NCBI GenBank assembly: GCA_051294905.1
Contig: CM119372.1
Coordinates: 9,736,001-9,800,000, forward strand
DNA length: 64,000 nt
Source: Botryllus schlosseri
Lineage: Eukaryota
Direction: 5' to 3'
In this document: positions 1-64,000 of the stretch, piece after piece
How positions within the stretch are numbered: the stretch's first letter is position 1
Layout of the letters: every line of letters starts with the position of its first letter
Notes under the pieces: model-generated
What the model was told of the DNA's origin: nothing
Databases searched by the model: none
Seen by the model: only the letters and a program-made list of their open reading frames with translations
Made by a program: the position numbers and the translations under genes

Positions 1-482
1 CAAACTAAACATTTAGTTAGTTGACTGTCAACTAACTAACAGTTTTTTGAGTAGTTCTAGTTCTAGTTCTAGTTGCGGATTTTGAAAATTGCGTAGTTCT
101 AGTTCTAGTTCTAGTTGCGGATTTTGAAAATTTCGTAGTTCTAGTTCTAGTTGTAGTTGCAGATTTTGAAAATTCAGTAGTTCTAGTTCTAGTTTTAGTT
201 GCGCATTTCAAAAAAATATTAGTTGCTGAACAACTAGAAACACTCGTGTGTCCTGCGTGATGAGAACTCTCCTCGCGTGACAAGTGAGGTTACTGAGGGT
301 TAGTTAATACATTGATAATATATAGGTAATACATTGATTATGCCGAGTTCACTGATAACTCGGCTCAGTTACAACAATCGACAGTGCGCAGGGACACGAG
401 ATCTCCCGCTGAGGTTGTTTACTAATTGGAATGTGAACTAGTGATCTCCTGCTGTGCGCTGGCGAGTATTATCTCGGAACTA

Positions 483-1258
483 TAGGGCTGGGCACAATGA
501 ATCGAGTACTCGAATCAGAATCGAGTATTAATTTCGATGATTCGAGTCGAGTAGTAAACGGCGATTTTTTCGAGTACTGAAATTATACGCTCCTCGCCAC
601 TTCAAGTTAATTTACCAACAAGAATTATAGTTTTGATACTATTTTCCACAGAGGAAGCCTTGAAACCTTGATCGACTGTGTCGCAGCATACGAGACATAG
701 TACAAAGCTACGAACGTTACTGGAAATAACACATTTCCGAAGTCATGATCATCCCACAAGAGAGAGAGAGAGAGAGAGAGATGATATTCTTTTTCGCCTG
801 CACCATCGAGATGCTTTGACGACGGAGTTGCGATACGGCCCAATGAGGTCATCTAGTCTGCGCCCCCGTTTTTTTTCTCCTCCATGCTATCCGTGATTGC
901 TGAGCGCCTAGCAGGATAGCTGCGGGTACCAATTTTCGAGTCTTTGGTATGACCCGACCGGGAATAGAACCCACGACCTACCGCTCGAGAAGCCGGACGC
1001 ATAACCATTACGCTATCCCACAACATTGTCAAGATGTGCAAGGAAATCGGTATGGTCGAAAAAATACCAAAGTACCTTTGTAACGGATAACAGGCATTAT
1101 GTTCTTTGTGGTGGCATAAAAGGCACATATTCGAACATTGCCATATCGCATTCCGTTGTGACATCATAATGAGTGATACTCGAATACTCGACTCGACTCG
1201 AAGCGTAATACGTGATTCAGAATCGAATCACTCAGGTACTCGATTTTGCCCAACCCTA
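483..1258. mobile_element. hAT-like MITE (TAGGGCTGGGCA...TGCCCAACCCTA) nested in the 1-1745 element
   Basis: 12-bp TIR, ACTCGA/TCGAGT subterminal repeats, flanking direct repeat CTCGGAACTA at 473-482 and 1259-1268. Confidence 0.85.
760..1014 (-). mobile_element. tRNA-derived SINE family 1 with (CT)n tail, slightly 5'-truncated
   Basis: The minus strand has A-box TAGCGTAATGG and B-box-like GGTTCTATTCC. Highly similar to 17865-18133. Direct repeat ATCCCACAA at 751-759 and 1015-1023. Confidence 0.85.
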
Positions 1259-1269
1259 CTCGGAACTAA

Positions 1270-1384
1270 GAGGGCTTTCTCGGATGCTGGGATTTTGTAT
1301 TCCCCAAAGAGGGCAAAACTCAACGAAAAAACATTTTCGCTGTTGATTCGCTGCAATCAGCAACAGCTGCAGAAAATGGTTTAG
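1270..1384 (+). pseudogene. hAT transposase C-terminal dimerisation-domain remnant
   Basis: RAFSDAGILYSPKRAKLNEKTFSLLIRCN matches the hATC pattern ERxFSxAG...R..L. The preceding part (CALASIISE) lies just left of the MITE, at about 450-480. Confidence 0.7.
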
Positions 1385-1745
1385 TTTATCCTGTACTGAT
1401 TACAGATAGTTCTGTCTGTCTGATTTTTCAGTAATTTCGTTGTACCGACGTTCGTGTGGAAGGCTGGAACGCCGAATTCGAATAAAATAAAAATGAATGA
1501 CTTTATTGTGAATTAAATTTAGTTAGTTGTGTTTTAGTTAGTTAGTTGCCGATAATTAAATTTCATTAGTTCTAGTTCTAGTTCTAGTTGCGAGTTTTGA
1601 AAATTGAGTAGTTCTAGTTCTAGTTATAGTTGCGGAATTTGAAAATTGGGTAGTTCTAGTTATAGTTGCGAGTCTTAAAAATTGAATAGTTCTAGTTATA
1701 GTTCTAGTTGCGCTTTTTGAAAATTCAGTAGTTTGTACAAGTCTG

Positions 1746-2350
1746 CTCTAGGACGAACACAAATTAAGATATGATCGTATGAAGTTGTTCAACTCGAGAT
1801 TTTAAAAGGGTTAAGAGGCTGGTGCGGAGCAGCGAAACCACGTTTGATCGTAGTGCAACAGCGTTTGATGTTTTACAGTGGTTAGTTAATGCAAAGCTAC
1901 TTGATTCGACAACATATCTATGCTCGTGTCTGAAACTTTATCTGACCATTGGTGTTTCAATTGCGAGCTGTGTGAGGAGCTTCTCAAAGCTCAAACTGAT
2001 TAAGTCTTATTTACGTTCTACCATGAATGATTATCGACTATCAGATCTATCCATTCTGTCTATAGAAAGTTCAAAAACTTGAATTTGAGGATATTATCGC
2101 TGATTTTGCTTTGAGGCGGCTATTGATTTTCTATCTGCACAATACATTCGTTTGCTATTTCTTGTCTTTATTATTTTTGGCCTTACTAACGTCGAGACGG
2201 TGACGCGGCATATTATTTGTAATTATTTTTATTGACAAGATTGCTTGAATATGAATCTATGTCGAAATTTGCTGCGGTCTACTTAGGGGGGGGGGGGGGG
2301 GGCATTTTAGGCGAGAGCCAGGGGCGGCGGCACATGCTGCTACGCCAGTG
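1746..2350 (+). mobile_element. 3' end of a decayed ZMYM-type hAT transposon
   Basis: LKLYLTIGVSIASCVRSFSKLKLIKSYLRSTMNDYRLSDLSILSIE is a typical ZMYM/hATC C-terminus. The element ends in a hAT-like TIR, GCTACGCCAGTG. Confidence 0.8.
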
Positions 2351-3115
2351 ACTGTACCCGCTACTTCAGCATACTTCTACTCCAAACGAAATCCTTATCA
2401 CATAAATAGTGTACGCGGGGTCACGATCGAACCACACATAACTAAACTGAATGATTCGTAAAGGTACGGTGAACATATATATAGGCCTAGACCCCCAATC
2501 TCGTTTTGCGGATACAGAAATGTCTGTTGTATCACATATATCTAAAACTATGCCTTCTTGTATGCCTCAGTGTAGATCTTTACCTGGAGTAAAGGAGTCA
2601 CCCTTTGTAATGCGCAAACGCAATCAACAGTCAAGACGAACAACCACGCTCAGGATCAAAACTGTTCGTGCATGTGCAATTGTGCATTGTGCATTTACGC
2701 ATTAAATTCCAACAGAAGCTTGTCGTACGTGTTTGTCTACGAAGACCTAGGCAACAAAACCACCTAGCAGATCACTTCTGCTCTCAAAAACGACGAGAAT
2801 AGCGTGAACTAAAAGCCTGATCCTCGGCACGCTAATTCCCATCGCCCACAATAACTCGCATTGTCCAGATTGGTAAAATTTATAATTCTACAACGATTCA
2901 TATCCCGATACGCGCGCACGTTACAGAGCGACATATAGAAAAATTCAACATTCCCAGCACAAAATAGGGCGTAAAATAAGTGACGCAAGGCACACAATGC
3001 TGCGCGCGGAACAGAAAATTCCGCGGTACTGTATTCGGGCAAGCAGCGTCCAAGTCGATCGGCCGGTTTCCATATAAACATGAAAGAATACGAGTCCCAA
3101 TAGTGTATTATTACT

Positions 3116-3144
3116 TTAACCCATCAGAATTGACTTAATGAATG
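3116..3144 (-). CDS. Myosin light chain alternative C-terminal exon C3 (AFIKSILMG*)
   Basis: Strong acceptor TCTTTTTCCTTTTCAG, phase 1, 29 bp to the stop; homologous to ELC C-termini. Confidence 0.85.
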
Positions 3145-6100
3145 CTGAAAAGGAAAAAGAGAAACGGCGTTACTCGGGAGAAACTACGAGAGGAGGTGAC
3201 ATACGTGCATTCAGGCATGCATGCAAATCTCAAATCGGGCGAGCAAAACACTAGTATCATTTGTTGACTCGAGTCGAGCAGTGAGAGTTGATGTCTTCGA
3301 GAAACGAAACTACACGCCTTCAGATCAAGAATAATATTTCAAAGAAAAATATCATAGATTCAATACTGTACTAGAGCAACCAAATCTCGGCAAACCGTAG
3401 TTCACCAACGCATAACATATCGCACAATGCTACTAATATTCATAAGCGCCACGAAAATGCCATGTTCTAGAAATATCAAGTCTGACACTTGGCAGCGTCT
3501 TCGCAGTGGCCGAAAAAAGGCATATTTTAACCTATGAACTCATTATTGCTGTTATGGCATCATAAAAGGCGACACACGAATGCCCGCCGCTTAATACTCG
3601 AGTAGGAATCGAATCATTGAGACACTCGATGTTTGCCCAGCCCAGGGTTTTACATAATGATCTCATAGCGGTCAGTGGCTGACAAACAAGGCCGATACGA
3701 TGCAGTTAATGGCCACTCGCGACTGTAACGCCAGTCCAACCAGCCAGAACATGACCAAGCGCACAATAATATCACGAATGGATTTCGAGCCTGGCACATG
3801 CGCTTGACAGTTTGCAGAAGGGCTGTTCAAAAATAACTTTTTTTCTGGATTCCAGCCAGTCACTGATTAAATTGTCAGGTTACTCTATAAAACGCTGCAC
3901 ACCAAATTTGACTCAATCCCAACTCGTAGAGACGGAGTTATTTGAGTTTTTCGTTGGTAATTCTCGGATTATCCACCAATCAAGGGTAATCCGATAATTA
4001 TCAACGAAAAACTCAAATAACTCCGTTTCTACGAGTCGGAATTGAGTCAAATTTGTTTTGCATCGTCTTTGAAGACAGCTCAACAATTTCACGGGACTGA
4101 CAGAACAATTTGAATTTTTTTCCCAAATTTTTTCCTAATAGATTAAAAATTTTAATTCATCTGCGTTTTTTTAGGGTAACCTGACAATTTCATCAGTGAA
4201 TGGCTGGAATCCAGAAAAATAGTTTCGATCCAATTCATTCAAGCTAAAACGCTACGAAACTGTCAGACGCGCAGCAAAGTTGATTCCGGATGACAATCGT
4301 GCAGTAGGCTACATGCCCCGTCAGCGTCGAACATAGCTTAGCATGCACTGGATCAGATAGATTACAGACCGCATGACATAGAGCTTGTCCTATTCAGATT
4401 AGCGTGCGGCGCGCGCGGGTAAGTGTAGCTTTTAAAGGGGATATTAGATATAACTGATAAGAAAACCGGGAAGTAACGTAAAGCCGGGAAAGAAAGAATA
4501 AACAGAATCTCGTAAACGTAACCGGGCAACTAAAAACACGAGCCGCTAGCGAATTTGGTAACAAAACTCCTCATTGCAGATTCCATAAAAAAGTCGGGCA
4601 CATGTTCCCCTATCTCACGTACAAGCGCCGACAGTGCCTTCTTGCGGACGCGTCAATCAGTACGCCGGCAGTATCGTTTATCCGCTGCGAATCAATTTCG
4701 CGAGGTCTGCGCGTGACAAGCAATGACAATTAGCACGCTGGTGAGGTTTGAGTGTGACGCGACAGTGCGGGTTGACATGGCCGCGATGGGCGGCCGATAA
4801 CAATACGTACCGGGAAGAATCGAAGAAAGGCTTGGTGAGTGGGAAAGAAGAGAATTATCCTTCCAAGAGGTATTTGCTGAACTCTGACAGAGAAAGAATG
4901 AAGAGCGACTGACAGAATAATTCGCGAAGACAAGGTAAGCGGATCACACAGGCTCCGGACGACGGGCGCAGCCAAAACCAACTTACCGGTAGCTACTTTG
5001 GTACAGGGGTGGTCAAAGTAATGATTCTTGGCGCTCAAGTGCCAGTACAAGTAATGCTGTAAATCTATACTCAGTTGCAAGTAGTGATTTCCGAGATAAG
5101 TCAAAACTGCTTCAAGCGGAAGTAGAAAATCATGACCTGAAAGGTGCCATAGTGTTTTAAATGTAGCTTTGGCTGAGACGTCGCACACCTTAAGGGCGGA
5201 GATAATAAAGTTAGCTGATCCGGGAGAATACTAATCGTGTGATTAAAAACCGCTAATCGGGGCGCATTTTAGGCGGAGATAATTAAGTTAGCTGATCCGG
5301 AAGGACGCTAATCGTGTGATTAAATACTGCTAATCGCGACGCATAAATTAGGAAAAGGTTACGCGCGATGGTAAGTCGAGGTGTCCCGAGTTTTCAATCC
5401 AAGTGGCGTTATCTGTTGCATCATAATGCGAAAACGAGTTATAGGCTGTCAATTGTCAATTTGTTGAATGAAACAGCAGCCTGCTGATAACGATACTGCC
5501 ATTGTAATACGTAGAATTATCATCATCGCGAAATGAAAGCCCTGTCCAACTAGTACGGTACGGCTGAGAAACGGAATATAAAATATTGATAGCGCTCTGC
5601 AACGGTGGGTACAAAATTCGTAGATTGTTTAGTGAAGCCACTACCTAGGAGACAATCCACACGGTCGTTATCGGAAATATTTGTGCGTAGGAATGGTACG
5701 CATTGTACGCAGTTTTTTTCAACTAGTTATCTATAGTTTGTTCCGATTTGTTGAATCATGAGATTTGAACTAACTTAATGCGCGGCGATCAACCTGTTTC
5801 CTGGATCCTGGGTTGATAAATCCTGACGAACGCGATAATCGACTTTATTGCTAATTCAACTTTATTATCTCCGCCCTAAGTGGTCGATCGAAGTTGGCTA
5901 CTTTGAAATATTTGTTTCTTCGCGTCCAACGCAAAATGACAAATATATTCAGTTATCGCCATACAGGGGCAAATTCTTCTACTTTATCCATAATCTAACC
6001 ATAAACCCCAGGTGAAAATCAAAGTCTGCAAAGGACAACAACCTTCGTAAGTAACGCAAGTAGCTGAATCACACATCAGTCCCGAAAAATGTAGAGCTAC

Positions 6101-9100
6101 GTCGTTACTGACGCACTTTCCCTTTAATATTATGACGTCATCGACACACCACACGAAACGGGTATCCTGGAGTCGTGGATACAATTGAGTGCTGGCAACC
6201 CTCCTTTTTCCTACTACGCCGTCGCCCACGGCACGATCAAGAAATCGAAATTTCGGAAATCATGATCAATAGACAGCGCAAGCAATCGGAGGTGTCAAGA
6301 ACACCCAACAGTAATTACAATTCGCAGTCGCATTGCTACAGCATTCCAATTACAGCAAGCCCGAGATATTTACTCCGACAGCGCCAGCTCCTCGACATTC
6401 CTTATCCCTCCAGAACCGTTTTTACCAACACTACATGATAAAGAAACGAGATTCGTTCTCTCACAAAGCTCAAGTGGGCAAGCGATAAGAATTCCGAAGA
6501 AGCCTCTCGCCAGACGCCGACTCACCTTCGTAATTAATGCAACCGTTGGCGTCCTCTTGTCCTTGCAGCAGGTTTTCGACTTCTTCCTCTGACATTTTCT
6601 CGCCTGAAATATAACGCAAAAACGGGTTGCCAGAAACGCGAAGGCTACGCTAGGCTGACATACCGAGAGTGGAGAGGACGTGTCGCAGTTCGGCGCCGAG
6701 CACGGTGCCGTTGTTTTCTTTGTCGAAAACCCTGAGGCCTTCGACGAAGTCCTCGAACGAGCCGCGCTCCGTTTGCCTTTCGATTTGGGCGAGCATGGGC
6801 AAGAATTCGCTAAACGACACTTGTTTCGTCGAGAGCTCTGCAGGGACACGCGGAATGGATAATTACTCTCTGGGCCTAGGCGGGCGGAGTGCTATACAGT
6901 CATTGGATTCGGTGACGAGCGTGCTAAACCGATGACATGCAGTATACATGGGCTATGCCTGAATTCCAACTACCTAGATGTCACAGGGTGTAAACATCTC
7001 AAGGCTGGGCGCAATAATTCGAGGTTTACCAGAGAATTCCGCACCTGGCGACCACTGATCCTAACCATATTCCGAATACATTTATACATACATACATATT
7101 CGCTCATATTCCGTGAGACACTCATTTTCGAAATTTATTGCGACACTATCGACTCCTACCTTTCACAAGAATAATGGTTTTCTAATGACAAATTCGCGCA
7201 GTGCCGTACTCACTGTCAATTGATTCGACTACTGGAATCCGAAGCGAGTATGAATCGCAAAGAATACTCAATAATAAACTAGTTAGTAGTGACTATTTTT
7301 CCCCGAGTATAGTGAATGCCAGACACGGCCCTTGCGAATAGGCGTTACAAGATCAATTAGAATTTTAGTTTCGATGGCTTTCTCCCCGCCGCAGAAGCCT
7401 CGAAATCAAAAATCGGTTGCAACACAGTATCCAAAAAATCACAGCGCAAAGCTACGAACGTTAGCAGAAATGACATATCTGTAAAAGGTAGTGAGCAGTC
7501 CGCGACCTTCTGACAAAGCGCATCGAAACAGGCATAGTCGAAAAAACATCAACTTATCTTTAAGACGGTGCGTGACTTGGCTTGTTTTCTTTGCGCTCGG
7601 CTAAAAGGTACATATTTTGTCTTTGCTAATCGTAAACGTTGTCATGAATGAAGTAATAGTGAGTAACACTAGAACAGTCAAGTTAACTCGACGCCTAATA
7701 ACTCGATTCGGGTTATAATAATCGATTTTACTCGGGCCTGATGATGCACAAATTGATATTCGATTTCGTTCATAGCTCCAGCAAGACATACTTAGCCCCA
7801 GGAAAGGCCTACTTAGCGCATAGCGCCGTCGGGTATGGTCGTAACGAATGGCCCAACAGTATAAAAAACACCACGGCAGACATCAATCTATAAACACCAA
7901 TGCGCACACTTTACAGGCTAGGTATGAAGTAATGCAATATACCCTCCGGCGTGGGGTTGTTCAACACTTTGGCCACTTCCGCCTCGGTCGGATTCTGTCC
8001 CAACGCCCGGAACAGCGTCCCAACCATGTTCATTGCGATCTTGTCGTTGCCGGTGGTGTCCATCATGGCAAACGTCTCATGACAGTCTTTCGTGCATGCG
8101 AGCAGTGACAGTGAAGAGATGCGGGGTGATGTGCGTTCGTGTTCGCGAAAAGGATGGCGAATGTGCGTGAGGAAATAGCAAGGAACAAGAAAATTGAACA
8201 ACGTTACACGATATCAGAGGTGGTCATCTCATATTCATCGTTGGTACTCATGTAAAAAGTAATGTAAATTTCCACTCAAGTATCGATTTCCAAGTCAGTA
8301 ACGGTAGCGTAGTAGCCAAAACATCATCACCACTTGAACTGTTCGAGGCAAAATCTACTCCAGTCCTCCGAAAAAGTAGTACTTTCGTTACTGACCACAA
8401 AATCATAACCACTTGAAGATACTCTTGGAGGTATCAAACTTCAATATACAACTGAATAGTATATTCATATTGAAATAAACCCGAATATTTTCGGCCGACA
8501 CTCGTCTGCGGTAATCGTCAGCAACTAGTAAAGAATGTTCTTTCCGATTCTCCACTAGTTGCAGTCGATTACCCCTGACGAGTGTCAGTCGGATATTGTC
8601 GAGTATTTTTCAATATGAATGTGTCATTCAACTGTACAAGCACTCGAGGAATTATATCAGCTACATGGGTACTTCGAAAAAGTACAAGTACTTCGTCTGC
8701 ATGATATCAACAACCCATTTACCGTAACATAATTAATGGACAACGCACACATTCCGCGCTGTCGAATAGCGATCGTGACGAAAAATGAATCATGCCCCGG
8801 TGACGAGCGAACGTGCCACGCCGATTTCACGCAATACTTCACCCTCTTTTTTGGGGTTTCCGAGGACTTTGGACACGTCCGCGTTCGTGGGATTTTGACC
8901 GAGCGATCTTATGATATCGCCGACTTGATTCGCAAAAACCTTGCCGTCCGCGGCTCTGTCGAAGAGCTCGAAAGCCTCTTGACATTCTGACGCGTAAGCG
9001 AATATCAATGTTACAGTGCGTACGTGCGACTGTTGTACATATATGGTGTGTAGGAAACACGTCAGTGTAATAAAATAATGCCGTTGATTACTCCGCGCCG

Positions 9101-10979
9101 GAATACGGTGAATTAGTATTCAACGGACCTCTGTTGAAACAAACACGGCCAGTCTCGTAAACGAGAAGCCAATACCGAGAGTAGCTACTATGCGCTCCAC
9201 GCTTCAACGGCCGCGGCATACCAAATATGGAATGAGAGAGCCGAACGCGATCTCGGGAGCAAGGCTCAAAATGAGCAATTAAAGTAATCGGAATCATTGG
9301 TTGGGTACGATCGCGGACTAATGCGATTTTTTCCTAACCAAGGTCACAAATGTGATGATATGCGACCCTCATCAACTACTGAATATGTCAGCCGGCACCC
9401 TTAAGGCCTTACCTGCGATCCTGTCGTCACTGAAGTCAGCCTGCAGAAGAAATGCAGCATTTCAACGTTGATATATAAACCAACATTCTGTAATGGTACA
9501 GCACAAGATCCCAACACCGAATAGTTTCAAATTGTTCAAAAAATGAAATAAAATGAAATAAACACATTGTTAAAACTTTACTGCTATTGATGGTGTCCGA
9601 TTTTTTTGTCTGGCGAGGAATATGAATCACGTATACAACTGGCAAAAATAATCATAACTGGACTCTTCTAGGATATGGGTGGGCTTTTTTAGAAGGACAA
9701 AGAAAGGGCAAGGAAAATATTCTCAAGAACTGAGCAAATTATTGGACTGTAGAATTCAGATTCAATGCGACAAGTTCGATCAATTGATGCAATCACATCT
9801 GACAATTATGCTTTTGTATTGGGATGAGATAAGGAATCGAAGTTTGAGCACACAACCTAATAATTGTTGGCCATCAAAAAAATATTTGTTGGAATAGAAA
9901 AGACCGTCAGCAATTTGTAATTTATACTAGGCACCAATTTTTGTGCTATTTTGCAATAGTTGTTACTGATTAGATACTACAGAAACCATTTGAAGACCAA
10001 CGAGTACATTGTGCTTGGCCAGCTTGGTACATATGTATCCGCATAATGGTGGGGAACGGGAGCAGACTATCCTATTGTTATATAATATTAATTTGTCTAA
10101 TTGGTCTAACGGATCTAAATCACCAGGGCATAAATATTTAAGTTCACTCGGTAAACAGATAATTTTGAATACTTTCGCAACTTTGAGGGTTGGTAACTGA
10201 CTAATATCAATCTATTTTGTTGAACAGTGCATGCCAATCCCACGATGGTAGGTTACTGATGTTATTATCCTAAAGGGGCGTAAACATCACAAAGTCTGTA
10301 AGGATGTTAATACTCTAGTCGGCAATTTGAAAATAGTACTATCATTATTCTCGCCCGACTTGATGCCATTTTGTTGCTGGAAACTTTTTGCCTTATGGAA
10401 TTTTGTGTGATGAGCATAGAGATTGCATCTTTAATATCAGTGACGATGAACCATAAGGTACTTATACGATATCCCTCATATTTCAAATCCTTTTTATGAA
10501 AACTGATCCTCGACCAGCAAGCCATGCTTGAGTTTGTAATAATATTCATAAGCATGCATAGGCAATACGTTGCTCTCTTGTATATAATATCAAATTGCCG
10601 TTCAAGATAATCAAATAAGTGTTGAATAGTGAACATACAGAATATTTCAATGTTACAAGCCATTTTGAACTATATTTACAACTGTCATTCTATATTCTCA
10701 TTCACACACCACACTAATAATTATTCAGATATTTTATACCCAAAATATTCATACGGTTTATTATAGCCATACACAATGTTATCAACAACCTTGCTAATTT
10801 GCATTTAGAGCCATGCATGCACAAATTCACACTTTCGCCGGATGATAATAATTTAATACAATAGATCCCTTTGCATGCCCCATACCTATGATACAATTCG
10901 AAGACATCTGTTTTTTCAACAATTTATATCAATTCGAGATACCACAACTGCTGCTACATATAGAAGTCTGACTTACCAT
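3116..10979 (-). CDS. MYL6: Myosin essential (alkali) light chain, MYL6-like, alternatively spliced
   Basis: Exons: ATG 10977-10979; 9413-9440 (28 bp, ADFSDDRIA); 8843-8986 or 7943-8086 (144 bp); 6664-6837 (174 bp); 6526-6603 (78 bp); then 6402-6430, 4855-4883 or 3116-3144 (29 bp to the stop). All junctions are GT-AG and in phase. The motif [32 protein letters not shown] is present, and exon sizes match vertebrate MYL6 as recalled. Confidence 0.95.
3819..4225. mobile_element. Tc1/mariner-like palindromic MITE
   Basis: Starts AGGGCTGTTCAAAAA and has a long hairpin centred near 3980. Related copies at about 38040-38278 and 54813-55340. Confidence 0.6.
4855..4883 (-). CDS. Myosin light chain alternative C-terminal exon C2 (EFSKYLLEG*)
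   Basis: Acceptor CTTTCTCTGTCAG, phase 1, 29 bp to the stop, with a GTACGT donor after 4811. Same C-terminus as the Halocynthia smooth-muscle ELC as recalled. Confidence 0.9.
5194..5876. mobile_element. PIF/Harbinger-type MITE
   Basis: TIR GGGCGGAGATAATAAAGTT...AACTTTATTATCTCCGCCC flanked by TAA on both sides (5191-5193, 5877-5879); internal duplication of the left end. Confidence 0.85.
6402..6430 (-). CDS. Myosin light chain alternative C-terminal exon C1 (VLVKTVLEG*)
   Basis: First acceptor after the 78-bp exon, phase 1, 29 bp to the stop. Confidence 0.85.
6526..6603 (-). CDS. Myosin light chain constitutive exon (EF-hand 4 region)
   Basis: [29 protein letters not shown] and GTGAGT splice sites. 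Confidence 0.95.
6664..6837 (-). CDS. Myosin light chain constitutive exon (EF-hand 2-3 region)
   Basis: [61 protein letters not shown] and GTATGT splice sites. Confidence 0.95.
7943..8086 (-). CDS. Myosin light chain duplicated EF-hand-1 exon B
   Basis: [48 protein letters not shown]; 144 bp, phase 1-1, open frame, AAG and GTATAT splice sites. Confidence 0.85.
8445..8638. mobile_element. Hairpin MITE between the duplicated exons, inside a decayed CAGAGGTGGTC/AGTAGAAGT-family repeat
   Basis: Imperfect full-length inverted repeat (TATACAACTGAAT...ATTCAACTGTACA). A half copy at about 31795-31860 continues at 32126-32142. Confidence 0.65.
8843..8986 (-). CDS. Myosin light chain EF-hand-1 exon A
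   Basis: [48 protein letters not shown]; 144 bp, phase 1-1. Confidence 0.95.
9221..9234. promoter_or_regulatory. Intronic CArG box (SRF) overlapping an MCAT/TEAD-like site
   Basis: CCAAATATGG is a canonical CC(A/T)6GG and overlaps GGAATG, within an intron of a muscle gene. Confidence 0.45.
9413..9440 (-). CDS. Myosin light chain 28-bp exon 2
   Basis: [20 protein letters not shown] acceptor and GTAAGG donor. Confidence 0.92.
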
Positions 10980-11366
10980 ATTTCTATCGGTTTTAGGTAA
11001 TCCCACGAAAGATAATTTGCGGAGAAAGAATACACGCAACTACTCGGTCTACGACTTCTGGATCGGTATCTGATAACACGAAGCCTACGCTACGAAACGA
11101 AGTAAGTTTTCTCCTGGGAAAAAAGAACTTAGCCATTACAAACGATGGAACACAGTGTTCCCAATGTTCCAGTATCCTTTTTCATAAGAGACTAATTAAT
11201 GTGGTCATAACTTCGAATAGATTTTTTACACATAGGGTAATTGTTATCTATGTTTTGATAATACAAGTATTAAATTATTTCCCCTCTAAAGCTTGACTTG
11301 TTACGGATAATTTTTTCATCGGGCACATAGCCTACGCTTCGTCGATTTCTGTACTGGGTGGGTCTG

Positions 11367-11407
11367 CATTTGACGTCACTCATTGCAGACAGCTGCTAAA
11401 ACAGATG
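11367..11407. promoter_or_regulatory. CRE + E-box cluster upstream of the myosin light chain
   Basis: Palindromic TGACGTCA at 11371-11378, CAGCTG at 11390-11395 and CAGATG at 11402-11407, about 400 bp upstream of the ATG. Confidence 0.45.
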
Positions 11408-13582
11408 CCAGATTCAAGATGTAGCAACCATCGAGTCGGTCGCTATCGACTGCTGCTGCTTCATAGTCATATCACCGGACGAATTATGTATGGCTTTAAG
11501 ACCGCATATGTATGCTGATCTTTTCTATAATATTGATATATCGACGAAATGCGTAGGTGACATTTAACAGACTTTGCTCGCTTTTGTATTTGTGTATTTT
11601 TTGTTGAGAGAAATAAACGATTCTCTCTCCCTCTCTCTCATTGAAAAAAGACATATAATATTCCATTTGTAGCGTAGGTCTGTTTCCAAAAACTAAACAT
11701 TACTACATTGTAATGGGTACCCTTACAAATACACGGGATAGCCCATGACCAGCTCAAGTATCATCCGTTACCGTTACATGGAGTGCCTATGCCTATATTT
11801 GAATAACACTGATGAACCCTGTAGCCGCAATCTTTTGTCTGGAGAACATGCATGCTTAATTGCTTAAGCATAAAAGCCAGTGTAGTAATGCCTTTAATTT
11901 TCCAGAAATAGAGCTACACAATATGGCATTTTTACGATCTGCCATATTTTTTATTAACATTTACTAATCGCGCGAAGTGCTTACATCGTATCCGATACAA
12001 CGCCTCCGTATTGCTCTTCGACTAAACTACGGGCCTTATAATATGGGGAGGGTGCCATACCATGATATTTTCTAAAACGTGCTGTTCGAGTAAACAGGAT
12101 TAGTATGGCATTTCCACGTCAATACTCTCATTTTCATCCCATCATGCGGACGAACGCTTATGCTGTCGAAAATTGGATAGCTTCTGGTATGCATCAATAT
12201 GAATCAAGCTCTGCACCTTTCACATAGCTCAATTTGCAGCTTTTCACAATTCAGTGCGATCGAATTACGATCGTTTTCACAACTACTTACTTATATGAGT
12301 AGATTTAAAGTCAGTCAATTCTACTTCTACTTAAAGTAGTTTTAGGTTGCTTATGGAAGAATTACTTCTACTCGTACTTGAGTAGATTTTTTTCGTCGCT
12401 ACTTCTACTTCTACGTGAGTAGCTTTCTTCTACTTTGACCACCTCTGCTACTTCTACAACATTGTTTGAACAAGACAATCAATTTTTCGCATTTTTTTGA
12501 AATCATAGCAAGTGTAAAGGGTTTTTTGGTTAGATTTGTATTCTTTTTGTGGATGAAATCGCCACAACAACCGCGCAATCGCTTTTGAATCGGGCAAAGT
12601 TGGTCTACAACAACGTTTTCAATTCGGATTTAAATCTTGCCGCTTGATGGCACAGTGTGAATACTGCATGTTTTGTGACTTCCGTTTCATAAGACCAAAC
12701 TAAAGCGTTTTACATGGTTAATTCGAGTCTATAAATATTAATTCATGGCAATGCCAAAACTGCCAAAAATAAAATCTGAAAAAGTCTGAAAATAGCACGG
12801 CCTGCTGGGGATTGGGTGATGACCAGTGACCACCTGTGAGTATCGAAGCGTTCTGTATGAACCATCACAAATAGTTAGCTATCACGAACAGCATCACAAT
12901 CACAGCGTTATATTTTACCAGGGATCAAGTTGTTAACTGTGTCCCTGTATTTTAGCAGTGATTCCAATCGAGGCTCATCGCCTGAAGCTTTAAAACACTT
13001 TCCGTACGCCAGTCTACACGACTTCGATGCGGAGAAACGGGCTGGGCGTCGGGCTGATTTTCGAGGCCGACCTGCACACCACGGAGCACATCTTTCACTG
13101 GGTGCTTCAGGGAGTGTCTCACACTATACACTCGGACTAAGCGGACTCGGTTGAACCTTTGTTTATCCCAGACTGTGTGTTGTGTTTATCCCAGACTGTG
13201 CGTTGTTTGCTTTTGAATAAAAAGAAACTGCAGCATCAATATATTAACAATTTCACCATTTCAAAACACCACATGACTGCGATACGATGAAGATAGGAAG
13301 GTGTCGAATTGACTTAGAGAAGTCTTTGAAATCAGATTCCCACTTGTGCCTAAGCGATGTAAAAAAACCGCAAACACGGTGAATGAACTGTATAAGAACT
13401 GTACAAGAGGAGAATAAATGACGGGCGACATGACATATGAAATGACGGAAGGCGAGATCGATTAAGTCCGGTGATCGACTAGTATTCCTGCAGTAGAAAT
13501 TTCTTGTATTTCGACCTAAGAATGGGCTTCTATACTGCGTATGATCGCAGGAACTTGATCGCAAGAATGAAGTTCACTACGT

Positions 13583-13976
13583 TAGGCTTACCATATTTTG
13601 GAAATCTAAAAAGAGGACACTTTTTCAGAAATTTGAGACTTTCAAAAATCGGTGAATTTTTACTACTTTGTGAAAAAAATAAAAAAAGGTCAACTTTCCG
13701 CTCAGACATCAAAATACCGTTTTCCTCTCCACATTGCTAGGTGGTTGACTAAACAATAAAAGAAAAAGGTCAACTATTCGCTCAGAGCTTAAATCACCAT
13801 TTTTCACTCCGAAATACCCGCCGGAGCATCACTTCTGTGCTAAGTTACGGCATACCACTCGCATTTTGCTCTAAATGTGACCTAAATTTTCAAATGTGAC
13901 GTAAATTTTCAAAACAGAGGACAAAATCTCAAAAAAGAGGACAAATCCTCTTAAAAGAGGACGTTTGGTAACCGTA
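13583..13976. mobile_element. hAT-like MITE (TAGGCTTACCA...TGGTAACCGTA)
   Basis: Imperfect TIR with AAAAGAGGAC subterminal repeats. A related short copy lies at about 52763-52964. Confidence 0.65.
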
Positions 13977-14524
13977 GTTACGTGCACTCAACTCCCATCA
14001 GACGTGAACGTTACGACCTGTGAGCACTGAGCATGGATTGACTATAGGATTCATCCACTGACTATCAATAAATCAGGTTTATTAATATTTCCATCATTCA
14101 AAACATCGCGAGACTGCGATACAATGAAAAGATAGGAAGGTGTCGAAACAACTTAAGAGGAGCCTTCAAGATCATACACCCGCCTTAGCCTAGGCCCTAG
14201 GCGAAGTAAATAAGAGGCGTGCACATGCACATGCACACTAAATAATAAGTATGATGTAGTAGGCTATTCATAGAGTCGAAATTGCTTGTATTTCGATTTC
14301 GACCTCACAATGGGCTTCTACTGCGTACGATCGCAAGAATTGAGTTCACTAGACGCGAATGCTTAACGATACGTCACTGCGTTGGCGATGAAGCACTACC
14401 CTGGTTCCTCGGCTACAGACGACGTAATCGCCTTGCTGAATCTGAGAAAAATCGTGTTCATCGATCTATCACACATCGACTCCGGGTAACTTGAGATAAG
14501 TATATTGTTCAGTGACTGCGAAAA

Positions 14525-16697
14525 TCAAAAACGTTTTTGCCCTGATCGAGCATACGCAAACGGAATCAATACTAGCAACGCTATTACAGTCGCCGCAATG
14601 AAGACCACCACGACAACATTGATCACGCCCACTCCAGGAGACTTATCTTCCTCAGTAGCTTCACGGAGCAGAGTCGCCGCAATGCGCGGGATCACATCGT
14701 CCAGATATTCATCCATACCGTTAATAGTAATTTGCCCTGAGCCATCGGAACCATTGAACACGAAAATTGGTCCGATCCAGGCCACGGGGGGTGCGCTACG
14801 TCTTACACGCGAAGATCGGCATTTTACGTTGTCGGCGGCAGGGGAGCATACCTGAGAATGTGAAATGTAATACGCAGATATCCGGACAAAGAAAATTATT
14901 ACGCTACCCACCTCTACATCGTCACTGGCACAGGACATCAACTCCGCGTGGATGTAGAATTCCGTGCATTGCAACGTACGTGGCGTTTGAAAGGAGACGC
15001 AGGCGATGTCCGATGTAAAGGACGAACGAATTTTCGACAGTAAGCCCGACTGGGCGGTGCATCCATCAACGACTATGTCAAGTACACTGCGGCTTGATTC
15101 GTCACCGGAACAAGACAAGTACATTTGAGCGATTCCGGTGTTCAGGGCCCCGGACTAAAACATAAGGGGGTAAGAAAATGATGGTGCCACACGTCCAGCC
15201 TATCACTTACGTCCAGCGACATGGTAACATGTATCAATTCACCCACAGTATAAGAGGCTCCTCCGCTAACCTTGTATATGTCCGGGCAACTACCAGGGCA
15301 AGTAGGGACCTTACACAAGGAAATAGTTGGGAAGATATCCTTCTTTGAAACCACCAAGCCTGGATTGCTGACTCTGCAATATAACCGGGAAACGTGATGT
15401 AGATATATCGATTGAAGGTACAAGGACACGAAAAAAGTATAAATCTTTTACACTGGTTGAAGCGATGTAACGAGCTCGTACACGCGACTGTACGTGCACT
15501 GAAACTCGACGGCGGGGATTGGCATGTCGAACATAGCGCTGCCAAGTTCTCGATTGAACCACATTTGGTTTGTGAATACGACGCCCTCTTCAGTTCGTCG
15601 CGACGTGGTGTTGCAGGCCGAGAACGGCAGGGGAATCGTCATCTCATACGCGCCGTTTGTTGGGAAATATACTGTTGAAAACTTCATTAAAATAAATTCA
15701 TGATCATAATAAATTCAGTTACATTTGCACGCCGAACGAGTGTGTTCATGGAGGCTGGGTGCTACCGATATGTAGCTATTCTTCATGCCCAGGTCGTATT
15801 CGTCGACGAAGTTTTCGGAGACGCTCAACACAATTTTGTCAGATTCGCACCGCAATACAGGAACAGCTTGATCGTAGCCACAAACATCAGTAATCATCGC
15901 CAACTGGAAAACAGCAAACGCCCAGGTACTCACGAACAGCGCAGTTCTTTCCCAGGTAACCGGTATCACTACGGCAGTAATAGCCACCAGCGTGCTTACA
16001 CGACTCGTAGCAGGAACAATCACCAACGCAGGGATTCGGGCTGCATGCGGATGGTGTCAAATCTGAATGGTAAGCGGGAGTTAGCATTTCCCGCCCATAT
16101 CCTGTCGACTTTATGCTTCTTACCTGCAAGACAGTTCGAACAATCGACTCCCCCGCAGCCGTCCGGGCATATGCATTGGTAGCTGGATTCCGATATTGTA
16201 ATGCATATTTGGTTTTCATGAGTACAAGGTCGAGTATCGCAAACGTTTCGGATCCGCCTAGCGTCTGTGACGATATGAAGCGTAAAGCTCACGTAATACA
16301 CCATTTTCATGGACATCAATCCTCTCACCTTGCAGGCAGTTGGAACAGTTGGCGCCTTGACAATCCGGGTGGCAGACACACTCGTAGTCAGTGTGGGATA
16401 ACGCATTACATACGTGGTTCACGTTCGGACAAGGCCGAGCATTGCAACTGGCATTACCACATTCACTAGAGCACACACAGCGATAGTCTGTCTCAGATAA
16501 GGGATGGCATTGTTGGTTACCATCGACGCACGGCCCAGTATCGCAAACGTTCGGTATTTCCTCGTCGGTAGCACCAGCCACGGCCAGAACGCAGCTCAAA
16601 GCGAGGAACCTGAATACACGTCTAATGTAGTCACATTTAGCGTTAACTCTGAAACGTCTTCTAGCTGTACTCACGGAAAGCAACATGTCAAAACCAT
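14525..16697 (-). CDS. EGF-like repeat + ZP-domain transmembrane protein, vitelline-coat (VC70/VC120-like) type, about 556 aa
   Basis: Nine in-phase GT-AG exons: 16675-16697, 16329-16609, 16124-16264, 15934-16062, 15723-15866, 15452-15671, 15211-15373, 14912-15154, 14525-14851. Signal peptide MVLTCCFPFLALSCVLAVAGA, 4 EGF-like modules, ZP cysteine pattern (VEFQCTY, IVVDGC, VSFQTP), RVRR furin site, GPIFV external hydrophobic patch, TM and short basic tail. Confidence 0.9.
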
Positions 16698-17494
16698 TCT
16701 TTATCGAACGCAAAACAAATTCCAACAGAAGCAAAACCCAGATTCTAACTCCAAACCAACTGACAGCTTCATTTTATATTCCCGAGTGATCTCGCGCAGT
16801 CTGAAGCGACTGATTGCTTGATCACTTCTTATTATCATCTCGGGAAATCCATCAAGTATTTGGATGATTTTATAAGTTAGGTAGGTTTGAGACTGGACAA
16901 AAAGCAATTACCCTATGATTAGGGATATCTAGATACTCCTGCATATATGATCAGGACGGAATACAAGGAAAGCATGGCTCTATCAAGTATGCCGGAAAGT
17001 GACGTACAGTGAGGTTCATGGTTGATGAGGCACCGAACGTTATAGTCAGATTTACAAATATATGAACCCAAAATGGTAGCGACTTGTTTCTGATCACGAT
17101 TCCCACGCAGTAGGTGTAGGTAGATGGAAAATACATTACAGACATATCTGTAATTGGAATGCATTTTTCAGCACTGCTTGTTGGCCGTCGCTTCACGATT
17201 CATACTACACCGTCGATGGCGCATTGTACAAATGTGCCGTGATTGTCGGATTGTTAGCTGACAGTAATGAGTGAGGCTCATCCATCTGTGCTTCACACTC
17301 ACATTGTCATCGTTTGTGGGCGCCATGATCGTACGTAACAATGCCGAGGTCCACACATTCCTGGGCGATTTTGCGGGGGTTCTGGTGTTCTGACGTTATT
17401 ATTATTTATATTTTCGGAATCAGTGCGACAATAGGATTCGATTAATACCAGTTATTACACATTCTGAGTTGGTTATGGGGCCATTCCAAACATG

Positions 17495-17663
17495 CAGGGC
17501 CGTAACAGCACTTCGTCAGGCCCCCCTAAAACGTTGGTCTTGGGCCCCCCATACGGTGATAAACCGAACATCTGGGGGGCGAAACCACGAAATAATTTTG
17601 GGCCCCCTTCGAGCTCGGGCCCCCCCCAATTGGGGGGTTTGGGGTGCGGCAGTTACGGTGCTG
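17495..17663. mobile_element. 169-bp hAT MITE, deletion derivative of the 47824-51518 family
   Basis: TIR CAGGGCCGTAAC...GTTACGGTGCTG with a perfect 8-bp TSD CAAACATG. Confidence 0.9.
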
Positions 17664-17864
17664 CAAACATGGACAATCAAAGTGGGAACCACCACACTTT
17701 CAATATTTTTGAGATTTGGTACATGCATGGATGAGCAAATTCCGAACACAATAAACTTAATTCGAGGAAAATTGAACTCATGGATCAAAAGTTTCGTCAT
17801 TTTGAAAATCGACAATTTTCTGCTCATTTTGGACCTGCAGCTATCAGATTTTATCAATGTACCG

Positions 17865-18133
17865 AGCGAGATAGTGTAATGGTTATGGTTATGCGTCCGG
17901 CTTCTCGATCGGTAGGTCATGGGTTCGATCCCCGGCCGGGTCATACTAAAGACGCGAAAATTGGTATCCGCAGCTATCCTGCTATAGGCGCTCAGCAATC
18001 ACGGATAGGATGGAGGAGAGAAAAAAACGGGGCCGCAGACTAGATGACCTCACGGCCGTATCACAACTCCGTCGTCGAAGCATCTCGATGGTGCAGGCGA
18101 AAAATAATATCATATCTCTCTCTCTCTCTCTCT
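17865..18133 (+). mobile_element. tRNA-derived SINE family 1 with (CT)n tail
   Basis: A-box TAGTGTAATGG, B-box GGTTCGATCCC, core GTCATACTAAAGAC...GCGCTCAGCA; homologous to 760-1014. Confidence 0.85.
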
Positions 18134-18435
18134 GTAACATTCAAAAGGGTGTAAACAGATGCTGGATTACCGTTGACATTTGGCGCTTGTTTTTTGAGTA
18201 GCTATAGTCTGATGGTCTATATGTCCAAGTGGTATTAAATGCTATGCGGTGCAGGGTAGCAGGTTAAAATGAGGCAAAACTTGATCGATGGTCTGAAATT
18301 GGTCAAGCGTTGCACAATTTACATTGCGGATTGTTCAAAATTCAATAAAATAATCAAGCCAGTCGGGTATATCTTAAAACTAACATCCACATCGACCTAG
18401 TGCCCGATATCACAGTTCTATTTCGATGTTAATCT

Positions 18436-19233
18436 TTATTCCGCGGCTCTTTCTTGCTCATTCCATTCCTTGTGAGTGCGATCTTCTATCGGGTCTTTTT
18501 CTACTGCTTGGATTGCAAATTTTTGTTTCTTGTCAAACGGACGAAACATCTTCCAGTATTTCTGGTGGTGAGTCGTACCTAGCACTAATTTGGGCCGTGG
18601 AAATTGTTTTGAGCTATAAAGTGACGGTGCCTTTCCTTATAACACCAAACCTTGTACATGTCATAATTTGGTGATGAAAGAATTCGGGCAGGTCGTGAAT
18701 GTATTTTTATTCGGTTGGCTACTTCCTCGGGCACAGTGTCGTGGTATCAACAGAGGTGGTCGAAGTATTAATTGTTGATAGTCACTTAGAAGCAGAAGCA
18801 TCGTGGTAGATTTCTACAAGAAGTAGCGATTTCAAAGAAAATGAAGAAGTGTGTGTTCTAGGCCTAGTTTTGCCTACAATGCATGGAACTGTTGAGTAGA
18901 ATTGGAAGTATAGTCTAAGACCATATCCAAGTAAGTAGTCCAAGAGGACCCAACCTACTTGAGCACTTCGAAAAGTAGAAGTACTTCGTTACTGACCAGG
19001 GGCATATTGCCTTGACGTGCAATGTCCCAGACACAGCCAAGACCAAGACGCTTAGAAAACGGATTGGGGCTTTTCCACAAGATCAAGCTTTAGGAGAAGA
19101 CAGTCTTTCAGCTACAGTAACGTGTCTCACCAGCCCCAATATTGATTCCTTTAGTGCTTAGTCGATGAAAAGCGGTACCGGGTATCGTGCGCAGCTCATA
19201 GTTCAAAATAAAACGAAAATGATTGATTATCAT
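18436..19233 (-). CDS. Candidate two-exon 81-aa small protein of unknown function
   Basis: Exon 19131-19233 ends G|GTGAGA. Exon 18436-18578 starts TAG|GT in matching phase. AATAAA overlaps the stop, and the intron holds a decayed MITE. Confidence 0.4.
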
Positions 19234-20113
19234 GATATTTCGTGTTGCTTTTGTACTAGTTTTAAAAATTATTGCTTCTTTTGTGGTAACTACTATGACA
19301 GTCGCCAACGTTAGGGAGTAAAGCGTTGTAGCCTACTGTCGTGAAGTTTTAAAAACGTGGTCGCTACACTGTGTGGCAATTTTGTCTCAATATTGCATTC
19401 CTGCGGCCCGCTGCCTCTACGAAATATGAAGTGTCTCGCGACCCGCTTTGAGTTGGCGACCCCTGCAGTAGAGGGTGCAGTATGTACTATATGATTATAT
19501 AGTAAAACAATAGTTATATATATCCCTGAGTTCTCATTGTAAATTAACATACGACAAAATCTGTCAAATCTCGAAGTTCCTCGTCGCACTATAGCGCGTA
19601 GATATAGCCTACGCGCGATATATATGCCGACAATGTTTGCAACATGTTTCCATGTATGCAGTGGTCTATTATAATTCATGAAAAATAAATTACGCATACT
19701 TTTAGATCACCAAGTCCCCGTTAAAATACTCCCATCACGCTATAGCTCGCGTTATTGTCAACAAAATGTTTCGAACTAGAGGTGTTTTACCCCGCAGTCA
19801 GCGTGTCGAAATCGAAGAAAGAGGTATTTTACCACTTTTAGGAGTTAGAGCCCTTTTACCTTAAAGATAGGCCTATACTTTGAAGCTTTTTGGTCAAAAC
19901 TGAATAGATTGGTATTCGAGAGCTACAAGATAAAATCCTCAGAGTATTTCTTCATCGTATCATAATGGATGATACTGTTTAGTGTTGTGACCCGCAAGTC
20001 GCATCCTAGCATGGATGTTATATAATATGGGTTGCTTTGCTTGGAATACAATCATGCTAAAATTAATAACTGGGTGCAGTACTAAATTCAATGTGAGCAA
20101 AGACCTCTACCAC

Positions 20114-20546
20114 TAGGGTTGCATTTAAAACAAAAATCAATTTAAAACAAACATTTTTAAAACAAGGCCCTTATTTAAAACATGTTTTATATTGTTTTTT
20201 CAAGCCATAACGTCACGAAAATTCAATTGTTACGTCATAGTGGATTGACATTGACAATTGAAAATATAGGGTAAAGACAGCTCCTTTGACGAAATATTAG
20301 TGCTATTGCTGTTGAATCGACTATTTTCAGGGTTCTAACCATCCCATATCGATATACGTCGGCTATATCTGGTGGTAATTGTCCGCAGGCTAATACCACA
20401 TGTTTTTTGGAAAGTATTTAAACAATAATGGCATAATTTTACAACTTAAAAAAATAATTTTTGAAAATACCTTTGTTTAAAACGCTATTTAAAACATGTT
20501 TTAAACAGAGTGTCTTAAACAAATATTTGTTATAAATGCAACCCTA
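20114..20546. mobile_element. MITE (TAGGGTTGCATTTA...TAAATGCAACCCTA)
   Basis: 14-bp TIR and TTTAAAACA subterminal repeats; TSD not evident. Confidence 0.7.
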
Positions 20547-20710
20547 CTCGTGAATCGGTGAACCTGAATACCTACGATGATGGATACCGTGAGACTCTTT
20601 TGAGTCGTGAGGATTATGTCTCGATTTTGTAAATCCTTTCATGGCGAAGGATGACCTATTAATGGATAGCATTAATGAGACTGTGGGAAAGACCAAGCAG
20701 TTGTCGTATT

Positions 20711-20860
20711 CAATTCAATTCAATTCAATTCAATTCAATTCAATTTATTGTTACCAATTTCATCATTTCAATACACCACAAGACTGCGATATACAATGAA
20801 AGATAGGAAGGTGTCGAAACGATTCGGAATGGTCACACCCACCTGGCCTAGGCGATGCAA
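20711..20860 (-). repeat. Probable LINE/SINE 3' tail with a (CAATT)n microsatellite
   Basis: GACTGCGATA...GATAGGAAGGTGTCGAA...CCTAGGCGA is also present at about 13250-13360 and 14085-14205. Confidence 0.55.
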
Positions 20861-21999
20861 CGCAGTTGGCCACGAACTGAGCTCAGTGATTTTGTCACGT
20901 GCGTGAAAATATTTTTTGAACACGAACATTATGCTATTATATGTTCATTACATCGCAATATGTCCTGTTTATCGTATTGTACGTTGTGCTTTTTTACCAC
21001 ATGAAAATAGAAATGCCTCTGATTATTGCAAAACCACATTTCAAGCATTCCATGCCGCGCACTAGCGCGAACCACCGTATAGTAATTTCAGATGTTATTT
21101 TTCGTCTGTAGAAAATCGCGAGTGAACAACAATAAATACCATCTTTTACACAATGGCCATGCTTTAAGCATGTTTATTTTAAATTTAATTTAGTTTCAAA
21201 GGCGACTCTATATACGCGGTTATGGAAACAGCTTTAGTTTCATCATTGCAAATGCAACCTATTCGCATGACGTAATCAGTGTTTTCAGCAAGCTATCATA
21301 GGTAAATCTGGCTCTTAGTAGGCCTTATATCCAAAGTTTAGATTAAATATGACGCTCTAAAAAGATACCGCGACAGACTGAGAAAGTTTCTTCCGCTGGG
21401 AACACCGAACCCCAAATTACTGCGGTTCGCAATTTTCGCATATCTACCGAAAACGAATGTTTGGTTCCCGGCACCATCCAAAAATGCATCAATAACAGCA
21501 GCGCCACCCTAAGACCAAACTAATATTTATATTATCGTACGAGCTTACCTACCTAGAGCTCTGAACGTTACCAAATTTCTGCAAAATCTCAATATATTCA
21601 CTCAAAAGGGATCGCGGACGCAATAATTATTGCAAAAACGGAACATACATTATTTATAATCGATCAACAAATTTGGCTCAATACCAAAGCGAGTCAGTGC
21701 ATAGCCACGAAAATTATTCCGAGTGACACCTCTCATCACTCGCGGTTAATATGAATGTACACGTGTGCTGTGCATGCAATGACCAATAAATTTTATAGGA
21801 GCTGATCCAAGCATTAAATATATTCGATCGACATATCGATACGAAGCAGCGCTCACCAATCCATATCATAAGTCTACTGCAAGCTTTTCGTTTCGTGTGT
21901 CTCTTCAGCCTTCACGCGTTACCATCTCTTTTCCATCACAAATCAGCGCAATTATGTATGCGTAAGCCGTACAAAATCTATGTCAATATTACAGAGATC

Positions 22000-24900
22000 T
22001 CATAAATCTGGTGAGCAATCGTCGTATGTATCATCCTTAATGGTTTGCATGATCCATTTTTGATACGAAGACACTTTGGCATAGACTCCTGCGTGGCCAG
22101 GAGATCCGCACAAACCAAATGAAAACGACGTGACTCCCGCAAGGTACCATTTACTTCCATTTTTGCAAGCGAGGGGACCTCCGGAATCTCCCTGCGTGAA
22201 AACGTAACTCGATTTACTTATGTATGCATCGGGTGATCGCCGAATACCTAAAGGTCCTAAAGTATAGTGAATAAATTATAGCCTATACTTACTGGACAGG
22301 TATCAGAAATATTGCCGGTTATCATTCCAGCGCACATATGTTGGTCTTCCCGTAAAAAGTCATTATACATTGGCCCCAGTCGACGACAGTCGTCAATGTC
22401 CACTGCGGGAATATTCGCTTCCAATAATTTGTCCGAAAATATTACAGAATCTGTAAAATAAATGAACGTTAACTTCTACATATTTCACATTTTCAGTTAT
22501 CGTTAGATCGCAAATTACTACCGCGTTTGCGAGATTCAATCACAATAGGATCAATGATAAGACATAAATGTGTGAGGGAGGGGGTTAGCGTAGTTGGTAC
22601 ATCCGCCACCACCACCAACGCTAGAGACCCGGTTCTAGTCTCGGTCGGAGCACGTTTCGATGTGTCGGGTGTTTTGGTGTCTTTATAATTAAGTTCAGAG
22701 AAGGGCCAGGTGAAGGGCGAATGAAAAGATGACGGAAGAGTGTCTATACAAAATATGACAGCCGAAATATATCAAGATGGAATACTGTTGTTAGATTTTA
22801 GCTTGTGAGACCGTTGGTCGCTATTTTAGATTGACAACAAAACTGCAACTACATAGTGTCAGGAACTATAAACATAAACACTATAAACACTTTATGATAT
22901 GTATGGGATTATATGTCCCTGAATTTTCACCTTAATCAAGGACTGACAGTTTTGGGAAGGCTTTTTAGCATGACTCCAATAGCATCACAACTTTATCATA
23001 CCATGAACCGAGACAATACTAATATTATGAATATCCTAAAGCTGTGGCTATACCTGCAGAATTCCCATACCAGAACACTAAGTCAGGACATAAGTCATGT
23101 TTGAAAATACCGGTATGCTCAAGTTTCGAAAATGCGTCACGTTGGCTCACGTACCCGTAGGCGCGTTTTATAGAATAAATTATATACCATAACTGCGTGT
23201 AGAATACCTGGATGTATTTGTCCCCACCCAGTCGCCACACATATTTCCCCTGGTGCAGGCTTCAGAATTCCAGGCATACAAATCGGCATCACCGTTTCTG
23301 ATATTTTCACAAACGAGGTCAATTTTATCAGTGTAATGTCATCTGTAACCGAAGCATTGATTTAGAAAAATAGCTACATGCTGTCACAAAAACAGCTTCA
23401 GCATTTATCAAATACGATGGGATTTATACTTTTGCTGTTTTCGTCATTGTCATTAAGCCTTTTCCGTGAACGAGGTGCCACTGAACCACAGCGGCTGTCT
23501 GGTGGGACATATCTATATAGTGGTGAAATCCACAGTTGCAACACCAATGGGTTGCAGGTTCGAGTCCGACCGATGTCGACTCCAGAATTCCTACCTATGA
23601 GTGTTGAAGGTTTATCTGGGCCCCTCCTCGCCATCTCATCCGTGTAAGCGATGTCTTATAAAAGCCTAGAAGTGGGCCGTGCTTTAAAAATGAAAAAAAT
23701 TGCCCTGGTGTAAATCACCATAGTACAGTCGACAAACACCATGCATACCACAAATAACTACAACCTATGTATTTAACCTATACGTTGGCTTGTACATATA
23801 AAAATAACAATAATGTGTAGATGCAGTCGCAAACTGACGGTAATACTTGTCACGGTGGTTTATTTCGTTATGGCTCACCCTTCGTCACCTCGAGCACTTT
23901 ACGGTGCACGTGCATTCATATGTGGAGTGACGCGATGGAGGTCGTCTGTTTTGATGTTGTTGTTGTACTGGTTTGCTGATATTTGTTATTCTATTATGTT
24001 GTCAGGGTTTCGAGAGATTTTTTAACGTCATCAAATAATAGATTCATCCATTTGGTGTTCTTGTTTGGTGTCAGTTGGGAAACAGAAGAAAGCCAGCTTA
24101 ATACAATCGTCGACATTTTTGGAGACGACAATACTTGTGTTTTATCAGGAATGTTTATTACAGAAGTCGAATTTTCCTTCTACATTTTACCTTTCGGGCA
24201 TTATTGGCCTATAGTTTTATGCCAGAAAAACGTGGAATTAAGAAAACTCTGGTTTGAGATAACTTTTATGAAAGGTTCACCGTAAAAACGAACTCCGGAT
24301 CTATCGGACTTCAACCAACTAGTTGAACATTTTGCTCCATGTTCGACTAGTTGAATTCTGGTTAATTTCTGCGCAAAAGAATCCTTATTCGCACCCAGTA
24401 TTTTGGGCTGCTCGGAGTCGATTCGAATCGAGTCGTATATCATAATACGTGAACAACAGATTCTCTGTCGACCGCGATACTGCCGCTATACTGCCATAGT
24501 ATTGTTGTATCTTTGAGTATTATTATATAAGGGAGGAGTAGCCTAAACTGTGACGACTATATTTATATACTCACTGTATACTCCAACATCAATTCTATAT
24601 TTGTCATGGTTGTATATCTTGTATATGTAGGTTCTTGTCGCAGAATTCGTGACGTCGTGGATTCCAAAAAGCATAGACCAGTTGTCGCGATTGGGCGCCA
24701 CAGTCTGAAGATTTTCGCTTACCATACCCCTCCTGACATATTAAACATTTTCAAAAGTACATATCTGTAAGCTACACCATACCCACTCACCCCTTGCCAT
24801 AACAGTGGGCCGCCGTAAGAACCCAGCGTGAATGAATTAGACTTGCTCCACATATATGCTTCCAAATTACCGATGCGTTCTTTCGTGCTTGCCAACTCCC

Positions 24901-27900
24901 TTGCCAAGGCCAAGCATGTGGCGAAGCTTCCTACAGGGAATATATTACTGAAGGAAATACATTCTGTACACCCTTTTAATCATATGTGTTTGTTCGGCCG
25001 TAGGCCTATACTTTCGATGGATGTAATCTGTTTATTGTGCTTGAAATTAGTACGCAGGCAGCTTTGTCACAGGAGTTATTATAGTCGCCCTACATGCTAT
25101 TTTAGGCACAGGACTGCCATTTTACATATTTTATGGAGGGGGAGGTTTTGGTGTGAAGAAGTGGATGGGGCACATTTGGCACAATTTAGCAGGGGCACAA
25201 ATCATCCGATGATATCCGAAGGCAGATTAAAAATCAAGGCCTATATATAAATTAACAAAAGAGTGCGCAGAAGTATGATCGTCACCAAAACTCCCTTAAA
25301 ACATCCATTGGAGGAGACTAAGGTTATTTACCACCCGCTACAATCAATGTGGATCGACAAGTTGGCAGCGATTTTCATACAAGTTTCATCATGATTTTCA
25401 AGGGGCTGTGCTGTCGCTATTTCTTCGTATTTTCCATCATTTTTCTTGGAAAATATACGTTTCATGCCCCTCCATCGTTTTGTGAAGTTCATCTGGATTT
25501 CTGGATTCGAAATATAGGCCTACATATGATTAAAATATGTTTTTTTTGGCCCATTGTGCCATACCTTTTCCTACATACAAGTCATACCCATTACCTTGCC
25601 GTTAACAATTTTAAGAAAGCTTCTCTTGAACGATTTCTGGGGTTTGGTCCCGCATTCCCACTTGATCTCGGTATCGTTCCCACCCTGTTCACATGGACGT
25701 GAATGACATTTGTGAAGCTGCAGCGATTCACCTTTACAAGCTGATAATATAGATTCAAGGTCAAATGTAACAGTTGGTCAAGTGTCAAAGTAGATACTGG
25801 CAATAAGGGCAAGTTTTTGCAACTTTTTACAGCTTCCGGCAGCTTCCTAGATTCTCACAAACTATGTACGATGATGTTTTAATCTGTTTGTAGGAATTCT
25901 ATAGTGCAACTTTTTTCTATTTTTCATGCAAATATTTACTGTAACTTTTATCAAATATTGAGCAAAATGTAGGGGCGTGATTTAAAAATCATGCTCTAAA
26001 CTATTTCTAGTATGGTTCTATTACACTGGTCAACGAAATGATTTTTTTGACAGAACATCAAAGAGCCGTTTCTGGGGTTTGCGAGGTTGCTGATTACAAA
26101 TATCACATTAGTTTTGCTGGATTCCCTCTTGTTCAGAAGATAATTATACCCCTAAAAACAAAATTATTGTATTTACCCGTGAATATTCAAGGCAATGGAA
26201 CCACCCCGAAATAGCCTTCGAAGTCTAAAAATCTGCATTGTTCTAAGCAATCGCAGTCACGCAAGGACCGTTGTTATGGTCATTAGGCTGCACCGTTGCG
26301 ATGGTTTAGAACAATGCCGATTTTCAGATTTTGAAGGCTATTTCGGGGTGGTTCCATCGCCTTGATGAAAGTTTAATGTATATTATCAGAATCAGCGCGA
26401 CTGCAGCTTTCAAATAAGATCAACTTCATTTAATTTGAGCGCTCGGGTCGTCATCTATGGGATTAGCAATTACGTTGCCGTTTCATGCTATGAAGCGACA
26501 ACAAATCTGCCGTTGTCGCATCACTCAACCGTGAATCACGTGTTGCACATCTATCCGTAGGTTAGTTATCTATAATCTCATACCCGTATAATTAAATTAA
26601 AAGAAATATATAAATGCAATGTTTTCCTGCAACTGCTGTTGCGATTTTGGTGCAACAAAAATTTGCCCTACTGATGATATTCGAGTCAAAGTAGAAGTAG
26701 AAACAGGATATCTGAAAAGTGCTCAAGTAAGTAGTTTGATGGGGGTGGATTCGGACGAGGTTTCGCAGACTGCTGTTCGTGAATCGTCGACGTCATCTTT
26801 AGAAATGACAAGAGACATCTTCTGGACTTAGGCCAAATTACTGAGCACGCTACAAGGTGGCGCAATTTCAAATTATTATTTTGTTACCGCGGTAGAGCTG
26901 CTACACTGCCCGTTTGTTATTACAATTTCTCCCGTAAAAGCGATGCAAATATATTGAAACACTAATTTATGCCTGAAAAAATCTAAAATGGAAATAGTTT
27001 CGTTTCAAAAACTCTTGAAGTAGAAGTCGAAGTTGTCTAGAAGCACAATCATTTGTGCAATTGGTGGAAGTATGGGAAAAACTTATGCTTGAACACTTCG
27101 TAAAAGGAGAAGTAGCCTACGTCGTTACTGACCACCTCTAGATGAAGTTAGATCCAGATTGAAAGTTATCAGAGGCGCGGTTACATCGATTTGTATGTGT
27201 TTTCTTATATCGACACTTTACAACGAAACTATTGCGGCACTCACTTGAACCGAAAATGCACTCTCGCGTTCGATTGGCGTAACCCGGCCCACAAGTAGAG
27301 TTGCAGCAGGACATATCTCTCCATTTTCCCCATATCGGACAACGCTGAACGTAAACGCATGCGTTAGTAATGAAATTAAAAATCTGAATTGATTATTAGG
27401 ATTGCACCCTTGCTCATATAAGAGTTTGAACCAGCATGTTGAATTTTAAGTATTTTACTTGATATAAATGAGTGGGTGTAGTGTATATATGTTCTAGCAT
27501 TTTGCACTATACCTTACACCGCCAATGGCTTGTACAATGTGGTCTGACAACACAGTATTTCCTGTCATTGAATTCGGCTGTATATGGTACACAATAGAGG
27601 TCGCAGAGGATAAAGTGAAACGTATAGCTTATCCCTGCCGTGTCCACACCGTGTGTGCCATATAGCACCTATTCAACAATCAACTGAATCGAGAAATTTT
27701 CATCTAGCCGAAACATGATTTAAAGACTTATTATTATTAATATTAATATATTCCTAATGCATAATTATGATATAACGACGACAGTATCGCTTATCGCCTG
27801 TTCAGGGGCTGTGCTTTAGGTCTGATGGACGACTCTTTATGCTCGCTAACTCGCCCGCCATTCATTCACTCCCCGCTTCTGGATATCTGCTGCCGACTTT

Positions 27901-30900
27901 GGAGCTCGACCCACTCTTCCTGCGTGCACCTTTAAGACGCTGTGTTTACAATGGGATCGGCTACGAGGGGCCAGGATAAACCTACGACTCATAGAAACTT
28001 GGCAGAATCGACACTAGAACTAGCACCCATTGGAGTCGCTGTACAGTGCACCACTGGCGATTGATACATACCAACACAGCACCAAGTGTCATTGGCATAG
28101 TGAAACAGATATCGAAAGAGAATAATGGGTACCACCGGGTAAACGATACAAACAGAGCGAGCACACTTCGAAATAAGGACCTGGCACATTTGAATCGTAC
28201 CTGCCGATTGCATCCTAATATTTGTAAGTGTCTACCAAAGCAATGGTTAGTAAGGCATGTCCTTTGGCGTGATGTGAAACCCCGTCCGCACGATCTGGTA
28301 CAGGGTGTAAAATCCGACCAGTTTGCCCAGGTACCGACATCTTCGCACGCCTGAGAGAAGCAAAAATAATTTCAACGATGACGTGACGTCACATCGTGAT
28401 GCAACCATGTAGTTCATGTGGAGCGACAATCCCCAAATTGATTAAAGGAACACCTTTCGCCCCCTTCTATAGGTCGGTCGTGCTACTCCCTTGGGCCATT
28501 AACCAAAATTTGCTGTAATTAAAAATCCATATTGGAGTCGACTTATCAACATATTCTGTGTTGTCATTCAAGAGGTCAAACGAAGCCTATATATGACCCA
28601 AATAGGCCTATGGAATGTAAGCGTTTGACACGTAATTATATATAGACCATTTGCAAAATTCTAAAAGAACCGGTGCAGTTAACATGTCAAAGGATATCCG
28701 TTTGATCGTTATCGCAGACTTGCACTCTTGTATACCAACTAAGCAATTTACCGGCAAATAACAGGTCACTACATCTTCGTTTTCGCCTTCGCAAACATCG
28801 TACGGTGGAAGATCTGAATAGATATTGCACGTCCTTGCTCGTCTTTTCTGACCTCTGCCACAAGGTACTGAGCATTCGGTAATTGTAGTCCACTCCCCCC
28901 AACATGGAGGCGGGTAGCATTTCATATATTGTTTATCGCTCCCGGTGGAGCACGGTTCTAAAAGAACATCATAGTTTTAGAATTAGATGCGGATGTCGAT
29001 TGATTGCGCAATCCGGCAGTGTGTTGATCTCACAGGATTATAGTTACCTTTAGAAATAGGCCTATGCGTAACACGTAATGACATTCTTTTTAGTTTAGAT
29101 GGCGTAAGCTCATTATCAATACGGCTCCTACTTGTCTAACCACAGCCTGCGGAATGTTAAAAACTCTTTATGCCATTTATTAAGGTATACCGCGCATTAT
29201 AGATGACCTTCTTTGTTATTTTTTATGCACTGCCTCTCCCTTCTTTTTATTCCAGGTATACATCTTCTGTGGCAACTTGACCATTCCCCCCATAATGCCC
29301 AGTAGGAACAAGGCACACCCGAGTTGCATTGTAACAGCTCTTCGTATCCCTCGTTGGGCTTCAAGCACAAGTCTCGATGAACCATTTCTGCAAATTAGAT
29401 TTGAATTAATGGGAAGGCGGAATCGTAATTTACAAATGCACCAGCCTTTAGCAAAGTCTTCTGTGGGGATTGTGGCATTGTCCGTTTCCGGATTCGGCTC
29501 CGACGTAAAAGTGTCCGCATTTATCTAGTAATAAGATGAATTACGTACGTCTACGAATAATGTGAGACTCTCATCACCAAATGTCGATCGGAAATTCTCT
29601 GTCATATATCACTGAATCTTTCGTCATTATGTTATACACGTCGGATTGAAATTGTTTCAAATGGTTGCATAATATTAGTTAATTGAACTTGGAATTGTGA
29701 TTAATCGTACACAGTAAAAACGTTTATGTCATTTAGTAGTCGCTTGAAAAACGAATTTTCATCCATTCGCGAACATCTGAAGAAGCCGAATTCAGGATCT
29801 AGTGAGGTATATTCACTGAGTTTTGAAGGGATTAAGATTGAAATAATTCTATAAAACCTTTCAAGGGTAAGGAGCTATAACAATATAGGCTTTATGAATT
29901 ACCATATCAGCTACTACCATGCGTTCAAATCAGACATAGCTTATAGTATATTTTAATTAGTCATAGCATTTACCGATATCATACCAACCGATACTATGAG
30001 AAGTTGGGGATGTAACAGGAATACTTACCTCTTCGGTTTGCATTTCATCCTGAACAAGTAATTCATCTAGGATAGAACATAAACTCTATAATCGTTTTCA
30101 ATCAAACTATATTATCGAACGTATACTAACCTGTATTTGCGGTGGAGTGAAATCTGGAAAAACGAATTGGATATTTTCATCATCATCGATATAAATCGTT
30201 ACGGACAATGCGAAGCTTGGAAGTTATTTACGGTACGTCACCTTAAATTGAGTATGAAATAAACAGTCACATATACAAAAACTACACTAATGCGCATAGC
30301 GAAATTCATTAATGACAATTCTGTTTATATGGCATATTTTTGTTTAGTGAATCAATCCCGCGGTTTCGCTCGGTTAGCATTTATTTCTGTATTGAATCAG
30401 CGACAGGCGATACGAATGTCAGTTTGCAGCCGCTGTGCCAAACTGCAGGAATTATAAGAATATGCCGGACAGTCCGACACTTTCAATCTGTTATTCCGAC
30501 ACTTTCAGAATATCGGCCACCAACATTGCCACAGTTCGCATGAAAGCATTTTCCATTTTGCGATATTATGGCGTCATTATGGTTCGCTTGGTTACGATGT
30601 AGCAATGACCTCGCGAGTCGCGACAATGTAAAATAAGTTTCAACTTACATTCGAATTTTAATTGTGACACCACTCCGGTTACGAAATATCTCTATATGTA
30701 TTGATATGAGTTTCAATATTTACATAGCCACTAATGCAATGTCACGTTAAAGGCATACAGAGCTGTTGTCGATAAGTTTACTAATGGTAATTTCAATTAC
30801 AGCCCGTTAGTCAGAACGAACTCGGATTGTGGAGGTCGCTGAAACATTATTGTTATGTTCACGAGAAATTTTGGTGTAAATCAAACGTATGAACGATTTT

Positions 30901-33848
30901 CTATCACTAATATTGTTCAGATGAGGACGTTGACTCATGTTCTGTACATTGATATATTTCAAACTCAAAACAGCATTGAAAAAAAAAGAACGAAAAAGCA
31001 TACCGATACCATGGATTCCAAAAATGCATGTAGGAAGACACGCAGATCTTTATTATGAACACTACGTACGTCATAAGAAATTTGAAATTTCCCTTAGTTA
31101 CCTCCTTACCTGTATATTACGCAATTTCTTTTGCGAATGATGAACCCTCCCCCACAGCTTTGTGAGCACGCACTCCACATTTCCCATGCGTCCCATATCG
31201 GACAACTTGCTTGATGCTGACATTTCCTCCGCTCCACGTCATTGCATGTATCATCCTCAATCGCCACATCCGATCTCCCGCCCGACAAGCAAGATCTTAC
31301 TCTGGTTTGAGAACCTGCCCCGCAAGTGACATCGCACGCGCTCCAACTTGTCCATTCACTCCGTCTGTATATAAAATACAAGCGTTGTAGACACGAGTAA
31401 TTAGGAATAAGAATTGCCGTCCTACAAACCTTGTCGCATTGGAGTGTACGCAACCGTCAGCGTAGCACGTTTTCTCCTGCACCATATTTTCTGTACGAAA
31501 CGCAGATACGTAATAGAAGCGTTGGCGAGTATAATAATTGTAATTGTGACTGTGTGAGATATATTTTACCGAATTCACATCGACTTTCGCCCGATTCGGA
31601 CACGTTTTCTGGACGACACGACTTCATTCTCCTCCGTATTCCTTCTTCGCAGTTGTCTGATGAACATTCTGACCATTCTCCCCATTCCGAACCGACGGAT
31701 GGATCAGTTATCTAACGGTGTTGAATTGGTAATATTTCGTAAGTGTGAACTCAGAGCTGGTCAAATTATTCAACGCTGTAACTACTCAAGTACCGGTTGC
31801 TGACAATTACCCATGACGAGTGCCATCCGGAAATATTCGGGTTCATTTCAATATGAATATATTGTTGTCGTTGTTTGTAGTATTCATGGTGTTTGTCGAC
31901 TACTATGGTCATTCACACCAGGCCAATTTTCATCATTTTTATTCCGTAGCCGCCGACTTGCAGCACGGCCCAATTCTAACATCGCTTATTTATACACGGA
32001 TGAGACGGCGATAGATAGATAGATAGACCGCCAACACGTACGTAGGAATTATGGAGTCGACCTCGGTCGGACTCGAACCCGCATCCTATTGGTGTTGCAG
32101 CTGTGGTTATACCACTACGCTATCTATGTTATTCAATTGTATATTGAAGTTCCAAGAAGCCTTTCAAACTCTAGTAAAAGTAGGAGCGCCTAACATGTTT
32201 ACTCAATTACAAGTAGAAGTAGCAATTTCAAAGACATGTTCCAACTACTTCAAGTAGAGGTCTAATATGTGGACCTTAAAATTACTGTAGTAAGTTGTTT
32301 AAAGAATTGTTTTTTTCGATGATTCGCTTGTTTATCAGTTAATCGGAGGCGGCCCTTTTCGAAGTGGCAAGATGCATTTTCGCCATGACGCAAAATGACC
32401 AATGACACTACATATTATCGAAAATATATTCAGTTGTCGTGATACTAGGGCCCTTTCGCCCAGTTGTCAAGACAATTTCCCCCCAAACAATGATTCAAAC
32501 ATATCCCAAACTACTTTCTACTTCATAAACTCCAAAGTGGAAAAATAAAGTAGATTTGCCAAAAACAAACTGTTGCAGAAGTAGAAGTGGAAATAATCTA
32601 GAAACACAACCACATGAGTAAGTAATACAAGTAGGCAAAACCTACTCGAGTACTCCGAAAAAGTATAACTATACTCCGTTACTGACCGCACCTCTCTGTG
32701 TGCAAGTGTTGCTGCGGTTTCGCGACCATATCAATTTAAATATGTTACCTCCTGGTCAGATACCGCTCGCCGTACTCGATGGGATTGTGTTCCTCCGTAA
32801 ACATCTGAAATAAGATTACAGCGTCGCGAGGGATTTGATTTGACTTGACGGCACAGCGCTATTAGAATTCCTGCCTGCGCGGTGGAATGCCGGTTCCGAC
32901 TGTCGAGAAAGTGATCGAGCCGTGACCTTGCGTAACTTTAGAAACCCGCATCGCAACTGATATTAACCGAACAAGTGATTCTATCCGCCACGCGTGTATC
33001 ACGGTTTAATTGCATATTGCTACAAATAATTACGGACCGCGCGCTCACGACCATTGAGCGGAATCACGAAAATACGGACACTCGAGTGGTGGCATTGAAG
33101 ATGGCATGTCGGTAATTGCGATTTGACCGATACTTGAAAAATTACCGTGCTATTTGTTTCTGCCTTGGATTAGGCTGGTATTTCCGAGCTAAAGTATGCT
33201 ACTTCTAAGAATTAGCGGTGATCCTTTCTGCTTTACCGACAATTATATTATTCGAAAGAAATATATTTGAAAACAAAACTTTCGATCGATCACATTGAAA
33301 GAAACAATTTCGCGGTTCGTAATATTTCCTTTCCGTCGCGCGTGTTGCGAAGTCCGTATTGCATCTGCGTCCGAGTATTTACAGGCGGTGACACGCTCTT
33401 CCCTCGCGGTTTGAAGTGGCAGTGCGCAGCGTGTGTGTGTGTAGGAATTTGAGTAGCGCAAAAAGCGTCATTCAATATCTCCTGAGGTTTGAAGGATTTC
33501 GAGGTACGGTATGCCCCTACCTTCTTGTGTCTCTTTTTGGTGGAGCGATTTAGGAATGGGTTGCAGTGTCTTTTTACGTCCCGATTCTTCTAAGAAATCG
33601 CTCAGCAGACCCCCTTGGTATGCGGGCAATTTTTTGATGTCTTCGCCAACCAGCGAGATTTCATCCGTTCGCAGACTTTCTAAGTGTTTCCCAGTCTCGT
33701 TCGACCCGAACAATGAAGTATTGGATGGATCCTCGTTCATTCTTCCCGACGTCACTGACAATTCCTCCGATCTCAGGGAAACGAAGGCGCAGAAACCCAA
33801 ATTCTGCCAAGACGTGATTAGCAGCAACGCATAATTGAAATAGTTCAT
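22000..33848 (-). CDS. Secreted modular serine protease: about 7 thrombospondin type-1 repeats + trypsin-like S1 domain
   Basis: Signal/pro exon 33521-33848; RVRR exon 32749-32804; TSP1 exons (WxxWxxC..C...R.R.C) between 27245 and 31711; CG...K|IVNG at 25595-25740; TAAHC at 24791-24930; exon 24575-24732; NDITLIKL at 23208-23342; DTCP at 22293-22450; GDSGGPL...GVYAKV to the stop at 22000-22191. Protease exons are phase-consistent; two TSP1-region donors are uncertain. Confidence 0.9.
23500..23762 (+). mobile_element. tRNA-derived SINE family 2
   Basis: B-box GGTTCGAGTCC; homologous to 56715-56987. Confidence 0.75.
26188..26365. repeat. About 178-bp palindromic MITE, next to a CACTGGTCAAC-family end at 26023-26187
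   Basis: CAAGGCAATGGAACCACCCCGAAATAGCCTTC...GAAGGCTATTTCGGGGTGGTTCCATCGCCTTG. Confidence 0.75.
27775..28010 (-). mobile_element. SINE family 2 variant with an alternative 3' part
   Basis: Reverse complement matches 63690-63935 (GTCGAGCTCCA.AGTCGGCAGCAGA...CCTGAACAGGCG.TAAGCG). Confidence 0.7.
31861..32125 (-). mobile_element. tRNA-derived SINE family 2, inserted in a hairpin MITE
   Basis: A-box TAGCGTAGTGG, B-box GGTTCGAGTCC and a (CAA)n-like tail on the minus strand. Confidence 0.75.
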
Positions 33849-36080
33849 TTTGTATTTTCCCGGCGAAGTTCTTCAGTGAAAGATCAGCGACACTAAACGT
33901 CTTCTCCAAACTAACGGCGATTACTAATTTATTAGTCTATATATAGAAAAGAAATATGAGAGTATAAGATCCGTTATGACTTCCGAACCCGGCATACGGT
34001 CATGAACAAAAGCCATTTCTTAGACAACGGAGTCCGATCGATCAATCCTTACATTCAAGTGAGCTTCCCGGTAAGCGAAAGCGGTGAACTCGTAAAACTC
34101 CGGCGGTCTATGAGAAAGATAACATTGAGACAGATCTTTAGATCGAGTCACGAATGCCTCAGGCACGCGCGAATGAATTAGACACCAGAACACTGATAAG
34201 GCTTGATACGCGGTATCTTATCATTGCCGATATCGGAGGTAACGCATATACAGTTTACAAAATTTGTGTCCACCATCCGCGCGGATGTAAACAATATCAG
34301 CGAATAACAACCGCCAGTTGAAATGCGACATGTGACGCAACGATGAGACGCGTGATTGTGGTTTTATAAAACCTCCGATAGCATCGTTAAGGTAATCGAC
34401 TTATTAGACTTGGCAAATGAATCGCACGAGTTGCATGTCAAGGCCTTCTTGACTTCGCAGAATTACATCAACTTCAAAATATCACCCACACACGTACATA
34501 CTTATGCTGTTGGCTGACACATAGGCTACATTGATGTGCGGGTGTAATTCTATGTTTTACACATACCGACGCGAACAAGGTAGAGTTCTGTTCGATATAA
34601 TGGATCTGGATAAGATAGATCATTCGAGTTAGTACTCCGAGTCTCCGAAAACGAAATTCCAACAACATGGCACCGTGTCAATATCCAGAGTTCGGAGATG
34701 TAGAGGAGGAGGGGTCCAATAGCTTTTTAACCCCCCAAAACCGACGAGGGAAAGCACATTTTTGATAGATCATTATTCCAATCGAACGGAATCCGTCCTA
34801 TTTCTGCTATCTATATAAAGTCTATCGTAATGATGTTAATTCGTCGGGTGGGTGAGGGTGAATGGATTGGAAACGGGCTTATGACTCGGTTGATAATATC
34901 TGCTGTTATAGTGCTAATGGTGCATGAGTGCGCTCGATTTTAGGGAGGCCTGCATAGTACGTGCAGGTTTATTTATGGTCTTCATAGGTATATTGAATGC
35001 TTACGCAGTTATAGAAAAGTCTGGAACGAACGGGAGCCGATATGTATGATAATGAAACGTTGCTAATTCGCAAAAAATGTAAAGAGTGACTATTTGACTA
35101 AATTCAATATCGGAAATCGAGAAATCTTACGTTGGTATGTTACGCGTGGGAGGACGATGAGGAGAAATATTCGCGGCGCACATATCAATGCAACGAAACT
35201 ATATATTTGGAAAGAAGCGGAGTGCCGATTGTGATTGCAATTATAAGCTGTATAGAGCTGACATAATCGATTTACTATCCCATCCGAGGTTTGATATATT
35301 GATTAATACTGTAGCTTTTAAAATTTGTGGGATTACGTGACCGCGCCCGTGATTATTGTTGTTTGCACAATGTACAGTCTGCCTGATTAGAGTATATAGT
35401 TATGAATGAAACGTAGCCCGAAGTCGTCATCAAATGAGTTACGTAATGCCGCGTAAACCGCAACCAAATCCGCAACATGTGGCTGTTGTAAACTCAACAA
35501 GTGATCTATTTAGTCCGGTTTATGTCGCGTATAACTATATGCCACTATAATAAACCGTTCTTACGTGTCTATATCCCAAGCAAAACAAATATATTATATT
35601 TACGTGCGATTAACGCACTGAAAGTCATGTTAAAATTAGAAAGTCTCTGCATTAAGTTGAAGATACGCGAGAGATCAATGTACATTGTACAGTTCAAAGA
35701 TTGCTTTCAATTAATATATGATGCGAAATAAGAATGGGGCGAAACCTAACTGACGCGAGGTCGCGCTTGCGAAGGAGACGATAAAGACTCTCAAGATCGT
35801 TGAATACGAGTTGGGTAAGTAGTACGTGCTGGCCTACCCCTACACGGAACCACTGGGATTGTCTAAGGGAGCCCCTAGTGTTCCATGGAACACCGGTTTT
35901 CCAAACATTGCTCTAGTAATAATTGTCAGATCTCTCTTGTTCAGCCCGCATGTAGGTTACAATCGTGCAATGTGCATGCACCTTTCATATATGTCCGTAA
36001 CACTACAGTTCTGTATTTTGGGTTTGAATATTTGCTTAATGTATTTAGCCTGATAAATGTGTCATTTTGTCTATATAGAG

Positions 36081-36758
36081 CAGAGGTCTCAAACACTTGG
36101 CCCGCGAGAACATTTTGTGCGGCCCGCGACGGCATTTTCGATTTTCAAATATTCGACAATATATTCAACTGCGACATATCTTTTTTTAGATTTGAGAACT
36201 TCAAGCTCACTCTAAAACTACTTCTAAAACATGAAAGCACAAAGGGCAAGGTCGCTATAAACACTGCTATTACTATAACGCAATAATTATTAGAAGTTTT
36301 CATTTATCTGTTCCAATCGAAGGCAAATCTAACGCTGATTTAATTTGACTTTGGAAACGACAGGAATAAAAGCCTACTTATCAGGACTATAATACCATAG
36401 AGCCAGATTGAGAAGCACAGTTCGAATGTTCCAATTTCAGATAAATCTTTAATAAATTCTAAAATATTCTACCTGTAATTGCGGCACGTCACATGTCCAT
36501 TTAGCTGCAATATTAAAACGCGACAGATTATACGTTGTCATGCGGCATTTGTCCTCTCGCATGGTATCTGTAACTCACTATTTTGACGAATTATGCCCAG
36601 CACAAAAATAATTTTACTCAAATATTTGAAGGTCCCTTTAAATAAGGCCTATTTGGAAATTATACATTGAATACCCCTGTTATTGATGCTATGTGAACCG
36701 GGGCTTCATCAAAAACTAGTAAATTGGCCCGCAAGCACATTTGAGTTTGACACCTCTG
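36081..36758. mobile_element. hAT (Charlie-like) MITE
   Basis: TIR CAGAGGTCTCAAAC...GTTTGACACCTCTG, GGCCCGC subterminal motifs, degenerate 8-bp TSD. Confidence 0.75.
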
Positions 36759-36903
36759 GTATACAGCAAGGTTTCTCAAACTGGGGTATATAGTTTTTGG
36801 TGGTCCGTGAAGGGGCAATGCTTCATCATGAAATTATAAAAACTGATTATCCATTGAGAATGATGTCGTCACTGGGACTGTGATAATCTTTTCTAGTCAT
36901 CAG

Positions 36904-37624
36904 TAGGGCGATTTTTTGAATCAAAAATGAGGATATTGACCAAAAAAAAATCAAAATTTTGACATTTTTTTAACCTTAAAAACCTAATTTAGACCAAATT
37001 TTGACCTCATGTATGTAAATTAAGTGTTTTCCCACATACTCTTAGATTGTACTACTTATAATTAAAATAAATAATATAAATAAAATATATTAATTAAAAT
37101 CTGTTGTAGTACAACAAAGAAAGATCCTTTCCTACATTCTCGGGTAGAAAGAGTATGTCCTTAATAAGTGCTTGCCAAGAATGGAGAAAGAACGTTCAAC
37201 AGCAGCAGTTTTTGGCTGTCAACACTGAAGTCGTGCGGACACCGCTGGCGACACACCGTGAAGCTTCATTCTGACACTTCATTCTGACGCTTTTTGATAT
37301 AAGAACCAATGCCCACGCAGTCTTGCCTCAGTTAGGATATTGCGGTACGTTCAGCATAACACCCTGTAAAACCTATTTGTTTCATTTGGCCGTTTTCACA
37401 ATGAGCAGATAATGGGCTGTCTACAATGGTAGGCCCATGAAGTAGGCTAAAGGCTGTAAAATGTCAAATGATAAGTTCAGTGCAAACAGTCGCGATACAA
37501 ACGAAATGCAGGTGGCAATATTATTTTTGACTTCGTTAACAATTTTGACAATGTTTTGACCTAGCGCTACAATTTTGACAGAATTTTGACTTATTTTGAC
37601 ATGGCAAAAAGAAAAATCACCCTA
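36904..37624. mobile_element. hAT MITE nested in an older hAT MITE (about 36767-37786)
   Basis: TAGGGCGATTTTT...AAAAATCACCCTA, perfect TSD GTCATCAG, TTTTGAC subterminal repeats. Confidence 0.85.
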
Positions 37625-38607
37625 GTCATCAGTTATCTCATTTTAGGCACGGAATAGCCTAAATAGAGTTGAGCTTTATGTGATGACTGATGTCCTTCCA
37701 ATCTTCGGCTTCTGAAATTATGGCGGTACGCGCAACCGCTCATAAAACGTGAAGGCGTCCGCGATCAAAAAATTTAAGAACTACTGCGTATAGAGATGCA
37801 CTATTTGGTGTATTTTGTCTAGAACTTCACATGGAATACGAATCAGACACATGACATAGTGTTTACCCAACATGCTCGTATACGTCGTACGACTTGTGGT
37901 TTACTTCGATGCAAAATGTCACGTAGATTGGTGAAAGATTTGACGTCATCTTTGTTCCCTAATCTCTATCATCTCAGGACTTCGGCGACTACAATTGTAT
38001 GGTATGAGAATCATTCCTTACTTTGCTTAGTTCCAACCAGTGGAAATTTTGTATTTGAATAAAATAGTATTTACGGTGGGTGCTCACCTATAATAAATAA
38101 TTAAAGTATTGGACACCTTAAATACTATTTTATTCATATCCAAAATTTTTCGACAGCAATAACTCCGCTTCCACAGGTTGGAATTGAGTCAAATTTGGTG
38201 AGCATCGTTTCTATAGACAACCTAACAATTTCATGAAGTAGCCAGTACAATTTGAGAATTTATTTTTTGAACACCCCTACTGAACAGAGATTGTCAGTAG
38301 CTAAGTACTTCTACTTTTTCGAAGTACTCAGCGTAGGTTTTGCTTACTTGCAATACTTGCTCAAGCGGTTGTATTTTGAATACTATTTTATAGACGAGAA
38401 AAGGCACGAAATAGCCATTCGAGTTACTGCTTAATATATTTTTGTTGATTGTATATGTTTGTAGCGTCATTAGTCGTTCAGCGTTCGTGTCGAAAATACA
38501 TCTTGCAATGTCAAGAGTGTAGTCACCACTGATTACCTGACAAAAGTATACGAACCTACTCTACTCATTGAAGATGCTTATGGGAATACTTTTGTGACCT
38601 TTCATTA

Positions 38608-41600
38608 CACTGGTCAACACATATTTTCAGACAGGCAAAGTAAGAGTGGCTTTGGGGTATTCTGAAAGGCACTGATTCCGAATATGACCTTAGTTTTTTT
38701 TTAATTGGCTCTTGTTGTGGAGATAACCCATGGGGTTATTTTGACCAGAAGCTCCCATTTTCTCTGTAATGGATAGATAGAAAAAAGGCTCAGTCGTACT
38801 ATAAAGTTTCGAAATGCAATCTACTTGTTATTTGTACACACAAAAGACTCTTTTAAATCAAAATATAACAACAGCACTATATTTAGGGGTATTAGATGTA
38901 TCATAGTTGTAGACTTTCACGGATATCACGTACATAAATAAACTCCAGTCATGTTTATGAGTATTTACCTAGATACTCAAATAACGTGGCATTAATTCAA
39001 TCAGTTTTACGTCAACCAGCTATTGTACATTTGAAATAATCAGTTGGAATATAAAAAATAATATTCATGTATATCAGTGGTTCTTAACCTTGCCTCCAGC
39101 GCCCCCAAGGGGCGCTGGCGATTTTGAAGGGGGCGGAAACGTTCAGGGGGCGATATAGGGGGCACTGGGCTCAGGGGGCGGTATGGGGGCACTGGAGAAA
39201 AATGGCTTCGCAGTAGATGATGTGGTGGTAGGACATATCCTTAATGAGTATTCAGAGCAAATTAACACCGAAAACTTCGTTATATACAGCCTACAAAAGA
39301 CATATAGGTTTAATTGTCCATGGGCGCCTAAATGACTGGCACCGAATGTTCCTGTCTTGGCAATCTGAACCCCAGAAGACGAATTCCATCTGGCAGGGAA
39401 AAATTATATGCCAGTGAAGAAATACCAATTTGAAATCGTGTGCGTCTTTTAGTTAGTACGATTGGGCGACAGGGATATCTAAAACTAGATATTCCTGTTG
39501 GGCGATTCTATATTTTTTAATATAGCAGGCAGGAGGTCACGAAATAACATCATGCAACGAAGTCATACCAACGGGCTCGCCCGCCCGAATATGTTTAATC
39601 ATTAGTTACGGACCCTACAGTTTCCAATACACCTCACAATGTTCGCTCTAACGACTAAAAAAGGTCATAACTTCAGATTTGTTGTGCGCAACGTAGATTT
39701 TCCGTGCGCAGAGACCGTGTCAGCACTGCGCACGTGCGCAGCTTAGAGGGAACATTGCACCTCACTCAGCTCTGCCGGTAAATCTGGTAACGTGAGCAGA
39801 GAGGACAAGAAATTGATAGCAATATATATGCAATTTCCGATCTTATCTACCGATTTTATCATGAATTATCGAAAGTTTTCGCTCTTCGCACTGGCTCGCT
39901 AAACAGTACAGCTGATTCCGTGGCAAAAGCGAACAACGTGATGGGGGGCGGTCGCTTTAACACCCTATGGGAGCCCAAGACCCAAGTTTTTTCGGGGGGC
40001 CTGACGAAGTGCCATTTCGTTCCTGCCAACGGGTATACGCCCGAAGATGTATAATTATTATTGAGGGGTCCTACCTTTTCAATCACACATCACTCAGCTC
40101 TACCGGTAAATCTGTTTACGTGAGCAGAGACAGGATAAAAATTGATCTCAATATACATGCAATTCCCGATCATATTGACCAATTCGGTCATTAATTAGTG
40201 AAATTTTTCGCGCTTCGCGCGTCTAGGCGAGAATAGCTGCCTCAGTAAATGGACACCCAATGTAGATGACTAGTATCAGCAAATAGCGGATAGCCGAAGG
40301 GGGGTCTGGGGGTGAAGCCCCCCGGAAGTTTGGTTTATCACCCAATGGGGGGTCCAAGACCAACGTTTTTTGAGGGGGCTGACGAAGTGCTGTTACGGCC
40401 CTGGTAACGAATTAATTACGAATTTATTTTCCCATACAACAGCTCACTCCGCGCTACTGGTAAATCTGATTACGTGGGCTGAGAGGATAAAAAGTTTACA
40501 GCGACTTATATATGTAATTACCCCCTATTCATTCATGCATTATAGAAAATTTTGGTACCTAGGGCGACCAGGCCACACAAACTTTGCTGGCCATCGAAAT
40601 CACGCTACGGGGTTCTTGGGGGCGAAGCCCTTAGAAGTTTGGTTTATCACGCTATAGGTGCGCAAGGCAATCGTTTTTAGGGGGGTTGAAGAAGTGCTGT
40701 TACGGCCCTCCCTCTTACTCATTGTTTTTATTACATTCCTTACAATATGAGGTTGGGGGGCGCTGGAGCACGATAATTTTTGAAAGGGGGCGCTGGAGAA
40801 AAAAAGGTTAAGAACCACTGATGTATATTAAAGCACAATAGTTTTTTGTACGATTGTCGCCTGCAAGCAATGTAGTGCAGTTTCTCGAAAGGTTACAGCA
40901 ATAGTCTGTCATAATATGATCATCTCATCTGCCCTGATATCTTTCTTTTGTTGTTTTGATATCTCGGTCGAACTCCCCCCTCCCCACACAAACACACACA
41001 CTTTTATGCTCATTTTTGTTCCAAGTTTTCTATATGCAGATACGAATTTTCGGACCAACTGTTTGTAGCTGGGTGCTTTGTGATCATCTAAAAAGTTTTT
41101 ATTTACTACATCTTAGTAGAAATTCCATACAGTGAACTCCTTCTTATTATGAAATTGGAATCTTTCATCCGTATTCGATTCTGAAATCTATCAAAGATAC
41201 CAGATTTCGCTTCTCGTTTGATGGGGATACTAGGTATACCCACTTTGTTGACTCAGCGGGAAATTATCCATTTACAAATCAAAAGAAATGAGACGCAGTA
41301 TGAGTATTTTTTGTGTTCTGATGTCTTAGTAGAACCTCTCCCCTTGCTAATCAACAAGATGATCAGGAAATATATCAAGATGACTGAACAGGAAGTGAAC
41401 TTTTATGCTCATGTTTGTTCCAAGTTTTCCATGTAGAGATGCGAATTTTCGGACCAACTGTTTGTAGTTGGGTGCTTTGTGATCATCTAAAAAGTTTTAT
41501 TACCACATCTTAGGAGAAATTCCATGCAGTAAACTCCTTCCTAATATGAAATTGGAATCTTTCATCCGTATTCGAATCTGAAATCTATAAAAGATACCAG

Positions 41601-42139
41601 ATTTAAGCTTCTCGTTTGATAGGGATACTATAGGTATACCCTCTTTGTTGACTCGGCGGAAAATTATCCATTTCCAAGTCAAAAGAAATGAGACTCATAT
41701 GAGTATTGTAGTTAAGCTTTTCAAGGACAAATTTTATAGCTTTATACTCCTCTTTAATCTTGGTAGAATGACCAATTGATATAGAAGAATATGTATTTTC
41801 GTTGTGCAAACAATTTTTAACTTGACAAACTGCTGTTTTGACAAACAAATATTTCGCACCAGGTCATGTTAATATTAATAGAATGACTGAGAACGACATG
41901 AGGGTTCTTCATAGTTAATTATCTATTTATCCGCAGTATAAAATTAGAAAAAACTACAATTTTTTGCTATCAAGTGAAATATTCAAGGGTAAATACAGTA
42001 ATATTTTTTAGGGGTATAAGTATCTTCTGAACAAGAGCCAATCTGGCTAAACTAATGTGATATTCGTAACCAGCAACCTCGAAAACACCGGAAACGGCTC
42101 TCAGATGTTCTGCCATTTTTTCCATTTTGTTGACCAGTT
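38608..42139 (-). mobile_element. Decayed TA-flanked DNA transposon (CACTGGTCAAC termini) with transposase remnants
   Basis: Both termini are present. Minus-strand LHNENTYSSISIGHSTKIKEEY...QQRGYT and LSNEKLKSGIF...QIR resemble a widespread DDE transposase family. Internal tandem duplication at 41001-41710. Confidence 0.7.
39075..40820. mobile_element. Composite hAT element nested in 38608-42139
   Basis: TIR CAGTGGTTCTTAACCTT...AAGGTTAAGAACCACTG, perfect TSD ATGTATAT; the interior is homologous, inverted, to the 47824-51518 family. Confidence 0.85.
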
Positions 42140-45100
42140 TTTATCTACGTCTACTGTTAGTAGTTTTATCACGTCTCCTAAACCGCTACCTCTACTTTTC
42201 CGTTAGTAACTATGGATATTCTAAAAATGTGTTCTACTACTCGTCGTGATCATATATTCGGGAATATGATGATTCTTCGTAGCAGTCGCGGTGGCCAAAC
42301 CATTCCCGCACTCTCCGAAATAAACTTCTTCCCAATGATCGTCGATAGACAAGACATGGTATGTTGAGCGTGATCATCGACACATTTCTGACGAGTTCTC
42401 TGCAAAATTTTCAGTCGAACTGTTGTGTAGTAGGTATCAGTTCGTGTTCGGTAAATTGTTATTTCGTCATAGTACCTAGATTTACACCCCAGAACAGTCG
42501 TGTATATGCATCTAACGCTATCCAAAACTATCTCATCGGGTACTTTCAATGCACTCTTGCCTTATTAAACACAAGCTGAAACTCCCTATTATTTATCCAA
42601 TTCAGCTATGCGCTATGTCTGGATATGCTAAAAGTATGAGTGCAACTATTTGAATTCGATGATCGCACGGCCATATGTGGAAGATTTTAGTCCGTGGCCA
42701 CTGGTCAGCTTTGTTCTATCGCGCTACCGCATATATGAATCCTGCGAACAACTAGACAACTATAGGCATGCTATAATATACCTAAAGACCGCTGCCTCTG
42801 GACATTTTTACAACGTAGAGTAAACGGGTGCGATAAGGCTATAAAGTTTTTGAAGACAGATGTAGCTGTCAACAGACCAGGAGCGTTTTTGGTCAAGGGA
42901 GTCATATTGATCCTATACTTTCAATTGTATTTCCCATATAGCCAAACGACAATTTCAATGAACTGCGATGCTGCGAATGAAAATCGTTGTGTTCTCGTAA
43001 CGATGATGTCTCGGTAAAAATTTGAAGGTTCACTAGCGAGTCTGTACGCCAAACGCGTTGCTGTAATTCGTGCGGTACGGCGATGAGAGGCAGTTTTCAT
43101 GCCGTTTCAGCTATATATAACCAGTCTTCATTGGAGGTCGTGATGAATAATTTTATTTCGGGGTAACGACATTTGTCCCATTTGCGCGGAAGAGTCACTT
43201 ACAACCTCACGATACTTAATGTGTTGCTTATGCTATCGTAGCAACACAATGTCGGCCAGGCCATGGTGACTTTTGTGCCGGTGCGTAATGTACATCGTAC
43301 AATACTGTACACATTGTACAGTACTCAGTTAAATAATATGTCGCTACAGCTGATGATAATGATATTGGTGAAAGGTCAATTTTGGAAACACAAACAAGAT
43401 CGCAATTTACACAGTGGTAAGGTTTATCATGATCAAACACAAAGTCTGACGTAATTTAGCGAGCAATCGAGCATCGTATTGTGTATTGTCAGTTATGGCA
43501 AAGAACAGTATCGTACATTACGTTCGTGTCTACTGTCTATTGTCCAGATTCAGTGGTGATATCAGCACATCGCGTATATAGACGACGAGTTGATTTTACG
43601 CATTACAATGTCCTGGATGCCGATTGAGAATTTATACGATGCTATCTTCTTACTAATTATGACGGTCTGTTGCTCTACAAGTCTCGTGTCTGAATACCGA
43701 CGGATACAGAAGATACGAAGTGAGGAAGATAACGAAGAAGAGTACAAGCGAATGATATTCAGTTCCGAATGATGGGCAATAAACTAGACGACTGCAAAGA
43801 CGCGTATTACCTGGTTTATCAGCAGGCAGCATAGTTTATAGTGAATATTACTATGTACTGAAAACGCTATAAAACGCATGTTGTTAAATTCCACAAGATG
43901 TCGCCAATAAAAAGTAACGCATTTCTTAGCAACAGACGTCAGGACCTTTACCAGGATACAGATGTATCAGTGGTGAGATTTCAATAGCTTCCAGCAGATA
44001 GTAGATCATTTGCGTTGCCGTTATGATATCAATACAGCGCTGCTACTACGACTTCGGCGAATATTCAGAGACTTTCTTGATCACCTATGATCCGTCGACC
44101 AACCCCGTGACTGTGACTCTGTGATATGCCTTTGCGACACCCGGATGACGATACTGACTCCTCTACCTTGAGCAGAATATTCTACACGATTTTGATTGCA
44201 TCAGCGATTGCTGTTTCATGGAAATACACAGGAGGGAACGAAGCTAACGATGCCAAAAGTAGTAAGTAAATATTCATACAACTCGCTTAGGCAGATACGA
44301 TTGGCTGAGACTGAAGGGACACATTTATATCGAGAGGTTGTTTTGTGAGCAATCAGCTCATCGTCTCACACGGGGGTTGGGAATTAGCGAACCCGGAGCC
44401 GCATAGGGCTCTGTCACACTTACGTCATTTGACTTATAAAATGTCAATCGTTGAACAGTAAAGTCCCCATAATTGGTGCAGTTTCAGCAGCAATAAGATA
44501 ACTCCGTTTCTTAGCTAATTAACTTGTGATTTCGTCGAGTCTGATGTCTATTTTCCAGTAGCATCCCGACGCCCTTCAAAACCGGATAAAATGCCAATTC
44601 GCAAACATTGTAACTAAATGAAATCTGGTTATAAATCATTTTCTAGATATTGGGATATTTGGAAGCCATACGTAAAGGGTATCTGGCTTGATAAAAAATT
44701 CACGTATCATCCGTATACATTTTTCATGACAATACCTTTCATCACCTGCCGTTCATTCTCATCGCTTCACCACATAAACCTTTGACTTGTTACTTTGTAG
44801 CTTCTGATTTCATAACGTCTCACGATTTAAATTACTTGGTGGGAAATGGGATCAAAATGGCTCTACCGATACTGATATATTTTGCTTATAGACTAACTAA
44901 ATATGGATTATGATCTAATTATATGGATTGCTATTCCAATATACCCAGATATACTGTTATATGTCACTATGCAGCGGGGTAAATGAAGCACACCTAATAA
45001 TTGTCCCCAAACAGAACATATTCTCGGTTGTTGGAGCGCGTAATATCGTGTTATGCTCCCGCCGATGCTTAGGTGGTGTAAAGAGTACACTGAAAGTCCA

Positions 45101-45627
45101 TCGCTATTTGCTAATAACAAGTGCGTTGTATTTCTATAGATTCAACGGGCATGATAGTGGGCTCCATTGCAGTGTTCGCCGTTGTCATGGAAATTATCAA
45201 GCAATTATTTGAGAGGGGAATCCGACAAAGCATGACTTCTGAGAGAAAAAGAAAATGAAAACGACCCGACAACTGTTTCCGATTTTTCGGAAAGAATAAG
45301 AATGGATATACCGGTTATTGGTCATATAATTATGTATTGGCCGATGAAGACTTATTTTTCAAAATTATGACAAAAGGCGAACTTCTACTTGTATAGATTA
45401 TACGCAGAGAGAAGGAAAAGATAAGTAGTGGCATCACGTAGTGACAGGACGCAGTGACAGGAATCGTATCATTGCTTTAGACATGCACTTCTCAATACGC
45501 AAGTATTATATACTGATTTTCCGGTGATCCACAAAGTATACATCGAAGAAGCATTTTGCGTCAGGTATATTTTCAAACATTCATGAATTTCAAAATTGAG
45601 GAAATATTATGAATATTCATGTTAGAC

Positions 45628-46652
45628 CAGTGGTTCTCAACCTTTTTGTCTTCGCGGACCCCTTTCGGACCATCACGGAAGCCGCGAACCCCCACGAAGT
45701 TTCAGTTCAAACTGAGCTCAATTATCGTACAATCGTCATCTGCGTCTCGTGCAAATGAATACTGTAGGCTTAGTGATAAACAGTAAGAAAATGACTTTTC
45801 ATGAAAATAAGATCACACTATTCATGTAAAAATCGGGTTGACTTCTTTTATTACAAAACGATTTCTGCAACCTGCATTTCTTGAAACACGCGGTCGTGTC
45901 CTCAAAATACACTCCTTCGATTTGATATGAACGAGTGCTGAAAATCCATTTCCACAAATATAGGCGGTAACGAATGAAATACCAACGCGTAACGCTACCG
46001 CCGACACATTCGGGTATGATCGCAACAAATATGCCACGAAAGTTGACAAACATTTTCTTTTATAATGAACATATAACGACAAGCCTGGTCATTTCTATCT
46101 AGCAGATTATCTTGAAGTTATTATGGAAAACATGGTTATGTATATCACAGGAGGAAATGGATTTTTGTAAATATTTCGAAGACACCGTGATTGACCATAC
46201 TCATCCATTTTTTTGACAATCTCCAACAGAGCATCTCTAAACAGCAAAATGTTTGTATCAGTTGGCTATTGACAATTTAGCAATTAAAATGAGTATCCTC
46301 AGTAGGATAGTTCATATCAGATAGCCAATCTGTTGATGTGAGCTCTGGAGTTTTACTAGTAATGAGTGAAGCCGCCTTGTGATTTTCCGAATTTGAAAAA
46401 TACCAATTAGGTTATCAAAATGTTTGTATCAGTAGGCTATTGACCATTCAGCAATTAAAATGAGTCTGCACAGTAGGATATTCCATCTCAGACAACCATT
46501 CTATTGATGTGAGCTCTGGACTTTTACTAGTAATGAAGCGAAACTGCCTCGTGATTTTCAAATTTAAAAAAATTCAAATTAGGTTATCAAATATTTTGAG
46601 GCCTCGCGGACCCCCTGAAAATGCTTCGCGGACCCCCGGTTGGGAACCACTG
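45628..46652. mobile_element. hAT (Charlie-like) non-autonomous element
   Basis: CAGTGGTTCTCAACC...GGTTGGGAACCACTG, perfect TSD TGTTAGAC, internal duplication of about 175 bp. Confidence 0.88.
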
Positions 46653-47823
46653 TGTTAGACCTTTGCTTCCATGGTGTGATCAGCACAAAAATTGAAAGCC
46701 TGCCTACAGCCTTCACTATGCTAGTGATACAGACAAGCTGGCTTCCCTGTTTGGATTGATGCCGTCAAGCAACGACCAAATAATTAAAATGTCTCGATTA
46801 TGGGTATATAGCGATATGCACACTGCAAAACCAATAAAAGCTTTGCTATTCGTCATTGGATTATGACAATGTCATACATGCGCCCACGATTCGAACACAA
46901 ACGTGACATCCATCGATGCTCAAAAGAATGATACCGTGTTCTCCAGAGAAATTCGGCTCGCGATACATCGTGATTTGCATTTGGCAGTGTACGCAGTTAA
47001 CGGACATAAAATTTGACGATAATCCGAAGAAGAGGTGGAAGAAATTAATCCTAACTTTGACAGTTTTGCCATTACGTTTAATTCATCGTTTCTTACCTTC
47101 ACTAACCGGTGGAACAGTTACGCTAATATGCAAGCCTCCGGGGGCTCGCAGAACTCCATATATTCGCTGAGTCGTAACCCTACCACAATTGACATCTAAC
47201 TATACTATAGATTGCTGGTGTCCAAAGTGAACTGGGCATAAACAGATTGTTTAAAAGAACAAAACCATTAAAATATGATTTTCACAAGTAGCGTAAACAT
47301 TATATCGAATTTTCATTGCAAATCTGCTGTTCCCTTTCAAATACCAGTTTAGAAGTCCGAAATTTCACGTTGTAAAGTGTCATCGTATTGCACAGTGGAA
47401 CCGCAAGCGTGATACCACTTGCTTTATTATAAATGAGTTTTTATATTTGAGACATAATTGGCATTGCAGAAAGACTGGGTTTCGATTCTCGAACCTCCCC
47501 TGCGCACGCCGTTGCGCATGACGTACCACCACAACTGTCGTAATACGATTAGTGATCATGATCGGGCCTAAATCTCTGGAACAAATGATGACCAAGATGT
47601 GCGTATCAGCACCGATCATATGTGTGAGATGAATGCGTGTCTCCAAGGAACCCCTGAGACTGGCGTAGCCAACCCCTGATGTTCAATGGAACACGGGTTA
47701 AGAACCACTGGTGTAATTGATTCTTGACTCTTTTACGAAGTCATCGCATTCCTGCAATCCAAATGTTTAAATCAAAATATTGGAAACGGGACAATTAGAG
47801 TAGGGCCTACAAATAGTAACACA

Positions 47824-50800
47824 CAGGGCAGTAACAGGACTTCGTCAGCCCCCCAAACGTTGGTCTTGTGTCCCCCATAGGGCGATAAACCGGACCCCCC
47901 TCATGCTCTACGCTATTTCCGCTACTTATCATCTGTATTAAGTTTGAGTATCGTTATCCCATCTAACCGTGCGAAGCGCGAAAAATTTGTATAATTCATT
48001 ATTGAAGCGGTCAATATGATCGAGAATTGCATATATATTGCTATCTCTCTGCTCACGTATTAAGATTTACCGGTAGAGCGGAGTGAAGTGTGTTTGAAAA
48101 GGTAGGACCAATCAATAATAATAATTAAACATATCCGGGAGTATGCCTGTAGGCAGGAACGAAACAGCACTTCGTCAGGCCCCAAAAAACTTTGGTTTTG
48201 GGCTCCCATAGGGTGATAAATCGACTCCCTTCCCCCTCCATCACGTTGTTCGCTTTTACCACGAAATTAGTTGTACTATTTAGTGAGCACGCACCAAGCG
48301 CGAAAATTTTCAATGATTCATAATAAAATCGGTCAATAAGATCGGGAATTGGATATATAATGCTATCAATTTCTTGTCCTCTCTGCTCGCGTAATCAGAT
48401 TTACCGGTAGAGCTGAGTGAGGTGTCTTGGAAACTGTAAGGCTCGTAAATAATAATTAGACATCTTCGGGCGGGCGGACCCGGTGGTATGACCTCGTTAC
48501 ATTATGTTATTTCGTGACCTCAGCAATATAAAAAAATTGTAGAATCGCATAAACGTACTACGATAACACGCACACTAGGGTTGTTCAGAATTGATCAACT
48601 TTCAAAATATCGTGGTTTTCAGTCCGATTCCCATGCCTTATCCCATAAAAACATATTCTGGGTACTTTATTTCGTAATTCATCCCTTGCATCCGTGTGCA
48701 CATTGAGCTGGAAGAATATCGGCTAAAAATAGGTGATTCCCCTAAAATTTGAGTGTCGCTATTCGGACTAGGCTAGTAAAACGTCATATATAAGCTGGTT
48801 TTATGTAGCTATTGCGGTTGGGGTGCTACATAACCTCACTATAGAAAGTATTGTCAGTTCAGGACACCATTTACATGTCCCACACTGCCTTAGAACTCCT
48901 CAAAACTGCCTAAGACTGATAGTCATTTTGTTGGATCACCTATTCTACACTCCTCAACCCTACCCGAGATTGTTCATCAATTGCCGGGATCACCACGATC
49001 AAGAATACAACTGTAAATGTATCATTCACTCACAGCCACATTATAAACATCACATTGTTCAAAGGAAACGAAACAAAAAGCCAAAGAAACAGATCAACTT
49101 GGCACATTGCATTGCACTGCGATGCAAAGCTCACTAGAAGTCGTTTCGGAGGGAAATTTGAGGCATTGGCAGTGCTGGCATAGTCTGCGTATTCCAACGC
49201 ATTCGAGAAAGGCAAACTTCTTGGCAATCGAACTCTGGAGAGTGCTACAGGAAAAGCACAGGCTGATCTGTCATTTGAACTGCTGGAACTTTATAATTTA
49301 ACAAATAATGTCAGAGCTCTTGTGTTTGACACAACACCGTCAAACAATGGAAAAAATAAAGGTGCGGTTCTGTTACTTGAAGAATTGATAAACAGGAAAG
49401 TTTTCTACTTTCTACTTCTGCTTGTCGCCATCATATTTATGAACTAGTCATCCGGGGAGGTCTGGAAGTGAAGTGTGTTTGGATCTGCGACCACAGGCCC
49501 TGAAAACACAGATTTTAATACCTTCCAAGAAGTGGAAAGATATTGATCAATTAAGAAGCTCTAAAACACTTCAGTTTGATGAATTCAGCTGGTTGGCGAT
49601 CAAAGCTGATGAAGCTAAGCAAGAAACAATTCCACTGATGAAGCCATATAATGGAAAGCAGAAAGAAGTCTTGATAATAAATGACTACAGAGAATGTGCA
49701 ACAGGCACCTTGGCGATTGTAGCTGCCCAATATATTGATAATCGTTTTCGCAAGCCTGGTGCTACTAATAGCACTGGATGGATGAGTCAAGTGCTGTACT
49801 GTCAGAAATGTTCATGTGGAGAGAGCAAATAGGCTATTCTGAAGAGTTCATTAGAAAGTTGCCCTGTTTTATGTCCCAGCTTGGTTGAAAACTGGTAATG
49901 CATGTGACGCACAGTATATTGATCTCAAATTCCTTCATGGCATGACAGACTTTTCATTGTGCGATTTCACAGTTGCTGATGTGGCATATAAAAAGATGCG
50001 AGAACATCATTGGCATCTCACCGAGGAAACGGTGGTATCAACAATGTTCTCGGCTAAACCAAAGATTCCTGAGAAAGTGAAGGAAGCGATGGCTGCTAAA
50101 TTGCTGCAAATGCCAATAGCCTACCTCTGAGTCTAATCTCTGACTCTGTCTCTGAGTCAATGAGTATGGTTGCTTTAATTGAACCGGAATCATGGTTTCT
50201 ATCCAATGCTATACATGTCGAACATGATTAATTTAGTCTTCCAGTTTCGGAATGGCATACTGATTCGCATTTCGTGACTGCTCAAGAATTTGTGAGTAGC
50301 GTGGAAATAGTTAACGGCGCAGCAGAGCGTTTGGTGAAATTGAATACCGACTTTGATGCTTTCAAAACAGATGACAAAGAACAGCGAGCGAGCCTCTTAC
50401 AAGCCGTGGAAGATAACGGGAACAGATATGCCGATTTCTCTAAAGCAACCATTTCATGCGGACCTGATTTAAGTAGTATTTGCCAAGTTGATCTGTTTCT
50501 TTGCCTTTTTGTTTCGTTTCCTTTGAACAATGTGATGTTTATAATGTGGCTGTGAGTGAATGATACATTTACAGTTGTATTCTTGATCGTGGTGATCCCG
50601 GCAATTGATGAACAATCTCGGGTAGGGTTGAGGAGTGTAGAATAGGTGATCCAACAAAATGACTATCAGTCTTAGGCAGTTTTGAGGAGTTCTAAGGCAG
50701 TGTGGGACATGTAAATGGTGTCCTGAACTGACAATACTTTCTATAGTGAGGTTATGTAGCACCCCAACCGCAATAGCTACATAAAACCAGCTTATATATG

Positions 50801-51518
50801 ACGTTTTACTAGCCTAGTCCGAATAGCGACACTCAAATTTTAGGGAAATCCCCTATTTTTAGCCGATATTCTTCCAGCTCAATGTGCACACGGATGCAAG
50901 CGATGAATTACGAAAAAAAGTACCTAGAATATGTTTTTATGGTATAAGGCATGGGAATCGGACTGAAAACCACGACATTTTGAAAGTCGATCAATTCTGA
51001 ACAACCCTAACGCACAAGATATGAAATTAGTATTTCTTCACCGGTATATAATTTTCCCGTGCGGGATGGTATTTGTCTTGTGAGGTTCAGATTGACAAGA
51101 CAGGAACATTCGGCGCCAGTCATTTAGGTGCCTATGGACAATTAAACTTATCTGTATCAGCATAAGCGCAGTACTTTTCGGCCAAAGTTTTCTCGCTGCC
51201 GATCGTTCTGGCGCACCTCTTGGAGTCGCATGTTACATTGCCTAAAACTTTTTATCTTGGTACGTCGTGGCGCGGCAATGGCCAACTCCGATATGCCCAT
51301 TTCTATAAATCTTGCGTATTTTTTCTTGGGTGAAGAGTACCCAATAATCAAGATAGCTGGTAACGAGAAATCGCGCCCAGCGCGAAAATTTTTTGAAAAA
51401 GCTGCATAAATTTTCAAAAACGCCTCCATAATTTATGCTAATTCACGAAATAATTTTGGGCCCCCTTCGAGCTCGCCCCCTCCAATCGGGGGATTGGGGT
51501 GCGGCAGTTACGGTCCTG
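47824..51518. mobile_element. hAT non-autonomous element hosting a nested hATm copy
   Basis: CAGGGCAGTAAC...GTTACGGTCCTG, perfect TSD GTAACACA. Confidence 0.88.
48576..51009 (+). mobile_element. hATm-type transposon remnant with about 530-bp terminal inverted repeats
   Basis: TAGGGTTGTTCAGAATTGATC termini, TSD ACGCACAC/ACGCACAA. Frameshifted transposase motifs FDTTPSNNGKNKGA, ACRHHIYEL, PGATNSTGWM, HHWHLTEETV and VNGAAERLVKL. Confidence 0.88.
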
Positions 51519-51917
51519 GTAACACACTTGTTGTTTTGATTTATATTTCTGCCTTATAGCGAGACGACTTTATCTTGAAAAATTGACTATTGTACGCAAC
51601 AATGAGGAATCGGGTAGGCCTATTCATCTGCGATCTGCAGTCAGTTGGGATTCAGAGAGAAATATATTGGTTGATTGATTACGCGCTGACAGTTCTGCCT
51701 CAGTGCTTTGGTCGCATCATATTCTAGGAGTGTGAGTTTGAGTATATAATATACAAGTTATACATCCTATCCACGGCAAATACAGAACTGCAGGGTAAAT
51801 TCGTGCAGTCATGTAGCGATAGATAGGCATATTGTATGAATGAGGAAATGTCTTTTACAGACTCCGGATTCGAGGAGATGGCTTCTTCGTGAAATACGCA
51901 GTGTGCACTAGTTGTCT

Positions 51918-54900
51918 TTACACTCCAGTCGCCTCACGTGTTGATGTGCTAGTTACCACTCGTGATCCGGCATTCTCGGTTCTCTCACACCCTTTACAAT
52001 CTTTACATGTATTGTTCAGGTACTGTTTTGTGTACCTTCGCATTTTCGACGAGCTTATGTTGTAAAACACCGGATTCATGCACTCGGAAAACCTCAGGCA
52101 AAAATACTGACAAAGCCCAAACCAGTAGTCGACTACCGGGCCAGCGTCCGTCTGTGTTGCCCAAAGCTCGTAGGCTGCAAGGTAACGAAAGTAGATTGAA
52201 TCATCGCAACACACGCTACACGCATTTTAAGCACATGCTTACTGACGAATGGAAGATATCCGAATATGAAGGAGCACACTATGAGGACGAGTTGCAAAAC
52301 GGCTTGCTTCTCTTTGCGCACTCTTCTTTTGATGGCCGCGTCTTCAGTCATAGTCGAAGACTTGGTGTGCTTGTGCACCGACCCACAGATCAACACAGAT
52401 ACAATCGCAATCGCGAACATCGGTAATAGGATGAAAATATTGTAGCTCGACAAAGAGAACTTCTTGTAGTTTTCAATTCTGTCAGATATACGAATAGAAA
52501 CGATCGGGGAGTATAGCGCAATATAGAAATCGGTCGCCCTTTTGTTACAGAGGTGGAAGTTTACGACCGCTTATTACGGGATTGGGATTCCAACCAAGTA
52601 TACTTGTCTGGCTCCGTTTTCCATTTCAAAAGTCACATTAGTTGTAACACATTGAAAAATATGCATTGAAAATCAATCTTACATATTAATTGTCAGGATT
52701 ATAGGCGTAATACACCCAGTGTATAATATACGTTGGTCACAGCAGGAACAATGCAGTAAATGTAGAGTTACCATATGCCCACCTTTAGAAATGTTTGTCC
52801 TCACTTTTCATGAAATCGAAAATGTCCCTTTTTTCTTGTTTCTAGTCAACACAACAAGATTACCAGTAAATATTTCAAAATCAGCCGTTTTAATTTAGTT
52901 AAACTAACTTTTATGATTTGATAAAAGTGTCATCCTTTCCCGATTTCGAAGTATGGTAACCTTAAGTAATGGGCATTTTTAAAAACTAATATTCATCTTT
53001 CTTATTTCATATGCGGCGTCACTGTATCTGTGATCCCATAAAAATTTATATAATGGCAAATGCGCCTTGATTATACGCTTACAATCGCCTTCAAAATTAT
53101 CATGCCAACCATTCGACAGGTCATGATAATTTGGGAATGCGCAGTTAGAAATTTGAGCTGTGAAATTAATCCTCGATTGCTGTTGACTTGCCAAGACAAC
53201 AAATGACGTCACAATATCAAATTTCCAACTGGAGGATAAATAGTGAGTTTCGTCCTTTGGAGATGCCGCATTCGTTTCGATTTCCTTGATTACAACAGTG
53301 GTTGATGGAAGCAAGTCCGACTGTGTTCTTAGATGCTTTTGATAAACGGTTTGGTACCAAGCCGGCATGATATTCGTAGCGACATTCTATTTCAGAATTT
53401 CGGTTAATCGCAAAGCGACATTTTCAAGGAGGTAGGAAGTTCTTAGGTTTCATCGCTCACTCCATAAAGTTAACTAGAAGTAGGCTACAACCCTTACGTT
53501 GCAAGCAGCACGGTGCAAGCTGGCCATCTGGCGTTCGGTTCACCGCTGTATCGATCCCTCTTGACGCCGGGGTCTGCTCCGGTGAATAACCACATAGTAA
53601 CGAACCCGCACAGGAACGCAATGACCCATATTGTCAAGACCCACAGCTGAAAGAGCAGCGAATCACTAGCACACATCACTACATTGCAGCATTCATTCGT
53701 TTAATTATATATCGATATTAGCCAATCAACCATTAATCCATCCAGATCCACCCAATCCTTCTTACTCCATGAATTTTGTAGTGATAGCAGATCCATATAG
53801 ATATGTTCTAATCACACAAAGTTAATATCATCAACGACGAACAAGCTACGTGGAAATAGGAGGCTCAACAGCACGTGCCTATACGTTGTTTGCACTTTGC
53901 GTTGGTTAATTTACGGTATTAGGTCACATGGAAAGGTGATTACAATTACATGCATTGAAACCGCACCAAGATTGGTTCCTCTGTTCTGCTATAGTTAGGT
54001 TTGTAATCTATAGCTCTATACTGTCTTGATTGGATGGAATTATATAATCTAACGATTGTATAATTATTATTGCCCGCGCATACGCAATCAATTTCGCAGC
54101 CCACTCTATACTGCCCTTGGTTACCGTCGTAGTATTCATGTCTCGTGCTGTGTTGAGTTGCACTCTACGTATAACTCACGGCGAACGGAGTGTCCGTAAC
54201 TCCGCCGCGGCATACGTTAATAAATATCTGAAACCATGTTTGTTGCATTTGGGAATCAGGCGCGTAACCCGTAGAGCTGGCGTGGACCGGAGCCGAATTG
54301 GATATACGGCCGGATATTTTTCATTTTTGGCCGGAGCCGGTTCGGAGCCTAATCAGTACTTTTCTCTAAGAAAAGGACAGCCTTACCCTCTTCAACCCTC
54401 CAATCAATAGTTAAAGTGAAACGTTCATGGATATAAACCACATGCTAAGTCCAAGTTGGCATAATTACTCCAGATAAGGGTTGGCCTTGATATTCGAGTT
54501 TTTAATTTCCAGTTTGCATTGTTTAAATCAATATTCAAGACTATTATGTGAGTAGAAAATTAATATCGGAGTTTTTCGGACCGGGTCACGGTCATATCTA
54601 GAATCCGACCTAGGAGTAGGACCGGATTCGGACCAGAGCTTTAAAAACAGGATTGGAGTAGGACCAGAGAATTTGTCGATCCGCCCGGCACTAGTAGCCA
54701 GCCGAAAAAATAGACGGGGTTTAAAAAGGGAGGGGTTAGGATTTTTTCAAATGGACCAATACAAGCATCAATTCATTAGGGTTAAGTACATGCGAAAATT
54801 ACGACTATGCAATAGGGCTCTTCAAAAATTACTTTTTTTCTCAAATCGCAATGGCTACTTGATAAAATTGTTAGGTTACCTAATTTAAGCCTACGCACCA

Positions 54901-57900
54901 AATTTGGTTCAATTCCAACCAGTAGCCGCATTGCTACAGGAGAAGAAAGTTTCTATTTACTATGTAAAAATAAATAACAAAAAATTTGAAAATTTTCTGC
55001 TCACCCCATGAAAGTGTTAGGTTGTCTATAGAAACGATGTTCACCAAATTTGGTTCAATTCCAACCAGTAGAAGCGGAGTTATTGCCGTCGAAAAATTTT
55101 GATTTGAATAAAATAGTATTTACGGTGCTTACACACTATAATAATTAATTAAAGAATTGGTCACCGTAAATACTATTTTATTCATGATCCAAATTCTTCG
55201 ACGGAAATAACCTCGCTTTTACTGGTCGGAATTGAACCAAATTTGATGAACATCGTTTCTATAGAGAACCTAACACTTTCATGGGGTGAGCAGAAAATTT
55301 TCAAATTTTTTGATTATGTATTTTTATATAATAAATAGCAAATTCCCGTCGATAATGACGAAGGCAATATGGATTTGAGAACAGCATTGTCATACAGGCG
55401 CCGCCATGTCTACTTCTCTCTGATCAATCGGTTGCCGGTGAACTCGGCCCTCGGTGAATTCGGCCCTTGGTGAACTCGGCCCTCGGGAAAATTTGTATTA
55501 AAGCGTATCAACAACTATTAATACGAACTAGTAAACTAATAATATTATTATCAATTGATTTGTCAATATTGCACGGAGATCAGGGCATGCGTAAATCACG
55601 CTGTCACGGCATGATTAGATCACGTGATCACGGATTGAGTAAGCGCGGCGCTCACATATCAACCACGCGTGGTCTGCTCGTTATTGCAACTGTAGGTTGG
55701 GGGTGGGGCATTAGGGTTGGGTAGGTGGGATATTAGGGTTGAAGGAGGGGGACATTAGGGTTGGGGGAGGGGTATATTAGGTTGGGGGTGGGGGATATTA
55801 GGGTTGGTAGTGGATTAGGGTCCAAGTTGGGGTTAAGGTATCCCAAGATTAGGGTTAGGGGAGGAGGGACATTAGGGTTGGGTGAGGGGGATATTAGGGT
55901 TGGGTGAGGGGGATATTAGGGTTGAAGGAGGGGGACATTAGGGTTGGGGGAGGGGTATATTAGGTTGGGGGTGGGGGATATTAGGGTTGGTAGTGGATTA
56001 GGGTCCAAGTTGGGGTTAAGGTATCCCAAGATTAGGGTTAGGGGAGGAGGGACATTAGGGTTGGGTGAGGGGGATATTAGGGTTGGGTGAGGGGGATATT
56101 AGGGTTGGAGGAGGGGGACATTAGGGTTGGTAGTGGGTTAGGGTCCAAGTTAGGGTTAGGGTATCCCAAGATTAGGGTGCCCTGACACATGGCCAATGGC
56201 CATGCCTGACATGAATATCCCCCAACCATTTCATTCCTATTTTCGTAATCAGCGCGACAGTAGCTTTTGATCAAGACCAGATTCAGTAAATTCTGCCCTC
56301 TGGAAGATAACTTTTGAATTGCCAGAAATCCTACAGTCGCTGCCGCAAAATAATTCCGAATATAGCCTTAGTGAAGCTGCGTAATCGGTCGTTGCAATTC
56401 CATGTTTAGATTCTTCGATATCAGGCTCTCGCAATGCGGGATCTACCACGGCACGGGATTGACCAATCACTTCATATTAATATTATTAGTTTAATAATTC
56501 GTATTTATAGTTGTTAATACGCTTTAATACAAAATTTCACTAGGGCCGAATTCACCGAGAGCCGAATTCACCGAGGGCCGAGCTTGTGAGGCCGAATTCA
56601 CCGACGGCCGAGTTCACTGGTAATCGATCAATCAACACACGGTGCAAGATTTCATGGCGTTTGATAAGCTCGGTACCCCAAATTTACCAAGATATCAATT
56701 CATTAGGGTTGAGTAGGTGGCGAGATAGCGTAGTGGTACAATCCACAGCTACAATACCAATGGGTTCTGGGTTCGAGTGCGACCGAGGTCGACTCCTGAA
56801 TTCCTACCTAAGTGTTGGGGTTTATCTATAGGATCCTCCTCGCTCTCTCATCTGTATAAACGGTGTCTTTCAAAAGCCTAGGAGTGTGTCGTGCTACAAG
56901 TCGGCGGTTACGGAATAAAAAATAAAAAATATCGGCCTGGTGTAAATGACCATTGTAGTTGACAAGCACCATGATTACCACAAACAACATTAGGGTTGAG
57001 TGGATCGTAAATGCCGATAAAGCAAGTCTTCTCGCTTCGACGAACTTACGCGTAAGCTCCACTCTCGCACGCTGCGCACACACGTATATATAAGAACATA
57101 CATTTACTAAAATTTGACGTAGTAAGCAAGCATAGTAGGGAATATCGGCATACTGGGGCTGCAGACCACATTGTCACGGAAGACGAAAACTATCCGCGGG
57201 CCGCATGTTGCCCGCCCCTGCTGTAAAGTGTTCACACTCACTGTCACCAATATTAGGCTACATCAGTGGTTCCCAACCTGCGGTACGCGTACCACTAGTG
57301 CAGTGGTTCTCAACCTTGGGGGCGCGCCCCCTGGGAGGGGGGGGGGGCGTGAAAGCATTTGAAGGGGGCGTGAAGAAGCGATCAACTGAAAAAAAAGTTT
57401 ACGCCCTGCGCGATTTACCAACAGTTCACGCGTGTTTCTCTATATATAGACCGAACTTCATATTTTTGAATTCTCTCATCAACAGTCATAACCTTCCATG
57501 CCATCAAACAATTTGTTGGATTTGCTAGCATCCCGGTTGGATTTTGTGATATGAAGATAAGGGGGGCGCGAAATTTTTCACTATCATAAAGGTTGTCTAA
57601 AAAAAGGCTGAGAACCACTGCACTATAGTGGTACGCGAGTAGATTCTGTTTTTTCGACCGAAATGAGTTATTAGTTTAGGCAGGGTTGATTTTGAATTTT
57701 TTGAAGCCGTCGTCGTCGTGATAAGGTCGTCGTCGTGGTTGGGTGCAATCCCACCAATGACGAAGTGATCTAGTCGTGAAGCATTGGAAATATTACCTAA
57801 CCAAATTCCGTTCTAATATATATGACCACAAGAATTCCAAATAGATCCACTACAGAAATCATATACTGCGCCTTAAAATGGGCAGTTTGTATTCTGTTTC

Positions 57901-58312
57901 GCTGCCTTCGGCAGCTCAACACGGACGAAACATTTTTGACCTCCTTCAGCGCGCGTAACTTCTGTAGGAGGTACGCGAGCACTGCATAAAACGTCGAAAT
58001 GGTATATGGGTGGTAAAAGGTTGGGAACCACTGGGCTACATGATATCAAAGAACACACGTTTCCTATTGCTATAGCGGGTAACGGAGCACTGCTCCATCG
58101 TGACAACCCCACAATATCTCTCATCTCTCTGTAAGCGCACCTTCTATAAAGTCGGGAACTGCATGCCGACTAGATAAACTTACCAGCCCTCCCCGTTTGG
58201 TGATGCGCTGGAAAACAACTGGATGTTGAATGGAGAGTAACCGCAGGAACGCGAAGTTCAAAATGTGCATTGATGTGGAGAACGTAGTCATGAGTTCGGC
58301 TCCCCAATAGAG
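51918..58312 (-). CDS. Class A (rhodopsin-like) peptide-receptor-type GPCR, TM3-TM7 exons; 5' exons not found in the window
   Basis: In-phase exons 58184-58312 (TM3, SMHILNFAFLRLLSIQHP), 53498-53646 (TM4 W, ECL2 Cys), 52243-52478 (TM5 P, TM6 FIFGYLP) and 51918-52174 (TM7 NPVFY, helix 8, Ser/Thr tail). Confidence 0.88.
54272..54693. mobile_element. hAT-like MITE with GGACCGG subterminal repeats
   Basis: Imperfect TIR TAGAGCTGGCGTGGA...TCCGCCCGGCACTA. Confidence 0.55.
55429..56626. mobile_element. Non-autonomous TIR element with a 6-bp TSD and an internal telomere-like G-rich minisatellite
   Basis: TIRs over 100 bp built from GGTGAA(C/T)TCGGCC units; TSD ATCAAT; an empty paralogous site at 62490-62550. 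Confidence 0.88.
55695..56178 (+). repeat. TTAGGG-containing about 20-bp minisatellite with about 180-bp higher-order period
   Basis: Units such as ATTAGGGTTGGGTGAGGGGGAT; block 55730-55910 repeats at 55910-56090. Confidence 0.9.
56715..56987 (+). mobile_element. Full-length tRNA-derived SINE family 2
   Basis: A-box TAGCGTAGTGG, B-box GGTTCGAGTGC, 14-bp TSD CATTAGGGTTGAGT (56701-56714, 56988-57001). Confidence 0.88.
57264..58033. mobile_element. hAT MITE containing a second hAT MITE (57301-57620)
   Basis: CAGTGGTTCCCAACCT...AGGTTGGGAACCACTG with TSD GGCTACAT; the inner element reads CAGTGGTTCTCA...TGAGAACCACTG. Confidence 0.88.
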
Positions 58313-59496
58313 CTGAAGGAAAATTTCGTGAATAAAATCCTCATATAACTAGGAACATATGTAGCATATACGCGTTTAACTATTAAAACCTGCCATCGGT
58401 CGGTAGTATATGTCACTCAATTTTAGAGATTAGGCAATCACAAAATCTCTATCTTGTGTGTTAAATTCTAACTGAGGACGACTAAAAATCCCTGCCGGGG
58501 ATTTGAATGTAAATCAACTCTCATTAACTACACAGGAAATGACTCTGAAAGGGGGCTGCTTTCTAAGCGAATAGTAGGTAACACCGTATGATTATAAATT
58601 CGGATAATCTGCACTCTCTTGATCACTACAACATCTAGGCTCCTCCTCGCCATCTAATCCGCGTAAGCGGTGTCTTATAAAAGCCTAGAAGAGGGCCGTG
58701 CTACATGTCGGTAGCTACGGAATAAAAATGAAGAAAATTGGCCTGGTGTAAATCACCATAGTAGTCGACAGAAACCGTGAATACAATATAATAACTGCAC
58801 TTAATTCAATTTATTTAGTAACATTTGTAATTACATTAAAAGTGAGTTAATTCTCTGTTCTTAGTTCTCCCCAAGCGATATGAATACGATTCGGTTAGAG
58901 AGTTGGAAAGTGTTCTAAAACCAAGCAGTACATAATAGGGATGGTGCGAACGTTCACGTTCTGTGTGTGAACCTCACAAATTTAGAGGTTCACGTTCACA
59001 AACAAAACTTGGTAGGTTCTGCACTGTGAACCTTTTTCCTATATTACAATTGTCACTTTATTATAACATCTTTAATTGAAATTTATTGCATTTCAGCTGG
59101 GGGCCACAATATGCATGGCGCTGGCAGCATAACATAATTAACGCTAAACGAACATGCACCTTGACAATCTCAAAATTTTTACTTGTTCTGTTACAAAAGT
59201 TCGCTCGAATATTTAGTGACTCTCTGCGATGAGCTTGACCCGCAATCACACAACATCAAGAGCGAAATACACTACATGTAGGTAGACAGCGAATGATCCT
59301 TATTCACCCAATCAATGAAAATCATATCGTAGTCTGATGTTAAAAATCTAGCATGCGTACGGGGTCAATCTGCATTTCATATGCTCATTGTATCATAAAA
59401 CCAAATCCGTGCGCTTAGGGTGTTGGATACTGCTCCATGTAGGCTAGGCCTATAACTTGGTAATGGGGTAATATCGGTAGCAAGCAACCGTTTTAC

Positions 59497-60091
59497 CAGG
59501 GTTGTAATGACTCGAGTCATGACTCGACTCGAGTCAGACTCGAGTCACCATTTTCTGATGACTCGACTTGACTCGAGTCATTTTCTCAAAATACGGAAAT
59601 GACTCGTCTCGACTCGAGTCAATCTGTGTATTGACTCGACTTGGACTCGAGGTATTGCGCATGACTCGAACCAAGTCATATGACTCGAGACTCAGACGGC
59701 CAAGACCGACATTCCATTGTCATTTCGAAGGACAGTAAAGTAACCAGCATATTGGGATTTCGTATATTGGTATGGTACTTGAAAATACGACCAGAAACTG
59801 TTAAAATTGAGGAAAATCAGTATATTATCAATGCGAACCATTCGATATCGCCAAACAGAGTTATAAAAGTGGGTTTAACAGGACTTTAACTGGAAACTGA
59901 GCACTCAACACAATGACTTGGACTTGGACTCGAGTCATAATACCATGACTCGGACTTGAACCACTGCTCGATGACTTGGACTCGGACTTGACTCGGTGGT
60001 GAATTGAAAATGACTCGACTTGACTCGAGTAAAAACCATAAAAGTGAGATTGACTTGTGACTCGGAGCTTTGTGACTTGGTTACAACCCTG
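59497..60091. mobile_element. hAT MITE with GACTCGA/GACTTGG subterminal arrays
   Basis: CAGGGTTGTAA...TTACAACCCTG, perfect TSD CGTTTTAC. Confidence 0.9.
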
Positions 60092-60473
60092 CGTTTTACA
60101 CTCTGCTCAATATCACCGTAGCATTACTCAGACGCCGAATACATTGTCCTTGAAGCCCAAACCGTTAATGCGTAAGCTTATAGGCTATTCCCTTGCAAGT
60201 CCTCGTCGAAATTGTTGGCAAAGCGACGGAAGATATTGATTTTATGGGATTATTATATCATTTGCTTGCCCCAGTTGATACATTTCTCGACGTTTAAAAC
60301 ATCGATATGTACTTTAGCATTGTGGCATTATGTGGCCCGAGTCGTCGCTAGGTATCGTGTACATCAGGGGCGGGCAACTTCTCCAGTCGGTGGGCCGGAT
60401 AAAGAAAAATTAAGTACTTGGCGGGCCGGATTGCTGAATCGATACATTATTTGCTCATTTATTCACATGTACA

Positions 60474-62406
60474 ATACGGCCGTAAACCAAACTTTACGCT
60501 GATTGGTCGAGAGACAATGGCCTTAGAAACGGCGCAGCAACGGAAGACGCTGCATTTACCTAAGCCTAGTTGGCACTACGATGTATTCCTATAGCCGCGT
60601 AGACTTTATGAAAACGACAAGATTACAGTTATATGTATATTTCTTCATCAATAATAGAATTAGGAAAGGAAATAAAATATTTAGTCACACCTACTAAAAT
60701 ATAACGCCGAAATACTGCTGTATATATAAATGCAGTGCCACCAATGGCAATGAACTGGGGAAGAACAGATCCTTCCATTCATTTCCTTCGAACGCAAAAG
60801 ACAGGAAGGATTGGGAATGCAGAGTAAGAAGGCATGACTTCAAGCTTACTTCCACAAGTTTCATTTGCTCCTACCACTTTTGCAGGGAAGATTTTGCTGC
60901 TAGTGCATTAGATACACCAATACAGTTTCGAAAATTACGTCTATAGAGAGATGCGATTCCCAGTCACAATCTCCATGGTGAAGCAGAAGATACGCGCATT
61001 GCAAAAAGGCGGACCCTGAACTCCATGCCGTTTCAACTGCCTTCCTCCAATGTTGTGGATTATACCTATTCAGGAACTAGTTCTGTTGAAGATAGAGATA
61101 TGTTAGTCCAGTTCCGTTCCATATAATAAATTGAATTTTTTGGGCAATAAAGAATAGAGAAATGCGAGTTCGAATTATGACTTGAGTACTTGGCTGAGCA
61201 TCACATCCAGATAAAATTGCTGGAGTTTGGGAATGTTTTGTTTCCAGCCAGGGTCCTTGATACTTTGCAAATCCGCGTATCCTTTGTAGTCCAAACACCA
61301 AAATGTGCCCAGTCACTATTCGTGGCTGAATTTGATGCCAATAAGAGTGGTTTACTTGTAATTATCCAGCAGCAGTCAAATAAAAAATCTTTTTCTGTGA
61401 TATCTTTCCAAATTCGAAGGTTATGAGCTTATCGACTGTTGTTACGATATCTCTAGGGGCACTTTACCTCAAGCACACCAACTGCTGCTGCTCAGGTAGA
61501 ATCACTCTATCAGGTGAAGGACCCAGATATCCACATGGAAAGGAACATGATCAATCTTTGCTACATTCACATGAGTGATGCTACATAGTAGCCTTGAATA
61601 GCCCTTTCTTCGTGCTATAACCGCCACAATATTGAATCCCTGTTCATAATGCACTGTCCTTGAAGTGATTTGAAAAGAGATGGTGGATTGGGAGTACCTG
61701 CTGTCTTGTTCCTCTTAAAGCAGTCCAAAACCCTACCAAAATTGCTACATGTGTGTCGAAGAGCCCTGTATTTAACAAATTCTGCACATTCTCTCTGTAC
61801 TGATGTCCTGTTGGCAAGGTAGCTAATCTGCCTATGAATAACTTTGTTGGCTTCTAACCCTAAGATTCAGGTGATGGCTTTGAAGATTCCATTTCAAGGC
61901 TAAACGATGGCGATTCTAAATCAGGATCACCAGATGATAATGTAGGATTTATATGTGCAGCATCCACAACATTGGAGGAAGACAGTTAATGACACGACAT
62001 GGTAGTGGTAGGAGCAAATGACGCTTATCGAAGTAGGCTTGAATTCCTGCCTTCTTACTCTGCATTCCCAAGCCTTCCTTTACTTTCCGTTTGAAGGAAA
62101 TGAATGGAAAGAACTGTTCTTCCTCCGTTTATTGCCATTGGTGGCATGGCATTTATAAACACAGCAGTGTTTCGGCATTAATTTGAGTATATGTTACTAA
62201 TTATTTTATTTCCTTCCTAATTCCATTATTGATGAATAAATAAACAGTTAACTATAATCTTGTCGTTTTTATGCCGTCAACACGGCTATAGGAATACATC
62301 GTAGTGCCAACTAGGCTTAGGTAAATGCAGCGTCCTCCGTTGCTGCGCCGTTTCTATGGCCATTGTCTCTCGACCAATCAGCGTAAAGTTTGGTTTACGG
62401 CCGTAT
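60474..62406. mobile_element. Decayed ISL2EU-like transposon: THAP domain in both long TIRs and a YqaJ-type exonuclease remnant
   Basis: ATACGGCCGTAAACCAAACTTTACGCTG termini. THAP PKYCCIYKC...FHSFP...W...ICSYHF...DAIPS on + (about 60705-60965) and a THAP copy on - (about 62000-62180). Minus-strand YqaJ motifs TCSNFG, LGPSPD, VLEVKCP, HSYWHQIQ and FGVWT at about 61280-61760. Confidence 0.8.
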
Positions 62407-63584
62407 ACATAGATCGTATTTAATGAATGTACTTCAACGACACCAATGTCTCTTCAAATCCATTTCTCGCCAACGTGGATTTGAGATTAGCATTGTCGCA
62501 CAGGCGCCGCCATGTCTGTTTCTCTCTGATCAATCAACACATGGTGCAATCATAGTGTCGTATATGGCAGTGGTCGGGAACCTATGGCTCGCGAGCCATA
62601 TATGGCTCTTTTGGGTATAAGATATGGCTCTTTGACACATTTTTATTTTTGTACTGAATTGATCAATATTGCAGCAACTTGTTAGTAAATTTTCATTACG
62701 ACCAGAATAATTATTCCCTTGGCAGTAGAAACATGTCTTTGAGAGGTAAAGGCAATGCCGTCTTCAAGGCTTAGGGGCTTGAACTCTTTTCAAAATCCTC
62801 AAATTTAAGTTACTGTCGCGCCGACGACCAATATCACTCGCGAATTCGAGGTAGCCTACCCGACTTTAAATCTTGGATTGATTAAAGAGAATAGTTGACA
62901 TAGAGACACCAATATGACAACGCAGTTTTCAAACACACATTTGTCTTCCTGATCTACGGCGCGAAATTAACTGCCGTTGACGTGACATTCACAATTACAA
63001 ACTCGAGTTACAAACAACACCATCGCTATCCAGCACGTTCTTGTTTGGCAAGTAGCTCTACCGGCGATACAATAGGCGTGTAGCGCAACGTTATATGTTA
63101 CGGCTGAATACTTTGAGGATTGGGAAATCGATCAGTATTTAGATTTTCGGAATCAGTGCCACTGTTACATTGGATAAATATCAGTTATAATAAATTCTAA
63201 GCTATTTACGATGACTGAATTTATCAATGGTGATCGAGGCTTGGCTGGTCTGTGCCTTACCTCCCATTTCGCGCTTTATTTTCGATTAATAAAATGCAAA
63301 TTGTGTGAATTTGGGAGAAAAATGTTCAAAATCTAGTCATTCATGAATATCAATAGAAAATAACAATAACAATTGAAGGTTTCAAAATCTTCGTTAACAG
63401 CTTAGATTGGGTAGGCCTATAAATAGATTGATGTAGTGACCATGTTTGGCTCCACCTATACGCATGTGATCATGGGTTCTCGCATTTGAAAGGAGCATCA
63501 CGGCGAACCTACGTTCTCGTAACTCAAATTTCGCATGCTCAAGTAAGGCAACCAGCATGATTAGTTCGAGTTTGTACAGAGAAA

Positions 63585-63960
63585 ATATGGCGCGGACGAC
63601 GAATCCCGTGTAGAGAGTTAAGCGACACGGCCGCGACACCAATGGTTGTTGGTTCGAATCTTGGCTCTGCCATGTTTCTATGTGTCGGAGGTTTATCTGG
63701 GCCCCTCATCGCCGATCCCGCTGTTAACGCAGCGTGTTAAAAAGCCCAGAAGAGGAGTGAGTCGAGCTCCAGAGTCGGCAGCAGAGACCACAAATAGGAC
63801 GCACGAATGCGAGAGAGAATGAGAGTGCGCGTGCTAGTAGAAGACGTCCCCGAGACCCAAAGCAATGACATTGAAATTTACGAAATGTACTGTCGTGACG
63901 AACAAGGCCTGAACAGGCGTTAAGCGCCACTGTCGTTGTGTGATGATAATAATAATTATT
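63585..63960 (+). mobile_element. tRNA-derived SINE family 2 variant
   Basis: B-box GGTTCGAATC, shared core GTTTATCTGGGCCCCTC, (TAA)n-like tail; homologous to 27775-28010. Confidence 0.7.
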
Positions 63961-64000
63961 ACTACCATGACGTCAGATATTTTCAATTGTGACGTAACAT

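Follow-up and report, generated by a model that had tools for sequence, protein, structure and literature searches.

The window analysed here is a stretch of 64,000 nucleotides of Botryllus schlosseri DNA, and its minus strand carries a gene that we identify as a single-copy, MYL6-like myosin essential (alkali) light chain (ELC) of a stolidobranch ascidian; about 0.85 is the probability we attach to our best explanation of the locus as a whole. The exons were mapped with RNA, and joint counts were taken from the raw RNA-seq run X23, in which 11,294 reads were placed, of which 8,565 match at 99% or better. For this run 15 joints are listed and 17 further ones exist, and the statements on joints below refer to those listed. 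Three other runs from three other studies (X1, X2 and X6) were used as spliced contigs, in which minor forms can be dropped. All introns of the X23 joints run GT..AG on the minus strand. The exons, with read counts from X23, are as follows.

10977..11078, minus strand: first coding exon, ending in the start codon ATG (10979-10977) and followed by the donor GTAAGT; joint 9440-10977, 467 reads
9413..9440, minus strand: exon 2, 28 nt, encoding ADFSDDRIA; joints to 10977, 8986 and 8086
8843..8986, minus strand: exon 3A, 144 nt, first EF-hand, GNPKKE type; joints 8986-9413 (220 reads) and 6837-8843 (325 reads)
7943..8086, minus strand: exon 3B, 144 nt, alternative first EF-hand, NNPTPE type; joints 8086-9413 (272 reads) and 6837-7943 (271 reads)
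6664..6837, minus strand: exon 4, 174 nt, constitutive, defined by its joints and by similarity to ELCs
6526..6603, minus strand: exon 5, 78 nt, ending ...GCINYE plus one base (g); joint 6603-6664, 613 reads; single donor GTGAGT (at 6525)
6374..6430, minus strand: cassette 6a, 57 nt, VLVKTVLEG and stop (6430-6402), 28 nt of UTR, donor GTAAAT; 106 reads from 6526 to 6430 and 96 from 6374 to 3144
4811..4883, minus strand: cassette 6b, 73 nt, EFSKYLLEG and stop (4883-4855), 44 nt of UTR, donor GTACGT (4810-4805); 366 reads in, 447 out
4623..4706, minus strand: cassette 6c, 84 nt, DLAKLIRSG and stop (4706-4678), 55 nt of UTR, donor GTACGT; 73 reads from 6526 to 4706 and 76 from 4623 to 3144
2864..3144, minus strand: shared last exon, 281 nt, AFIKSILMG and stop (3144-3116) on direct joining; 167 direct reads from 6526, and 96, 447 and 76 from the cassettes

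On the 5′ side of the first exon, the X6 contig continues into other sequence at 11078. At the opposite end, the same run places a poly(A) site at 2864, where its contig ends in a run of T on the plus strand.

Gene identity and the EF-hand exon pair

Exon 4 is 93% identical to the ELC of Styela clava and 89% identical to that of Halocynthia in sequence comparison. When its 57 amino acids were searched against solved structures, 23 ELC sequences outranked the first calmodulin, the best 21 ELC structures matching with E values of 7e-22 to 5e-20 and calmodulin with 1.4e-12 or weaker. The family is characterized by a length of about 150 residues and by EF-hand pairs, and all eight spliced combinations (8/8) yield products of 151 residues, which differ in EF-hand 1, in the last nine residues or in both. 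Against Pfam, the EF-hand matches of single exons stayed under the curated cut-offs, as is to be expected of fragments: those of exon 3A were weak, and the search with exon 3B returned no EF-hand match. By analogy with the family, the product would bind a myosin-2 heavy chain at its first IQ motif; UniProt lists the orthologue of Halocynthia as a smooth-muscle myosin light chain. A genome search found exon 4 of this gene only once in the 495-Mb assembly, and no other exon-4-like sequence is present in the 64-kb window. The genome also carries two tandem light-chain-like paralogues, and inspection by eye did not find a tail exon in the first of them.

Exons 3A and 3B are a mutually exclusive pair among the joints listed: both are joined upstream to 9413 and downstream to 6837, and a joint between them does not occur among the 15 listed (17 further). 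Combined with the four alternative C-termini described below, two EF-hand exons allow up to eight light chains, a ceiling and not a count, since short reads do not link 3A or 3B to a given tail.

Four C-terminal tails from a single donor

Among the joints listed for X23, the donor of exon 5 at 6526 leads to four acceptors, at 6430 (106 reads), 4883 (366), 4706 (73) and 3144 (167), and each supplies 29 nt up to a stop, completing the split codon left by exon 5. Three of these tails, on the minus strand, had been proposed in an earlier note made from the sequence, and all three are joined to 6526 in the RNA; the GTACGT donor that it pointed out in the UTR of the 4883 tail is likewise in use (447 reads). 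The fourth tail, DLAKLIRSG, had been missed, so that the proposed combinatorial set beside a duplicated EF-hand exon holds as one donor in one gene, with four tails in place of three and a ceiling of 2 x 4 = 8 light chains in place of six.

The anatomy of the tails also differs from the separate C-terminal end exons envisaged earlier. Cassettes 6a, 6b and 6c are internal, stop-bearing exons, each spliced on to the shared last exon at 3144, which serves as 3′ UTR when a cassette is included and as the source of a nine-codon tail when all cassettes are skipped. Inflow and outflow agree for 6a (106/96) and 6c (73/76), which indicates that each cassette splices straight to the last exon. For 6b the outflow exceeds the inflow by 81 reads. 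Given the 17 further joints, minor double inclusion or other acceptors may occur. Cassettes 6a, 6b and 6c do not behave as alternative ends of the transcript, each with a separate poly(A) site, as their donors are used; the only poly(A) end seen is that at 2864, and the table of frequent molecule ends lists none.

Cassette 6b is the major form and its joint is found in all four runs, the entry joint of 6c in three (X23 and the contigs of X1 and X2), the direct joint from 6526 to 3144 in X23 and X1 (one of the three contig runs), and that of 6a in X23 alone. The proportions of the tail joints vary between runs, although minor forms can be lost from the contigs. On both strands of the window, 237 sites consist of an AG followed by 29 nt to the first stop, and the tail pattern fits four of them, all downstream of exon 5 and on the gene strand. 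In 100 mononucleotide shuffles the pattern occurred at a mean of 0.03 per strand, with a maximum of 1; it was derived from these same tails, which makes the shuffle test circular and leaves the RNA joints as the real proof. As for a fifth 29-nt tail, the interval 2864-6525 contains nine AG-plus-29-nt candidates, five of which are unlike tails, and none of these five has a listed joint.

Counterparts in ascidians, vertebrates and Drosophila

Orthologous isoform sets of other ascidians contain the same exon-3 forms (GNPKKE and NNPTPE types) and the same tail classes. RefSeq models X1-X7 of Clavelina lepadiformis cover seven of the eight ways of pairing two versions of exon 3 with four tails (ALIKMVMDDK, EFSKYLMEG, DLVKMVCSG and AFIQVILSG). 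Ciona intestinalis (X3, X5, X6 and X7) has ALVKMVASG, AFSKYLIEG or EFSKYLIEG, and AFISLILSG. Styela clava (X1-X5) differs in having three tails, AFIKAVMEG, AFCKYVLEG and AFVKQILNG, and lacks the DL..SG class among the members examined. The smooth-muscle light chain of Halocynthia roretzi (P0018, MLE_HALRO) combines the 3A type with an EFSKYLLEG tail identical to that of 6b. These RefSeq and UniProt sets are mostly automatic models that lack a published description, and the RefSeq isoforms may be combinatorial extrapolations. The isoform sets are thus not new as annotation, being already present in RefSeq for Clavelina, Ciona and Styela; what the Botryllus locus adds is junction counts, the anatomy of cassettes with a shared last exon, and one more species. 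A literature search returned no paper on alternative C-terminal tails for an essential light chain from tunicates, where subscription papers could hold one, and in a Ciona paper that discusses the Myl1/4/6 gene the string 'splic' is absent from the text (PMC7397655).

Vertebrate MYL6 (LC17a/LC17b) belongs to the same family, with 151 residues, and its isoforms split exactly after the NYE of ...GCINYE into ELVRMV..G or AFVRHI..G. There too a short penultimate cassette holds nine codons with a stop, and when it is skipped an AF[VI]..I..G tail comes from the last exon. The differences are that MYL6 has one cassette, compared with three in tandem in Botryllus, and that the vertebrate proteins compared are without the mutually exclusive EF-hand-1 pair. 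The skipping is cell-type specific in mammals (PMC8563012). The earlier suggestion that splicing does here what paralogues do in vertebrates is therefore overstated: MYL6 uses the same switch, and Botryllus has its own two tandem light-chain-like paralogues. In Drosophila, flight muscle leaves out the penultimate exon of Mlc1 (PMC3245913); this stop-bearing ELC exon is included or omitted by muscle type, giving alternative C-termini. Mlc1 has a single, long cassette and 12-residue tails, and the likeness is one of design.

The resemblance to MYL6 could have arisen by convergence, the cassettes having originated independently under the constraint that the heavy-chain surface places on the C-terminal helix. 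The comparison on this question covers nine residues, of which 6c shares by eye just four with fish ELVKMVMSG, and the similar penultimate cassette of Mlc1 (PMC3245913) implies that the design can recur or is very old. However, the isoforms of tunicates and vertebrates part at one and the same position, right after ...NYE, and in both groups the last exon provides an AF[IV].. tail, that of the window sharing 5/9 residues with AFVRHILSG. Moreover, DLVKMVCSG of Clavelina and ALVKMVASG of Ciona share 7/9 residues with ELVKMVMSG, again by eye, and only 3 to 4/9 with AFVRHI.., and the lamprey has both tails. We consider convergence unlikely, while keeping it as the most serious of the alternatives; on the choice between ancestry and convergence that the earlier note had left, the tail classes lean towards an origin common to ascidians and vertebrates, short of being decisive.

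A different objection is that 6a and 6c are poison or noise exons and that only 6b and the skipped form make functional protein. In X23 the two account for just 106 and 73 of the 712 reads from donor 6526, no contig run contains 6a, the stop of 6c is placed 55 nt ahead of the last junction, and the Drosophila review states that including an exon of this kind could make the mRNA subject to nonsense-mediated decay (PMC3245913). Yet both cassettes hold exactly nine sense codons and a stop with the helix pattern of the other tails, and both have counterparts in distantly related ascidians (Styela with AFIKAVMEG, Clavelina with ALIKMVMDDK and DLVKMVCSG). With stops 28 and 44 nt before the junction, 6a and 6b fall in the range that normally escapes decay, and 10-15% of the junction reads of a very highly expressed gene is above noise level; the objection is improbable for these reasons. 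The 6c stop, at 55 nt, sits on the edge of the usual decay rule, and some of the 6c mRNA could be degraded instead of yielding protein. That the extra tails belong to a downstream paralogue or pseudogene can practically be dismissed. A 19-nt near-copy (17/19) of the exon 5 end and donor, at 6041-6059 between 6a and 6b, hints at a past local duplication, but it is silent, as X23 depth is 0 over 5991-6297, and the window has no second exon-4-like sequence in a genome where the gene is single-copy. The earlier note had set out what would refute it, only one or two tails on 6526 or a paralogue or pseudogene as the source of the others; instead, all four are joined to that donor directly in RNA.

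Putative tail choice and function

The exon 5 donor is spliced to any one of the four acceptors, carrying over one base of the split codon, and skipping of all three cassettes joins exon 5 to the last exon, which supplies the fourth tail from its first 29 nt. Inclusion of a single cassette is probably favoured: a second one would set the stop more than 55 nt upstream of the last junction and thereby invite nonsense-mediated decay. Regulatory signals for this choice were sought in two ways. For docking and selector base pairing, the inverted repeats in 2800-6700 amounted to a MITE-like element or to chance-level matches of 12-15 nt (about 0.45 perfect 12-mers expected, by estimate), and they were rejected as evidence for exclusive tail choice. 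Rbfox-type TGCATG motifs numbered 46 in the window against 41.7 expected, showing no enrichment; a TGCATG doublet close to the last exon is no more than a lead.

Each tail would form the last helix of the C-lobe, which would hold the heavy chain at IQ1 and be adjacent to the motor domain, and would suit the light chain to one given kind of contraction or myosin heavy chain. To judge by the Halocynthia protein and by vertebrates, 6b would be the form of body-wall muscle, with the skipped (AF...) form as a non-muscle default, as in vertebrates. More broadly, we suggest tentatively, as a reading that is plausible and somewhat short of probable, that ascidians expanded the cassette to three and added the EF-hand-1 pair, so that up to eight light chains may carry tails matched to heavy chains or contraction types of body-wall muscle, heart, non-muscle and other cells.

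The functional effect of the two vertebrate tails is disputed, and in vitro motility is reported to be unaffected by the LC17 isoform (PMC5742693). Four conserved versions of the last nine ELC residues offer more contrasts than the two over which the question is argued in vertebrate smooth muscle. All four tails are close to the poly(A) site, at a distance of about 280-365 nt or less, so that ordinary 3′-tag single-cell data could assign each tail to a cell type, and both the tails and the cassette anatomy belong in the gene models for Botryllus schlosseri. Light chain genes are few in tunicates, and the present locus illustrates diversity achieved via splicing as well as via paralogues. If the proposed matching of tails to heavy chains or contraction types is true, ascidians would constitute a natural experiment, with four alleles, on the contested role of the LC17a/b tail.

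Identity and layout of the light chain gene

The tail exons lie in the 3′ part of a minus-strand gene, whose exons were read by script from the window sequence and whose first EF-hand is encoded by two alternative exons, 3A (GNPKKE type) and 3B (NNPTPE type). Each of the eight exon combinations translates by script into 151 residues.

Exons of the gene upstream of the tails (window coordinates, minus strand, script reading)
Exon 1: ends in ATG at 10977
Exon 2: 9440-9413
Exon 3A: 8986-8843, 144 nt
Exon 3B: 8086-7943, 144 nt
Exon 4: 6837-6664
Exon 5: 6603-6526, ending in ...GCINYE plus one base; its donor is GTGAGT

Exon 4 shares 93% identity with the Styela clava "myosin catalytic light chain, smooth muscle-like", 89% with MLE_HALRO of Halocynthia roretzi and 79% with Molgula. 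Among solved structures, 23 essential light chain (ELC) sequences (MYL3, MYL1/3, MYL6 and others) outrank the top calmodulin; E values run from 7e-22 to 5e-20 for the best 21 of them, against 1.4e-12 for calmodulin. Given these ascidian identities and the ranking over calmodulin, sequence comparison identifies the gene as a MYL6-like ELC of a stolidobranch ascidian.

Only one copy of this gene is present in the 495-Mb assembly, and two more distant light-chain-like genes lie in tandem about 7.7 Mb away, with exon 4 identities of 57% and 53%.

ELC-like paralogues (L004 and L005 are stretches of the same assembly, G000:C2:17.44-17.46 Mb)
L004 2298-5876: first paralogue, one exon-3-like match
L004 8392 to L005 5890: second paralogue, one exon-3-like match

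Read by eye, the second paralogue apparently has just one tail, a longer one that follows ...ILQYS; no tail was found for the first (L004 2298-5876). The earlier note had proposed that splicing takes the place of paralogues here: isoforms are indeed generated by splicing, but the two tandem paralogues also exist in the genome, and splicing is therefore not the sole source of light chain diversity.

Tail exons and their splice junctions

Three tails had been claimed, at acceptors 6430, 4883 and 3144, and the window sequence bears out these positions exactly. The 29 nt after each acceptor complete the split codon and add eight codons and a stop, encoding VLVKTVLEG, EFSKYLLEG and AFIKSILMG, respectively. 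The number, in contrast, was too low, since a fourth tail, DLAKLIRSG at 4706, had been overlooked. A full scan of both strands of the window yielded 237 sites where AG is followed by 29 nt to the first stop; the tail pattern fits four of them, each of which lies on the gene strand and downstream of exon 5. Shuffled sequences gave 0.03 tail-pattern matches per strand, a comparison that serves as a sanity check only, the pattern having been built from these same tails.

The stretch 2000-11200 was compared with one raw bulk RNA-seq run (X23), in which 11,294 reads were placed (8,565 alike at 99% or more), and with three runs available as contigs (X1, X2 and X6), each from a different further study. 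All gene introns among the joints listed are GT..AG on the minus strand.

Joints at the tail exons (minus strand, X23 reads)
6526 to 6430, into cassette 6a: 106
6526 to 4883, into cassette 6b: 366
6526 to 4706, into cassette 6c: 73
6526 to 3144, direct: 167
6374 to 3144, out of 6a: 96
4811 to 3144, out of 6b: 447
4623 to 3144, out of 6c: 76

Because joints run both in from 6526 and out to 3144, exons 6a (57 nt), 6b (73 nt) and 6c (84 nt) are internal cassettes that carry their own stops. All routes end in a common last exon at 3144, which is coding only if every cassette is skipped, and its poly(A) site lies at 2864, where an X6 contig stops in a homopolymer run. In the mRNA, the cassettes fall within about 365 nt of this site, near enough for 3′-tag reads to tell which cell types use which tail, as they did for MYL6. 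In X23, 712 reads leave donor 6526 by its four joints, and 613 cross the junction of exons 4 and 5. For 6a and for 6c, inflow matches outflow in X23, while the outflow of 6b exceeds its inflow by 81 reads without explanation. Rare double inclusion of cassettes is possible, the tally covering the joints listed, with 17 further joints beyond them. The 6b joints occur in all four runs, the 6c entry in three, the direct joint in two and the 6a joint in one; minor variants are dropped by contig runs, so that absence from X1, X2 or X6 means little. At the EF-hand, X23 reads join exon 2 to 3A (220) and to 3B (272), and exon 4 to 3A (325) and to 3B (271), with no 3A-3B joint among the X23 joints listed. 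The locus thereby combines one donor, four acceptors, three stop-bearing cassettes, a shared last exon and two exclusive EF-hand exons.

The ELC C-lobe is reported to touch the heavy chain N-terminus or a loop of the motor domain (PMC4914028). Tail choice would alter the last helix of this lobe, and with it how well the light chain fits a particular heavy chain or how it couples to the motor. Form 6b may be that of body-wall muscle, since it is the most abundant form in each of the four runs and its tail is the one found in the Halocynthia muscle protein; skipping of all cassettes could give a general non-muscle default. The stops of 6a, 6b and 6c lie 28, 44 and 55 nt from the last junction, respectively, so an mRNA with one cassette should mostly be spared nonsense-mediated decay. 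An mRNA with two would not be, which would help to keep the cassettes exclusive.

Introns and flanking sequence

Between 6a and 6b, a 19-nt near-copy (17/19) of the exon 5 end with its GT donor lies at 6041-6059 (minus strand), and may be a relic of a local duplication that created the cassettes; X23 depth is 0 across the surrounding 5991-6297. The same intron holds two tandem copies of a 73-nt unit (5195-5344; 88% alike, 77-nt spacing), and the beginning of the unit recurs 645 nt away, at 5858-5877, as a perfect inverted copy of 20 nt. The intron before the last exon contains a MITE-like element (3835-4224) with outer arms of 58 nt (91% complementary) and inner arms of 86 nt (88%), whose word depth of 464-940 in the contig runs and low depth in X23 are as expected of a dispersed repeat. 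Between 3A and 3B, the stretch 8447-8753 is probably a repeated, transcribed element: word depth is 1336-8751 in the contig runs versus about 27 in X23, and many contigs pass into unlike sequence.

Two overlapping TGCATG motifs at 3216-3225 (minus strand), 72-81 nt upstream of the acceptor of the last exon, and a third at 4342-4347, 276 nt downstream of 6c, hint at an Rbfox-type regulator, as a lead only; across the window, TGCATG shows no enrichment (46 versus 41.7 expected). Upstream of 11078, an X6 contig continues into sequence outside the compared stretch, pointing to an additional 5′ leader exon or to a spliced leader. At 3013 in the 3′ UTR, the assembly has A where 880 of 881 X23 reads and the X1 and X6 contigs have C, which marks a fixed difference of the sequenced animals from the assembly. 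Downstream of the poly(A) site, 2000-2306 is transcribed (X23 depth about 89), and at 2302, 1,218 reads pass into poly-G; this stretch represents a neighbouring transcript or else an artefact of sequencing.

Tail classes in ascidians, vertebrates and flies

RefSeq models X1-X7 of Clavelina lepadiformis comprise seven of the eight combinations of two exon-3 forms and four tails (ALIKMVMDDK, EFSKYLMEG, DLVKMVCSG and AFIQVILSG). Ciona intestinalis and C. savignyi have both exon-3 forms and the tails ALVKMVASG, AFSKYLIEG/EFSKYLIEG and AFISLILSG; Styela clava has AFIKAVMEG, AFCKYVLEG and AFVKQILNG, and the Halocynthia protein joins a 3A-type exon to a tail identical to that of 6b. By sequence, the ascidian tails sort into classes matching the four window exons, and the system is therefore older than the split between stolidobranchs and the Ciona/Clavelina lineage. 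These isoform records are mostly automatic models, and their combinations carry no proof of pairing.

Switching tails through a stop cassette is already known from MYL6 and Mlc1, and RefSeq has models of the ascidian form in three genera. A literature search, with older subscription papers outside its reach, found no paper on this ascidian tail system; a Ciona paper in which the gene is called Myl1/4/6 is silent on splicing. In human, mouse and lemur, skipping of the MYL6 exon is reported to be specific to compartment and cell type (PMC8563012). In Drosophila, flight muscle alone reportedly skips the penultimate exon of Mlc1; the result is alternative ends of 12 residues, and an mRNA that includes the exon may be open to decay (PMC3245913).

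In the search output, proteins named MYL6 carry two nine-residue tails directly after NYE, ELVRMV[ML][SN]G or AFVRHI[LM]SG, and lamprey has EFVRHILNG and AFIRHIMSG. Vertebrate MYL6 shares both the break point and the cassette logic with the ascidian gene. Compared by eye, the last-exon tail of the window matches AFVRHILSG at 5/9 residues, and the Clavelina DLVKMVCSG and Ciona ALVKMVASG each match fish ELVKMVMSG at 7/9, with window 6c reaching only 4/9. A common structural constraint on nine-residue helix tails could possibly produce such likeness, and nine residues do not settle the matter. The present analysis adds the overlooked fourth tail, the direct junction counts, the anatomy of the cassettes with their shared last exon, and a putative class match with vertebrate exon 6. 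Taken together, the common break point, the common cassette logic and the class matches favour a single origin of the tail switch in the tunicate-vertebrate ancestor.

Follow-up and report, generated by a model that had tools for sequence, protein, structure and literature searches.

Essential light chains stiffen the lever arm of myosin, and mutations in their N-lobe lead to human cardiomyopathies. To our knowledge, little has been established about the contribution of the degenerate first EF-hand. In vertebrate MYL1, which encodes MLC1F and MLC3F, exons 3 and 4 are mutually exclusive, and the choice between them is tied to two promoters. These exons are short, unrelated in sequence, and code for an N-terminal extension rather than an EF-hand. 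Vertebrate MYL6 has an alternative exon 6 (smooth-muscle/non-muscle), and Drosophila Mlc1 has an alternative C-terminal exon. EF-hand 1 of the scallop essential light chain is a Ca2+ site. Tandem-duplicated mutually exclusive exons are found in tropomyosin. One paper describes clusters of such exons in the arthropod Mhc gene (PMC2257972), and another describes how troponin I is alternatively spliced in ascidians (PMC6589888).

We have analysed a window of 64,000 nucleotides of Botryllus schlosseri DNA, and all coordinates given here are positions in this whole stretch. It contains, on the minus strand, an essential light chain gene in which the exon for EF-hand 1 is present as two homologous copies, A and B. 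Like vertebrate MYL1, this is an essential light chain gene with mutually exclusive exons near the 5' end. Unlike in MYL1, one exon 1 and one exon 2 serve both forms, and the alternative exons are homologous duplicates. The alternative nine-residue C-termini of the gene recall MYL6 and Mlc1. With Mhc and tropomyosin, and with troponin I as a comparison case, it shares homologous exons of equal length and equal phase, used one per mRNA, and the replacement of vertebrate gene families by a single gene, but the protein is a different one. The same structural element of the same protein is concerned in scallop; unlike there, comparison with the canonical pattern gives no sign of a binding loop here.

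The systems that come closest to this one are orthologous genes in other ascidians, namely Styela clava 'myosin catalytic light chain, smooth muscle-like' (isoforms X1-X5), Ciona intestinalis 'myosin light chain 3, skeletal muscle isoform' (X3/X5/X6/X7), Clavelina lepadiformis (X3/X6/X7) and C. savignyi (H2Y9S0/H2Y9S1). In their isoforms an A- or B-type segment of 47-48 residues occupies the corresponding position, and the alternative C-termini are of the same kinds. The A form of Ciona and Clavelina is one residue shorter in the loop than the one described here. These records are automatic models for which we found no published account. The initial annotation knew of no description of such an exon pair. 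This holds for papers as far as the literature searched goes, where no essential light chain is described as having alternative exons for EF-hand 1; it does not hold for databases, since RefSeq and UniProt contain A- and B-type isoforms of four other ascidians. Chiba et al. 2003, a survey of Ciona muscle genes that is reportedly a reference for alternatively spliced isoforms, may mention the pair. The passages considered from PMC7397655, PMC6589888 and bioRxiv 10.1101/2024.12.24.630263 do not describe such exons either. The pair is thus already in databases for related species, and what is new here is that the junctions have been counted on reads, in another species.

Sequence similarity identifies the gene as that of a MYL6/MYL1-type myosin essential (alkali) light chain of a stolidobranch ascidian. 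The closest named proteins are the Styela clava isoforms (87-93% identity per exon), which bears out the earlier assignment to a tunicate myosin essential light chain. Exon A and exon 4 match MYL6, MYL6B, MYL1, MYL3 and MYL4 as well as ascidian catalytic light chains, and exon A is the alternative closest to vertebrate MYL6/MYL1. The best relatives of exon B among solved structures are essential light chains (E from 1.9e-12 to 2.5e-10), with calmodulin behind them (3.8e-9). The Styela orthologues P0002 and P0015 pass the PF13499 profile in the C-lobe with 47.3 and 44.5 bits (cut-off 30). At least two more light-chain paralogues are present in the organism, so the gene need not serve all myosins. 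In the rest of the window no Rfam family and no tRNA was found, and, of the eight long open reading frames listed, the six others that were compared with Pfam gave no match.

The exon layout was determined using one raw-read RNA-seq run (X23, labelled as the same species), about 6% of which was read with 8,555 reads placed, and three contig runs (X1, X2 and X5), presumed to be RNA. Exon 1 (10977..11084, 5' limit approximate) contains the 5' UTR and ends in the ATG (10979..10977), with GT next. In X23, 469 reads lie on its joint with exon 2 (9439>10976, that is 9440>10977 with the cut at +1), and the read depth of exon 1 is limited to the bin 10940-11206. An X5 contig continues past 11078 into letters outside the examined stretch, which suggests a further 5' exon beyond 11078. 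Exon 2 (9413..9440) is a constitutive exon of 28 nt with joints to 10977, 8986 and 8086; it codes for ADFSDDRIA and the first base of a split codon. It is followed by exon A (8843..8986, 144 nt, the A-type alternative of EF-hand 1), an intron of 756 nt (8087..8842) and exon B (7943..8086, 144 nt, the B-type alternative). Exon 4 (6664..6837, 174 nt) is constitutive, encodes EF-hand 2 and the start of EF-hand 3, and is 93% identical to that of Styela clava. Its joint with the constitutive exon 5 (6526..6603, 78 nt) is covered by 620 reads in X23 (6602>6663, cut +1).

Exons A and B are both preceded by AG and followed by GT. Both have phase 1-1, with two leading bases that finish a codon and one trailing base. 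Their in-frame translations (window positions 8844-8984 for A and 7944-8084 for B, minus strand) have 47 residues each, of which 23 are identical, as are 82 of the 144 bases. This agrees with the initial annotation, which had described two homologous 144-bp phase 1-1 exons 756 bp apart between junctions 9413 and 6837; the reads use the same two junctions. When the organism's 495.5-Mb assembly was searched in six frames with exon B, exon A was matched with E = 2.2e-8 and 48% identity, and the assembly gave no second B-type exon. The likeness of the two exons is therefore far beyond chance, and A and B are copies from an old tandem exon duplication. An artefact of assembly or haplotypes is ruled out by the DNA identity of the copies, which is only 57%, and by the presence of both types in other species. 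By alignment to solved light chains, the duplicated segment, the split codon plus 47 residues of the N-lobe, covers approximately residues 11-58 of about 151, with helix A, the loop of EF-hand 1, helix B and the linker leading to helix C. Within the 756-nt intron lies a repeat element with inverted arms of 90 nt (8447-8536 and 8547-8636, 77% complementary). In the contig runs the word depth reaches about 17,000 in the bin 8270-8536, as for a multi-copy element.

Both exons are joined to exons 2 and 4 at similar levels. In X23, exon 2 is joined to A by 224 reads (8986>9413) and to B by 273 reads (8086>9413), and exon 4 is joined to A by 336 reads (6837>8843) and to B by 280 reads (6837>7943). 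Neither a joint between A and B (8086>8843) nor a joint skipping both exons (6837>9413) is among the best 15 of 40 joints in this run. The initial annotation had treated A and B as probable alternatives and named five joints for counting; of these, in transcript order, 9413>8986, 9413>8086, 8843>6837 and 7943>6837 are counted in the reads. The two downstream joints add up to 616 reads, compared with 620 reads on the constitutive joint of exons 4 and 5, which leaves little room for double skipping. At the upstream joint A has a share of 0.45, and at the downstream joint one of 0.55. With co-inclusion, the upstream share would exceed the downstream one, so there is no sign of co-inclusion. The detection limit for co-inclusion or skipping is roughly 10%, and low-level events of either kind may occur beyond the best 15 of 40 joints.

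In the contig run X5 there are two contigs of 199 nt, each of which holds one of the alternative exons between flanks of 29 and 26 letters. Their depths, 840.8 for A and 508.1 for B, are matched by the joints of each exon to exons 2 and 4. All four joints of A and B to exons 2 and 4 are also present in the contigs of X1 and X5. The ratio of joint depths of A to B is 941:1145 in X1 and 841:508 in X5; X2 has only B (2047), which says little because absence from a contig run proves nothing. Within the detection limit given above, A and B are mutually exclusive, with exactly one of them in each mRNA. The gene gives two light chains: in one third of the protein about half is different, and the two are made in approximately equal amounts in the bulk sample.

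As a means of enforcing exclusivity, steric hindrance appears to be ruled out by the 756-nt intron, and a frame shift followed by decay by the exon length of 144 nt, which keeps the frame. As the frame is kept both when the two exons are included together and when both are skipped, nonsense-mediated decay is unable to enforce exclusivity, and active regulation, which the initial annotation had thought necessary, is a fair inference. Trans-acting splicing regulators would choose between A and B in each cell type. A GCATG at 8095..8099 (minus strand), 9-13 nt upstream of exon B and within its 3' splice-site region, is a candidate Rbfox-type repressor site. A second GCATG at 8791..8795, 48-52 nt downstream of exon A, is a candidate enhancer site. 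A scheme of the Rbfox type is plausible, in which B would be repressed through the GCAUG within its 3' splice site and A would be enhanced through the one downstream of it. The motif occurs 128 times in the window against 129 expected by chance, so only the positions of the two sites are suggestive. The only hint of conservation is that the in-frame translation of the intron in the genomic open reading frame P0001 has the residues 'AC' at the matching place.

We then consider the distribution of the two exon types. Both A- and B-type isoforms of the orthologue are recorded in Styela clava (XP_039266962 compared with XP_039266960, 61 and 65), Ciona intestinalis, C. savignyi and Clavelina lepadiformis. 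Single records are A only in Halocynthia and B only in Molgula. The presence of both types in four other ascidians means that the duplication is older than the split of the ascidian orders sampled. RefSeq also predicts a Styela clava form of 103 residues that skips both exons (P0091). Exon A of the window shares 63-87% identity with the A exons of five further ascidians and 40-51% with B exons. Exon B is 55-91% identical to nine B-type exons and 47-52% identical to A exons. In comparison with Styela clava, 41 of the 47 residues of A and 42 of the 47 of B are identical, so that the two exons are equally conserved. In P0001, 43 of the 47 residues of exon B are identical, and the in-frame intron flanks are mostly different. 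A HMMER search of representatives with exon B gave further B-type genomic open reading frames (P0211, P0216 and P0225), and also the 'VLNNP' light chains P0213, P0215 and P0221. P0216 has the frame-shifted end of an A exon, about 90 codons and then a Ciona-like B exon, which indicates the same A-then-B order there. Neither of two lamprey MYL6-like isoforms shows an alternative EF-hand-1 segment.

These data bear on whether exon B is functional and on whether all B exons have one origin. Purines stand directly before the AG of the 3' splice site of exon B, and its GTATAT 5' splice site seems weaker than the one of exon A. It could be supposed from this that B is a decaying or noisy duplicate, included without function. 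This is extremely improbable: exon B is in about half of the X23 transcripts, its frame is open, with 89-91% identity to Styela clava and P0001, and it was found in four other ascidians of three orders. An independent origin of the stolidobranch B exons and those of Ciona and Clavelina is unlikely. In a tree built on 47 columns only, with the truncated row Logan141 left out, A and B part on one branch (72/83 support, 84% of bootstraps), and B is not resolved as one clade against the outgroups. Stolidobranch B and phlebobranch/aplousobranch B form no supported clade in this tree, which includes vertebrate and tardigrade rows. The Asn at column 42 ('VLNNP') also occurs in the non-B P0213, P0215 and P0221 and in a shark MLC3. 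However, forcing the B exons together costs only 1.4 log-likelihood units, and a B clade is not rejected (AU p 0.417). Eight of the 47 columns have disjoint residue sets in A-type and B-type exons and separate the two. In addition, exon size and phase are identical, the A-then-B order is found in P0216 too, and all B exons are nearer to window B than any A exon is.

Two further alternatives concern the mechanism of the choice and its effect on the protein. Exclusivity could be due to competing RNA pairing between a docking site and selectors, as in insect Dscam, 14-3-3 xi and Mhc, instead of cell-type-specific proteins. The 17 nt just upstream of exon A (8993-9009) are 88% complementary to 7752-7768 in the intron after B, and an overlapping 15 nt (8997-9011) are 87% complementary to 7090-7104. 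By a rough estimate, about 0.3 to 1 matches of such size are expected by chance in 2.9 kb. If the pairing spanned both exons, A and B would be looped out jointly and double skipping would follow, which is not seen, and a search for repeats and complementarity found no selector beside exon B. We regard this mechanism as very unlikely. A switch of metal binding, in which A and B would differ in the binding of Ca2+/Mg2+ by EF-hand 1 as in molluscan myosin, is also improbable, and here the suggestion in the initial annotation that the swap could change metal binding does not find support. It is true that the exon codes for the whole EF-hand-1 loop, that the two 12-residue loops differ strongly, and that the B-type loops of Ciona and Clavelina retain Glu at loop position 12. 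However, neither of the two loops nor any of the 21 full-length EF-hand-1 segments compared fits the canonical Ca2+ EF-loop pattern of PROSITE (a 22nd, truncated row has no loop). The loop of exon A has Ala at position 3 and Gln at position 12, and that of exon B has Thr at 3 and Met at 12. Exon A alone reaches 19.2 bits against a cut-off of 25 (EF-hand_6), and exon B alone has no Pfam EF-hand match. As the Glu-12 of the Ciona-type B is not retained in the B exons of stolidobranchs, metal binding is not conserved across the B type. Since neither loop is canonical, it is unlikely, as far as canonical ligands go, that A and B form a Ca2+ switch.

The alternative C-terminal exons are a second module of the gene, similar to that of vertebrate MYL6 and separate from A and B. 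The exon of type 1 (6374..6430, minus strand) encodes VLVKTVLEG and a stop. It may be a cassette or a terminal exon, with a predicted 3' end at a GT. Its joint 6430>6526 has 106 reads, and the depth is 108 at 6377. The major form in X23 is type 2, which starts at 4854..4883 and encodes EFSKYLLEG and a stop: 667 reads run out of exon 5 at 6526 into loose ends, and the reverse complement of their consensus (agreement 0.68) was matched by eye to 4883..4854. These nine residues are the C-terminus of Halocynthia P0100. A candidate third exon (3115..3144, AFIKSILMG and a stop), predicted from sequence, is preceded by a strong pyrimidine tract. Its peptide is similar to the third C-terminus seen in Styela clava P0092 and in Ciona and Clavelina isoforms.

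Concerning the function of the swap, we favour tuning of the N-lobe for different myosin partners. The N-lobe is placed on the lever arm of the heavy chain beside the regulatory light chain, and A and B would fit it to different myosin II partners. The Halocynthia roretzi 'myosin catalytic light chain, smooth muscle' (P0100) is A-type. A would be the form of body-wall ('smooth') muscle, and B would serve other cells. Together with two to three C-terminal exons, A and B would allow one gene to supply the light-chain diversity that separate MYL genes supply in vertebrates. We consider it highly probable that the best explanation as a whole is correct, namely a duplicated exon with one copy per mRNA, a proposed adaptation of the N-lobe, a plausible Rbfox-type scheme and no Ca2+ switch.

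Two versions of EF-hand 1 have been kept in one gene in three ascidian orders, and both are highly expressed. With only eight type-specific positions, they offer a compact system for studying the function of the N-lobe. Besides troponin I, this is another case in which the diversity of a tunicate muscle protein arises by splicing and not by gene duplication. For annotation, it means that real splicing lies behind the automatic isoform models of the orthologous genes in Styela, Ciona and Clavelina. It is possible, although we put this forward tentatively, that A and B are an ancestral ascidian device that fits one light chain gene to different myosin II motors, is set by GCAUG (Rbfox-type) sites acting according to their position and is freely combined with three C-termini. 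Such motors would be, for example, the sarcomeric-type heavy chains of body wall and heart and non-muscle myosin. If this is so, the gene would give up to six light chains, and the pair would be a counterpart, at the level of splicing, of the split between vertebrate MYL1/3/4 and MYL6/6B. It would also be a natural experiment on the contribution of the N-lobe to lever-arm mechanics.

The minus strand of window 4800-13500 was read for gene structure, and it carries a myosin essential light chain gene. In this reading, exon 1, which ends in ATG at 10979..10977, is followed by exon 2 (9440..9413, 28 nt), exon A (8986..8843), exon B (8086..7943), exon 4 (6837..6664), exon 5 (6603..6526) and short alternative last coding exons, all on the minus strand. 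A and B are homologous EF-hand-1 exons of 144 nt each. Both are preceded by AG and followed by GT, share phase 1-1 and are separated by an intron of 756 nt, so that the exon pair proposed in the initial annotation is borne out by the sequence. The two translations agree at 23 of 47 residues, and the DNA agrees at 82 of 144 bases. In X5, a contig run presumed to be RNA, a contig extends 5' of exon 1 (window ~11078-11084) into 30 letters absent from window 5600-13600. Therefore, another 5' non-coding exon is likely, located either upstream of 13600 or at some other place.

Splicing was assessed in X23, a raw-read RNA-seq run with the same species label (~6% of the run; 8,555 reads aligned to window 5600-13600), and in the contig runs X1, X2 and X5, aligned to the same region. 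In X23, summing over both mate orientations, 469 reads join exon 1 to exon 2, 224 join exon 2 to A, 273 join exon 2 to B, 336 join A to exon 4, 280 join B to exon 4, and 620 join exon 4 to exon 5. The junction count suggested in the initial annotation thus found each of the two exons joined to exons 2 and 4, and exon B is transcribed. Exon 4 is entered through exactly one joint in each transcript. The joints from A and B add up to 616, compared to 620 for the constitutive joint of exon 4 to exon 5, so transcripts that skip both exons can be few at most. Co-inclusion in the order 2-A-B-4 would push the share of A higher upstream than downstream. The share was 0.45 at the upstream joint and 0.55 at the downstream joint; therefore, there is no sign of co-inclusion, within roughly 10%. 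Neither an A-to-B joint (8086>8843) nor a double-skip joint (6837>9413) was found among the best 15 of 40 joint rows. Rare events of either kind may occur among the 25 less supported rows. In X5, two 199-nt contigs contain one alternative exon each with flanks of 29 and 26 letters, at depths of 840.8 (A) and 508.1 (B), and the joints of each exon to exons 2 and 4 have matching depth. Mutually exclusive exons are expected to give such a pattern. The A:B joint depths were 941:1145 in X1 and 841:508 in X5, and X2 had only B joints (depth 2047), although contig data cannot prove the absence of A. This hints that the use of A and B depends on the sample.

A six-frame search of the species' own 495.5-Mb assembly with exon B found exon A (E = 2.2e-8) and no other B-type exon. 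On the same contig, ~7.7 Mb off, lie two tandem essential light chain paralogues (G000:C2:17443298-17456281; L002, L003, L010, L011). In exon 4 they share 53-57% identity with the window's gene; each paralogue carries just one EF-hand-1 exon, which is of its own type, and lacks a B-type copy. Exon B matched genomic ORF P0001 (91% identity) and P0002, the Styela clava 'myosin catalytic light chain, smooth muscle-like' (89%), and exon A matched P0015, a different isoform of the same Styela clava gene (87%). The Styela clava cluster comprises B-type isoforms with three distinct C-termini, one A-type isoform and P0091 (XP_039266964), a RefSeq model of 103 residues that skips both EF-hand-1 exons. 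The constitutive exon 4 was used as a query for further ascidian records. In Ciona intestinalis, C. savignyi and Clavelina lepadiformis alike, one gene has isoforms of both the A and the B type. The protein of Halocynthia roretzi belongs to the A type and that of Molgula tectiformis to the B type; two MYL6-like isoforms of lamprey have one common EF-hand-1 segment. The initial annotation knew of no description of such a pair, but it is already present in the databases and is not new there. The literature covered, to which one likely source (Chiba et al. 2003) did not belong, gave no account of an essential light chain with alternative EF-hand-1 exons.

Compared with Styela clava, 41 of 47 residues are identical in A, 42 of 47 in B and 53 of 57 in exon 4; with Ciona, the values are 30/46 for A and 30/47 for B. 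P0001 matches exon B at 43 of 47 residues, and the in-frame intron residues on either side mostly differ. Judging by these identities and the divergent intron flanks, A and B look equally constrained. Window A shares 63-87% identity with the A segments of five other ascidians and 40-51% with B segments; for window B, the values are 55-91% with nine B segments and 47-52% with A segments. At 8 of 47 columns (4, 6, 11, 17, 20, 42, 45, 46) the residue sets of the two types are disjoint. A maximum-likelihood tree built from these 47 columns has one branch that splits A from B (support 72/83, 84% of bootstraps). With vertebrate and tardigrade rows included, the tree did not resolve whether B is a single clade, and constraining it to one clade cost 1.4 log-likelihood units (AU p 0.417). 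Genomic ORF P0216 runs from a frame-shifted translation of the A-exon end through ~90 codons to a Ciona-like B exon. For its start, the off-frame ORF 8657..8908 of the window is a counterpart. The A-then-B order is therefore common to both. A single duplication before stolidobranchs split from phlebobranchs and aplousobranchs is most likely, and independent duplications in separate ascidian lineages seem improbable.

How exclusivity may be kept was also considered. Steric hindrance appears to be ruled out, since the A-B intron is too long. Both splice-site pairs are GT-AG. As the initial annotation pointed out, the intron is long and double inclusion keeps the frame; double skipping keeps it too, so decay cannot remove errors. 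The introns show no more Watson-Crick complementarity to each other than chance would give, and pairing would loop out A and B together. Exon B has a GCATG 9-13 nt upstream, between the pyrimidine tract and the AG, and exon A has one 48-52 nt downstream; the motif occurs at chance frequency in the window (128 compared to 129 expected). Rbfox proteins affect splicing by a known position rule, under which these candidate sites would turn splicing to A in cells that express Rbfox, such as muscle. Rbfox-type control of the choice is a tentative lead from motif positions. Within the A-B intron, 8447-8636 is an inverted repeat with 90-nt arms (77% complementary) and a 10-nt spacer. Its word depth is very high in X1, X2 and X5 and about 180x in X23; therefore, it is a multi-copy, MITE-like element. 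Some contigs link it to 13290-13298.

The gene also has alternative nine-residue C-terminal exons, as in vertebrate MYL6. VLVKTVLEG (6374-6430, minus strand, starting at 6430) had 106 reads, and EFSKYLLEG (4854-4883, minus strand, starting at 4883) was the main target of 667 loose-end reads. AFIKSILMG (3115-3144) and DLAKLIRSG (4677-4706), both on the minus strand, are candidates from sequence only. The first three named correspond to the three types of C-terminus found among the isoforms of Styela clava, Ciona and Clavelina. Upstream of exon 1, 11741-12541 is a second repeated stretch (word depth up to 6,858), with many fixed differences from the reads and many short 'TAGAAGTAG'-like units, probably another dispersed repeat. 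Six open frames of 157-209 codons at 14525-17998 and 51953-52426 had no Pfam match, and no tRNA or Rfam family was found across the whole 64,000-nt window.

The closest known things to the A/B pair include the orthologues' automatic isoform models, the clusters of duplicated exons in arthropod Mhc and the alternative C-terminal exon of MYL6. In vertebrate MYL1, exons 3 and 4 are mutually exclusive too, but they are promoter-linked, short, unrelated and not EF-hand. The A/B pair is real, expressed and conserved. In scallop, the first EF-hand of the essential light chain is the regulatory Ca2+ site, and the initial annotation suggested that the loop swap could change metal binding. This found no support here. 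The canonical EF-loop pattern (PROSITE) fits neither window loop and none of 21 full-length EF-hand-1 segments; exon A taken singly falls under the Pfam EF-hand cut-offs, and exon B has no EF-hand match. Loop position 12 is Glu in Ciona-type B exons and Met in stolidobranch B exons, so metal binding is not a conserved property of B. For these reasons, a metal-binding switch is unlikely. The N-lobe occupies the C-terminal part of the first IQ motif and adjoins the regulatory light chain. The sole tissue evidence on A/B use is a Halocynthia record named 'smooth muscle', which is A-type and whose last nine residues equal the window's major distal C-terminal exon. We favour partner tuning over a metal switch: the two N-lobes may be suited to different heavy-chain and regulatory-light-chain settings.
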